This document shows, piece by piece, positions 1 through 64,000 of a stretch of 64,000 nucleotides of DNA. The first letter of the stretch is position 1. Every line of letters begins with the position of its first letter. The notes under the pieces are model-generated. The model made no database searches. It was not told where the DNA came from and saw only the letters and a program-made list of their open reading frames with translations. Source of the DNA: Octopus vulgaris (lineage: Eukaryota); the NCBI GenBank assembly GCA_951406725.2, contig OX597819.1, positions 61,814,001 to 61,878,000 of the forward strand. Reading direction: 5' to 3'. Both the position numbers and the translations under genes were made by a program.

Positions 1-433
1 TTATTTAGATTCCAATTTGTGTTTGTAGGCTGATCACTTGAGAAGTATATTTTAGTTGCCACAAACAGTTGTATTTATTGTAAATCCAGAAGCTGACAAC
101 AGTCAGTTCAAAACTTCAAATGGTTGCTATAACTGAGTTTCGTAATTCTCCAACATTATTCAATGTCTTTCATTTGACATTGAACTGGTAATTGCCTTAA
201 TGTAATCCTGCCTGTGTGCAAGCATGCAAAACCCATGCAGCACCACAAAATATTAGCATGACAATATCATTATTGACTATGTAGGTAGACACACTGTGCA
301 GATGTTCACTGGATACATTTACATATAATAGTATATGCGATAAAATGTATATCAATATTGAAATTGTGTAGAACTGTTGCATAGTTTTTGAACAAATGAC
401 TTCTAAAATAAAAGTAGGTGTTTGTATGCATGT

Positions 434-475
<42 letters not shown>

Positions 476-1700
476 GCTATATATATATATATATGCCAGC
501 ATAAAAGGTGGACGTTAAACGATGCATGTGTGTGAAGTAAAAACTTTTACAATAAATGAGGTTGAGATCAAAAGAAGAAAAAAAAAGCAACAGAACAACA
601 TGGAATCTGTATCAAAACTGGATTGACAAGTATTGTAGGTTGGTGACACACAATTCAAGGAAAGAAAAACTTTAAATGGGTTGGTTGCTAACAACTTAGG
701 CTGACAAAGCAAAATTTCAAGTAAGATGGCAGGTGAAAATGAGGCCAGTTATACTATATAACAGCCAGGAAGAAAATATTTCATTTTAAAAACAAAAACT
801 TTTTGGGAGAGAGAGAGAGAGACATAGTGTCTATGAATTTATAACTCTAATCACAAACCATGTTTTCTGAATTTGCTTCACTCAGATTTGCTAGCAAGCA
901 GTTTCATTCATATGGTGCAACTGAGTGATCAAAATAGAAAGGGCCCTTTCTACCTTGCCTTAATGATATGTAAATCTTCAAATTTGAATTAAAAAAACAA
1001 AAGACATTACTGTGTTTCATGGCACATAAAACATACTTTTTTTTTCAATACAATTAACTCAAAATATTGTCCTGGATCCTGGGGACAAAGTTCAGTCTAT
1101 ATTACATGTTAATGCACAAGGACTTCTTAACTAAATATTCGGGTGCATCTAATATGTTCTTGTGTCTTTTATGGCATCTAATATGGTACCCTCATGCTTT
1201 TATAGAAAAATGATAAATCAGTTTTATTTCTCACACCAATGAAATAAACATTAAATCTCTCTATTTTCTTGGCAATTTTTTTGTAACAAAGCCATCTACT
1301 AAATCAGACTACTTACTTCACCTATAATAGTGATTACCAACCCTTTTTTTACATATGGAACCTTTTGATTTCCATTTTCCTTGGATGAACCTCCATAGTC
1401 ATTCAATGTTTTACAAATTTTGAAATATCTTGCATATTGTTAGTATAACAAGTTTATTCTCATAAATTTTAACAAAATCTTACTTGGATCCAAAGGGTTA
1501 TAATGGACCTCAGCCGAGAACATTGACCTGGAGCTGAAGTCATTAAGGCATCAAACTTTGCTCCAAGTCTTATCAAATTCAAATTTAACTTTAACCCTTC
1601 TGAATCAATCAAAATAAGCTACCAGTCAGAGCACTTGGGTTGATATAATCAATTATTCCCTTCCACCAAATTCCTGGCCTTTGAAATTATTATTTATATC

Positions 1701-1918
1701 TTTACTGCCCACAGGGGGCTAAACATGGAGGGACAGACAAAGTGATTAAGTTGATTACATCAACCCCCAGTGCATAACTGGTACTTATTTAATTGACCCT
1801 GAAAGGATAAAAGGCAAAGTCGACCTCAGCGGAATTTGAACTCAGAATGTAACAGCAGATGAAATACTGATAAGCATTTTGCCCAGCGTGCTAACGTTTC
1901 TGCCAGCTCGCTGCCTTT
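1701..1918 (-). mobile_element. SINE-like repeat, family B (AAGGCGGCGAGCTGGCAGAA head)
   Basis: Reverse complement of the copy at 40442; B-box-like GAGTTCAAATTCC; many diverged copies in the window. Confidence 0.8.
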
Positions 1919-3702
1919 GAAATTATTACTAAAAGATGTCAGATAGCCGGCAATAGGAAGGTCATATGAACCTGCACCATGGCAAGGATCTCAAATGAGG
2001 GCAGCAATATTGAACTCCCTCCTTCACCAAAAGTCAATCACAAAAAAAATGGCCATTCAGAATGTGCTCCAGCATGGCCATAGCTTTTGAGCCAATGCCT
2101 CAATGGATTTTTGTCTGACTCATGCGAGCAGGGAAAAGTAAGCATTAAAATGATGGTGATGATGACGGTTAATTTCAAACTATATTTTTATACTAATGCT
2201 GTGTAACCTTATTTTTAATAATTGTGATTTTTTACTTTGACACAAGGTCAAAACTGTTGGTGAGAGAGTTGAATGTTGTATTCAACAGGATTTATGTCAA
2301 TACATAAACTGGTAATCATTTTATTGAAATTAGAACATAATAAAAAAAAAAGCATAACTGAATGCTGCAAGTCCACCTCCTTGCTATCTCTGCCGCTCCC
2401 AGGCAGGCGCTTGCCACTCAAATGCTAACAATTAGTTTAAGGAGTGGCTTCTCTGGTTCTTTGAACACCAACAATTCTCTCCTATCAAAGACAGCAAAAA
2501 AAAAGAAGCATTGTTAAATACATGTAATTCAAAACAGAACATAAAATGTTCAATAGAAGCCCAAAAAAATGTTGTAAAAGAAATAACTTAAGGTTATTTT
2601 ACTGTGATGTAAATAAATGAATTTTGCTGAAAATGGAATGAAATCCTAAAAGTAGATAAGAGTTGTATGACAAGTTTTGAAGTGGTGAGATATAAAATCA
2701 GGTCTAAAACTTCACAAATTGTGACACAGGATTTCTCATTTTTGCCGATTCTCAAACATTAAAAAGAAATAAATCGTATAATCTTAATAACAGGGAGATC
2801 TTATAGATCTGTTTTAGGGACAGTTGTCTCCTCATTCTTTGGGATTTAGAGAACAGTTAATCTGTGTGTGTATATACACACACATGTAACAGTAGCAGCT
2901 TATCAAGATATAACATTAATAGTTTTCCTAATTTGCATATAACACATTTGTCAGTCATGTTTATTAAATGGTATGAATCTATATAGAACACAGCATATAC
3001 CGTAAGCTTGAATGTATATGGTGTGCAGCAAAAGAAACCTCTCAGATTAACCATCCTTGGTCTTGTAAAATATGGGAGGTTTTTCTGCCACATTTATATA
3101 TATATTGTTGTACATGTATACATTATCATACATGTGTATGTACAATAATGTATTGAAATATTTCATGTGAAAATCCTTTCCTATTGATATATTTCGTCAT
3201 AAATTATCTTTCTTATAACCACAGTGAACATGTCTGTGCATATATTGCTTATGTTTTGTTTGATAATGAGTTAATGTTTGAACATAAACACTAAGTAAAT
3301 GAGAAATAAATAATTTTTTTTAAAAAGCCTTGTAGCAAAAGGGTTCTCTTCACAGTCATGTGATTCTAAATTCAAATTTGTTGTATGGAACATTGAGTCA
3401 ACTATTGTTTTAGAATTTGATAGATGAGACAAACCCCTAGTTTCCTCAGATTCTCCATTTTACTCTAAACTGAAATGCAACTTGGTTCCTACCTTGAGAT
3501 TTGGATACAATTTATTTTCTCTAAGTAAAAGATTTCACGACTGTCCAACTTGTCAAAATCAAATTTTATCAAAAACATTGGTCAAGATTGTCTTATTGAG
3601 TCTCTTCAAAAATTCTATTTTTTCCTTCAATTATAATCATAATTTTCAAATATATCTATATCTTTCATTTATTTATTTATTTATTTATTTTTTTCCATAC
3701 AG

Positions 3703-3937
3703 ACGTTTACTGCCTGGTGTAATTCTCATCTAAGAAAAGCAGGAACGCAGATAGAAGATATTGAAGAAGATTTTCGGAATGGATTAAAGCTTATGTTGCT
3801 TTTGGAAGTTATATCTGGTGAACAACTACCCAAGCCAGACAGAGGCAAGATGAGATTCCACAAAATAGCCAACGTCAATAAAGCCTTGGACTACATTGCC
3901 AGCAAAGGTGTCAGGCTGGTTTCCATTGGTGCCGAAG
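3703..3937 (+). CDS. Actn: alpha-actinin coding exon, CH1 domain (235 nt, phase 0 to 1)
   Basis: ttccatacAG acceptor and GTaggt donor. Translates [78 protein letters not shown], the canonical alpha-actinin CH1 with actin-binding site 1. Confidence 0.98.
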
Positions 3938-5385
3938 GTAGGTGAGTTTACCTTGAACTTTGTAAAGATGAAAGCACCTACGTAGATTTCAAGAGCTATT
4001 AAAACAAAAAGCCAGCCTCAAAAAGCTTGAGACAAGTGTAATATTACTGCAGGATATTAAGTAAACATCTAGGATCATTCCTGTATTAATATATTTATTT
4101 ATTTATTTCATTTGACACACCTAGATTGAAATTATAAGCTGCCTTGTTAGGTCAATTGAGATAGCACATAAAATTTATCTTTTTTATATCCACTAAAGAA
4201 ATGAATTCCTTGAACCATATATAAATTTCTAAGCCAAATTTTTTGTGTATAGTAAATTACAGAAGCTTTCTATATCTAAATAGAAACTTCACCCATTTCT
4301 TTATATTCCTCCCTTGCCATGCCTTACTGCATTAAAATGGTTTCTTATTACCTTTTCATTAATGTTAAGTAGACTTGAAGACTGAGATGGTGATCTTGCC
4401 TTTATCAAGGACATTAGATATGTAAGTGAAATGACATTGCTTTAAACAAGAATTTAAAAAAAACAGGTCACACAGGCTTGGCCTACTGGACTGAAACTTT
4501 TTGGTAATGTATTAAGACATAGTAATAACTTGGTCTCTTTTCTTTGTTAGAGTTAAGATTATGTGTTCCAGTCATTCAAAGGGGTCACGCTTTATCTATT
4601 TCTTTATCTGGTGGTGGCTTTCTTTCCCTTTTTCCTATACTGTCATAGTTTAGGCAAATTTTCATATTGGCCAGCAGTCAAATTCCTTCAAATTACACCC
4701 AACTGTCTCAAACACTGGATAATGTTGTCATGGGTGACGAAAAACTGAATGGCCATGGCTGAAATGTCTGCTTGATCAGAGTTGACATGAAAATTGCTTG
4801 GCATTATTTGTATATTGAAAATTATTTCATAGAGGATTATACAATAAATCATTCAGCATTTTCTCTCTGCTTCTGGCTATTGAGATTCACTTGTGTGTGT
4901 GACATTCTGTGAGAGAGAGAATGGGAGACTTGTGTCCTTTCTGATTAGCTGCGAAAACTTGAGCGACTTAGTCTCAAAGTGCAGTCTTTTGTCTTTGTTC
5001 TTAAATATCCTCTTAGCTTATCTGAATTATTTTATGCTTGGAGTCATTAATACAATCATGGTTTCTGTCCATCATTTTTTATTTTATTTTCTAGTTGTTT
5101 TTTTTTTTGTGTGGGGGGGTTAAGCCAGAATCATCATTCCTGTAATGCTTATTCTCCGTTATATACTGCAGCCAATGTAGGGTGAAATCTTATGAAATAT
5201 TATTTATGCAACAGAAGATACATGTCAATACATAGAAAGTTTGTAAAAGTATTCCGAGTGCCTCTGTCAATGTAGATTATCCCCATATTTTCACTGCTTT
5301 ACTATCTCTACTAGAGACTTTAGCTGCAAAATATTTCATTGGATATATATATATATATATATCATCATCATCATCATCGTTTAAC

Positions 5386-5423
<38 letters not shown>

Positions 5424-5639
5424 GTATGAATATTGTAGAACTGGCTGGTAAACTTCATTACAAGATTTATTTTAAGATAGTGTCACAACCAAAGAAGGCA
5501 CTACTTGTGATTGCAGATATAGTTATTTGATCACTATCTATTTTTGGAACATGAGTAGCTGAGGAATTTCAGAGAAACCATTTACAAATCTTATGATCTC
5601 AATTTTGCATTCACTTTTATCTTGTGTTTTATGCATTTG

Positions 5640-6030
5640 TGAATGTGCATGGCTTAGTGGCTATGGTGTTGCACTCAAAATTAAAGCTTCATAGTTTCAA
5701 TTCCTAGACTGGGCAATGTGTTGTTTTTGAGCAAAACACTTCATTTCATGATGTTGCCTTGGTTCACTCAGACTGGGCAATGTGTTGTTTTTGAGCAAAA
5801 CACTTCATTTCATGATGTTGCCTCGGTTCACTCAGACTGGGCAATGTGTTGTTTTTGAGCAAAACACTTCATTTCATGATGTTGCCTCAGTCCACTTAGC
5901 TGTAAATAAGTACCAGCAATTTAAGAGAAGTTGAACCTGCTGCAGAGTGGCATCCCATTTGGGGTGGAGCAGTGTGACCTCAGTCATTTGATGGCCATGC
6001 AAACCAGGTTATGCTTCAGCTATATGAATC
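5640..6030 (+). mobile_element. tRNA-derived SINE, family C, with an internal triplication
   Basis: A-box-like TGGCTTAGTGG head and a TTGAGCAAAACACTTCATTTCA core shared with the copies near 20897, 30665 and 34820. Confidence 0.7.
5706..5890 (+). repeat. 64-bp tandem repeat, about 3 near-identical copies
   Basis: Unit AGACTGGGCAATGTGTTG...GGTTCACTC restarts at 5706, 5770 and 5834. Confidence 0.95.
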
Positions 6031-7386
6031 TTGGTTTATGACAAAACCTAAGTCTATATATTTGTATGTATTCAACATGTGTAAGCACTTATTTAGAAAT
6101 CAATTACATTCCATCAAATTTTATTAATTGAGCCAATTATTTTTCTCCTAATCTACTGCCTTATATGGAACTAAAGAGAGTGATAGTTATTAGTCTCTAC
6201 ATCTTAATGTTTATATCATGTCAGTTACATAATGCAGAGCTCCAGTCATCAAGGGAGCTTCTGTACAGTTTACCTGCTCTATACCTACCAGCAAATCTCT
6301 ACTGTCTTTAAAATAGAGACTATTTTAAGTCTGAGAACTCCATGTACAACTCGGACACTGATTAGGCGACGAAGTCCTTCACAAACCAACATGGTGGATA
6401 TTCTATGTGTGGATGTCCAGCATGCCAGACTTGCAAACTGCATTACTATGATCCTCATTATCATCTTTATGTCCTCTATTCCATGCTTCCATGATCAGAT
6501 GGAATTTGTTGAAGATTGTCCATGGTAGGATGATATCTTTCCGGATACCAATTCTACTGATGAAATTGTTAATTAAGAAAACAATTGGCAAACCATAAGT
6601 TTTTTGTGGTAAGGTGGGGGGGATCCCCCTTTTTTGTTGGGCAGGGGGCATTAATCTCTTTCTTAATATTTATCATGATATCAACTTTGTTTTGTATATC
6701 ATTATTGCCAGAAACTAAAACAGATTCCTATCCCCACTTTTTATTATCAGCCCCTCATTATAGTATGAACGGTATTCCAAGATTAATTGAATTAACATAC
6801 TTTATCAATATATAAATTTAGATATTTTACTAAACCTTCCTACTAAGTTCTTGAAATTGAAAATTAAAACATTGGCACTTTACTCATTAGACGTACCGTC
6901 AGAGAAAGGGTTAACTTGGCAAGGACAATAGGTTTTGGTACCTTATAGTTTTGTTGTTTAAATCTTGGATGGAATTTGTATTTTATCTTTTGTATATCAA
7001 CAAAATAAATTCCTATGACAGACTAGCCAATTCAATCAACTGTGTATCTTCTTTCTCTCCAAAACTTGGCATGTGTATTTGTCATTAAAAGAAATTTACT
7101 AATTCTAAGTATATTCCATCTGCAAAGATGAAAGACAATTCCACTGTATACAGCACTACAATTAATGTATAAAATTGCTTTATGTAATATTCTATATTTT
7201 TATATTTACATTCGACACAAAGCCCTGGTTTGCATGGAAGGATTATGATCAATTGGATTAATTCCATTACATTCAGTGTCTTGGTGGGGCAAGGTAGGGT
7301 ATGAAATATAGTCAACTCCAACAGTATTTGAAGGTGGAATGTAGTAGGAATAGAATTAAATGTATAGGGCATCTGCTGCTCCACTG

Positions 7387-7419
<33 letters not shown>

Positions 7420-7929
7420 GTTGTTATCTAAATCTATGCCAAAGCCAAATATGTGATGCTGTCATGTGACTAATTGAGAAAGGGAGTGTTAGTGATGAGA
7501 GCTAAGAGAAAGAGATTGTTGTTATGCTATGTGATTAAATAGTTTTAGGAAGAGGTAGAGAAAAAGAGAGAGAGAAATAGAATGTGCTTAGCACAGGCAT
7601 GTGTGGTGTGGAGTGGTATGGCTGAAAGGAGAAACAAAGAGAGAGTGAGTGTGCTTACTGAAGGGAACACAGGAGTGGAAAATGCTATAGCATTCAAAAT
7701 GCATAGCTTTTTTGCAAAAACTGTGGCAGAATAATACCGTAGATGTCTTCAACATTGTACCATGATTAAGATTCATTACTTCTTGTCATAAAGTGAAAAA
7801 TACTAGTTAACAACTCACAGTTTTAGCTTCCAGAGATGTTTTTTAAGATTTCACCTTCAGTAATAGTAATGTGGACTTCTGCACTGGCTCAAACATTCTG
7901 CCTTTTTCTTTCTTTTTTTTTTTCATAAC

Positions 7930-8600
7930 TTATGGAAGGGACATGTTTTACTGGTCAGGTGATCCATCTGTGTGAATTGTTCTGATGATGCATAGATATG
8001 TGCTAAGGCTGTGGCATCTATAAAGATTCTTGGACAGCAAACAGTTGCAATCACCTTGTCTCTATGACAGAGCTGCAGTCCTTGGTTAAATGAAGACCAG
8101 GATTGATGTCTGGTATTTGGAATGTTACCAGGTATTCACAGATCTCTGCTAATTGGGCAGAGCAGTTGGGAAGAACTGCCATGTTGGAATTCTAAAGAGA
8201 AGTAGTAATGAGCAAGAGCAATAACAGTATTCTTGTGGTAACTCTGGCAACCAACAAGACCCAAGTGGCTGATCTATTCTACAAGGCTTTTGGCCTCTGT
8301 GCTCTTGGTCTAGCAGTTGATATTGGCCTACTGGTTGACATTGACATTGTCAGGTAACTTTTGCAAGCATAAAATTGCATTCATTGGTGCCTGTCCGAAA
8401 TGTACACAAAGCAATGAAACCATTCTGCCGGCACTCATTTAGCACCAAAAACATTGCTAACCCATGCACTCACACACGCAGACACATCTTCTAGGTGAAA
8501 GGTGATGAAAAGTTGTAAACTTGACTCAAGCAAATGAGCCCACTCTTTGCATACACTTGTTGACTGGAGATTAGCAAGAGACAGGGCATTTAGCCTTGGT
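7930..8600 (+). mobile_element. decayed L1/Tx1-like non-LTR retrotransposon ORF2 fragment
   Basis: GC-richer, coding-like island. 8389-8445 reads ACPKCTQSNETILPALI*H, resembling the CPxC...ETxxH zinc knuckle at the C-terminus of L1/Tx1 ORF2; stops are present. Confidence 0.4.
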
Positions 8601-9951
8601 AGTCAGAGTAATCTAAGAAACTTTAAGGTTCTTCTGTAGTTCTTATTTGAAGCTCCTATTTTCAGAACATTTTAAAATGTAAACATCTTCCATGCTGCAA
8701 TTGTTTAAAATATTTTGTGTACCATGTAGATTTTTATTTTTTTTTTTACATTTCTCATTCAACATCTATTAACACCTTGTCCCCCACCCCACAAAACGTT
8801 TGAAACCTGTTCATGTATTATCCTATCATCCATTGCTCGTGTGGCAAATAAATTACTGTTGTTGAAGACTTTTTGTCATCTGCTCTACTGACACCCACCT
8901 CCACCCACTCACTTAAGTAAAATTGCTTTGCTTTTCATATCTATCTCGTTTTCCTTTTTGTCTTATTAAAATCTAAAAGTATTTTTTGTGTAATTGCCCT
9001 TGCTTAGCACACATGTAATTCAGATGTTTACCAATAACTTTCAACCTCCTTCTGTATTTCATAAACTTTTGCTGTGTGTGCAGATGGGTAGGAATATATA
9101 ACGTGACTATAAATTCTGTCTTGATCCATTGTGCCAATAACAGAATTGCTGGGCAATGCAAACTTTGTTAATAGTAGGCTCCAAGATATCTGCAATCTTA
9201 CCAAGAATGGCTTACTTCTACAGCTATCTAATCAGTTTCTTTTCTTAGACTCTTAACCTGCTATATGATATCTTATTCTCTTTCTTTCTCACTCCTCTTT
9301 CTTTCTCTGTTATTTTTTTAATGATGCTTGATGCTTACCATTTAACTATTCTGTTTCTTTTATCTTCTACTGGTGGTGGTGGAATGGTGTGTAATAATAG
9401 CAGTACAAGAAGTACAGTTTTGTATTAAATAAGAAATTCTGATAATGATGGTTGAATCTGCTATTATTACCTCAATATCCATTTTTTTTTTTTTACCTTT
9501 GGTAGTGAGGGTTTGCCAAGTTTGCAATCCTGTAGCGTTTCATCTGTATGGCCTATATCTCCCAACAGATAGCAGTTTTTCCAACCAACCCAAAGTCAAC
9601 CAATTCATGCTACTATCCATGATAGTGGATATGGTTTGCCTTAAACAGCATTATGTTCCTGAGTGCTATTTTCCCAACACACAGACACACAAATATGCAC
9701 ACACAGGAATACACTGATTACTGAATGTTGGTGGTTCTTGATTTCACTTGGTTGGTACTTTGCCATCAAAGTTCAAACACTGAGATATTTGGTACATATA
9801 CTTATTAGTAGCAGTCCCACCCCCACCAAAAAAAGAAAAACATGCTAAGAAAAAATTAGAACTACAAGAGAAACTAATGAAATATTTTCTGATTTGACAA
9901 GTTTAGAAAATCTTGTGGAATCCATAATGTTGGGTTGTAGAAGGTACATAC

Positions 9952-10365
9952 CTTTTACTGGTTTCAGCTATTTGACTGTGGTCCGGCTGGGGCATCGTCT
10001 TGAAGAATTTTTAGCCAAATGAATCGACCCCAGTACTTATTTTTTAAAGGCTGGTACATATTTTGTCAGACTCTTTTGCTGAATAGCTAAGTTGTGGGGA
10101 GATAAACACACCAATACCTGTTGTCAAGCAGTGGAAGCAGTGGGGTGAGACAAACACAGTTACAAAGATGCACACACACACACACACATAGATGTAAATA
10201 TATACAATGGGGTTATTTCAGTTTTTGTCTACCAGATCCACTTACAAGGCTTTGGTCAACCTAATGCTACAATATAAGACATTTACCCAAGGTGCCACAC
10301 AGTGGGATTGAACATAGAATCATGTGGTTGGAAAGCTAACTCCTTACCACACAACTGCACCTGCA
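9952..10365 (-). mobile_element. tRNA-derived SINE, family A
   Basis: Reverse complement of the copies at 39895 and 61900, with an internal (CA)n tract. Confidence 0.85.
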
Positions 10366-13300
10366 GATGATAGCATAGTAACAACCAGATATGTTACTGA
10401 ATTTTTAAAAGTTATCACAAATGATGGCTACAAATTGTAAATGCTAACATAACTGGATTGTTTTGGAAACAAATGAACTAATTAGCTACCTTGGTAGAAA
10501 AAGAGAAACTACTGCATTCAAAAGATATAAAGGGTTGTAGCGGAAATTATTCAACTTTCTCTACACTTGTAATTGTACAGAACTTATGAGGACAGTGTCA
10601 GAGATTTAGGTTGTCTTACATGAAGGCCTTTTGAGTTTAAAACAGGACATGTGTAAGGAAGATTGTCAAAATAAAACTGATGAAGGAAAAGAATTCTGGC
10701 ACCACATCATTATCTGCACTTGTCCCTCATTTATACTTTCACCTCCCACACTGGCTTCTCTTTTTCTTTTTCCTGCTCTTTTCCTGTCTTGCAAATTACT
10801 TGGTGACTTCTAGTGTCAGTGGTACAAGAAAAGCACTCCGTTCATTCTCTGAAGTGGTTAGCATTAAAAAGGACATCCACTCATAGAAACCTTACCAAAG
10901 ATGGTGTTGGAGCTTGATGCTGTCCTACAACTCATTGGAGCCTGTTAAACTGCCCAACCATGCCAGCTGGGAAAAACAGACATTAAATAATGATGACACT
11001 ATTTTCAGAATCTTTGCTGATGGAAAGAACCATAAACACTGATAAAACTGAGAGAAATAATTGTACACCCTCTTTCTCCTGTATCTGATGCAAGCAAGAA
11101 GAGTACTATATATTAGAAGCTAATAAATGCTGTGGGTGTGTGTGCACATGCATGCATGCACAGATTTGACGTTATTTCTATACTTAGACATCTTACCAGA
11201 GATCTGAAGTTTAATTTCAAGAGCTTCTACATTGCTACATGATTTGCCTGATTAATTTGATGCAGTCTCCCTTGACAAACACTTGACCATTTTAGTACTA
11301 AATCTAAGAATATTGTGCTCAGTAATAAAGATAAGATGGCCATAACTAGAAGCAAGCAACCACAGTTTTATTCACTTGATCATTCCATGCCATTAGTTTG
11401 GTCAGACAAGCAGCCGAGTCACTATTTTTCTAACTTAAGCACAAGGTGAAAGCGCATAGTTGAGTAAATCAACTACAGTACTTAGCATAAAAGACACCTG
11501 GGTACATTGGATATATCCCAATTTCAGAACAGATAATCAGGAAAAAAAAGTTTTTAGCACACTAAAGCATGTGATAAAGGATATTTTACTGTCTATGAGA
11601 TCAGATACAGTAACTAATGTATACATATTTTATTCACTCCAGAACAAAAGCATTCAATTGCCACTTGTTTTGAACTAAATGTAAAGGTCTGTAACTAAAT
11701 GCAGCTAGAGATTTGATCTGATACTCTTGTAATTCTTCCCTTCAGCACCTTTGAGCTATCTAATAAAAGACCTGAGAAATTCAATGGTTATATTTAGAGG
11801 ATTATCTACCATATCCTCACTTAAAGGCTGGAAGCCAATGTCAGAATCCAAGTGTAGTTTTTTTAACAAGTCGGCAGTAAGAGAAGAAAGGTTCTATACT
11901 ACTTTAGCTTTAAGCAGCTTGGTAACTGACATAATTTGTTTTTGCTTGTCTTTTACACTTCTTCCTTCCCTGAAATTATCCTCAACCGTTTTTTCTGAAT
12001 TATTTTAAGAGTTTTAACTTAGACTGGAATCTGATCACGATTCCAGACTGGGAATGCTTTTTTCTACAGCTTGTAAAAATAATTTGAAGTTGCTTTATAG
12101 AAAGATTAAATTCTAAAAGCAATTTCCTTAGTGAATAGTTTACTTTAAATTGCCAGAGATTACTGCAACTAATAATTTCGTTTGATTAATCCTTATGAGC
12201 ACTTTCACTTGCAACAACCATCGGGGAGATTCCTCTTATAAAAAGCTTCATTTAATACTTTATGTAGCAGATAAATACAGAACATATCGCCTAAAGGGAT
12301 TTAGCAATATCTGGTTTAATTTCTTATGTGATATGAAATAACCATCATCGTATTACCAAAATCCTGAGTTACCCACAGTCTTTCATTTGTTAGTTTGATC
12401 GTATTAGATGTTTTGGCATCAGTTTTGGTGCTGCCTATTTGGCATCAATGAATTAATGCCAGATTATTTGATATCATTTTAATGTTCCTTTCATTTTCTC
12501 TCTCCTTTCTCCATCTTACTCTCCCTTTCTCTCCCCGCTGTTCATTTATGTAAAGATATTTCTCTTAATATGTATGAGGAGGGGGAAAATGTTTGTCATT
12601 CATGTTCAATTAATGAATTGTAATCTCTCTCTCATCATCATCATCATCATCATCGTTTAGCAGTTCTGTATGCATGTGTTTGTTTGGCTTCAATGCCAAA
12701 AAGTACTGTCATCAAAACAGGCAGAATGCCCAGTCAACCATGTTAGATTCTCAGTAACAGTTATTGTAAGGTGTGACTCACTCACTAGTAAAGATTTTGT
12801 AAAATCAACTTGTAACTTCTTTACACATCAGTTGCATTGGACAAACAGATTTTTGTTGTTTATTGTAGAAATCTGATACTGGAACTGTGTTGTTCTTCAA
12901 TAAACCAGAGTGAGCTAGATCCCACCCTCTTTCTCTCTCTCGTTGATGGGATTGTATGTAACAGACTAAATAACTTAAAGATGGATCTCGCCCCATATCA
13001 TCATTTCAATTAGTTCTACTAACGATGAAAGTGTAACCAAGTCAGCTTGGATATTTCAGTTCTTGCTGCTTTTCTCTTCAGATAATCTGAAAGATTTATT
13101 TTCTCTCCACACCCATCTCTCTTGAACACTTTTAGCAATATGAAAATAAAATGAATTTTTTTCCCCCCTCTTTTTACTCACTGTCTTCATGTCTAGCCAA
13201 CTTTATTGATTTTATCAGTACAAGAATTCAGTAAATGACCTACAGTTGTAATTTTGTCATGTTAATTAGTCTATATCAACATCAAAGTTTGAAATAAAGG

Positions 13301-13372
13301 TAGAATCTTTCACCACAGCTTCACTAATTTGTCCGGTTATAACTATCACATATGATTATGTTCACTTGAAAG

Positions 13373-14177
13373 CAGTGGCGGCTTGTGTATAGGTACTGCG
13401 GAACTGCAGCGCCCTCTATTTCACTCAATATTGTTGATAACATTCAATATAATGAGACCTTTTTTACTTTAATTCTTTATACTTGTACATTATATAATCC
13501 TTCAGCTTAATGACAGTAGCCATACCCTGGTTTATGAAGAAAATTCAAAAATCCTTATATAGAATTGTGCACTTCACAGTTCCAGTGATGCAGTGTTTGG
13601 CTGTTGTGTGCATGCTCACATATCCAAGATAGGAAGCTGCACGCTAGGGAGAGAGAGCACTGTGGTTCACACATTGCTGACCCTGGTGTTCTGGTGAAAG
13701 GCAGTGTTTCTTTTTGACCCTACGTATGTTGTGCTTAAAAATGTGTTTATAATCTTGAATATGATAAATTGTACAATTAGATTATTATCCTGCTTCCAGC
13801 TTCAGTGTAGCTGCCAGGATTTGAAAAATATTTACACAGGTGCAGCTGTGTGGTAAGTAGCTTGCTTACCAACCGCATGGTTCCGGGTTCAGTCCTACTG
13901 CGTGGCACCTTGGGCAAGTGTCTTCTACTATAGCTTCGGGCCGACCAAAGCCTTGTGAGTGGATTTGGTAAAGGGAAACTGAAAAAAGCTCGTCGTATAC
14001 ATATACATATATGCATATGTGTGTATATGGTTGTCTGTGTTTGTCCCCACCCCCCACCATCTCTTGGCAACCAATGTTTATTCTGAATAAAACAACAGAA
14101 TAAAAAAATATTAAAACAACAACTAAAAATGTTCTGAAGCAGCACCCTCCACTAATTTCATCTACGAGCCACCACTG
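13373..14177. mobile_element. non-autonomous hAT DNA transposon (805 bp) with a nested SINE
   Basis: Terminal inverted repeats CAGTGGCGGCTTGT and ACGAGCCACCACTG; perfect 8-bp target-site duplication CTTGAAAG at 13365-13372 and 14178-14185. Confidence 0.92.
13835..14076 (+). mobile_element. tRNA-derived SINE, family A, 3'-truncated, nested in the hAT element
   Basis: GCTGTGTGGTAAG A-box-like and GGGTTCAGTCC B-box-like motifs; body matches the copy at 39895. Confidence 0.88.
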
Positions 14178-17100
14178 CTTGAAAGGTAAGCTGACTGAAT
14201 TGTTGGCATGTAGGACAAAATGCTTAGTGACTTATTACTTCTGGCTCTTTGCTTGCTGAGTTCAAATTCCATCAAGGTTGGCAATGCTTTACATCCTTTC
14301 AATGGTGATAAAATAAATACCAACCAAACCCTAGAGTATGTGTAATCAATTTGCCCCCTCCCCTAAAACTGCTGGCTTTGTGCCAAATTTTCAAACCATT
14401 ATTATGTTCCTTTAAGTTATCATTATCATAAAGGTGTCTGTTGCATGAGGATTTTTAGGATTCTGACCTAGCAACTGAAGTGTTACTGATGTGATCTTTT
14501 TGTAAAGATCTTTATTTATTTATTTTGTTATCTTAAGCTTTGTCTGTAACTAGATTCTATGGAGAGGCATACTTCATCTCTCTGTGAGATATGGAGACTA
14601 AATATAATTGATGAATTCTTAGCTAAACTTTGTAGAGTTGAGGCCAGATCCTCAGAGTTACATGTGAGAAGATAAATATTCAAGCCCTGTTTAACACAGG
14701 TGCACCATTTCATTCCAGAACAATCCTCATAATCATCATCAACACCCATTTTTTTCTGTGCTTGGATGGAAATTCATTGAGGCAAGTTTTCTATGGCCAG
14801 ATGCCCATACACCAACTCTCACCTGTTTCCAAGCAAAGTTATATTTTCTCAGACCTGAACACATTTTCACGGAAGATTGAAAATTGTCGTTGCTTGTATG
14901 ATGGCAATGTACATTTACAGCTATTATGTAATGCCAACACAAGGTGTTGCACACACATAGGACAGGTTTCTTTCAGTTTCCATTTACCAAATCCCCTTGT
15001 TACATAAGACTCTCACAAAACTATGTGATTGGGAAGTGAGTCAACCAACCACACTGTCATGTTTGTGCCTGTATTCTTAATCTTAATCTTTGTATGGCAG
15101 TTTTTCAGAAATTGTATTAATTCCTCTGACTAAGCTTAATCTAGTGATAATAATTTCTGTAGACTATGATTAAGATTTTTTTCCAATGTAGGCAATAAGC
15201 CAAATGAATTCTCACTATATTGCTAATGCTGATTTTCTCAATTTTGTTGATGGAAAGAGTAAACTAACCCATGTTAATTAAATGGTCATATAGTACACCT
15301 AACAATAATGGAGTTTACTCAATAGTAATATTGAAACGATTTAATTTCTGTTGACTAGCAGACTGATCAATTTAATGATATTAGAAAAGGGTTTTGGAAT
15401 TTTAGTACTACAAAATGTTAATGACTATCACCAATTAAGAGCTGTGCTGTAAAGTTAATAGGCCTTACGCTCCTTCAGAGCAGTCATGAGAGAACTGAGG
15501 TCCATGGGACTTTCTGAATGGTATGCCTAATGAAAAATTACCTTAAATTTTTTTTAGTATTACAACCTGCTTCATTATAAGCAGTGTCTCATTCAGCCTG
15601 CTTCTCAAAAAAGGTTGCTTGTGTCTTCTAGGGAAACAAAGAGGTGAAACATAGTTTAGAACTTGAAATATTAACCGTATGCCAAGCTTAAACATACATT
15701 AAATACAAATACTATCACCACCATTATTTAATGTCTGTTTTATCTGCTGGCATGTGTTGGATGGTTTGACAGGATCCAACAAGCTACAAGGTTTTGTCAA
15801 TATCATGAAATATATAAATTTCAATTTTAATAAACCTAACTGAAGAAACATTTATTTTGATACCCAGTGTGATAACTTAAATGTCTTCATGTAAGTTTTT
15901 ACATATCATCACCATCATTCTTTCTTATTACTGTTATGAGTTAAATGAGTGTACCATTATTCTTCACAATCCAGTGATCATTATTCTGAGGACTAACATT
16001 CTCAGACTCTACTCCTCTTGTATTTTTCATCATCTTGACCTCTCAACACACTTTACTTTTAGCTCCCTAAGGAGTTCACTTCCCAAGAACATGGTTTCAG
16101 ATTTAGCCCCACTCTATGGCACCATGGGCAAATGCCTTTTCTTATGGGCCCTTGGCTAAATGGGGAATGAGTGTGTTTTTGTGTCTCTTTGTCACGACAT
16201 TGTGCGATTGTTGTAAATGAGCATCACTATCATATAAGCAGTGATGTTCACTTCTCATCTTCTGAAAGGCTATGGGGGAACATTACCTTGCTCAGAAACA
16301 AGTAAGGGTTGGTGACAGGAAGGGCATCTGGCTGTAGAAAATCTGCCTCAGTAAATTCTGTCTGACCCATTCACATGCAAGCTTGAAAAAAGTAGACTGC
16401 AAACCAACAATGATGATACTAATGTTGATCATAATAATACTGGTTGTTGTGAAGGTGGTGATTAGAAGTTGTTGACTATGTGCATTACATGTCTGTCATT
16501 ACCATTCTAACTTCTTACCTACCATCAATCAGCAAGTGCTTTTCTTTCTTTCTTACCTTTTTTTTTCATTTTGAATGCCCAAGCACCTGTTCGTCTCATT
16601 TGTACTTTGCTTCTTTCATATACTTCTCTGTTTATGATTGAGCAAACATCAAAACAATTTTTGATCAACTAGCCTATACATCACAACACACCTAGCAACA
16701 AGAACAAGCATTGTCATTTAATTTGAGACTTGATTTGTCAGTCTTTTTTTGTAAAAGTTTGCATTCAAATTGTATCATCATATTAGAGAGAGAGAGAATT
16801 ACCTGGAGTCACTTAAAGTACTTGCCATAACCTGCTTCCTCCTTGAATTAATCTGTTTTGTTTAATCTAGTTGAAATATCTTCCCCATTGAATTCATTTC
16901 CTCCTTTATCTCATTTTGCTGTCTTTTATTGTTAAGTTTGTCATGTACTTGATGTTTCATCATAGTTTCAGTTATAGCAGTTTGATCATGAACAGATCTC
17001 AGGTTTTACTACTTTTTCCTTGAGTATGCCTTCTCCCCGCCTCTCTTTCTCTCTGTGAAAGTTTAAGTTTACTACCCAAGTAAAGCCGTGATAGGATTTG

Positions 17101-20100
17101 AACTCTGAATGCAAAGAGCTGGAACAAAGAGTGCTAAATTAGTAGTCCTATGTTCTTACAGTTCTATCTGTCTGCCAACCTAGACTGATGTTTTATTTCT
17201 TTTTATTAGCCACATAAAAAGTTCTGGTGTTGATGCCACATAAAAAGCACCCAGTACACTCTGTAAAGTGGTTGGCATTAGGAAGGGCATCCAGCCATAG
17301 AAACCATGACAAAATAAAACAATTGGAACCTGGTGCAGCTCTCTGGCTTGCCAGCTCCTGTCAAACCATCCAATCCATACCAGCATCGAAAACAGGCATC
17401 AAATGATGATAATGAAAGGATGAAAGACAAAGCTGACCTTGGTGGGATTTGAACTCAGAATGCAGGGGAACCAGAACATACTACAAGGCATTCTAGTTGA
17501 TGCTGTAGTGACTCAGAGTATTTTTAGTGAAAAGTGAAGGTATGGTAGTTAGATTCCATTGCATGATAAGTGCTTGTAGTTCAAATGTGTCTTATGGAAA
17601 TTGTACATTTGTTAGTACCGTATGTTATTGGAGAATTTGAGAGGAAGACTATGAGATTGTGCAGCAACATATAAAGTATCCTTCTAGAGTATTAAGTATT
17701 GAGTTATACAGTTAGATTTAGGTTGCTGCTGTTGATGTCTCTATTGGCAATGCTTCATAACATGTTCTAACATGCTGTGTCTGAACAGCAGTGTCCATTA
17801 TGTAAAATATGGTGGCAGTCATCTCTATCCAGCAGTGTAACCTAAGCTTGAAAATAAGGCTGTACTGAATGAAGAACTGAATGCTTATTCATATTTATGC
17901 TTTGGACATATTTTAAATAAATTATGACTTCCTTTTTTTAATCTGGTCTCATAAGCAGTCATTTTTTCCCCATTAATTATCATGTGTGCATTATTAAAAA
18001 CATGTGAAATTAATAATAATCAATAAGATATCTGCAGCCAACCAGAATAAATCGGATTAATATATATCCCTGTTGGTAATTATCTTCTTCCTTGACTAGA
18101 AATATGTTTCCCAATGGCATTGCATTGATTGGGTTCTGCCATTAGCATAATTTTTTTGTTTTTCTGTCTGATCTTGACGTAGCCTTTTGGTTGCTATAAA
18201 GATATCATCTACAGCAAATAACATTGTTAATATTATAATAAGCATTATGTAACTCTGTAAACTGATTGCAAAATTGCAATGGTTACTTAACTGAGTGACA
18301 TAAGTTCCATACATGGTTTCTTCATAACAGACAGTATTGACCAAAATGGAGCCACATCACCATGGAATCATTCTTACACAGCACTTTTTGCTCAGCAATT
18401 ATGAGTGATGTTGATTACTAAGCTGTCTTTTTCTTTTTTTCTGATTAGCATATGTATTCATTATTAAACAATCAGTCTTATTGACTTCTGGCAAGTAAAG
18501 ATAATAGAATTTTGAAATCAATTCTTTTTCTCACGGTCATTATGGCCTAAGTGAGATGCAACAACTTCAACTAGGAATCAAAATTACATTGCTCATGAAT
18601 GTTATAAAAATCCTAAAATGTCATCCAGTAAAAATATCTAAACTGTACACTTTGCATAAATAATTTTTATCCTTCCACAGTTCCTGCTTCTGTTATCATC
18701 CCTTCTGGCAAACAGATTGTTCATTTTGTTGCTATTGGAAGGAACTGTGACAATATTGTTTAAGTTATTTTATGTTAAACTCTTGTTAGATTAATTAGTC
18801 CAGTGTGGCATTAACTGAGGAGACACAACAAGTTCGAAACACCAGGTGCCCCAAAGTTCCCTTACCCTAATGAATCAAATGTGTTGTGAACACACGTTCA
18901 TCTCAAAGAAGTTGTTGAACTTGCTGCAATGTTAAAACATAAATGTGTATGTCATCATTCATATTTTATGTTGTTTACATGGAAAAATACACATTTATAC
19001 TATGGGCAATTGGATAAGAATGGTTTGAATTGTTGAATATTATTGATAAGAATACCATAAAAAGAAGAGAGAATGACTTAATTGGTCAAAAAGTTTGGTT
19101 GTAGCTGTGCTATAAGTAAATATGGCAAGCATATTTTTTTAGAAAAAGCATGACTGCTGCACATATCTATATCTTTATATATATACGCGTGCGTCTGTGT
19201 GTATTATTTCAGTATTTCATTGAGGTACAAACACTAGCATTTGTTTAGGCAGGTTAAACTTTAATTTCTTACAAGGAATAAAGAAAACAGTTTGTGAAGG
19301 AGGAAGTAATAAAGAATGTCTTCAATATATGTCAAAAGTAACTCTATGTGTGTGTAATACATACCATTTTATTGTGAAAGAAGTAATTATTTTGAGATAC
19401 AAAATGATTGCTAAATTACGATAGCTTTGTAGTTTAGAAAAAATATATGTACCACCAAGTGAAAGAGTAAAAAGCATATAAGTAAGTGTATGTCTGTGCT
19501 TACATCCACTCAACTATCTTGATGAATAGGGTTGCTAAAATCTCAAAGACCTATCAAAAATCTAGGATAGCGAGGTACATGTTACCTTATTGTCTAGCAA
19601 TACTGGACAGGGTTACAGAAATAGCCAAAATGCCATCTTTCATTATTATTTCCCTTGTCATAAAGCCACATTCCTCCTTTGTAGCTTCACTCATTTGAAG
19701 GAGATTTTAGTGTTGCAAGCAGCATGGTGACATCACTAGTGCTGGTGCCATGAAAAAGGCTCCCAGGAGGTGGGCATTAGGAAGAGTATCAAGCAGTAGA
19801 AACTATGCCAAAGTAGCCATTGGAATAAAATACAATCCTCGAACCCATTACATCAGACTATCTAATCTTGATTTAGAAAGGTTGGTTGGTAACGATGATG
19901 ATGGACGTATTTTGCTATATTATCGTAGTATGATCTGAACGTTCTCTTATTTGATTGTTGCTGTAGTTTAGTTCTTCTCCATCTCTGATTGAGCATACCT
20001 ATGGTCAAAGATATTCCACTTTTACCCATCCTTTCATCAGTGCTGGTGGGTGCCAATAAAAAGCACCCACTACACTCTATAAAGTGGTTGGCTTTAGGAA

Positions 20101-20740
20101 AGGTGTCCAGTCATAGAAACTGTGCCAAAGCAGTAGAGCTTGGCACAGTCCTCTGGTTTTCCAGCTCCTATTTAACCATCCAACCCATGCCAACATGAAA
20201 AACAGACAAAATGATGATAATGATGTCTAGGACTACACAGAGCAGCATCTTTTTTGCTTTTCTTAAGACGGAAGAGTGTGATTCAGTGGAATATGGTTGA
20301 TGTAGAGTCCCTTGTTATCACGGTATTGGTCAGTGGCTATTTAGTTAAGGTCTGTCTTGACAGTCTGGCTGATCAATAACTTGTATGCACAGCTCTTCTT
20401 TTCCCTCACAAATATAAAACATTTTAGGCATAAGCAGATGCTCACCTACTTTAAGGGATTATTGTCAACAGTTGTAAGTGCACTTAGCTAGATTTTAATC
20501 CACAGATGATTAAACCAGTCTGTTTGATGTACTTATCAGTCTGCATGTCTTTTCTATCTCTACAGATAGTCATGTTTAGGGCTGAATAGAGAGATTTGTT
20601 ACTGAGCAAAGTCAAGGTCTTCTCATTCACTAGTGTATGAGAAACAAATATTCACCTTTCGTTCTAATTTTTAAACTTCATTGCAGCTTCTTTATATATA
20701 TATATGAACCAAAGTGTACATACGCCGCTATATTGTTTTA

Positions 20741-20880
20741 TTAGATGATACAATAAAGGGACAGCAAAACATCCAGCCAGACGATACAAAGAAAACAAGG
20801 ACGGGTCATTCGGAGTTTTCTGTCCCTTTTTGTATCACCTAACTGTCTGGATGTTTTGTGTTCTTGTCCCATTTTTGTAT
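20741..20880. repeat. rearranged inverted repeat between (TA)n tracts, possibly a Penelope-like end fragment
   Basis: TTAGATGATACAATAAAGGGACAG pairs with CTGTCCCTTTTTGTATCACCTAA; CAAAACATCCAG pairs with CTGGATGTTTTG. Confidence 0.6.
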
Positions 20881-20896
20881 TTTAGATATATATATA

Positions 20897-21238
20897 TTCT
20901 GAGACCCCCTTTGGTCACAACACTGACCATGGGATTGCACATAGAAAGTTACCCTCCCAAGCACAAGTCCAGGCAAGGTTGTTTATGGAAGACCATCAGT
21001 TGCCCATGCATACCAGCCTCTCCTCTCCACACCACTGATGTCATCCAAGGAAAAGGCAAAGGCCGATACAGCTTGGCACCTGTGACGTCGCAACTCATTT
21101 CTACAGCTGAGTGAACTGGAGCAACGTGAAATAAAGTGTCTTGCTCAAGAACATAATACACAGCCTGGTCCGGGATTCGAGCTCACAACCTCATGATCAT
21201 AAGCTCGACGCTCTAACCACTGAGCCATGTGCCTTCAC
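20897..21238 (-). mobile_element. tRNA-derived SINE, family C, young copy
   Basis: Minus strand starts GTGAAGGCACATGGCTCAGTGGTTAGAGCG (A box) ... GAGCTCGAATCCC (B box); CpGs retained. Confidence 0.88.
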
Positions 21239-24200
21239 ATCTATATATATATATATAAGAGAGAGAGAGATGTATAGTTGTGAGTTTAAAGCTCCATGTA
21301 GAATATCATCATCTAGTTTACATCCAGTATAACAGTGTGGTTACTATTGTAGTTAGTAGTATTACTGATTATGATATACAGAGCAACATCCACAATGGTG
21401 AAGTATACATTAGGAACAAAGGATATAAACTGCATCTTGTATTTATCATACTTTCCGTGCTGTGCGCACAGGTGTGTGTGATCTGCTATACTCTTTTACC
21501 ATATTATCTTTGTATGATCCAAACATTATCTTATGGGGTTGTTGGTATTTAGCTCCTGTTCAGCCCTAATTGAGCAAACCTATGATCAAAGATATTCCGC
21601 TCGTGGCCATGCTATTGGTGTTTTTTTGTAATATCTGCGACTACATTATATGCATGTGTATGTATGTATATATTGAATGTGATAGTCGGAATCTAGAACT
21701 GTATCAGTTTTATAAGTCACACCACTACAACCTCCCATTCATTAATTGTTAGCTGAAGCGAAATTTCATTTGCAAACTGGATTTGAACTTGCTTTATCCT
21801 ATTCTGACATTTTACTGTCAAAAGCTCCTGACATCCTACAGCTAATACTTATATCATTATCCATTTCCTCCCTCTCAGTTAATCACTCTGCCTTCTCTTT
21901 GCTTTTTTCCCTTGCATCCTTATCGTCCTCATTCATTACATCCAGTTTTGTTGTTGTGGTTGTTATTTTATTTTATTTATTTTTTTTTTTTTACTATAGA
22001 TGTCTGTTGCAGCCTTTCCTCTCTTGTTTGTATGTAGGGCAGGGGTGATGGCTTATGTCTTTTTAATGAAGTCCTCTTGGTTAGGGTCTAAATTATATTA
22101 CATAGAAAATGTAGAAAGCGAAAAATAAATTACAGTATGGAATGAAATAATTTGTTGCAATTATGAGTCATACAAGTTTTATCAGAACAACTGTAATTAC
22201 TGAGGAAATCATAAACTTATGGGGTTTTTTTTTTAATCTTTTATCTTATTGTCCAACTAATTGAACTATGCAGTCTGTACATGGCCCCCTTGCTTCTGAT
22301 TGCATCAAGTTGCTTTGGGTGGGGGCAGCATATTTTACGCAGCAAGTTTACCTACTGCAGGAGTATTAATTTGTTTATTTGTCCTGTTTTATGAAAGTGA
22401 ACTTTCATAAAAGTGTATATATTTTGACCGCTTTTATGCACAAGACACACATATAGAGAGAGATTGATAGATATAAATATTTTTGACAGGCTTCTTTCAC
22501 TTTCTTTCCATGTACCAAATAAATTCAGAAAGCTTTGGCCAGCCCAGGGCTTTAGTTGAAGATACTTGCCCAAGGTGCCATGCAGTGGGATTGAACCCAT
22601 GGTTGGGAACCAAGCTTCTGGTCTTTTTCAACAACTTGAACAAGCATTTTCTACTAAAACCACAGATCATCCAAAACCATGTGAATGAATTTGGAAACTG
22701 AAAGAAGCCTGTCATGTGTGTGTGTGTGTGTGTGTGTAACTTTGTCTAGACATCACATGATGGCTGTAAATGAGCATCACCATCATACAAGTGAGGTTAT
22801 TAGTTTCTAGTCTTCCGTGGAAAGCCTGTCTAGCCATGGAAGAATATTGCCTTGCCTGGAAACAGATGAGGGTTGGTGACAGGAAGGGCATCTGATTGTA
22901 GAAATTCTGTCTCAACAAATTCAGACTGACCCATGCAAGCATGAAAAAGAGGACATTAAAACGATGAGGATGATACATAAATACATACATATGTACCACT
23001 GTTAAATTCAAAACATCTTAATTGACAATCCTGATCATAGAAATAGTTAATAAGCCCTAGTCAGTATTTTAGCACAACTTATTTAATGTCCATTGTCCAT
23101 TCTGGCATGGGCTGAACAGCTTGACTGGGCTGGCATGCTGGAAGGCTGTGCCAGGCTCCAGTCTGATTTAGTATGGTTTTCTATGGCTGGATGTCCTTCC
23201 TAACGCCAAACCACCTCGAGGGTGTAATAGGTGCTTTTATGTGCCACTGGCATGGGTGCCATTTGCATGACACTGGTATCTGCCATGACTGTGTTTTTGC
23301 TCGGCTTGATGGGTTTTCTTCTCAAGCATGACATAATATTGCAGGTCTTGGTCATTGCCTCCATGGGGTCCAACACTTGAAAGTAACTCAGCCACTTTGC
23401 TTGCATGAGGCAAATTACTGACCCCTAGCCAAACAAATCACTAACATTGTTTCAGATTTTGGCACAAGGCCAGTAACTTTAGGTAGGGGATTAGTCATTT
23501 ACATTGGCACCAGTCTTGGTACTTATTTTATCAAAGCTTGAAAGCCAAGTTGACCTCAGCAGTATTTGAACTTGGTATGTAAAGAACTGGAAGAAAAATT
23601 TGTGCTGCTAGCATTTTATCTGATATGCTAATAAATCTGCCAGCTCACTGCCTTACTAATGGTAGGAATAATTGTTTCTAATTCTGGTATAGGGGCCAAC
23701 AATTTTGAGGGGAGGGTATAGCCAATTATATTAAACTGGGTACTTCATTGGTTCTCTATTTTATTCTTTATTGAACCCTACAAGGGTGAAAGACAAAGGT
23801 GACCTCGGCAGTATTTGAACTCAGGATGCAAAGAGCAGGAAGAAATGCATGCTGCCGATCGTATTTGTCTGATGTGCTAATGATTCTACCAGTTTATAGC
23901 AATACAACGTTAAGATTTCTGTTTATTTTTGTTATTTCCGTTGCAACCGCAGACTGCATACACTCTGTGTAACTGTAATGCTATCAAAAATTACATGATT
24001 TGAGCTAACCTTCTAGTAAATCAATAATACATTGTATGATATAAAATATAAGCACCATTAAAAAAAAAGCATCATATTGTTACAGGGTTATAGACACAAA
24101 AGCTAAAGTTTTTTTGATAAGCAATTCTCAGTCATTTATATTAAGTAGATTGAATACAATATTTTGCTTTAATGCACACGTTTGAAACAACATAAATCTA

Positions 24201-25752
24201 GAATTTATGTTAGTTTATATTTTTTATTCAGAAATATAAAGAGCATAAATCATGTTTTATGTTTGAAGACCAAATAATTTGGTAGATTGTGTACAATTTT
24301 GAAAGGCATGGCTGTGGCTGTGTGGTTAAGAAGCTTGGCTCCCAGCCACATGGTTTTAGGTTCAGTCCCACTGTGTGACTCCTTAAGCATCTACTACTAA
24401 AGCTTTGTGAATGGATTTAGTGGAAGGAAACCGAGAGATGCTCCTTGTCTTCACATTGCATGATAGGTGTAAATGAGTGTTACTGTCATACAAGCAGTAT
24501 CATTTCCTATGTTCTGCGAAAACACACCTAGTCATGAGGAAATGTTACCTTGCTTGGAAACAGGTGGGGGGCTTGATAACAGGAAAGGCATCTGACAGTA
24601 GAAAATCTGCTTCAAATGACTCCATCCAACCCAGGCAAGCATGAAAAAGTGAGCATTAAAACAATAAAGATTTTCAAAATTTTCAAAAGCTATTACATTA
24701 AACAATATATTTAGTTTACAGTGGAAGGTTATTCTGGATGCTTTTCTGGTCACCAACCCTTGTTTGTTTCTTTAGTAAGTTAATATTTCTCCGTATCCAG
24801 ACATGTTTTCATGGAAGATTGGAAATGAAGAACATGGCTTGTATGGCAGTGGTGCAAGATGGGCATTTTTCAGTTTCTGTCTATCAAATCCACTCAGCAA
24901 GGCTTTGTTTGACTCTGGACTCTAGTAGAAGGCACTTACACCCCCCCCCCCCCGTGTGTGGGTGTGTGTGTGAGAGTGTGTCTAAGTATGTATTTTTTTT
25001 TTTGTATAATTCTCCTGTAAACTCTAATGGCTCTTCAGTCAAGAGTATAATTGAAATAATCAGCCATGTCAAATGATCACTTAAGCTTTACTGTTTTACC
25101 CTAATAATCATTGAAATATCTACTCTTTTCTTAGTTGCTTGTCATCAGGAAAATACGGTGTTCTGTTATTGTTTCTCTCTTCCCTCTGTCATTTAGGTCC
25201 CCGTCACCTACCCTCCTGTGTTTAGCATTGCCATGACTATGTTGCTTTCTAATCATTATAACTGTAAACTTTATTCATTAAGTGCTTGACTGACAAACTG
25301 AAAATTTCTTAATGATTCACCCAACTCAGATTTTTTGTTATTCTTATTTAATTGTGTAAAAGTATAGGTGATTGAATGATCACATGCAAAGCTTCATGGA
25401 ATAGTCATAGGGCATTAAGCAGTAAGTTAATTGGTTGATTGGTTTATTTTCTAAGATTAGAAAGAAAGCAAGTTGTTTCTAAAGAAATTTGGAAGGTATG
25501 TGAACTTAACGGCAGGGATCATAGTTCAATTGCTTCACATAACAGTACTTGAAAGTAATAACACAAAGAGAAAAAAAGAAGATAAATATTTTCTCTGTGA
25601 AATCCACTGAAAAACTTTTCACTTGAATTACATTACAAATATTCGTTTTATTTTTATAAATTAACTTTTAGGCAAATTTATTTAAAGCCCTTTTAAAACA
25701 ATCCTCATGTACTGCATAAACACACTCTCTGTCTCTCTCGACTGTGTGGAGA

Positions 25753-26795
25753 TGCAGGTGTAGCTGTATGGTAAGAAGCTTGCTTCCCAACCACATGCTT
25801 CTGGGTTCAGTCCCATTGCATGGCACATTGGACAAGCGTCTTCCACTATAGCCTCAGGCCAACCAAAGCCTTGTCAGTGGATTTGGTAGATGGAAACTGA
25901 AAGAAGCCCATCATATATATGTGTGCATGCATTTCTGTGTCTGTGTTTGTCGCCCTACCATCGCTTGACAACCGATGTTGGCGAGTTTATGTTCCCCGTA
26001 ACTTAGCAGTTCAGCAAAAGAGACCAATAGAATAAGTACTAGGCTTACAAAGAATATAAGGTAAACTTATGCTGCATATATGGGTACAGGACATCACAAA
26101 ATGTAAACAACATGAAATACAAAGGCAAACCTGGCTATGTGAACAACAAGAGAAACAAATGGAAAACAAGACAAGTAACATAAAGAACAACCCTTCATCA
26201 GTTGTTGGCTGTTTATATACACCACATTTTGAGCAATTAACGACAATATGAGGCTTCAAAAAACAGTTGCTCCTGTGAACCAAAATAAAATTTGGGATTT
26301 GCAGAGGTTCAAAGTTGGTAACAAAAACAGGACAGTGGAGACATACAACAAACCAAATGAAAACAAACATGGAGGGCCGTTAGACCAGACAATGTAAGGT
26401 AGCAAGGAATATTCTTTGACAAGAGAAAAAATAGGAGACATAAGAATGCGTCTGGTCTGTGCGACAGACTGAAGGAAAAGAAAAATGATCACGTGAGGAA
26501 AAGACGTTTTCAACTGGTTTGTTGTATGTCTCCACTGTCCTGTTTTTGTTACCAACTTTGACCCTCCGCAAAATCCCAAATTTTATTTTGATTCGCAGGA
26601 GCAACTATTTTTTGAAGCCTCATATTGTCATTAATTGCTCAAAATGTGGAGTAGATAAACAGCCGACAGCTGATGAAGGGTCGTTTCTTATGTTACTTGT
26701 CTTGTTTTCCATTTGTTTCTCTCGTTCACATACCCATGTTTGCCTTCGGTGCATCAGCATGGCTGCAGTTCTGAGCTGAAACTACAGAAAAGATA
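25753..26795 (+). mobile_element. SINE family A split by an insertion of about 690 bp
   Basis: The SINE body runs to ...CAAAGAATATAAG (about 26060) and its tail CAGCATGGCTGCAG...CTGAAAC resumes near 26750. Confidence 0.8.
26122..26746. repeat. long inverted repeat, arms about 240 bp, loop about 140 bp
   Basis: 26122-26364 is the reverse complement of 26506-26746; mirrored ORFs 26011..26370(-) and 26519..26779(+) share peptides such as PNFILxxRSNxFLKPHIV. Confidence 0.95.
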
Positions 26796-26823
26796 TACAT
26801 ATATATCTTATTTATATTATATA

Positions 26824-26854
<31 letters not shown>

Positions 26855-27173
26855 TGTGTGTGTGTGCAGGTGTAGTTATATTGTTAAGAAGTTTGCTTCC
26901 TAATTCAGTCCCACAGTGTAGAAGTTTGAGAAAAGTCTTCTATTATTGCCCCAGGTTAACCAATTCATAGTGAGTGAATTTGGTAGATGGAAACTGTACA
27001 GAGAGGGAGAGAAACAGACAGACAGATAGTCCACTCTGTAAAGTGGTTGGTAGTTGAAAGGGCATCAAACTGAAAACTGTGCCAAAGCAGATGATGGAGT
27101 TTGGCACAGTCCCCAGGCTAAAGAGCTCCTGTAAAACCATCCAAGCCATACCAGCATGGAAGATGACTGTTAA

Positions 27174-27388
27174 CCCTTTCATTACCATAATTCTGTTGAG
27201 ATGCTCTGTGTTTCTTTCAATTGATTTTAATTATAACAAGAATTTAGTAAAATAACTTCATTAAGCTTGTGTTAGGAACATAAATTGTGACTAAGGTTTG
27301 GTGGAAGATTTTAATTCAGAACCTTTGAAAACAAGACATTTGTACTAGAGAGCCAGAGGCAGTTTCAGCTGGATTGGTATCAAAAGGG
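27174..27388. mobile_element. piggyBac-like MITE
   Basis: TTAA-CCCTTT...AAAGGG-TTAA ends; inserted at the TTAA of a SINE tail (...GTTAA/TTAAATGATGAT). Confidence 0.85.
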
Positions 27389-29680
27389 TTAAATGATGAT
27401 GGTGGTGATGATGATGATGATATATTCACACACACACACACACACACACATTTCGTTGGCTTACTTTTAATACAGTGTTTTGTTAAAGAAGTTCTTTTAA
27501 TTTCAACATAAATTTTTCTTCTCGGTGAGAATGGCTTGTATCGTTATACAAAAGAACCGACCACATTTAAAATATTTGCTGCTGACATATATTAGACTAT
27601 AGACATTTCTGAGAACCAGTGCTCACTTGATAGAACTTAATCACCTGGAGTTGAATTGGGAATTCTTTGATTAGAAGCACAAAAACAATGCTGCTAATTG
27701 GTTGCACCAGCTATAAGCAAAATGTCCAGTGTCTGGTTATATTTAGCTCACTTTTTAACTAGTGTACTTCTTTCTCTTATCATAGACCACACTTACTGGC
27801 AGTGTACTGTTGGATGTTGCTATTTTGATTGTATATTCTCTTACCAATGTGTTCAATTGCTGAGGAAATTCTAAGTATGTGTGTATGATAGACATGGCTA
27901 CGTATGTATACACATCTCTGGAGGGAGACGGCATGGGTGGAGAGTTTTGAAAAGCTGCTTTTATTTGATTTTGCTGCAGGTGAAAGGCTACATATTGCCT
28001 GCTGTTCTCATCATGGAAGATAAAAATTCAATACTAACAATAAAGATAAATATAATAGCAAAAATAATGAAATCAGTAACTTATATATTAATGGGAAAAA
28101 ATAAATTAGTAATTGTATGGAGTTAAATTTATGAGAATATCTCCTTATCGATTTCTTTTTACTATTAAGGATCTCTATTAAATAAAGGCTGGATCAAATA
28201 ATTGGCTCTTGTATTAGATAGTGAAGTATGGTGCATTTACTAATCTATTTGACATGATTAAACTACAATTGCTGTTTGTATATATTATTAACATTTATTG
28301 CATTATGTTGGTTGTAATAGAAATTCTTTTAAAATAATATACTCTTTGAAGTTATCATTGATTATTTGAAAGTCTAGGAGAAACGTTTAATTTTTTTGTG
28401 ATATCTATATGATTTGTATTGATTTGAAAATGCTTTAAAAAAAATTTGCCAGATATGCAAAATGGTGTTTATTTTTATTTTTTGACCGGCATATTAGATT
28501 ACAGGTATATTTATTGATGTTAAAGTTGATATCTGTACCAATTGATTTTTTCCTTTTTTTTTTTTTTGTTTGTGTGCTTATGATAATATCTATCAATATT
28601 TAAATAGCCCTTTTTAAAATCTGTGGGTTTAAAAGTCTAACAGAATACTTACTGAATAACACGTTCTTTACTCAGAACATGCTGCATGGCAAAGTGGCAA
28701 ACGGGTAGTCATTGGAGTGTTGGATAGAATGCCTTATGGTATTTGTTCCAAATCCATGTACTCTAGGTTCAAATCCTGCTACAATCAACTGTACTTTTTG
28801 CCCTTTAGGGGGTCAATAAAATGTGTACCAGTGCTGGACAGTAAACTGGTAGAAATGTTGGAGCATTGGATGGTATTCATTATAGCATCTGTTCATGCCC
28901 TGGCCAAAAGAGAAAAGAGAAGAAATCACACTTCTCTTAGGAGAACCTAACCCTAACATTAACAAATAGTATTGGCAATTTGAAAAACGAATGCAAACCT
29001 GGTTTCTTTGGTTTGATTGGAAGATTGACTGCCACATGCTTTGAAAAGTGGTTTTGATGATGTTATTCAGCAGACCTCATTTGTCAGCACATTACTACAC
29101 TAGAATTGTACTAATAAAGGATCTTGTCTGTGGTGAGTTTGGCTTGCTAGATATAACAGCCAAATCTCAGCCATATCACTTCTGACCATCTTTAAAAAAA
29201 ATTGGATACACTGGGTACACAATATCTAGAAAAAAGAAAAGGAAAAATGATGGTCCCATTAGGAAGGTCTTTGATCATAAATTTAGTCATTTCAAACCTC
29301 CAACATAATCTTAGATTTGTACTCATTGCTATGTCTGTATTTTTACTAAGATCTTCCTTCACAAAGCAAAAGAGGAACATATAATTTATGTCTGAAGACT
29401 TCAAAGGTTTTTAAATTAAGAGAGACACAGACAGACAGAGTGGGTGTGATTAGCGTAGTTTAAGTACAACAGATATTAACATAAAATGTGTGAAATATTT
29501 ATCTCTATCTTCAAAGAAAAGCATCTTTTCCATGGAAGATTATTATTTTGCGAAAATATGTTTTAACATTTTTTGTTTTCAGAATAGCTATCAAGGATGT
29601 ATAGGTTTAGTTAGAACCATGTGTATCTGTCTATTAATTATTTTTTTCGGTATGAGTTTTTAATCATGAAGCACATTTGA

Positions 29681-29809
<129 letters not shown>

Positions 29810-30664
29810 TAAGAATCATTTAAACTGATCATATTTAACAAATGCTATTATCATAGAAACTACCGTATTTGATGGTATAAAAGACATACAGACATATTAG
29901 ATAGACTCCAATATCAGCAGCACATACTGAGGAAAGATGTCTTTAGTGCTGAAAGTTTATGGGAGCCTCAGCTTTGCATATAGGACCCAGGGTGGTGTTT
30001 TTGAGAATTTTATTTATCTATTTTTTGTTAAGTGCCTCACATATGCCATCAAATAAGGTACTAATAATTACTATGGGCTTCAAGCTTGTAGAACCAGGAG
30101 CTTATTGTGCAAAATGCCTAGTGACATTTCATTCATTTTACATCTTAAGTTCAAATTCCACTGGGGTCAATGTAATCGACTTAACTCCTTCCCCAAAATT
30201 GCTGGCCTTGTGCCAAAATTTGAAATCAATAATTACTGTGGACTGTCATTTTACAAAACCAGTCAACAACACCTCCAGAATGTTACTAATTTACCTTCAG
30301 GATGGAAACACGAAAATAATATTCAAATTTATTTTAAATATTCCATCAAAGCAAAAGGAAAACATTTTTAATGTTGAAATAAATTCAGATAATTCTTAAT
30401 GTTGATTATCACTAACTGTTGCATATTATTATGTCTTACATCATAGTGAGTTATTGTTGATTTTTAACTGCCACTTGCTGAGAATACGATTAATGATTCA
30501 TTACAGAAAGAAAAGACAGAATACTGTGCCATAGTTTCTTTGTCCAAAATGTTGTTTTGGTGCCACTGCTGATCATTCCGCCTTTTAACCCTTTTGATAC
30601 TGACCCATTCAAGACAACCCTAAAATACAAACCTCCCATCTTTAAAGACACTATTGACACTCCA

Positions 30665-31035
30665 TCGGTTATGATGATGAGGGTTCCAGTTGATCCGGTC
30701 AATGGAACAGCCTACTTGTGAAATTAATGTGCAAGTGGCTGAGCACTCCACAGACACATGTACCCTTAATGTAGTTCTCGGGGAGACTCAGCGTGGCACA
30801 GAGTGTGACAAGGCTGGCCCTTTGAAATATAGGTACAACAGAAACAGGAAGAAAGAGTGAGAAGATGTTGTGGTGAAAGAATACAGCAGGGTTCACCAGC
30901 ATCCCCTGCTGGAGCCTCATGGCGCTTTAGGTGTTTTTGCTCAATAAACACTCACAACGCCTAGTCTGGGAATTGAAACCGCGATCCTATGACCATGAGC
31001 CTTCTTCCCTAACCACTGGGCCATTGCACCTCCAC
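30665..31035 (-). mobile_element. tRNA-derived SINE, family C-related
   Basis: Minus-strand head GTGGAGGTGCAATGGCCCAGTGGTTAGG...GGTTTCAATTCCC; inverse homolog at about 34820-35085. Confidence 0.8.
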
Positions 31036-33799
31036 TTTAGAGTCACTACACACATCACACAATATGTTTGATCTTTTAGTGTCTCTGTTACAAACTACAG
31101 CCACATAAAACCATTCAAAATGATGCCCTCTTAACAATTGCTGAAGCAAATTGGATAATCAAATGAAATATTGGACAACCATCCCATGGGTCTTGAGTTC
31201 AAATTCACTACTGATGAAATATCTGGGCAGTGTACTTAATAAATTCTATGCACTTTAGTTTACTTAGTTGTCAGAAATTGGTACCAGATCCTGTTTAGAC
31301 GTAATGATATATTGGCTTAATATTATGATGCCAAACTAGGCACTGGCTCTTAAAAGTTTCTTATGGAAACGAAGATATTTGAATTTTATCGTGTAGGCGC
31401 CATATATGTCTGACATAACAAAAGAATGTGCAGCTACATGCCTCTTTGCTTTCAGTTCAAACAGCCTTTGCAGATAGATGCACATTCAACTACAAATACC
31501 TAAAGGTTTTATAAACATAACACAATATTAGCACAACAGCATTCTATTTGGTTGAAACAATCTTAAAGCACATATACTCCCCAAAATAATCACAACATCA
31601 GTTTTCCTTATTCCTTTGAATTCCATGTTTAAGTTGCCGACATATCTAAATGTATTCCAAGAAGCAGAATTTAGCAGGCACTGATCAAGTACATGTTGTA
31701 TATGTCCATGATGACTGGTTTGACAATAAACAGATTGCAACATATTCTGACTCCTCATACTACCACTGTCTAATCAAACAATGTGTGTCAGTGTATAGTA
31801 CTGTGACAAATACATCCTGTATACCAAATCTGTGGCTCATCTCCAAATATTTCAGGAGCTCTCTATATCTCTTTATCTCTCTCCCTGTCATAATTCTGTC
31901 AGAGCTGAGATGACTCACTCTTATGAATAACAGAATAATGCAAGCTTCCTGCTTTAATTAACAATAAAACTCATATATCATCTTTTCCTGGGAGACATAA
32001 CATTTTGTTAACAGTCTTGTCTGACTGCTCGAATAAGATTCACAAATATTTCAATAATATCCACTGCTATGAAGTCAGAGAATGTATGCTGAAGGTTTTC
32101 TTCAAGATTCTGTTTCTGGAGACTGTTTTTGTAACTCAAATATTGATCCTTGCCCAATCTATGTAAATAAATAACAAACATTTTCTCCAGACCGTGATGT
32201 ATAAGTTATTGAACTGTCAATCTTAGTTCCTTAAACTTATATCAATTAAGAGAGAAAACTAAATGAAATGTCACCAGCATTTTATAACAGATAAACTCCA
32301 TCTTTCTTTTATCAGTTCTTTTATTTATTTTCTTAAAATTTTCATTTGCTGACTGCTTTTAGAACACCTTTAGATTTGTTTTTGATAAATTTCTTCCTGA
32401 ATTTTTTTTTTTTTTCATATATAAATGTCTTATATTTTTTTTTACAATTTTTTTTCTCCTTCCATTGAATTTCTTTCATCATATTAAGTGCTGATAGTTT
32501 ATCCTTGAAAGACATCTTTTCCATTATTATAGCTGCTGTTATTAAAATATATCTCTAGTCTGTTGGGTAACTCACAAATTTAAAACAACATGAATCAGAA
32601 ATAGAGAAAGAAATCAATAGAAAATCATGCAATTTTCTTTGGCACATTTTGACTATTCACTCAGCTACTGTCCACTGTAAAAGTTCAAATTTTCTTTTAC
32701 ATATTTCAATTATTGATCTATGCACTAATTTATTTGATTATCTCGGGATTTCCCTCTCACTCAAAACAAAAACGCCAAAATAGTCAACTGTTATAACAGT
32801 GAAAATACCTGTAACAACCATCGAGATGTGAAGAAAAACTGAATAGACAATAAGGAAAAATTCTTTGTGCTATCTTTAATCCTTTTGTACTAACCTGCCT
32901 ATGACTGTCCCTGGTTCTATGTTAGAATCTTCCAATTTTAAAGTGCTTTAAATTAAAACCTTCCATGAAAATATGGTGTTAATCTTTGCTCTGAGCACCA
33001 GCTTAACAATAGAAAAGTTATTTCACTAAATTCTTCAATAATTTCAAAATTGATTGAAATAAAGACAGTCTATTTCAGCAGAAATATGGAAACAGAAGGA
33101 TGGCATTGATTTGTAACTCAATGTGTCACAAACTCAAGACAGCTGTCTTTTATTCTTTCAGAATTGATAAAATAAGCACCAATATATTTATTGCAATCAC
33201 ACATTTCCCATCTTCAACAAAAGAATTGATTTCATATTTAGTTTTTAAAAAAAAGAACTCAATTTTGAGCCAATTGATAATGAAATCACAGTTATCAAAC
33301 TATATAGGATCAAATGTGTTGCATTACAATTTCTAATTTTTCAGCTCATATTTCTGTTTTTTAATCACACAGATATTAGTAAAAATGAGTACCAGTAATA
33401 ATATGAGTTAAACAACCTGTGATATCTTCCCTTATCAAAAGTGCTTTAACCATTAAATAGCAGATATCATCAACTGGTGCACAATTGTACAATGTGGGAA
33501 TCTCAAATGAATCTATATTCACACCTGATGTAAAGGAAAGTGAATATTTTATGACACTTTGTGATAAGGAGATTGCAAATTTTACAATGTAAGAGATTAA
33601 CAATAATCACGGTTTTTGTACTTATATAAAGCGAAACAAAGTACAAGAACTTACCCTTAAGAAAAAGAGGTTTTTTTTGTTGTTGTTTTTGTCTGTTTCA
33701 CACACACATTTATGCAGCCTTTTCTTGCCATTTAAAGGATAACCTTGCAGGGTTATAAATGATTAATATTTAATCAACTATCCATTTCATTAATAATAA

Positions 33800-33970
<171 letters not shown>

Positions 33971-34142
33971 TAAGGAAATTAATCCGCTAATCAGTCTGTT
34001 TATCAATCCTCATTATTTTCTTCATTAAGATAATGTCCCAGTTGGGTGACACTATTTCAGTTAATGAATGTCAGTATTGCTGGTAACCCTTCAGTAAATA
34101 TATTTTGTTTATTCCTATGACTAAATCATTGCTGACATCATC

Positions 34143-34143
<1 letters not shown>

Positions 34144-34186
<43 letters not shown>

Positions 34187-34224
34187 CATTATTATTATTA
34201 TTATTGTTGTTGTTGTTGTTGTTG
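34144..34224. repeat. (TTA)n/(TTG)n microsatellite
   Basis: Read directly; explains the poly-N ORF 34071..34262. Confidence 0.95.
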
Positions 34225-36306
34225 TCTGTGGAAATTACTCTCTCATCTCCACTGGCAGACATTTTTCTGCTGGAGAAGTAGGGAGAAGGAAAAAAAAAAC
34301 CGAATGAATCACATATAAATTATCAGTGCAGCTTCAAATCAATAAATTATGTCTGTTGTACTGATCAGTTAAACAGCAGTTACATAATAGATATTCAGTT
34401 GTTGATTGAACTAAAGTAAACAAGCCTTCTTAGTTTGTATTGTAATCATATACATGCTTGTCTACAATCAACCATTTCAGTCTGTGTTGAATAGATTTTC
34501 AATTTTCAGTTTATTATTACATAGCAGTCTTCTTCACTAAAGTTTGGTGAGAGAGTAAGAGTACCAGATGTTTTATATACTGGTGGCGAGTTCATGAGTC
34601 TGAGGTTCAAGTCCTGTTCTAGATCAACTTAGATATTCTGTCTTTTGGAATAAAATCAAATAGCTATCAATTAATCAGTTTGTACAATTATCCAATTGGG
34701 TTGCATGCTAAATTATTAAGTATCTTGCTGGTGACACTATTATTAGTAGTACATAAAGCATTGCTCTCTAGGTAGTATTTTCCTAGTTTATGTAATATAT
34801 AATCATATCTTCTTGGGTTGTATGGCTGTAAGGTCGTGAGTTCAATTCCTGTTGGAACATTGTGTCCTTGAGCAAGATACTTTTTTATGTTGCTCCAGTC
34901 CATTCAGCTGGCAAAAATGAGTAGCACCAGTGTTTCAAAGGACCAGCTTCATTCTGTGTCACACTGAATCTCCTTGAGAGCTACATTAAGGGTACACATA
35001 TCTGCACATTAATTTAATGAGCAGCTTGTTCCATTGTTCAAATCAACTGGAACCGTCATCAACGTAACCAATGAAGTGCCAGTTATAGGACCTCAGTGTT
35101 TAAAGTGTCCTTTCTTAAGACAGTAGGGTATGGTTTGGGTATTCATTTAAGCAAGGCTTCTTTAACCCCCACCTCCTCTAACTTTTTTTTTATTATGCCT
35201 TATTTTTCAAAAAAAGCAGTCATTGATTTCTTTTGTGTTTCTAATGTGAGATTCAGAATTTGCAGAAATAAAATTTTGATTGTTTTCGAAGCTGATTTGG
35301 AGTAGAGAGGATATATCATGACGAAGTCACGAATAGCAGTGAACAGACTTTGACAAACCTAAATGGTTGATCGATTAACCGAACAATAAATCAAACAATC
35401 AGTTAGTTAATTAGTTCAATAGTTAACAAACTGACAAACAAATAATAAAGAAGTGAAATAAAACCAATGCATGTGTTTACTATTGGCATAATGACCCTTC
35501 TGAATCATCAAACTAATAATGACTTCACATCAGGAATCTTGCAAACCTAATTCAAAAAACAAAACAGGAAAGTCCTTTTTAAAAACAAAAACAAAAATAA
35601 TGAATCTCATTCCAGTGTTATATGAATGTATTTATGTATTAATTATGTAGAAAACTACTGTCTTGTAGTGGCTGTATTAGCTCTGAAAATAACGGATGTA
35701 ATGTGTATTCAATAATGGAAGCAGTTAATCCTTTACCGATTGACTTTCTGAAAATATATAATGTTGTTGATTCAATTTATTAACAGCGAAAATGTAATTA
35801 CAAATGCAAACATCATTACCATTCATTTAACATCCGTTTTCCATTGTGGCATGGGTTGGACAGTTTGACAGGAGCTGGCAAGCTGGTGGGCTACACTACG
35901 TTCCAGTTGTCTGTTTCGGTATGGTTTCTATGGCTGGATGCCCTTCCTAACACCAACCACTTTGCAGAATGCATTGGCTGCTTTTTATGTGACACCAGCA
36001 TGAGTACTTTTCATGTGCCACCAGCATGGGTAATTTACATGTGGAGCCAGCACAGGTGCTTCTTATGTGACGCCCCCCCCCCCCGCCCCACACACACACA
36101 CACACAAATAATTGGTCAATGACAAGAGAACAGAAATTATGTGGTCACTTTCATTACCCTATAGCGGTTTCTGTATATGGAACTGTGTGCCCAGAGTTTG
36201 AGCATCAGTGTAACATCTTCATTGGTACAACTATGATACAATTATGAGTAAATAAAATCATAAAATATGTATACAAAATATATAGTTATACACTTCAAAT
36301 GTTAAC

Positions 36307-36360
<54 letters not shown>

Positions 36361-39300
36361 ATACATACACACACAAGCATGCACACATACACACACATGC
36401 AAAAGGACTTCCTGTTTTTGTGAATGCACTCACATTAGAGAAATTCTAGAAAGCAACTGTAAATCTAAACATAAGCCAAATACTTTTTTTTTAATGGTTT
36501 GATATAAAAAGTTTGAAGCAACAGGTTAAAATTCCACACTTTAAACGAATTAATGCCTAAATTTGTGATATTTTATAAGAAAGGTCAAAATAAATAAATA
36601 GTAAAATAACTTGGCTGAAAAGTTATTGAAATATGAAAGGGAAACGAAAACATTAGCGAAATAACTTTCTTTGACATCTATTGGTAAGATTGGAATACAT
36701 AAATAAATAGTGAAATAACTTTATGAAAGGGAAATGGAGAAAGTTACTGAAAAAGCTTTGAAAATTATTTCCATAACTTTGAAATGTAGAAAGTTATAAA
36801 ATGGAGAAATTTGAAAGTACTTTCATTTGCTCTCTAGAATGAGACATGTGGGTGGAAGTAACAAAGAAGTGAATTTAGGTTTGAAGATGTAGACACAGAA
36901 GCTAATTGTAGCGAATGAGTGCTGTAGAAAATGATGAGGGTCATGAGCAAAGATAGTGTTGAAAATGAAAATAAAGACAACAGTTTTATTAAAATATATT
37001 AAAATTGGGATTTCTACAGATTTAACCATCATATTCCATTGAGTCAAAATTTTGTCTTGGAGTTTTGGTTACATATCTAGATATACTTACAGTAGTATCA
37101 TTGTATAAAAGATTGTGAAATCTTTACAAAACTATTTCACTTTCAAATTAAGACTCTGGAGATGATGCTCTGATTATGCTCTAAAAACAGTTTGAGTTCC
37201 CATTGCAATTACTAGTGTACATCGTATTGGATAGAAAACAGCTAAAAGGAAGCCAGATTCACTTGTTATTCACTTGTTACTACAATGATTTTCTTCAGCA
37301 GGAAGTATTGTGATAGGGAAGTTCCTGTTGTAGCATTTAATTACTTCTGCTTTCATAGGGGCTTCAAAAATTTTACTTACAAATGTTGGCCTCTACTACC
37401 TGCTGCTCTTATCTCATCTCTCTCACACACACATATATATATTTTAGTGAGACTGCTAAAAGCAAGTAATTTGCAGTCTTGCTATTTTTAATTTCTGTCA
37501 CTGTTTTCCTATAACACATCGGCTGTCAATAATGTAATTGCTGCTGCTGCTGTTATTCCATTGGAGGAGGCCTGTTACTGCTTTCACTGCATCTTTATTC
37601 CTTCTCTCTGTCATCCTCATCCCCGTCCTGCTCCTCTCCTTCAGGCTCCTTTTATAGCCAATAAATGACTCAGAGGGGATCTTACTCATTTACTTTTCCC
37701 ACTGCTTAATTTGTACATTTTCCTGCTCACTAGGTTCTTTCCAACGCCTGGGAGGGGAAGGAGTTTTAAACCATGGATTGAGATGAGCCTGTAACCCCAT
37801 GAAACACTTCAGAGTATATTTCTTCCCACCACCACCACCACTCTGCCACCCTATCCAACCCTTTACATTCAATATATTTCCTTTTGCTCTTGTTATCAGT
37901 GCTGCTAAAGCTAGATGATGTGGGTTAGGATACTTATTCCTGTGAAGGTCTTTGGTGGATCAGGGAGTAACAAAGATGTAAAGATTTTATTCCCCCCTCA
38001 GGATTAAAAAGAAATTAAGAAAAGTAAAAAAAAAAAATTTTTTAAATAGCCGGAGTGAATAAAAAAAAAAATGTGTTTAGAATAAACTAAAAGGATAAGT
38101 GCAAAATAACAGGAATTCCTAAGTAGATAGGAATTATGAATGGAACAGAATGTGAATGAGATACATGCAGGGCTATTAACATAGAAACATATGATTGGAA
38201 GGTTATAAATATAACTGTTGTCTTCAGTCATTGAAATAATTTCAGCTATATCCTGACCATCTTAGAATAACTACGGAAAACAGAATTCTATTTTTTATTG
38301 ACTCAGAATGATATATTAAAATATTGTGATCTTGTATGTAGATAGTCTTATCGTATCACAGGTTAATAGTTTTATATCAAAGTTCAAATATATTTTTATT
38401 ATACTTTGTAAATAAGATATCTGACTGTAGACGATTTGATTTATTTCAAGCAGATAAGAGACTTTTAAAGTGACTATTTTTCCAGTTTAAAAACATGCAT
38501 CAGTAAATCTGTATTATATAATTTTGACCTTTTTTATAATAATACACATATTTTTTTGTGTGTAGCCATAGAAAGTGGTTCACCATGATATTTGGTAGAC
38601 CAAATACCATATGAATAAGGTTAGATTTTTATGCTAGAAGTAATCAATTTATTGATTTTTATACATTTACTTACATACTTTTTTTTTAATTGTAGAGAAA
38701 ATTAATCATAACATATTGGCGAAGAAAATTGAAGTTTATTGAATTTGAATTTAAATGTATTTTAAAATTCCACTTATGTTTCAGGTTTGTCCATACTCTC
38801 CAAAAATGTGTTATTGAGTGAGATAGTCTGATAACATGTTTTCTTCACAATATTTCTATCTGCTTATAACACTTCTATATTCTAAAAACATTCACAGTGG
38901 TGACAGAATGCATAACCACTAAGAGAACTTCCTTATTAATTCTTTAGCCTGCTAATATAGCAACATGTCTCTTCAAGCCAAACTGTCTAGAAGTTTTTCT
39001 TTTAAGAAGTCCTAAGTGTTAACACGTTCAAAATAAACTTCAATTAAATGCTAACCATATGCATATATGGTGAACTGAGTACATGGATCACTTTGTAGCA
39101 TTCTATTATGTAGTCACTTTAAAGTACATTGAGTACAATACATCTGCTCAAGTAAAGCAGATTAAAGCTGGTCTTTACCATTGTACAATAATGTCTTCAA
39201 TATTGTGTACTGAAAAGTGTAAATCTTATCTCATGAATAGAACAAGATTATTCTATTACAGGTACAATTTAAATAATATATGGAGTCAGAAAACTTTGTG

Positions 39301-39894
39301 GCTATCACAGAAAGCTCCTTTTGCAGACTCGGCTAACAGTCTACAAAGTGATCTAATACAGAGAAATGTAATGTAGAGTGTCCATGCAGCTAAGGTCCAG
39401 GAGATGCAATCAATGAAATTATTTCATGAGGATTAATATAAACCATAAAAATTCAGAAGCTATATTTATAAAGCATCTGATGAGATGGATATGTCCATCA
39501 AACTTTGTCATGTGGTGTTAAGTCAAACTGTTAGAGTGTGTGTGGTAGCCGACCAAGATTGGAAGATCATTGATTCAATTCCTAGATCAGGAATTGAGCA
39601 AACCACTTCATTTTTATGTTGCTCCAGTTCACTCAGCTGTAAACAGATAACTCTGCAACAGACTGGTTTTCCATTCTAGTTGTGGGGGTGGGGAACAATG
39701 GCCTGCCCACCTAGCCAACTGAGTGGCATCATCTAAAAGCTACAGCAATGCAAAGGTGTGCATTGTGACCAATGCTATATACCAACATCTGATAGTCTGG
39801 CTGATATTCTTGAGTCACAGCTGAAATTTTTTAAATGATTCTTTTGGACAAGGGTTTTTTTTTTACTTTTGGTATTTTTAAAAAATTATCATTA

Positions 39895-40293
39895 GGTACA
39901 GGGGTGGCTATGTGGTAAGTAGCTTGCTTACCAACCACATGGTTCCAGGTTCAGTCCCACTCTGTGGCACCTTGGGCAAGTATCTTCTACTATGGCCTCA
40001 GGCTGACCAAAGCCTTGTGAATGGATTTGGTAGATGGAAACTGAAAGAAGCCCATCATATATATATATATGTGTGTGTGTATATATGTTTGTGTGTCTGT
40101 GTTTGTCCCTCCAACATCACTTGACAACCGATGCCAGTGTATTTATATCCCCGTAACTTAGCGGTTTGGCAAAATATACCGATAGAAAGAGTACTAGGCT
40201 TACAAAGCATAAGTCCTGGGGTCGATTTGCTCCACTGAAGGCACTGCTCTAGCATGGCCACAGTCAGAATGACTGAAACAAATTAAAGAAAAG
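39895..40293 (+). mobile_element. tRNA-derived SINE, family A, near full length
   Basis: A box TGGCTATGTGG, B box GGTTCAGTCCC, internal (TA)/(TG) tract, tail ...CAGTCAGAATGACTGAAAC. Confidence 0.9.
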
Positions 40294-40441
40294 AATTAGA
40301 TCCATTTGTACTCATCTTCTTCAAATATGCCCTATTTGAAAGGTCTCATAGCTTTCATTATATAACATTTTTTAACACCAGAGACTATTCCATCTATCAT
40401 CATAGTCTCTTACATTACTCAGTTAATGTTGCTTGTGTCGA

Positions 40442-40785
40442 AAGGCGGCGAGCTGGCAGAAATGTTAGCATACTGGGTAAAATGCTTTGCAGTATTTCAT
40501 TTGTCTTTACATTCTGAGTTCAAATTCCACTGAGGTCGACTTTGCCTTTCATCCTTTCAGGGTCGATAAATTTAGTACCAGTTACGTACTAGGATCAATC
40601 TAATCGACTGACCCCTCCTCAAAAATTTTGGGCCTTTTGCCTAGAGTAGAAAATATTATTAAGGCAGTGAGCAGGCAGAAACGTTAGCACACTGGGCGAA
40701 ATGCTTAGCAGTATTTCATCTGTCTTTACTGTCTGAGCCCCACCGTCCCCAAAAAAATTTCAGGCCTTGTGCCTACTGTAGAAAA
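40442..40785 (+). mobile_element. two tandem family B SINE-like copies, the second internally deleted
   Basis: AAGGCGGCGAGCTGGCAGAA at 40442 and AAGGCAGTGAGCAGGCAGAA at 40661; both end with GCCT...GTAGAAAA. Confidence 0.85.
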
Positions 40786-41186
40786 GAATGTTGCTTGTGT
40801 CTCTTATTTCAAATACCCCCCACCACACGCACACACACTTATCATCTGAATGGTTCCCCACAGGAAAAACATCCTGCTGGGAAAATAATTGCTCTAAAAA
40901 AAATAAAATAAAATAAACAGTTCTCTCATTTAAGTGCAGAAATATTGATGTTGAAGAAACGCACAAAAATGAAAAATAAATATCTGCTCCTCCAAATATA
41001 TGCAGATCCTAATGATTTTAGTTAAAGCTCTAATGACATTCTATATAGTAACGCCTTGTCATATGTACTTTACTTTAAACTAGTATTTTCCACTGGTCAG
41101 CTCCTTATAACCTCTCTAAATCCTTTTATTAATGATTGCTCTATAGATGCAGTGAGTTGCAAATGGTATATATATTTTATATATAT

Positions 41187-41243
<57 letters not shown>

Positions 41244-42274
41244 TAAGATTGAATGAATGTGGTGATATCTGAGGTATGTTTGTCCCAAACAACTCTTATT
41301 TTAGTGCTGTTGACACTGCCAGATTGAATGGTACTGCCCAGGTGTCGAAACCATAGTGATATCCATGGGGAAGCTGATGATAGAGGTATGTTGGATTGTT
41401 GGTACGGCTGTTATTATATATGCAGAATAGTTTTATAACACATCCATTTGGTGTGTGTGTATGTATGTATGTGTGTATATATATATATATATTGCTATTA
41501 TGTTAAACTGTCGTATGTCCAAATTTGGCCAGATGCTCTTTTTTTATCTTTTTTTTTCCAAAATTCATATTTGCTTGCAAAGCTGGTTCTTTTAATCAAA
41601 CCATCATATCTCCAGCTGCTTCAGATGCCAAGACATCAAAATTTGTAAAAGTGTATGTAGTATATTTTCTCGTTTTCTGAAAAAGCAATGTTTTGGACTT
41701 ATGACACCTTTGCATAATAGCAACGGTATATATATGTAGATACTTGAAAGTATATGAAATATATACATCATTTTAATGATGTTAGTCCTTCTTTCACATT
41801 TTAGTAACCAGTTTATTCTTCCTGTAATAGTTTATTTTGCTTATACTATAGTTGTTAATATGACCTTTAGCCTTCATGACCAGTTTTTGTTATAATTCTG
41901 ATCAATTTACCAAGACAGAAGCATGTATATTTAAGTGTATATCATTCAGTTTTTTTTTTCTTTCTTTTTTTTTTTTGGCAGAATCTTTAGCATGCTGGAC
42001 AGATGCTTAGTAGCATTTCTTCCGGCTTTTTACATTCCTAGTTCAAATGTTGACGAGGTTAATTTGCCTTTCATCATTGCAGGGTCAAGCACTGCAATTG
42101 GTGTGATTGACTGCCAAAAAAAAAAAAAAAAAGGGTTTATTTTAAGACAGAATTTCATTTTAATACTTTGAACCAGAAACTCTTTATACCATTGTTATCC
42201 ACTTGTGTGGGTTTTTTTTATTGTTATAAATTGTTTTATAAATATTGCATAAATGTATATTTGTCATATTACAG

Positions 42275-42353
42275 CTGGAAGGATGGTCTGGCATTCTGTG
42301 CCCTGATCCACAGACATCGTCCAGAACTGCTGGATTATTACAAACTCACCAGG
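42275..42353 (+). CDS. Actn: alpha-actinin CH2 exon, variant A of a mutually exclusive pair (79 nt, phase 2 to 0)
   Basis: attacAG acceptor, GTaaat donor. (S)[26 protein letters not shown]; also visible inside track ORF 42168..42401. Confidence 0.96.
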
Positions 42354-42927
42354 GTAAATCAATCTAAAAGAGTTCTCTGCCAGTTATCACTGTTGAGCTG
42401 ATAACAATAAACTCCGTTTTGTCACCCTCACGTTGTCCAACTTGTTGCCACCCATCTATATTTGTTGTCTGACCAGTGCTTTACTTATGCTGCTCACACA
42501 AACACTATCTAACTGAGCAAGTTTTGGCAGTTTATAGAATTAAAAAAATGATAATTAAGAGAAATAAAAAGATATTTATTTTCTCTATACTTTTTTAACT
42601 TCTATCATTCTTCTTTCTCAGATTTTTATCTCAGTCTGACATATCACTGGCAAGAAACGCCAGAAGTGAAATGAAATTTCACTTGTTTTGTTGTTTACTT
42701 ACACATATAGAGAAAATAATATATCAAGTTTTCCTTGAAGAAGAAAAAAAAACTGCCAGAACTTGCTTCTTTTGGTGACGGTGCTAAATCCTTACTACCT
42801 GACACTCTCTTTTTTTATTTCTTCTCTATCTGTTTAATATCTGGTGTCTGTCTGTTCAGGAATGCTAACTCTCCGTTGAGCAACTCATCAAAATGCATGT
42901 ATTGTATGTTTCTTTGTCTTTCTACAG

Positions 42928-43006
42928 CTTTAAAGATGGTTTGGCCTTCTGTGCACTGATTCATCGGCACCGGCCAGATTTAATTGATTACCACAAACTG
43001 TCCAAG
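42928..43006 (+). CDS. Actn: alpha-actinin CH2 exon, variant B of a mutually exclusive pair (79 nt, phase 2 to 0)
   Basis: tttctacAG acceptor, GTgagt donor. (S)[26 protein letters not shown]; same length and phase as variant A. Confidence 0.96.
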
Positions 43007-46000
43007 GTGAGTGTAGTGTAGAGTAGCAGTTAGCGACAACCGAAATTGTTTTCTTTTCTATCATTTTTATTTTTTTAGTTTACTATAGAAACTATATCAG
43101 GTTACTGTAGTATAGGGCTGTTTTTCTTTCCTTAATATCAGTTGCTGTTTCTTTTTATAAAAAAGAAGTGATGCAAAAATATCTGCGGCAATTAAAGTGT
43201 GTATCCTATTTTACAATAAGCTAGTCAAACGAAATTCAGTTATTATTATAATAATGATAATAATTAAAGGCTGAGCAATGACTTTGGGGCTGTCTTGCCA
43301 ACACTGCTTTCAGTAATAATCTGCTCAAGGCAACCTGTATTATAATTTTATTAAAATTTCAGCTGAAATCTGGTTATTGCAAGAATGTTAACAAAAGATT
43401 TCAGGAATCAAGCATTTTCCTCATAGTTTGATTTTCATGTAAAAGCTCTTTGTGTTCCTAGGCCACTGAGAGAGCCTTGATATGGCTGTTTTACTTTCTA
43501 GAAATAGCAGCCTAACTTCTACCATCTTATAAAGAACACATTGGACATTGTTGTCCAGAGTACACTATTCTTTAAGAAATGTATCAATAGTATGCTTTTG
43601 TTAGCAATATGGTTTATAGAAGTCATAAACTGAGGCTAACATAGTAAGTTCAAGGCCTAGCATCTTAAAGATTAGGTGATAAAGACTAGAGTTTTTATTA
43701 CCTAATTGAAATCATCATTTATTGTTCCTATGTAATTGGTGTAACTGCTCTTACACTTTCTAAGTTATTCATTCTACTCTGGACTTTATTAGCAGTTTTA
43801 AAGAATATAATCTACTATAGCCTATCCTCCAGTTTTGTTTTAATAGCAGTTTAGCTTTTAGTATGCTTTGAAGAAGCCAATGTCAGAAGACTTTAGAAAC
43901 TACAGAGACATGAAATAAATTGCTTTTTAATGGTAGAATCTGAAGTAGATAAAGCTATAAATAAAAGCATGTAGATCGCTGGGTTAAAAAGAGGAGTCTG
44001 AATCCCACAGGCAGTTTTTGACTTTGCCATCTGAGGGTTTTTTTTTATTTTTAGACCAATATTTACATGCTTTTATTTATTCTTACATTATATATATATA
44101 TAGCAACAGAAATGGTATTAATGCTAAAAGGTAATCTTAATCTCCAACTGAATGGTGGGGTGTTAGTATACAGAATACTGTGCTATTTACCTGGAGAGAA
44201 TCTCTAAGAACTAGTTGTGCATTAAAGCACTTATAATTGTATCATTGACAGAAGAGAGCCGTCTGCTGTGGCTCCAATCATGGGATTTCACCCTGCCGTG
44301 GGTTCTTCAGTGACAGATGTCCTGCAGTGGCCTAACATCCAAATTTCCCATCAACGATATACAGAATAACAGTGCTATACACATACACACTATTTCTTCA
44401 GATAGTTACAAGTGTATTTTGATGTCAGTTTATAAAAACCGTGTTCTTTATAACATAAGAACGCTGAAGCAGCTTACCTGAAATAATCTTCAGTCTTGTC
44501 TTTTCTGTTTTAAAGCAGACAGTAAATTCATCATACTTTTGCCCCCAGTTGTCATACTGTGTTTAAAAGTCAGCTTACAAATCTCTCACATTGCTGCTGA
44601 ATATATTTGAAATCTCTTCTCAATGGAAATTTTATTATCAGCCAAATAGTCCTTCTTAAAATGTTCTTTCCATCATTTCTCTTGGCCTTGAGTAGGGAAA
44701 TGCTAACTAACATGTTCTATGTCACATTAGTCAACAAAATATTAATTGCTAAAACGACATTTACTTAGTCTTTGCAGTCGAATTTTAATCTTCAACATAC
44801 TGTTGAAGAATACGGGAAAACTAGTTCGTTATAATTAACGTATGTGACTGCTGCTATAATGTTAGCTACATTCTAAAGTAGCTTTACTGATATATGGGCA
44901 AATTTATTCATTAGTATCATCTATGACTATCTTTAATGTAGTACACTACTGGTACACTGTGGTACACCATTGACCTACTTCTTTTGTTCGAGCATCGTTT
45001 TCCCAAGATTAATTAACTATGATTTCTTATTCTGTAAAGACTTTATCTGTTTTACTTCTGTCTTTCCATGTTAGCATGGGTCGATTGGAGACTTATACTT
45101 CAGTTTTATAATCATTTGACAGAAGTCTTAGACATGGTATTTAGTCGCTATTTCACTGTTTGGTAAATTTTCAACATAGTGTTTAGGCTTGAAGTGCTCT
45201 CAGTTTCCTTTCACTTAATTTAACGTCATTTAGCAGAAGTCTTCAGTACCTCAGTTCGGGAAACTGGAATCAAATTTTTTATTTGATGGAAAGTAAAAAG
45301 TGCCACATGAAAATACGACACAGTACTTCAGTTAATTTTCATGTCTGATGTGCACAACATACTACATAGATATCTATTACATCTTGATCTCCAACTGAAT
45401 GTGGGTGGAGGGTGTTAGTATACAGAATACTGTATTATTTATCTTACTTTAGGTTTTAGTTCTAGTCTCATAGTCATCATCCTGGACGATGTACACTTTC
45501 AAGAATCACTACTGTAAAATTCACATCTTCAGAGAATCTCTAGAATAATTGGATTTCTTCAGAATAAAATAACAGTAATAAAGTTGTCACAAGTTTAACT
45601 AATCAAATTGAAGTTTTGTTCATAGGACATCAGACTTAGTTATCAAGAATGCTGCCTTAAAGGTAATAATGTACCTTAACAAGGTGTATAATTCTTAAGT
45701 GTGTATGCTGTGACCTGTTAATGGAAGGTAACAAACTCTTCACAACAAAATACATCCACTATTACTGCATGTCATATAACTAGCTTCCGTGAAAAATCTT
45801 TCTTGCTGGTGGCCTTACATGACTTTACATAATTCACTTGTATATTTATTGAACACTTATTGCTGTTGCTGTTTTTATTGTTGCTTGAATTTTCTAACTT
45901 TTGTTAAAAATATCAAGTTTATGTACGTTTACAAGCCATACATGTCAGAATTAAGTTGTTAAATATTTAGCTTAATTTAGTGTTATTACTATTAGATTGG

Positions 46001-46254
46001 TTTTATTTTGGAGTATATGGGAGAAACAAATAATTGCTCATTTAGGACCCAAATATTTCCATTATAATTTTGATTTATCCCTCTGCAAAAAAAAAAAAAA
46101 AATTACATTCATTTTATTTCCTGTCTCTAGACCTGTTTACAATTGCCTTCTCCTCTTCCATTCAATATACTGTATTTCCTCTTTAATGATGTTTGGTACC
46201 TGCAGAACAAATAAGAATTTCATCTTTGACTTATAACAGAAGTGTTGCCCTATA

Positions 46255-46362
46255 CAAGCATGGGCAACTTTTCATGAGAATTGAGCCACATGAAACGTGG
46301 CTTGATCTCTTGTTAGTTGTGTCATTCAGGAGGTCCCATGGGTTTCTGGTTGCCCATGACTG
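46255..46362. mobile_element. small hAT-like MITE
   Basis: Ends CAAGCATGGGCAAC and GTTGCCCATGACTG; no target-site duplication retained. Confidence 0.6.
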
Positions 46363-47127
46363 ATATATGGCATAAGATTTTTTTCTTCTTTTTTTAATGA
46401 AAATTAGTCAGCATTTAGTGCAGTTAATTGCTACTTCATATTAATAGTCTCCTCCTACATGTCTTATTACTTGGAAAGGACTGGAGGTGGTGGGGGGTCT
46501 TCTAAATACTTATGCCCAGTAACAACCTACCTGTGTCAAAACAACTTATACCTGTTCTGTCTCCCTGCAACATAAGATCATTTATAGTTTAACCTCACCA
46601 ACCAATGTGACATTTACACTTTAGAATTTTAATACTCTCTGCAAGGATTATAGCAACCAAACAGTCTAGGATTAAAGAGAGGAAGAGGAACAAAACAAAA
46701 ATCCCCACAAGTATCCAGCTGATTTTCATTTAACACATACTTAATCCCTTCTCTCACTATTCTTCTTGTCATCTTTTGCTTGGTTTGGGTTGTTAGCTAA
46801 AACTTTATTTTTACAATAGGTGTAGTTGACAGCTGTGTTTTCAGTAGCCCTTAGCTTAACTTTTAAAATTTTTTTTTTCCTTATTATTATTATTATTTTA
46901 TTTTATTTATTTAGTTAGTTATTTCTTAGTTTCTAAGCATTGTAAATTGTATCTGAATGCATTGCTCCCCACTCTCTACATCCACATAGTAATAATCTTT
47001 GCTATCATCTGCTGTTCTGCTGCGACAAATACACCGCTGAGGATGATCCGGTGGCGTGTTACCATTTTTCTACTAGGAGTGAATGATTGCATTTTAATGA
47101 TGTAATCAGACGCTTGATAGATCTGTT

Positions 47128-47415
47128 ATTCTTCTACTTGTTCCAATCATTGGAAACAAGTAAAAATGGCCATGCTGGAGCACTGCCTTGAAAAGTTTAG
47201 TCAAACAAATTGACTCTGGTACCTTTTCGGGCAATCTCTTTGATATGTGATGGGGATGTAAACGAACCAGCACTGGTTGTCAAACAGTGGGGAGCACAAA
47301 TACAAAGACCCACATACACATATACGGTGGGCTTCCACATAGTTTTCATCTGTCAAAGTCACTCTTGGGGTACTGGTCAACCTGGAGCTATAATAGAAGA
47401 CACTTGCCCACGTGG
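47128..47415 (-). mobile_element. SINE family A, 5'-truncated
   Basis: GGCCATGCTGGAGCACTGCC...ATAATAGAAGACACTTGCCCA is the reverse complement of family A. Confidence 0.8.
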
Positions 47416-48329
47416 TTAAACGAGCTTTTCTTAAATATATGAATGAGCCAGGACAGTAGAGAGTCAAGAGGACACTTAGTTTTGTCAAGGACAACAGCTT
47501 CTCTAGAGCTGATTCCTTGTTAAAAGGTGTCCACTATATTTTGTCAAGTGATTTGTTAGGGTTAGAGAAGTTATCAATCATAGAAACCAATCCAAAATTG
47601 GAGTGTATGAGTTAGACATAGTCCTCCAAGTAGTAACTATGATTAAGGCAATGTGTTCAACCCGTGCTGGATGAGCCATCATGAGCAAATCAGTTCTTAT
47701 TCAGGTCTACTGTCCACCTTGAGTCAGGGATCATGACTCTCTCACATGTTCTATTTTTAACTTGTCTTCTTCTGCTGGATGCTTTTTCTGTTGCCAATGG
47801 CTACATTTCATAATTGCCCCAGCACTAGAAAGTTACCTCATTTCTGGCAGATAGAAGAGAGAATAGTGAAAAGGGATTAGAGCAAAAGAGAGAGAGGGAG
47901 AGAGAAAGATGATGAGGAGAATAGTCAAAGAGAACTAGTATACTAGGAGTGGGAGGGTGATAAACAGAAGAGTATAAGCAAGAGAAAGCTACAGGCAGCT
48001 ACACAATGATTATTGGTAAGGAGGTTCAATAGGGAAGCATGATGGTGGAAGAAACAGTGAGAGGATGGCGGGGGATGATGAAAGCAGAAATACTGGAGGT
48101 GGGGAATGGGAATGAGAGTGATGGATGTTGATAAGTGACAAGAAAGGAGTGTGTGTGTGATTATACATTGACTCTCTCATTTGTCACTCATATATAATGT
48201 ATATTTATATTTGGGTTTGTGTGTGTGTGTGTATCAAATTTGAATCCTGTTTCGATCCATATTCATATATGTATATATATATATCTATATAATTAAGGTG
48301 ACTATCAGCAATTTAAAACCAAGGAAATG

Positions 48330-48486
48330 ATTCACCATCACTAGGAGCACCAGCATTGCTAGAAATAGGAGTCATAGACTCCTTAGCATAGAGATCATGT
48401 GCTTTTTGTGGCTAAGGATTCTACAACTCCTATTTTTAGCAATGCTGGTGCTCACTGCACCCTTGTCACTCTTAGTGATGTTGAAT
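48330..48486. repeat. fold-back hairpin of about 155 nt
   Basis: 48345-48387 pairs with 48411-48453 (39 of 43 Watson-Crick); outer stem 48330-48344 pairs with 48471-48486. Confidence 0.92.
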
Positions 48487-51400
48487 TATAAATGTATACT
48501 GGTAAAAGAGAATAAAACGGCTTATACAGCCATCTTTGAACACCCAGGTATAATTAATCGAGCTGAAATTCTCAACACCTACAAATGACGATGATGATGT
48601 ATGTTCTGTTCAAGTCTCAATCAATTGTCAGTCGTTGCATGTTGCCTTCTCCTCAACCAAGCCTGTAGTGTAGTTTTGTGTTTGCAATTTTCTCTCTAAA
48701 TGTCCTTGCTGTTGTCTCTCTAACCATTCAGTATTGTTACTAAACTCAACTAACTTGTTTGTTGTTACTCACTCCATTAATGCTTGTTTCTTTGATACTA
48801 TTAAAAACTGTTTCTTTTTTTTTTTATATATATTTCTTTCCTTTCCTTTAGTCATTTATTTATTCTTTCTTCCTTTTCTTTTATTTCACCAATCTGTTTC
48901 TCCTTGATGTAAATATGTTGATGTTACTCTCTTTCTAAGGCAAGACATTTGTTTTGATTTCAACTAAGTAATTACGAAAAACAATGCATACTCCCCGTTT
49001 CATTAAGTTTGAGTTAGAAGTTGACAATGATGCAAGTAACAATTTCAATTCATCAAACTTTAGTGTTTGCACTTCGACAAGAACAAAAAGAAAAAAAAAA
49101 GCAAATCATGAGGTTTTGTTTGGTCATGGCACTTGACTCCTCTTATACACAATGTTTTAAACCAGGGGTGGGGAAACCCCTGCCCACGGGCGCAACTGTG
49201 CTTGCGAGCCTGTTTTATTGTGCTCACAGGCTGATATACTCGTATGTACAAAATATAGTAAATTTTTCTATTCAAATTTACTCAATATTTGTATACTTAT
49301 TTGAGACATAGGTCGTGTTTCCAATACGACTTTAAATGGTCAGGAATCGTCTGGTAACTGCCATTTGAATGGAAATTTTGTTTACACTTTAAAACATATT
49401 ACTAGGTTTATACCACCCTCTTGAGACCCAACTACACTTTAGCTGAAAAATATACAATACCTCATAAGTAATATAAACGTCCTAAACTCAATGGCAACTT
49501 TAATGAAGATGTTACACATTAATTTAATGTGTTAAACTTATCTTTATTAATGTGTATCAAATTATACATAGATATATACAGGATTTACACAGATATAAGT
49601 GTTAGAACTTGTGATCCACCTGTGGACCTTTTTCTTAGGAAATTTTTGCCTGCTGCAAATTCATTTTAAAAATAATGAAGAATGGAGAAAATTACTTCAT
49701 CATTATTAACCTGAATTTTGGAAAATAATTTTATATGAAATTTTGATAGGAAGTTTTTGTTTAGATCCCTTTAAAACAGGAAATCTGTACCATAAAAATA
49801 AGGGCAGTTACAGTCAGTTTGGTATCAAAAGGGTGAAATGAAGAACCAAAGTTAAGTAATAGCTTATTGCCCAGGACATTGTAGAAAGATTATTTGATGT
49901 AAGTGATAGATTCTTTGATGTAATGCTTATGTATTCATGAAACAATCTGAATAAATAAGCATTACATTTGACAGAATAATCTTAATGCTGAAGGGTTAGT
50001 ATGAAGGAAATGGCTTTTAGGCAGTCATTTATTTTACACTATTCTCCTCTCTTCAGCCAGTTTGGTAAAAAAGAATTCAGTTTTTTTACTGGGATTTACT
50101 GAAACTCCTGTCTTTCTGTATTCTGTTTCCTATCTCTAGATTTCTGGGAAAATAGAGTCTGGTTATTTAATTTACTCCTGTTAACAAATTTGAAGTTTTT
50201 GCTTCTATTTTAAAATAGCTTCCAAATAAATTACTTTACCAGATGTTAAAGAATGGAAAATGTGTGTAGGGGAAGAAGGAGATACGACTGTTTGAAGATT
50301 TATGAAAACTTCTGTTGCAAAGTTCTATCAAAAGAAGGAGTGGCAATTCAATTCAGCCATCTGAAATTGAGAAGCTCATTATAAGAAATTTAAGTTTATT
50401 GGTTATTATTGAATAAACCTTATTCTGTCAGGTTTCCAGCTGGGAAAACAACTTCATCGCTGATGTCCCTTAAATTAGAAATGCTATTTAACTTGGTTAT
50501 TGTCATTTACATCATCATCATAAAACCTTTACAAAACTACCATTTTGATGTAGAAACGCAGTAAAAGAAATGAGAAGGTTTCTAATACGTTGTCCTCCTT
50601 GTCTAATTATATACAGTTTGGTATAAATAGAGACAGAGACCTAACACACATGGAATAGTCACAGCCTGTAAACTTACCTGAACAACACAGTTTGACTAGT
50701 TCCAACCTGCCTGATTTAAAATTGGTCTGAATGATCAATACATACTAGATGACCGAGTTTTAAGGTGTTCAGCTAACCAGCTAAACAATAGGTGGTTCGT
50801 ATTCCATCATCATTGATGGTCTAGGACATTATTGTCCTCCTCTTAACTCTTTTCTTGTCCATTTTTCCATGGAGTTATTGAAGCAGGTTTTCAACAACTG
50901 GATGCACCTCCTGTCACCAACCCTCACCTGTATCTCAGTAAAGTGATATTTCCCATTTTTCCGACAGGTTTTCCCAGAATGACATTAAGTCTCCTCATCT
51001 TGACATCACATCAAGTGTCCCCATATACAAGTAGTATCATTCATTTCCAATGTTCTGTGAAAACATATCTGGCCCTGGGGAAATATTAACATGCTTGGAA
51101 ACAGGTGAAGGGTAGAGACAGAAAGGACATCTGACCCGTGCAAACATGGAAAAATGGATGTTAAAACCATCATTGATGGGTTAATAGATCACCATGTTAC
51201 AGATGGTTTTGATCAAAACTAATTAGGGACAGACAATAACAACAATCTGGTACCCTTATCAACAGCAATACAAAACTGATAACGAATATTCCCAGTAGAA
51301 GAAACTTACCCATGATACAATACAAACTGATAGTCTAGTTATATCATTGCCATAAACTTGGCTTTCATCTCTATACTGAATAATATTAGTTTTATTAGAA

Positions 51401-51657
51401 GTTATAGGAATTCAAATCAAAGGAATAATGCTTTCATTCATCCTTGTTGAGTAGAAAGATAGATCTCCTATCGACACAGAATGTTTGTGAGTGTATTTGC
51501 CAATGTGAAGAATATACATATATGTATGTGCATATATATCATATATATGTATGTATATATGTGTATATATATCTATGTATATATGTGTATATATATGTAT
51601 GTATATATATATATATATATGTGTATATATGTGTGTGTGTGTATATATATATATATA

Positions 51658-51800
51658 TGGCGTTAGGAAGGGCATCCAGCCGTAGAAACTCTGCCAGATC
51701 AGACTGGAGCGTGGAGCGGCCCCTGGCTTCCCAAACCCCGGTCGAACCGTCCAACCCGTGCTAGCGCGGAAAACGGACGTTAAACGATGATGATGATGAT
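51658..51800 (+). mobile_element. young 3' fragment of a (GAT)n-tailed retroelement family
   Basis: TGGCGTTAGGAAGGGCATCCAGCCGTAGAAAC...GGACGTTAAACGATGATG, CpG-rich; older copies near 17240, 20060, 58280 and 63430. Confidence 0.85.
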
Positions 51801-51896
51801 ATATATATATATATGTATATGTAGGTCCCGGGTTGGCTTCCTGATGATTTCTTTTGAATGAAACAGTTCTAGTCCTGTAGAAGCTCCTTCTATAAA

Positions 51897-51933
51897 ATAT
51901 ATATATAGAGATGTATATATATATGTATGTATG

Positions 51934-51964
<31 letters not shown>

Positions 51965-52023
51965 ATATGTGTATATATATATATATGTGTATATATATAT
52001 ATATGTATGTATATATATATATG

Positions 52024-52067
<44 letters not shown>

Positions 52068-52232
52068 GTATATATATATATATGTATGTATATATATATA
52101 TATATGTATGTATATATATATATGTATGTATATATATATATATATGTATGTATATATATATATATATATGTATGTATATATATATATGTATGTATATATA
52201 TATATATGTATGTATATATATATATATGTATG

Positions 52233-52267
<35 letters not shown>

Positions 52268-52288
52268 GTATGTATATATATTATGTAT

Positions 52289-52329
<41 letters not shown>

Positions 52330-52350
52330 TATGTATGTATATATATGTAT

Positions 52351-52391
<41 letters not shown>

Positions 52392-52637
52392 TATATGTAT
52401 GTATATATATATATATGTATGTATATATATATATATGTATGTATATATATATATATGTATGTATATATATATATGTATGTATATATATATATATGTATGT
52501 ATATATATATATATGTATGTATGTATGTATATGTATGTATGTATATATATGTATGTATGTATATATATGTATATGTATATATATATGTATATGTATATAT
52601 ATGTATGTATATATATATATGTATATGTATGTATATG

Positions 52638-52668
<31 letters not shown>

Positions 52669-52702
52669 GTATATATTATGTATATATATATATATATGTA
52701 TG

Positions 52703-52734
<32 letters not shown>

Positions 52735-52760
52735 TATATATATGTATTATATATATATAT
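51897..52760. repeat. compound (TA)n/(TATG)n microsatellite, about 860 bp
   Basis: Read directly; source of the three stop-free ORFs of about 300 aa. Confidence 0.99.
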
Positions 52761-54748
52761 TCAATTTGTCACCAGAATACAAAGCCATATGTTGTGTGCT
52801 ACACTGTCTATTATCGTCTATTATAGTGTTAAATCTCCATTATTATACACAATATTTAAATGTATTTTTACAGAAGAGAAAAAAAAATTGTAAACCTCTT
52901 ATCTGTTCATTGATTACATAATTAATGCTGTCCATTTTTAGTAAATGAGGTGCCTATTGTTATTATTCACAATATAGACTACTCTTTCTCTCTTACTTCT
53001 TATGTTTCTCTCTCTCTTGAAATTATTACTTGCAATTAGATCTACTTAACAAGTGTCTTGCCCTTGCATTTGTAATGCTATTGAATTCCATGTTTCATTT
53101 TACACAAAAAAGAAAATAAATAAGACTTGATATGGTAACTCATTTTGTAAAGCTGACTACTTCTAAAGAAACTGCCTTCAAAGTTGTTCTTTGATGAGGT
53201 GCTTATGTTGTTTTATTTTATTTAAGACATCACTTGTTTTTTTCTGATGGTTGCTGCTCTCTGACAAGCAACCATGTTTGGAAGAGATGAAAGTAAACTT
53301 TATGGTAATGAAATAACAGCTCCATCCTTTACCATCGCTGCTGCTATGACTGCAATAACGGTCAGAGAGATGATTCTGGTGAACATTAAATGTAGTAGCA
53401 TCATTGTCTCTTTTATAACATAAAGCATTTATGAAAGAATCCAGATTTGTATCACTGTGTCATTGACATGGAAATTCTAAGTAGCACATTTATAGTTACC
53501 ATATCAAGTATCAACAACACCCTGTATCAGGATTCGTAATTTTGTTTAATATTTTGTTTTGTCTTTTTTTTTTTTTTTTTGCTATTTAAAAATAAATATA
53601 TGCTGTATTTGACTAATAACTGATATTTAGTAGTATATGATTAGTATTAGGAGTTTGTTTGAAAACCTGCCTTTGTTTTTTTATTATTATTACTCTATTT
53701 GTAATGACATTAAGCTTTAGTAGTTATTGTTCCCAAGAAATGCACGTTTACTGCAACATAAATACTCCCTCCTAATGTAGCTGCTATTTGTTCTACCTCA
53801 AAAAACTTGGAAACAATACCTTAGAAAATAAAAAAATATTAAACCACTGCATGGGTAGAAAATGTAGTATTTTATGCTATTCTGAAGGCAACCCACTTAG
53901 TTATCTTTTAAAATCTAACTACTTTTTTCTGTCAATTGGAGTGAGCACCAGTACTCTAGTGTTGGTACTGTTAATATCTCATCATTTTATACCAGAGTGA
54001 ATCGTGTGTCATTCTTATATTAGTTTATCGATTAAATTCTAGAAATTGAGTATTAGATTTTAGGAATGGATGCATTAGCTGTATTCCAGCCTGGCAGATG
54101 GAGACCTGCTATGTAACTTCATGCGTGACATTTTAATATCATCAAAGCAAACTGTCGAATAAAACCATCATTAACTTTGAGATTTGAAAACTACAAGTTT
54201 GCTCTTTACAATTTGAGTAACAAAAACAAACATGGTGGAAGTTAAAGATATAAAAAAAAAAGCAAAAAAAAAAAACAGAAGTTATGTTCCTTTTCTAAAG
54301 ATGAGAGTTGCTGGGGAAAAATTACAAAATATAAATGAGTGATGAAGCTAGGATTCATTTGTCATAATTGTTCATGCAACCTCTTCATTAAGTACAATTA
54401 ATATCGTTACTTTAGGCGTTCAATTGTTTTGAAGGTCTCTTTTTTTTCCTTCCTCGCCTAAACAATAACTCTATAATAAGGTTCATTATATTCCTGCAGT
54501 GGTTCTGTCTTCATCAATGTCACTTAGTTTGAATTAGTTTCTTTTGTTATAATTCCCTCATAAAAATTATTACAAAAAAAAAATTGCAAAAATACTATTT
54601 TACTCATTAGCTTTACTGTTTTCTTTTTCAGTGTAAAAGTTCAGTTTTGTGAAAATTATTGTCTTTTTGTTATCTATTTTCATTTTTGTATTTAATTTTT
54701 AGTTCTTTAACATTCCTCTGAGATTTATTCTTTGATTTTTAAATCTAG

Positions 54749-54830
54749 GACAATCCACTGGAGAATTTGAACACAGCCTTCGATGTTGCTGAGAAATACT
54801 TGGATATCCCCAGGATGTTGGATGCTGAAG
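54749..54830 (+). CDS. Actn: alpha-actinin coding exon, CH2 (82 nt, phase 0 to 1)
   Basis: aaatctAG acceptor, GTaatt donor. [27 protein letters not shown]. Confidence 0.98.
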
Positions 54831-55119
54831 GTAATTTTTCAATATAGATAAAAGTACTTTACATATGTACGATTGCAAAACACACACACACGTGTGTATG
54901 TGTATATGTATATATATATAGAGAGAGCAGCTCAATGCAGTCTTCAGACCTATTGGACCCTGCCAATCCAACCACCCCATGCCACCAAATTACACACTCT
55001 CTCTCGCTCTCATTGGATTGTGTGACTGTCACACATGTTGTCAAAGAGGAGAAATTTCCCCGGAGACTGTTTCTACACTGACACATCTTCCCAAGCTCAA
55101 GCTTACATGAATGTGTTAA

Positions 55120-55341
55120 CCCTTCACCACTTAAACTAGCCATATCCAGCCCAAATATTTTACCAGTTTTATATTCAAACTGGCCAGATTCAGCTTCGCA
55201 CACTTACCCTGCAATGTCATTCTAAAAATATACAACCATGCCATTGAAATTTCCAAGCTATTAGATAATGCATGATTAATTCAACAGAGTGAATAAAGAA
55301 GCATTACATTACGAGTAGACAGTAATCTGAATGCCAAAGGG
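55120..55341. mobile_element. piggyBac-like MITE
   Basis: TTAA-CCCTT...AAGGG-TTAA ends; a related 3' fragment lies at about 49930-49998. Confidence 0.8.
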
Positions 55342-55403
55342 TTAAATATCACTGTACAGGAATATATTTTATTCAAAGCTACTTCACGCAACTCTGTTCA
55401 GAT

Positions 55404-55558
55404 CAATGGTTCTCAGCCAATTTTTGATAGAACCTTCACACCTGTTGAATATATCGAAAGATGGTTAAAATATTTTATGCATTGTCGGAGTATAACCAAT
55501 TTATTGTGTGTAAATTTTAACAGCAAAATCTTATATGGACCCCAGTTGAGAAACCCTG
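55404..55558. mobile_element. hAT-like MITE
   Basis: Ends CAATGGTTCTCAGC and GTTGAGAAACCCTG; degenerate 8-bp target-site duplication GTTCAGAT/GTTTAAAT; related copy at about 1330-1525. Confidence 0.75.
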
Positions 55559-56484
55559 GTTTAAATGATTTAGTATGTTTAGTACTCTTTTAGCGACGGT
55601 GTATGAGCTAGTGCAATGGTCCACAGACCTCTGGTGGTCCACAAAGATAGTACTGTGGGTCTGTGAACATGTTAAGTTGACAGACTTTTCAGTATCCTGG
55701 GAAAGGGGGAAAACTCATTTAAATAAAAGGGGTCCTTGGTAGTGAAAAGGTTGGGAACCATTGACCTATTGGTTAGGGTGCTGGGTTCACAATAATAATG
55801 CCGTGAGTTTGATTCCTGGGCTAAGCATTTCATTTCTTGCTACTTCAGTTGACTTGGCTGAAAACGAGCCCCAGCCTAGCTGTCACATTCTGTATGTTCC
55901 ACTGGGTTCAGGGATGGAAGGGCAAAAAGCAAGTCTATACTTGCTTGCAGTTATAGGGCATGCTGGCAGAATCATTAGAACACAAAGACGGATGAAATGC
56001 TGTTCAGCGTTTTACCTGGTGTGCTGAGTTCAAATTTTGCCTTTCATTCTTTCTGGGTCACCAGTTGAGTCCTGGGTTCAATGTAATTGACTAATCACCT
56101 CCCCTGCAATTGCTGACATTCTGCCAAAATTTGAAGCCACTATTATTAGCACTCTGAAGGTGGCAAAGCTGACAGAAGTGTTAGCATGCTGGGCATAACA
56201 CTTAATGGTATTTTGTCCAGCAGAGGTCAACTCTGCCTTTCGTCTTTTCAGAGTTCAACTCAGGTGTTGATGTAATCAACTTATCCGCTCCCTAGAAAAT
56301 TGTCGGCCTTGTGCCAAAATTTGAAATCAGTTACACAGCTACTGAAAAACAATTAACAAAAGCATGGTACATGCTTTAAGATCATACTCACTTTTGAATG
56401 ACTACTAGGGTTTCTTTTTTGTTTAGTATTTTTTATATTTGTTTATTCTATTTTAGATCTTATCTCCTATTCAAATATGTTGAC

Positions 56485-56527
<43 letters not shown>

Positions 56528-56893
56528 ATTATTTTACTTTCTTTTGACATTTGAATCGGTAGGAAGTCTGTGCCACCTACTTCTATCAGCTCTACCAATC
56601 TTAAAACTCTACCCTCTTACTTATCAACTGATTATAACCATGTTTACATATTTCTGCTTCAAGTAATTCCAAAATCATATTTGCTTTCATTTGTGCCAAC
56701 TTAAGAAAAAGTCCTTCCTAGTTTCTTAAAGGAAGCCAAAATAGCTTTCCTGTTAGAAGTCTATTTAAAGTTCTTGAGTGCTTCTCTTACATTAATTATA
56801 TTCACTTGTGTGTTTTCTCAAAATGCTGGGTGTTTCAGCTTTTAACAAACCTAGCTACTGCTCTCTTCATAGTCTAATTCCATTACTATATAC

Positions 56894-57180
56894 TAATGGT
56901 TCCCAAAGTGGGCGATACTGCCCCCTTGGGTGCAGTGAAAAGATCCAGTGGGGTTTTGAAGAAAAGTGGGGTGATAATGGGATGACCAAAATAAGGTGAA
57001 AGATGTAAAAAAAAATATATATTAATAGGTTGATTAGGTTTAAGTTTTATTTGTGAAATACAGTTTTGAATTTGCTGCAGAAAGTGGTCTATAGTTGTGG
57101 TAGGGAGGGTGAGGTGGGGCACTAGGAATGTGGCCCAGGTACCAAGCGGGTGACAGCCTGAAAAAGTTTGGAAACTACTG
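56894..57180. mobile_element. hAT-like MITE
   Basis: Ends TAATGGTTCCCAAA and TTTGGAAACTACTG; partial target-site duplication CTATATAC/CTATGAAG. Confidence 0.7.
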
Positions 57181-57536
57181 CTATGAAGTTGGACCTTCAC
57201 ACCAGCTTCCAAAATGATATCACAGTATTGTGTCCAGTACAGCTTAGATAGATTCCAGTAGGAAATAGCACTATGAAATTCTTTTTAGCACACCAGTAAG
57301 GTTTTTTTTTTTTTTTTTTCCCCCTCTGTTTGTTATTTTATTTTATTTCTCAAAATATGACTTTCCTTTTCCTGCTGTTGGTATTAAATGATGTAATACA
57401 TTGTCTAACCAATGTTTCAGTTGGTGTTGTGACATACGTTGAATATCATGATCATCAGATTGATTCTTGTTTCTATTAGTTATCTGCTATTACTACTGCT
57501 AATAATAATAATAATAATAACAATCCTATCTACTAA

Positions 57537-57966
57537 AGGCACAAGGCCTGAAACCTTGGGGGAGGGGGCTAGTCGATTACATTGACTCCAGTGCATAACT
57601 GGTACTTATTTCATCGACCCCCCCCCCCCCCTAAGGATGAAAAAAAAGTTGACCTTGATGGAATTTGAACTCAGAGCGTAAAGACGAACAAAATACCACT
57701 AAGCATTTTGAATAGTAATAATAATAATAATAATAATTATAATAATAATAGCAATGATAATCATGATAAATGCAAGCTGGCACAATTGTTAGCATGCTGG
57801 GCAAAATATTTAGCCGCATTTCATCTGTCTTTATGTTCTGAGTTCAAATTCTACCTTGGTCTGCTTTGCTTTTCTTCTCTTCAGGGTCGATAAAATAATA
57901 CCAGTTGAATACTAAGGTCAATGCAATCGACCTATCCCCTGCCCTGCAATTACTGGTCTTGTGCCA
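57537..57966. mobile_element. head-to-head pair of family B SINE-like copies separated by (AAT)n
   Basis: GAATTTGAACTCAGAGCGTAAAGAC (minus copy) pairs with GTCTTTATGTTCTGAGTTCAAATTC (plus copy); GGCACAAGGCC pairs with GGTCTTGTGCC. Confidence 0.8.
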
Positions 57967-58935
57967 AAGATTTGAAATCATTATTTATCTTTTCAAAAAG
58001 GGTGGGGATTAGTGGAGTTCTTAGAGTATCAGACAAAATGCTTTAGCAATGTTTCTTTGGTTCTTAACATTTTGGGTTCAAATCCCGTTGAGGTCAACTT
58101 TTGCCTTTCATCCTTTTAGGATAAAGTAAAGTACCAGTTGCTTACTTGTCCTATATCATCAATGAATTCCCTCCCACCAAAATTGAGGGCTTATGTTTTG
58201 TGCTTCAATTAAAAACAAATGAAAATGTAAACATTTACATTTAACATGTAAAATGCACTGGCAATAGTACCACATAAAAAACGCTGGTAGTGGTTGGCTT
58301 TTGGAAGGGCATCCAGCTATAGAAACCGTGCCAAAAAGGACAATGGAACTTGATGCTGCTCCTGGCCTTGCCAGCTCTTGTCAAACTGTCCAACCCATGC
58401 CAGCATAAAAAACAGTCCTTAAGTAATGATGATGATGATGATGGTGATTATGCTTGTGTACACTCAAATATGGAGAGGATTTTGCTACAGTAACTGTAAT
58501 GAAAGGGAAATTCTCCTTATAGACAATGTGTATGGACATTCTTAAATTATACAATGTGTGCTGGATATATCTTATGCTACTGGCACTAGAAAGGTTGTAC
58601 CATGAGAAGAGGACAAAAGGATTTTCTTTGTCTTGTATCATTTCTTGTTTATTGTTACACCTCTCCTTGTCAGTAATGTGTGATAATAAAGCTTTCCGAG
58701 ATGTTTAGAACAGCAATAAAACATTACACCAACTCTCTATAGTAACAGGGTATATATTACAACCTTAACATCACTATAAACAAAATTATTGATTCAGTTT
58801 GTTTAAAATTGAAAGAAAAAAAAACCTTGATTTCTCATCTAACCTTACAAGGTAATAATATTAATTGTGAACTTTCTGTTTTCTTTGTTCATTTGACCAG
58901 CTATTCATATTTTCTCTCTTTTCTCTGATTTACAG

Positions 58936-59021
58936 ATATGGTCAACTCAGTGAAGCCAGATGAAAGATCTGTTATGGCTTATGTATCCTCTTACTACCAC
59001 GCTTTCTCTGGTGCCCAACAG
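58936..59021 (+). CDS. Actn: alpha-actinin coding exon, end of CH2 (86 nt, phase 1 to 0; vertebrate exon 8 equivalent)
   Basis: tttacAG acceptor, GTacaa donor. (D)MVNSVKPDERSVMAYVSSYYHAFSGAQQ. Confidence 0.97.
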
Positions 59022-60484
59022 GTACAATCACTTCTTTTCTATTGACTTTCCACTAGCCCTTCTCCTCTTAATTACTCGACCAGTTACGCGAGTTAACCCA
59101 ATCAGCTTTACTCTCTTGTCTTCATAAAAGATCAGCTTAGTTGAAGGCAGCCATAACATATTGTTTTGTCAATAATCCAGCACAAGCTGCCTGTTTATTT
59201 TATAGCTGACAAACACTTAGCATCTGTACAACGTTTCAAGCATTGATCTTGTAGCCCAGTTTGCAGTTATAAATCAACTGCTAGTCTTCTGATTCCCACC
59301 TCCCTTTTAATGTTATTTAAAAGGTCCTTATAGAAAAAAATATTCATAAGACACAGCCCTTCTTTTTCTGCTTTTGATAAAGTAACACAGTTTGTTTATT
59401 TTTATTTAGAGTATGAAAGAAAAGGCTGCAATCTGTTGCACATTACATTATGACATACACGTCATTGATTGCAGTACAATTACGCGTGTATGATTGTATG
59501 TAGTTAGTAATATTAGAAGCTCTAGATTGTATATATGAGATAAATACTGATGGCTGTCCTACCACGTTAGCTTTGACATTGTGTCAACTTTTACCATGTG
59601 TTTTCTTCTCATGCCCTCCTCTGTGGCCTTTCTAACACCACCCTTTCTGTTACAGCAGTGTGACTTTCCTGTCAATATAATAAGAAAACCTCTCAAAGTC
59701 ACATAGATGATGTTACAAAAGTGTATTCATTAAAATTATTGCAACCATTTTAATTTTTTAACTGGTACTATTAATTTCTGGTTTAAATTTTATTTGATTT
59801 CTTCAATGTGCAAAAATATTATGATGTGCAAAATCTTTCTGGCTCAACTAAAATGCATCAGGACATTGAATTCTTGAGTACATATAACTCGGATAACATT
59901 AAAATAATTTGGATATATATATCTCATGGAGTTTTATATTTAAATATTGTTATCTTGAAAATGCTTTGCAATGAACACAACACAACACAATAATTGGCCA
60001 TTTATGAACAAGAGCCTTTAAATTGTGCACAGTTCAAATAAATGCTTTAAAATATTTTGACACAGTTTTCCTTTCTGTACTGGTTGCATATGTGTATGCA
60101 CATACACAATGGACTCTCCTGTCATAAACAACAGATGAGGGTTCTGCAACTTCTTGTTGACCTACACAGAGGATTTGTTTGTGCTCTACACGAGTCCACC
60201 CCCCATCAAATATCACATTGCCACACATCAGATGCCAAAGTAATCACTGAGCAACATAAAAGAAAGTACTTTGCTCAAGAACACAGCACTCTGCCTGGTC
60301 CAGGAATTGAAACCTCACTCTTGCAATCTTGAGTGCCGCAACCTAACCATTGAGCTACACATATGCATGTTCGGACAGACAAATTAATGGGAACATAGCT
60401 GTAGAATCCTCATACTCTTTAGTACATTTCTTAAACATAATTATTGTTACTTGCTTGTTTAATGCTTTGAATTTTTATATGTAG

Positions 60485-60577
60485 GCTGAAACTGCTGCCA
60501 ACAGAATTTGCAAGGTACTGAAGATCAATCAAGAAAATGAGAGGCTTATGGAAGAATACGAGAAACTTGCCAGTGAT
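60485..60577 (+). CDS. Actn: alpha-actinin coding exon, neck and start of spectrin repeat 1 (93 nt, phase 0 to 0)
   Basis: tatgtAG acceptor, GTaagt donor. [31 protein letters not shown]. The gene continues past the window end. Confidence 0.98.
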
Positions 60578-61899
60578 GTAAGTCATAAAAGATACAACTT
60601 CTTCTTTATCTCTTTATCTATATGTCACAGGATAGTATCTGTCAAGTTGGATCTGGTGAAACATAATAAAGGGATAGACTCTTCTTGATGGTTCTTTTCT
60701 TTGTTTAAAACATTTGTGAACACTGAAATGTTGAAAGCCCTTTGCTGCAGAAGCTGTCTTGAAGGAGAAATTCTCCTTATAGACAATATGTGTAAAAAAA
60801 ACTCACCACTGGGCTATAAATGAGGTCATTGAACCATAGGACATGTTTTTCTGCATTATCTTTATCAGCTATGGATACCAGATCTGTTCTTATATTTAAA
60901 CAGTAAATAGTAAATTTGCTGATGTGTGCAAAACTGTTTCAAGCAGGAATTAATTAACTAACACCACACTAATCAGCATTGATTGAAATATAGGTGTGTA
61001 CAGTTATGTTTAACATGTTTGTGTACACTCAAATGTAAAAAGATTTTCACTGCAGAAATTGTCTTGGGAGAGGCATTCTCCTTGTAGATAATGCATGTGA
61101 GGAATGTACCATTAAGCTATGAATGATAACATTTCACTATTGTTGAGTTGCCATATTATCATGCAACACTTCATCTGTATTGCCATGCTGACCTGTAAAG
61201 ATTAAGCCATACTGTCAGCAGTGGTCAGTAGAGATAATTGTATCGTATCAGGACAATTCTCCCTGAAGTCAACTTTCCTCAGGATAATTACCCACCTTGG
61301 TTAATTACCCCCCCCCCTCCAATATATTACGAAGTTTTAAATCATCATCTGTTGTCCATGGTGAGGGTAAATGTCCTAGACTCAATTGTATCATGTGAAC
61401 TCAGCAAGCAACATTTTGACATCTCTCACATTCAGAAGTAAATACTGAGTTCTGGCGTAAGCTGAAAGCCAAAGGTTATTGAATTTGTGACATTCATGCT
61501 TTTCATTAGAGCAGTGATGACAGAAATGAAATGGACAGTCACTAACTGAGGAATCAAGAATGATGTCTTGGATTTAACACATATAGGAGCCTTACTCTTT
61601 AACCACCAACACTTTAAATATTAACCCTTTAATGGCAAAAATTAAATTTCATGTTTATTTCAGTAATGTTGTTAAATATCAATTGAAAAAATAGAAATGG
61701 TGTTTTCTGCAAGTCCCATTTCCTCAATAAACTTCACATATCTCAACAAAAGATAGATTGGTATATAAAACTGCTTTCTGCAGTTAAGTTAATGAAATAC
61801 CAATGTAAAAGAGTTAACGAAATAAATGAGAATTTTTCTTTCTTTACAAACTACAAGTGGATATGGCTTTAGGAATAATTTTAAATTCTTGTCAACATA

Positions 61900-62341
61900 G
61901 GCACAGGAGTGACTGTGATAAGTAGCTTGCTTATCAACCACATTGTTCTGGGTTATCACAGGAGTGACTGTGATAAGTAGCTTGCTTATCAACCACATTG
62001 TTCTGGGTTCAGTCCCACTGCATGGCACCTTGGGCAAGTGTCTTCAACTATAGCCTTGGGCCAACCAAAGCCTTGTGAGTGGATTTGGGAGGCAGAAACT
62101 GAAAGAAGCCCGTCGTGTGTGTATATATATGTATGTATGCATTTGTATGTCTGTATTTGTCCCTCCAACATCACTTGACAACCAATGCTGGTGTGTTTGC
62201 ATCCCCATTACTTCACAGTTCAGCAAAAGAGGCTGATAGAACAAGTACTAGGCTTACAAAGAATAAATTTTAAGATTGATTTGCTTGACTAAAGGGTGCT
62301 CCTGCCTGGCCACAGTCAAATGACTGAAACAAGTAAAAGAA
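61900..62341 (+). mobile_element. SINE family A with a tandem-duplicated 5' head (55-bp period)
   Basis: CACAGGAGTGACTGTGATAAG...TTCTGGGTT occurs at 61902 and 61957, followed by a complete family A body. Confidence 0.9.
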
Positions 62342-64000
62342 TATATATATTTTTTTTTCTTTATTTAAATACAATCTTTTGTTTATATATTACTGATTTA
62401 ATCTAAAATTTAATAATAGATACATGTTCATTTTTACTAACTTATTGCATCAGTTTTCTTTCCATTCTGTCATGAGTTGATTGGGTGTTTTATTGTCAGG
62501 TTAATAGGTTAAGTGCATAAATTGATAGAGCAAGGGCTTTATGGTTGATTACTTTCCTATATGTCAGTCAACCATGAAGTAGCATATGCTGTTCTGTAAG
62601 CTAGACTTGTCAACCAACTTAACTTTCTCTTTTCACAAAGAGCTATTTCGTGGCCTCTGGATCATTAGCATTGTGCTTAGTATCTTGACTATACACTATT
62701 ACAAGTGAAAGTATTAAATATCATTGTTAGTTTATTACTAGTAATCGTAGTAGTTGCGCCATGGATTGGTTATGGTTGTAGTAGTTAAACAAATTCTGCT
62801 GCATTGTGGTGACTAATGAGAATGCTTGCTGGGGAACCTTTTAAGCTGGAGAACAGCTTTAAGCAACTTTCAGAATGAACATATGTCATATTTTAGCGTC
62901 AGCCAAACTATTTGTGAAATGGAAATCAAGATCACTATCTCCATTTGCTATTGTTGCTACGCCTACAACTATTTACTATTTGTGAGACATTAAAGGGAGT
63001 TGGTTAACGCTTTCCAAACTAAAAGCAGTTAGCCATTGAGTTGTTCGTCAAGTTTACTGTCTGCTTTACTGCTCTACTTAATGTGACACATTAGAGATAA
63101 TAATCAGAAGAGATGCCAGTTTGCCACAGAATAAAAAAGTTGGTCATAAACAACTTAATGAATTCTTATTCTGGAAGACTATCATAAATTTTTATACCTC
63201 TGCCTCACTCATTCCTACCCACCTTGAAGATCCACTGTGACACCTCGTTGCCTTTTTTTTTTTTTCCTTACACTCCAGCTCCACTCTCCTGACCCTTTCT
63301 TCTAAAATGTGAGTCATCAAGCAGCTTCTTCACAGCAAGGAACCTGTTGTACTCCAGCTCTTTTCTCTCTCTTAAGACTTCACAGCCTTGCAAACTGCAC
63401 AGTGAGGTTAGGGTAGTACTGGTGGCTTGAAACCAGCACCCAGTACATGCAGTAAAGTGGTTATCATTTGGAAGGGCACCCATCTGTAAAACTATGCCAA
63501 AACAGACACCAGAGCACACTATCCTTGGGCCCATCAAATCCTGTCAAGCCATCCAACCCATGCCAATATGGAATATGGACATTAAAACATGATGCTGGTG
63601 TATGAGATTGTTTAATGTCCTTATCTCTCTCAAAGGGATGAGAAACAAAGCTGAAATGAGATGGGTGCCATGCAGAGCAGGGCTGTGTGCTTAACAAGTT
63701 GACTTTTGCAACCATTTGGTTTGATTTTTGACAGTTATTGGCCCATTGGAAAACTGTAACCAGTCACAGTAACACTTGTCATTCACTAAAATCAAAATGG
63801 AATATAAAATAAACAGGAATTGAAACTAGGTCACTGGCTATTCAACTCCATATTTCCTCTTGCACTCGACATCAATAACTTTATACTTTAAACAGAAATT
63901 TGAGTGCATATATGTATAAATGTGCTTGAACATATCATTTTTCTTTTTTTTTTTTTTTTCTTTTCCTGTAGCTGTTCATAGTTTTTAATTCTAGAAATGA

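Follow-up and report, generated by a model that had tools for sequence, protein, structure and literature searches.

An old, probably mutually exclusive duplicate of a CH2 exon in the octopus alpha-actinin gene, with a putative Rbfox site before its second copy

Invertebrates are generally described as having one alpha-actinin gene (PMC4550062), and in molluscs this one gene serves striated, smooth and catch muscle as well as all non-muscle cells. How different cross-linkers could be drawn from it is the question raised by a 64,000-nucleotide stretch of the Octopus vulgaris genome (contig OX597819.1, positions 61,814,001 to 61,878,000 of the forward strand), hereafter the window, in which the exon for residues 171-196, in the CH2 domain, occurs twice. 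We asked whether the two copies form a genuine either-or pair, how widely they have been kept, what might choose between them, and what the choice might change in the protein.

The first copy (42275..42353, on the plus strand like all features given here) encodes a peptide running from W to R, and the second (42928..43006) one running from F to K; we call them the W and F forms. Both are bounded by AG and GT, the W exon having an A-rich acceptor and the weaker donor (AGG/GTAAAT), and the F exon a consensus donor (AAG/GTGAGT). The initial annotation had described two same-phase exons of 79 nt with intact splice sites, 574 nt apart, which differ by six residues and 12 synonymous codons; this is exact in the sequence, and our codon comparison (8 codons identical, 12 synonymous, 6 non-synonymous; 57 of 79 nt identical) agrees. 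Placed between the exons 33882-33969 and 54749-54830, either form alone gives a chain that translates in frame. The stops announced for the two other arrangements were both reproduced by splicing in silico: joining W to F gives a stop one codon past the first exon, and with neither exon the frame is lost and a stop follows, so that an mRNA with both exons or neither would meet a stop near codon 197 of 888. The frame shift on joining occurs in all eight distinct paired loci considered below.

Similarity between the two regions is limited to a 103-nt repeat made up of the exon and its splice sites, and the 200-nt flanks of the two exons do not align to each other; the duplication is therefore old. 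Moreover, the copies are kept across species, and the earlier claim of an old duplication with both copies under selection stands. Searched against the entire genome, the F peptide returned exactly two matches, the W and F exons, which leaves one alpha-actinin gene in this genome, and an HMM built from 52 exon peptides likewise found exactly two copies in the window. Splicing with W gives a chain (250 aa, residues 34-283) that matches P0008 (isoform X1; O. vulgaris CAI9724319.1, O. sinensis XP_029637553.1) and the Logan protein P0009 in every residue; the chain spliced with F is likewise the same as P0257 (isoform X2; O. sinensis XP_029637554.1), P0259 and an Argonauta model. These identities exclude chance as the source of the pair. 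In O. bimaculoides, X1 and X2 differ by the same six residues as the W and F forms here. With equal length and phase, canonical splice sites, a frame kept by each copy alone and conservation across species, the pair has the features of tandem-duplicated mutually exclusive exons. By its sequence, the octopus pair is an old, selected duplicated CH2 exon, predicted to be mutually exclusive.

The gene was mapped exon by exon with tblastn, through the window and past its end. Upstream of the pair lie a CH1 exon (3703..3937, residues 33-111, with AG/GT bounds and a translation that agrees with P0008), the exon that ends CH1 (29715..29801, residues 112-140) and a constitutive exon (33882..33969), which we take to be the equivalent of vertebrate exon 5 and which carries two residues of the PIP2 platform, R154 and K160. 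Downstream come a constitutive exon equivalent to exon 7 (54749..54830), the counterpart of the 8a/8b exon of vertebrates and arthropods (58936..59021), present here as one copy according to an HMM of 60 exon-8 peptides, and a neck exon equivalent to exon 9 (60485..60577), the gene running on past the window. No second copy of any other exon, later exons included, was found by tblastn; with exon 8 single, the pair is indeed distinct from the known 8a/8b and 19a/19b events, as had been proposed. A RefSeq isoform X3 of two Octopus species (P0256, P0258) uses the W exon and lacks the first 119 residues, that is, most of CH1, hinting at an internal start, which would concern the long intron 3938-29714. 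Introns after the F exon contain a long TA microsatellite (51500-52760) and, near 48298 and 57482, two 28-bp hairpins that resemble transposon remnants.

Both forms were found in 16 named species, which comprise molluscs, the brachiopod Lingula, the bryozoan Watersipora and, as a weaker case, the flatworm Macrostomum, where they belong to two separate gene models. Thirteen of the 16 have a pair of RefSeq isoforms (two Octopus, three scallops, Patella vulgata, two Mytilus, Biomphalaria, Pomacea, Physella, Lingula and Watersipora), and Patella caerulea and Bradybaena have pairs of GenBank models. Isoform pairs that differ in nothing but this exon are found in O. sinensis, O. bimaculoides, the three scallops, two limpets, two mussels, four snails, Lingula and Watersipora. 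Outside the 16-species count are species for which one form was fetched, for example W in Ostrea, Liolophura and Aplysia, and F in Lottia, Arion and Tubulanus. Ab initio models of Tegillarca, Nucella and Elysia crispata read W and then F in tandem. Among the 16 species, position 171 is W in every first form and F in every second form, and position 196 is R in all W forms and K in 15 of 16 F forms, that of Watersipora ending in R. Y192 is present in 14/16 W forms and no F form, K193 in 16/16 and 11/16, respectively, and positions 187, 189 and 195 vary freely among species.

As for genomic evidence beyond named species, metagenome contigs were scanned with a pattern for the R-ending exon and its donor. 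Eleven loci were obtained, ten of which carry both copies in tandem with the R-ending one first; in the eleventh, L009, the contig ends 1.2 kb past its exon. Removal of same-species repeats left seven distinct paired loci, or eight with the window. Identity of the same copy between loci is 60 and 59 of 79 positions, against 55.5 between copies. Three loci (L001, L005, L008) are nearest to the bryozoan, and three others (L004, L006, L010) to proteins grouping outside molluscs, probably annelids. Given Lingula, Watersipora and these non-mollusc-like loci, the event is spiralian and not molluscan, and the initial annotation, which restricted it to cephalopods or molluscs, was too narrow. The divergence dates of these lineages place the age of the pair above 500 million years.

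The terminal residues are not absolute marks of the two copies, since the R-ending exon of L006 (1233-1311) and of L009 (3686-3764, oriented) starts with F, through conversion or substitution, and the F form of Watersipora ends in R. Other arrangements of the same region were also seen. The protein fragment P0004, vertebrate-like in sequence, has two tandem W-type copies which both start with W and lack the W...R and F...K marks; the same exon is duplicated there as in octopus, but a common origin of the two duplications is open to doubt. In nemertean models of Tubulanus (P0331, P0437) the entire actin-binding domain is duplicated, both copies with F, possibly an artefact of annotation or assembly.

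The W and F isoforms are thus already in public automatic annotation. The X1/X2 models of RefSeq and GenBank (Octopus, scallops, mussels, limpets, snails, Lingula, Watersipora) describe the same two isoforms; being automatic, they are silent on homology, regulation and function. Full-length W (P0009) and F (P0136, P0150) proteins also come from Logan contigs of 3-6 kb, which could not hold the gene unspliced, provided that it is about as large as in octopus. The W form is found in the Logan protein identical to Octopus and the F form in bivalve Logan proteins; among the proteins fetched, the Octopus F form is represented by gene models, with no assembled transcript.

What, then, could choose between the two exons? 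At -34 before the F exon lies TGCATG (42894..42899), an Rbfox-type element between the F acceptor and a predicted branch point, the CTAAC-like motif at 42865..42869, about 60 nt before the exon; an AG stands at -49. None of the seven other acceptors in the window has TGCATG. The motif was first seen in the window and then tested on loci that had been picked without regard to that intron. In 7 of the 8 distinct loci, (T)GCATG lies no further than 60 nt before the second acceptor, which makes 6 of 7 when the window is left aside (P about 7e-7, with a per-locus background of 5-12%); merging three related loci gives 4 of 5 (P 1e-4). In these tests the window is the sole mollusc locus. No GCATG precedes the first exons (0/9), and one was found at 1 of 26 other acceptors, which were roughly called, some being off by a few bases or not real junctions. 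An unbiased count returned GCATG as the 5-mer most shared before the second exon. Its offset drifts from -11 to -42, as expected of a site kept by selection; in L006 the proximal copy is absent and the nearest lies at -100, and the three merged loci have a second GCATG at +7 past the F donor. In all eight loci the F donor is nearer to consensus than the W donor. The element before the second exon, newly recognised here, is likely to be a conserved Rbfox site, and it provides the sequence basis on which a tissue-dependent choice appears likely.

Fox-1 proteins form a metazoan-wide family, are enriched in muscle and brain, bind (U)GCAUG and repress exons from the upstream intron, according to the review by Kuroyanagi (PMC2777236). 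The reading we favour, with a probability of roughly 0.6, is that of an ancient tandem CH2 exon duplicate of which each intact mRNA carries one copy, and in which Rbfox on (U)GCAUG silences F so that W is used in muscle and nerve and F elsewhere. The F exon would be the default through its stronger splice sites. Bound at the conserved element beside the F branch point, Rbfox would block recognition of the branch point or by U2AF, by analogy with calcitonin exon 4 (-34 site) and egl-15 exon 5B, and would thereby leave W. Messengers with both exons or neither would be removed by nonsense-mediated decay. From the motif we infer W in muscle and neurons and F in other tissues. Against the Rbfox part of this reading count the missing proximal site of L006; a PF12414 search of this genome for an Rbfox gene, which gave no match, this C-terminal family being a poor probe; and the planarian, where rbfox-1 is present and passages of PMC4978528 report no enrichment between stem cells and differentiated cells.

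Steric exclusion was considered and rejected. Such exclusion needs the branch point of the downstream exon to lie no more than about 50 nt from the donor before it, and in the 574-nt intron the predicted branch point lies some 510 nt from the W donor. It is also conceivable that competing RNA pairings, of the docking and selector type known from Dscam, and not Rbfox, set both exclusivity and choice. The intron between W and F can form a 19-bp stem (putative 5' arm 42515..42533, 3' arm 42750..42768) that was matched in none of 200 shuffles; its 5' arm can alternatively pair over 11 bp upstream of the W exon, looping W out, and TTGGCAG has just two plus-strand occurrences in the window, one before and one after the W exon. 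Stems as strong were, however, obtained in 5 of 101 other intron tiles (three of them TA microsatellites), and the best stems of the seven other distinct loci are alike neither in sequence nor in position, only three reaching 1/40 shuffles or less. Pairing as the general device thus seems very unlikely to us, although the 19-bp stem may act as a helper in cephalopods. Complementary TTGGCAG and CTGCCA repeats are scattered around W (41973-41981, 42109-42119, 42377-42383, 42522-42532, 42753-42759), so that alternative pairings are possible.

A different objection concerns the protein, and it starts from the differences that are best kept. These are the first and last codons, at the edges of the exon, and they could be splice signals rather than matters of protein function, which we count against the part of our reading that involves a protein swap. 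Taken further, the duplicate would persist chiefly for its use in splicing, for instance to tune expression by unproductive splicing, with W/F and R/K as splice-site signals and a minor protein difference. Consistent with this, the codon at the donor edge is NGG wherever it encodes R and AAG wherever it encodes K in all eight paired loci, positions 187, 189 and 195 are free to vary, and the first exon bears F in L006 and L009. The distribution of Y192 and K193 between the forms is nevertheless an internal, asymmetric protein constraint, and an intact domain sequence is kept in both exons. We regard a pure splicing device as unlikely, while part of the constraint on the first and last codons may come from splicing.

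What the exchange would do to the protein had been put down to PIP2 regulation of the actin-binding domain. In ACTN2 the residues contacting the PIP2 head group are R163, R169 and R192, and the PIP2 peptide originally mapped spans residues 165-181 (PMC4259493). By alignment, ACTN2 numbering is octopus numbering plus 9, and the three residues correspond to R154, K160 and R183. The W/F exchange at 171 (ACTN2 W180) falls on the penultimate residue of the older peptide, R192 lies within the duplicated exon, and charge changes are found nearby (E/D187, Y/H192, R/K196). The three platform residues, and K172 as well, are nonetheless the same in both octopus forms, and the net charge change is small; a tuning of PIP2 regulation, as the initial annotation had it, is poorly supported and looks quite improbable. 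The remaining changes lie within 187-196, after the HRHRP motif, and the swap would retune this presumed surface loop of CH2 together with one aromatic residue. Our best guess from the sequence is an altered actin binding or partner contact, away from the PIP2 head-group site. With an offset of +2, which we assume from the protein length, residue 197 of human ACTN1 would correspond to octopus position 195. R197W is listed among the ACTN1 mutants tested for actin organisation in PMC12561405. A phosphosite reported to lie at Y193 of ACTN1 was dropped from consideration, being absent from the passages available of PMC12561405.

The arthropods suggest a still wider history for this exon, the sixth in the numbering used above. 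In similarity-ranked searches restricted to proteins with organism names, its first residue is W in 25 of 25 chelicerate and F in 79 of 79 mandibulate proteins fetched, and for several insects the identity with the octopus F peptide is complete (26 of 26 residues). In isoform pairs of spiders, scorpions and insects it is exon 8 that varies, a single exon 6 being common to both members. It could be that an Rbfox-run W/F switch dates from the protostome ancestor, spiralians having kept exon 6 and dropped 8a/8b, and arthropods having kept 8a/8b and frozen exon 6, chelicerates on W and mandibulates on F; the insect 'F' actinin would then be the fossil of one splice isoform. This history is weakened because the only clearly derived character shared is the W-to-F change, which is labile (L006, L009), and because one pancrustacean clade has W: in a tree made with the exon masked, a clade with W falls within the pancrustaceans. 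Nor did the proteins fetched include an arthropod with both copies. We consider a protostome origin rather improbable. The cluster of P0336 (849 members), pancrustacean-like, has W and R at the first two positions of the exon, other mandibulates having F.

Among the closest known events is exon 8a/8b, mutually exclusive homologues described in ACTN2, ACTN4, Drosophila Actn and C. elegans atn-1 (PMC4494069, PMC8373072). It too is an ancient, tandem-duplicated, frame-dependent, either-or CH2 exon of alpha-actinin, but the W/F exon lies two exons upstream and measures 79 nt (3n+1) instead of 86 nt (3n+2). Exon 8 is single in the window and in seven loci (L001, L002, L004, L005, L006, L008, L010); with 8a/8b described as ancestral to bilaterians, this suggests that one copy was lost in these lineages. 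The atn-1 exons 4a/4b of C. elegans (161/83 nt, 3n+2, regulated by UNC-75; PMC4165533, PMC3627589) were rejected as a counterpart, being of the other phase class and grouped with 8a/8b in PMC4494069. Passages of PMC4550062, PMC8373072, PMC9741552 and PMC4494069 treat 8a/8b and 19a/19b only, and those of a paper on scallop fast and slow muscle (PMC5963113) contain nothing on actinin isoforms. No description of the W/F pair or its GCAUG was found in the openly accessible literature searched. The novelty of the pair was nevertheless overstated at first, both isoforms being database models. Lek et al. (2010, Mol Biol Evol 27:773) reportedly surveyed some 30 invertebrate genomes for actinin exon duplications and emphasised how common these are in the actin-binding domain. 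That survey may, and in our estimate probably does, already list the W/F duplication in molluscs or annelids.

Exon 5 is duplicated as well in bryozoan-like L001 (2197-2800, oriented) and L008 (3275-3740, oriented) and in isoforms X1/X3 of Watersipora (P0072 versus P0152), which makes two adjacent either-or CH2 pairs there. The alternative exon 5 has changed residues around the PIP2 loop, and no GCATG was found near the duplicated bryozoan-type exons 5. The W/F pair is a further case for the view that this one CH2 domain is tuned in different animal lineages by duplicates of different exons (5, 6 or 8).

As for regulation, Fox-1 steers the NM/SM pair of actinin and the 5A/5B pair of egl-15, and at calcitonin exon 4 it acts from position -34 to block SF1; the NM/SM exons of vertebrate ACTN1, which encode part of the EF hand, are regulated by Fox-1, CELF and PTB (PMC2777236). 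In all three systems one exon is silenced through (U)GCAUG in the upstream intron, as would be the case here, and the -34 position in calcitonin matches that in octopus. Two differences stand out from that account: the exon repressed in the known Fox-1 pairs is the upstream one, whereas the octopus element, whose regulation is predicted, precedes the downstream exon; and ACTN1 NM/SM lies in the EF-hand domain, the octopus pair in the actin-binding domain. The mechanism is thus of a known kind and the isoforms are already in databases; what is added is the spiralian breadth of the pair and its conserved putative Rbfox site, which together make the either-or exon a strong candidate route to tissue-specific cross-linkers from one gene.

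Follow-up and report, generated by a model that had tools for sequence, protein, structure and literature searches.

The Octopus vulgaris locus analyzed here raises the question of how one of two tandem alpha-actinin exons comes to be used at a time, and whether a long duplex predicted in the intron between them takes part in that choice. The preliminary description of the sequence had proposed a structure-based switch in which one arm of the duplex pairs either with its intronic partner or with a site inside exon A. Our analysis of the window (the whole 64-kb stretch of DNA) leads to a different reading, which we prefer tentatively and at somewhat less than even confidence: exon choice would be of the Rbfox type and backed by nonsense-mediated decay (NMD), and the stem would be an auxiliary, non-competing bridge. 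The coordinates of the features are collected in Table 1.

Motif and tblastn scans showed that the plus strand of the window carries the 5' half of an Octopus alpha-actinin gene, with coding exons starting at approximately 3703, 29714, 33882, 42275, 42928, 54749, 58936, and 60485. The exon at about 3703 matches Octopus vulgaris/sinensis alpha-actinin with 100% identity and that of O. bimaculoides with 99%, and the 79-nt exon is the only alpha-actinin exon doubled in the window. Splicing with A only gives a 142-residue product that is an exact substring of the annotated proteins P0005, P0006, P0012, P0129, and P0131, and splicing with B only gives a 142-residue product that is an exact substring of P0010, P0130, and P0132. 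Scallops, oysters, abalones, and mussels have the same W..R and F..K alternatives among their annotated isoforms, and there, as in Octopus, isoforms X1 and X2 each carry one exon or the other. Since the single-exon products match annotated proteins and the same alternatives recur across molluscs, the A/B pair, presented in the preliminary description as two alternative exons, consists of homologous alternatives and is real, old, and already annotated. Two bivalve gene models, P0014 and P0160, join both exons or parts of them into one protein; the tandem arrangement probably misled the annotation in both cases.

Table 1. Features of the alpha-actinin exon pair and its intron, in positions of the window.
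Feature	Position	Strand	Basis or remark
Constitutive alpha-actinin exon 5' of the pair, start of second calponin-homology domain	33882..33969	+	Bounded by AG/GT; translates, when spliced, to an exact stretch of annotated Octopus alpha-actinins
Alternative exon A, 79 nt (3n+1), peptide W...R	42275..42353	+	Isoform X1 form, Octopus records P0006, P0012
Proposed competitor inside exon A, 11 bp, one bulge, chance-level	42321..42331	+	-14.1 kcal/mol, pair probability 0.000
Outer stem, 5' side, weak	42420..42426	+	Pair probability at most 0.105
Duplex, 5' arm	42515..42533	+	Pairing, shuffles, folding
AT-rich 216-nt loop closed by the duplex, several predicted hairpins	42534..42749	+	z -3.19, 1/200 shuffles as good
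Duplex, 3' arm	42750..42768	+	Pairing, shuffles, folding
Outer stem, 3' side, weak	42774..42780	+	Pairing, folding
Candidate exon-B branch-point-like pentamers CTGAC 42799, CTAAC 42865, CTCAT 42884	42799..42888	+	Pattern scan
TGCATG, Rbfox-type element	42894..42899	+	34 nt 5' of exon B acceptor; GCATG similarly placed in distant paired loci
Alternative exon B, 79 nt, peptide F...K	42928..43006	+	Isoform X2 form, Octopus P0010, P0130, Argonauta P0132
Constitutive exon 3' of the pair	54749..54830	+	Scans and spliced translation

Tandem substitution of actinin exons is not confined to this pair. Lek et al. reportedly described actinin exon duplications in 2010, and the A/B pair may be described there. 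We take the octopus 79-nt pair to lie two exons 5' of the exon that is duplicated in vertebrates and arthropods; the latter is single in the octopus window and doubled in several other loci, and the exon two positions 3' of the pair, single in the window, is doubled or tripled in loci L006, L009, L011, L029, and L033 of the metagenome set introduced below. Exon duplications of actinin have been noted in vertebrates, arthropods, and nematodes (PMC9741552, PMC8373072), and the actin-binding-domain pair of ACTN2/ACTN4, shared with Drosophila, the EF-hand pair of ACTN1/4, and exons 4a/4b of C. elegans atn-1 likewise represent tandem exon substitution (PMC8373072, PMC9741552, PMC4165533). A literature search for a PIP2-binding stretch beside the 79-nt exon gave no match.

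Both kinds of splicing error at this pair would shift the frame. When A is joined to B, a TAA at 42931-42933 comes into frame as the second codon of B, 75 nt 5' of the next junction, and skipping both exons also leads to an early stop. The A+B stop was also found in all five other distinct loci with a W/F pair. The features of NMD-backed exclusive exons are thus present, namely two exons of 79 nt each and stops in both the double-inclusion and the double-skipping products. Because both products stop early, NMD could clear such errors. In C. elegans, NMD backs 14 of 19 clusters whose exons are not a multiple of three in length (PMC4165533).

For the choice between A and B, the intron just 5' of exon B offers a candidate signal, the (U)GCAUG element placed immediately before the putatively repressed exon. 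Rbfox proteins acting at (U)GCAUG repress an exon from upstream sites and activate it from downstream ones, and in calcitonin/CGRP a UGCAUG at -34 blocks branch-point binding, with exon 5B of egl-15 repressed likewise (PMC2777236). The likeness to calcitonin/CGRP exon 4 is close, since the octopus element also lies at -34 beside a branch-point-like sequence, 6 nt after CTCAT. The egl-15 5A/5B pair also has UGCAUG just 5' of an acceptor; it differs in that repression falls on the upstream exon and SUP-12 binds together with the Rbfox protein, whereas the octopus Rbfox site is a predicted one.

A degenerate pattern for the 79-nt exon plus donor retrieved 114 metagenome loci. A W-then-F pair with its whole intron was present in five distinct loci (L008, L013, L015, L017, and L063; introns of 222-1890 nt), and one further contig carried an F..R/F..K pair (L083/L084). 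The flanking exons resemble mollusc records in L017 and worm-like records in L008 and L063, and no paired metagenome locus looks coleoid by sequence. A pattern specific to exon A found 0 metagenome loci, and the general exon pattern found 0 in prokaryote genome contigs.

Of 7 close pairs, 6 have GCATG no more than 50 nt before the acceptor of the second exon, compared with 2 of the 31 single-copy exons that were verified (Fisher p 7e-5), a comparison in which the 50-nt window was picked after data inspection, the loci are not phylogenetically independent, and 5 of the 31 controls have no upstream intron. The motif lies at -33 in the octopus window, -13 in L008, -30 in L013, -11 in L015, -42 in L017, and -32 in L063, and only at -100 in L084. 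It was absent before exon-A acceptors (0/6) and before the other acceptors of the octopus gene (0/7). The count left out near-identical duplicates (L016, L053, L085/86, L093, L109/110, and others), five rows in which the upstream sequence was short or non-AG, 42 rows of 'unknown' status (2 with GCATG), and L078, a divergent pair with GCATG at exactly -50 in its second copy. The common GCATG before exon B is a sturdier result than the stem, and the motif is the better candidate for controlling exon choice.

We therefore read the unit as Rbfox-type choice combined with NMD, given the precedents for repression through upstream UGCAUG and the stops in the A+B and skipping products. A and B would be old duplicated alpha-actinin exons of which one is used at a time, most likely selected by an Rbfox-family protein acting on the UGCAUG just 5' of exon B. 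When the protein is present, the branch point or acceptor of B would be blocked, and the site, lying downstream of A, would favor A; when it is absent, exon B would be used. Transcripts with both exons or neither would be frameshifted and removed by NMD. The shared GCATG predicts one ancient Rbfox switch between muscle or neural and other alpha-actinin isoforms in molluscs and related animals.

Several other observations were made in these loci. In L013 and L017, a second TGCATG lies within 12 nt after exon B, overlapping the end of the donor region. In L008, the exon preceding A/B is also tandemly doubled (4223-4140 and 3720-3640 on the minus strand), and its second copy has GCATG at about -110; it is a candidate second exclusive pair in the same gene. 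Many worm-like loci, among them L004, L018, L019, and L022, have a single F..K copy between both neighbor exons and no GCATG before it, which suggests either that exon A and the motif were lost or that the duplication came later than these lineages.

The second part of the question concerns the duplex. The preliminary description was accurate in its account of the pairing, which is uninterrupted over 19 bp (17 Watson-Crick and 2 G-U pairs), and of the arms as non-repetitive, since they have no second copy at ≤3 mismatches and no blastn match elsewhere in the 64-kb window. The predicted energy of the duplex is -28.8 kcal/mol, compared with a mean of -11.7 and a top value of -20.1 kcal/mol for the best helices when the 574-nt intron was dinucleotide-shuffled 300 times; no shuffle equalled it (0/300) and none held a 19-bp helix. 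Its mean pair probability is 0.97, with values of 0.97-0.98 in all eight folds that contain the 3' arm. The two G-U pairs belong to the sense-strand helix, which is more stable than the antisense one (-28.8 vs -24.4 kcal/mol). Both arms are inside the A-B intron, 161 nt from exon A and 160 nt from exon B; no exon lies within the loop, and no splice site is covered by the duplex. A search of Rfam gave no match in the intron and one sub-threshold match outside it. The open reading frame over the 3' arm led to no candidate read-through or spurious frame carrying the intron, and a search with the exon-B frame gave 99 hits, none with octopus-like flanks.

The duplex is thus beyond chance when compared with shuffled sequence and less special when compared with real introns. 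Among 110 other 574-nt tiles of the window, 5 hold a stronger helix, three of these being TA microsatellite, and a sliding scan found three other non-microsatellite helices of ≤ -28.8 kcal/mol within 574 nt, two of them without other copies in the window. Of 68 other actinin introns measuring 200-2000 nt, taken from other animals, 7 contain a helix at z ≤ -4 (-27.7 to -39 kcal/mol); in the 400-800 nt subset the figure is 4 of 33. Because these introns and three further sites in the window hold equally strong helices, it is nearly as likely that the duplex is a neutral inverted repeat, such as a small foldback or MITE-like relic or a template-switch product, and that Rbfox-type choice with NMD operates without the stem. 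The AT-rich, hairpin-rich interior is consistent with this origin. Some observations argue against it: no second copy exists in 64 kb, the mismatches can be read as G-U pairs only on the sense strand, the octopus genome holds no more than about 3 comparable helices per 64 kb, and no target-site duplication was evident by eye in the flanks of the arms, where one could have decayed.

The distant paired introns bear on both readings. Too diverged to align, the five introns share with the octopus arms only one 11-mer, in L015, and in L008, L063, and L015 no helix exceeds the shuffles. Judged from these loci, a strong stem is not required for the A/B pair, since these three have the pair without such a helix, which favors neutrality and counts against a bridge. 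Perfect helices of 16 bp, unrelated to the octopus stem, are present in L017 and L013, the two longest of the paired introns (z -3.3 and -2.5, respectively; shuffles as good, 0/30 for L017, and 0/12 and 1/15 in two runs for L013), and these count against neutrality.

If the stem has a function, our preferred reading, Rbfox-type choice with an auxiliary bridge, assigns it the following one. It would be a single non-competing stem that forms once the 3' arm is transcribed, and its likeliest job would be to fold away about 250 nt. The TGCATG lies 126 nt beyond the 3' arm, and the predicted duplex would cut its distance to the A donor from 540 to 287 nt. The arrangement would fit a bridge: one stable stem without a competitor, in an intron between duplicated exclusive exons, with the TGCATG beyond the distal arm brought nearer the regulated exon A. 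However, a distance of about 290 nt is still long for bridging. The stem may also bury a cryptic acceptor. The whole stem-loop domain is predicted to be more structured than its shuffles (z -6.79, 0/200 shuffles as structured), and among cryptic acceptors in the intron the top-scoring one lies in its loop, with an AG that ends at 42621; it scores 9.6 vs 10.3 for the acceptor of A and 11.6 for that of B; about 0.6 acceptors scoring ≥8 are expected per 574 nt. Acting in these ways, the stem would tune the A:B ratio and would not enforce exclusion. A second acceptor-like site lies outside the loop at 42799-42860 (CTGAC, a pyrimidine tract, and TTCAG), 67 nt 5' of the exon B acceptor, with a score of 8.0; its use would shift the frame.

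Among the closest known systems is FGFR2 IIIb/IIIc, in which, as in octopus, a non-competing intronic stem (IAS2-ISAR) accompanies duplicated exclusive exons. That stem lies inside the intron between IIIb and IIIc, and a 2003 paper by Baraniak is said to be the one on approximation in FGFR2. In FGFR2, UGCAUG upstream of the downstream exon represses that exon through Fox-2 (PMC2777236), and double inclusion or skipping is subject to NMD (PMC12772994). In FGFR2 the arms have been tested by mutation and their conservation extends from sea urchin to human, whereas the octopus stem is predicted and the gene and sequences are unrelated. In SCN9A 5a/5b, ISRE1-ISRE2 likewise form a single stem (-17 to -24 kcal/mol) with an Rbfox2 site, and the bridge shifts the ratio of the duplicated exon pair without enforcing exclusion (PMC12772994); that stem lies 3' of the second exon, by its donor, and the octopus stem lies between the exons.

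A fuller scenario, which we regard as doubtful, is that the exon pair, which belongs to the second calponin-homology domain, is older than molluscs, that the UGCAUG has been kept for >500 million years, that octopus added a 254-nt multi-hairpin domain whose 19-bp stem bridges the site to A and hides the cryptic acceptor, and that unrelated stems arose convergently in other long A-B introns. If the bridge and the ancient UGCAUG both hold true, this would be a rare instance of structure-assisted exclusive splicing outside arthropods, nematodes, and vertebrates; none was found for a cephalopod or other mollusc in a search of mostly open-access literature. A functional stem would offer a compact (<1 kb), easily cloned test of an RNA bridge in a lophotrochozoan, a group in which this search found no case. 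A-to-I editing is abundant in coleoids, and it could report or even tune such a helix.

The switch that had been proposed, similar to those of Dscam1 and ATE1, fared worse. It holds that the 5' arm pairs either with exon A, so that A is masked and B is used, or with the 3' arm, so that A is freed, and we consider it improbable. The exon-A partner exists as described, with 11 pairs and one bulge, is transcribed before the 3' arm, and is bound by the 5' arm better than exon B is (-14.1 vs -10.3 kcal/mol). Its strength, however, is at chance level: among 2000 synonymous recodings of exon A, 28% do as well, as do 16 of 258 tiles of 79 nt from introns, and five sites within 1 kb, the true partner included, match or beat it for the 5' arm. 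A constitutive exon of the same gene pairs with this arm at -19.3 kcal/mol, beating exon A. The exon-A pairing, about 15 kcal/mol weaker than the duplex, was never populated, with a probability of 0.000 in 16 of 16 folds at 37 and 20 °C, eight of which ended before the 3' arm. Forcing it cost 10.6-28 kcal/mol (10.6-12.1 in transcripts ending before the 3' arm). Proteins or kinetics outside the folding models could stabilize it. The competitor starts 46 nt inside exon A and covers neither splice site of A, unlike in ATE1 (PMC7797038).

The outer stem that had been described as compatible with the main duplex is present (6 Watson-Crick pairs and 1 G-U pair), but its pair probability is only 0.000-0.105. 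No second strong partner for either arm was found in 33968-54748 (21 kb), the next best being gapped and far, at -19.9 and -19.7 kcal/mol. Since the competitor and the outer stem fail and no second strong partner turned up in these 21 kb, neither Dscam-type docking/selector pairing nor ATE1-type masking is present. The octopus locus resembles Dscam1/14-3-3zeta/Mhc and human ATE1 R1-R3-R4 in having duplicated exclusive exons with nearby intronic complementarity (PMC6071210, PMC7797038). The Dscam-type arrangement is one of docking and selector sites (PMC6071210, PMC4691838), and in ATE1 competing helices hide 3' splice sites (PMC7797038). In the Dscam type, each exon has its own selector, the docking site is located outside the cluster, and an alternative exon is looped out by the pairing. 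By comparison, octopus has no two comparable partners (-28.8 vs -14.1 kcal/mol), no looped-out exon, and no covered splice site; the 3' arm ends 160 nt before the B acceptor and the exon-A site is internal. Of the two outcomes envisaged for the switch, compaction of the A-B intron survives as a prediction of about 250 nt, and masking of exon A does not. The finding fails as a novel type of competing switch.

An inverted pair at 41961-42131, TTTTGGCAG/CTGCCAAAA, was considered as a further partner and dropped because it flanks a repeat with other copies in the window. The repeat copy itself (41976-42088), 190 nt 5' of exon A, is flanked by poly(T)GGCAG/CTGCCpoly(A) inverted ends and matches 1793-1905, 23775-23848, 40454-40564, 57778-57888, and other places.

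Branch points follow the consensus yUnAy, and the steric limit on the distance from donor to branch point is roughly 50-60 nt. From the A donor to the candidate pentamers, the distance is 448-514 nt in the linear intron, 195-261 nt with the duplex, and 88-154 nt with the outer stem added. It is very improbable that the duplex and outer stem exclude A-B splicing by bringing the A donor too near a distant B branch point, CTGAC, which is followed by a pyrimidine tract and begins 19 nt past the outer stem: the two stems would indeed cut the distance from 448 to 88 nt, but this exceeds the limit, the outer stem is hardly populated, the main duplex alone leaves 195 nt, and two AGs (42858 and 42879) lie between CTGAC and the exon B acceptor.

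Two other structures in the window, neither with another copy there, were recorded. A foldback element at 26190-26681 contains five nested perfect helices of 15-27 bp, and the intron 3' of exon B contains a 28-bp hairpin at 48345-48453, with a 53-nt loop and a predicted energy of -49.7 kcal/mol.
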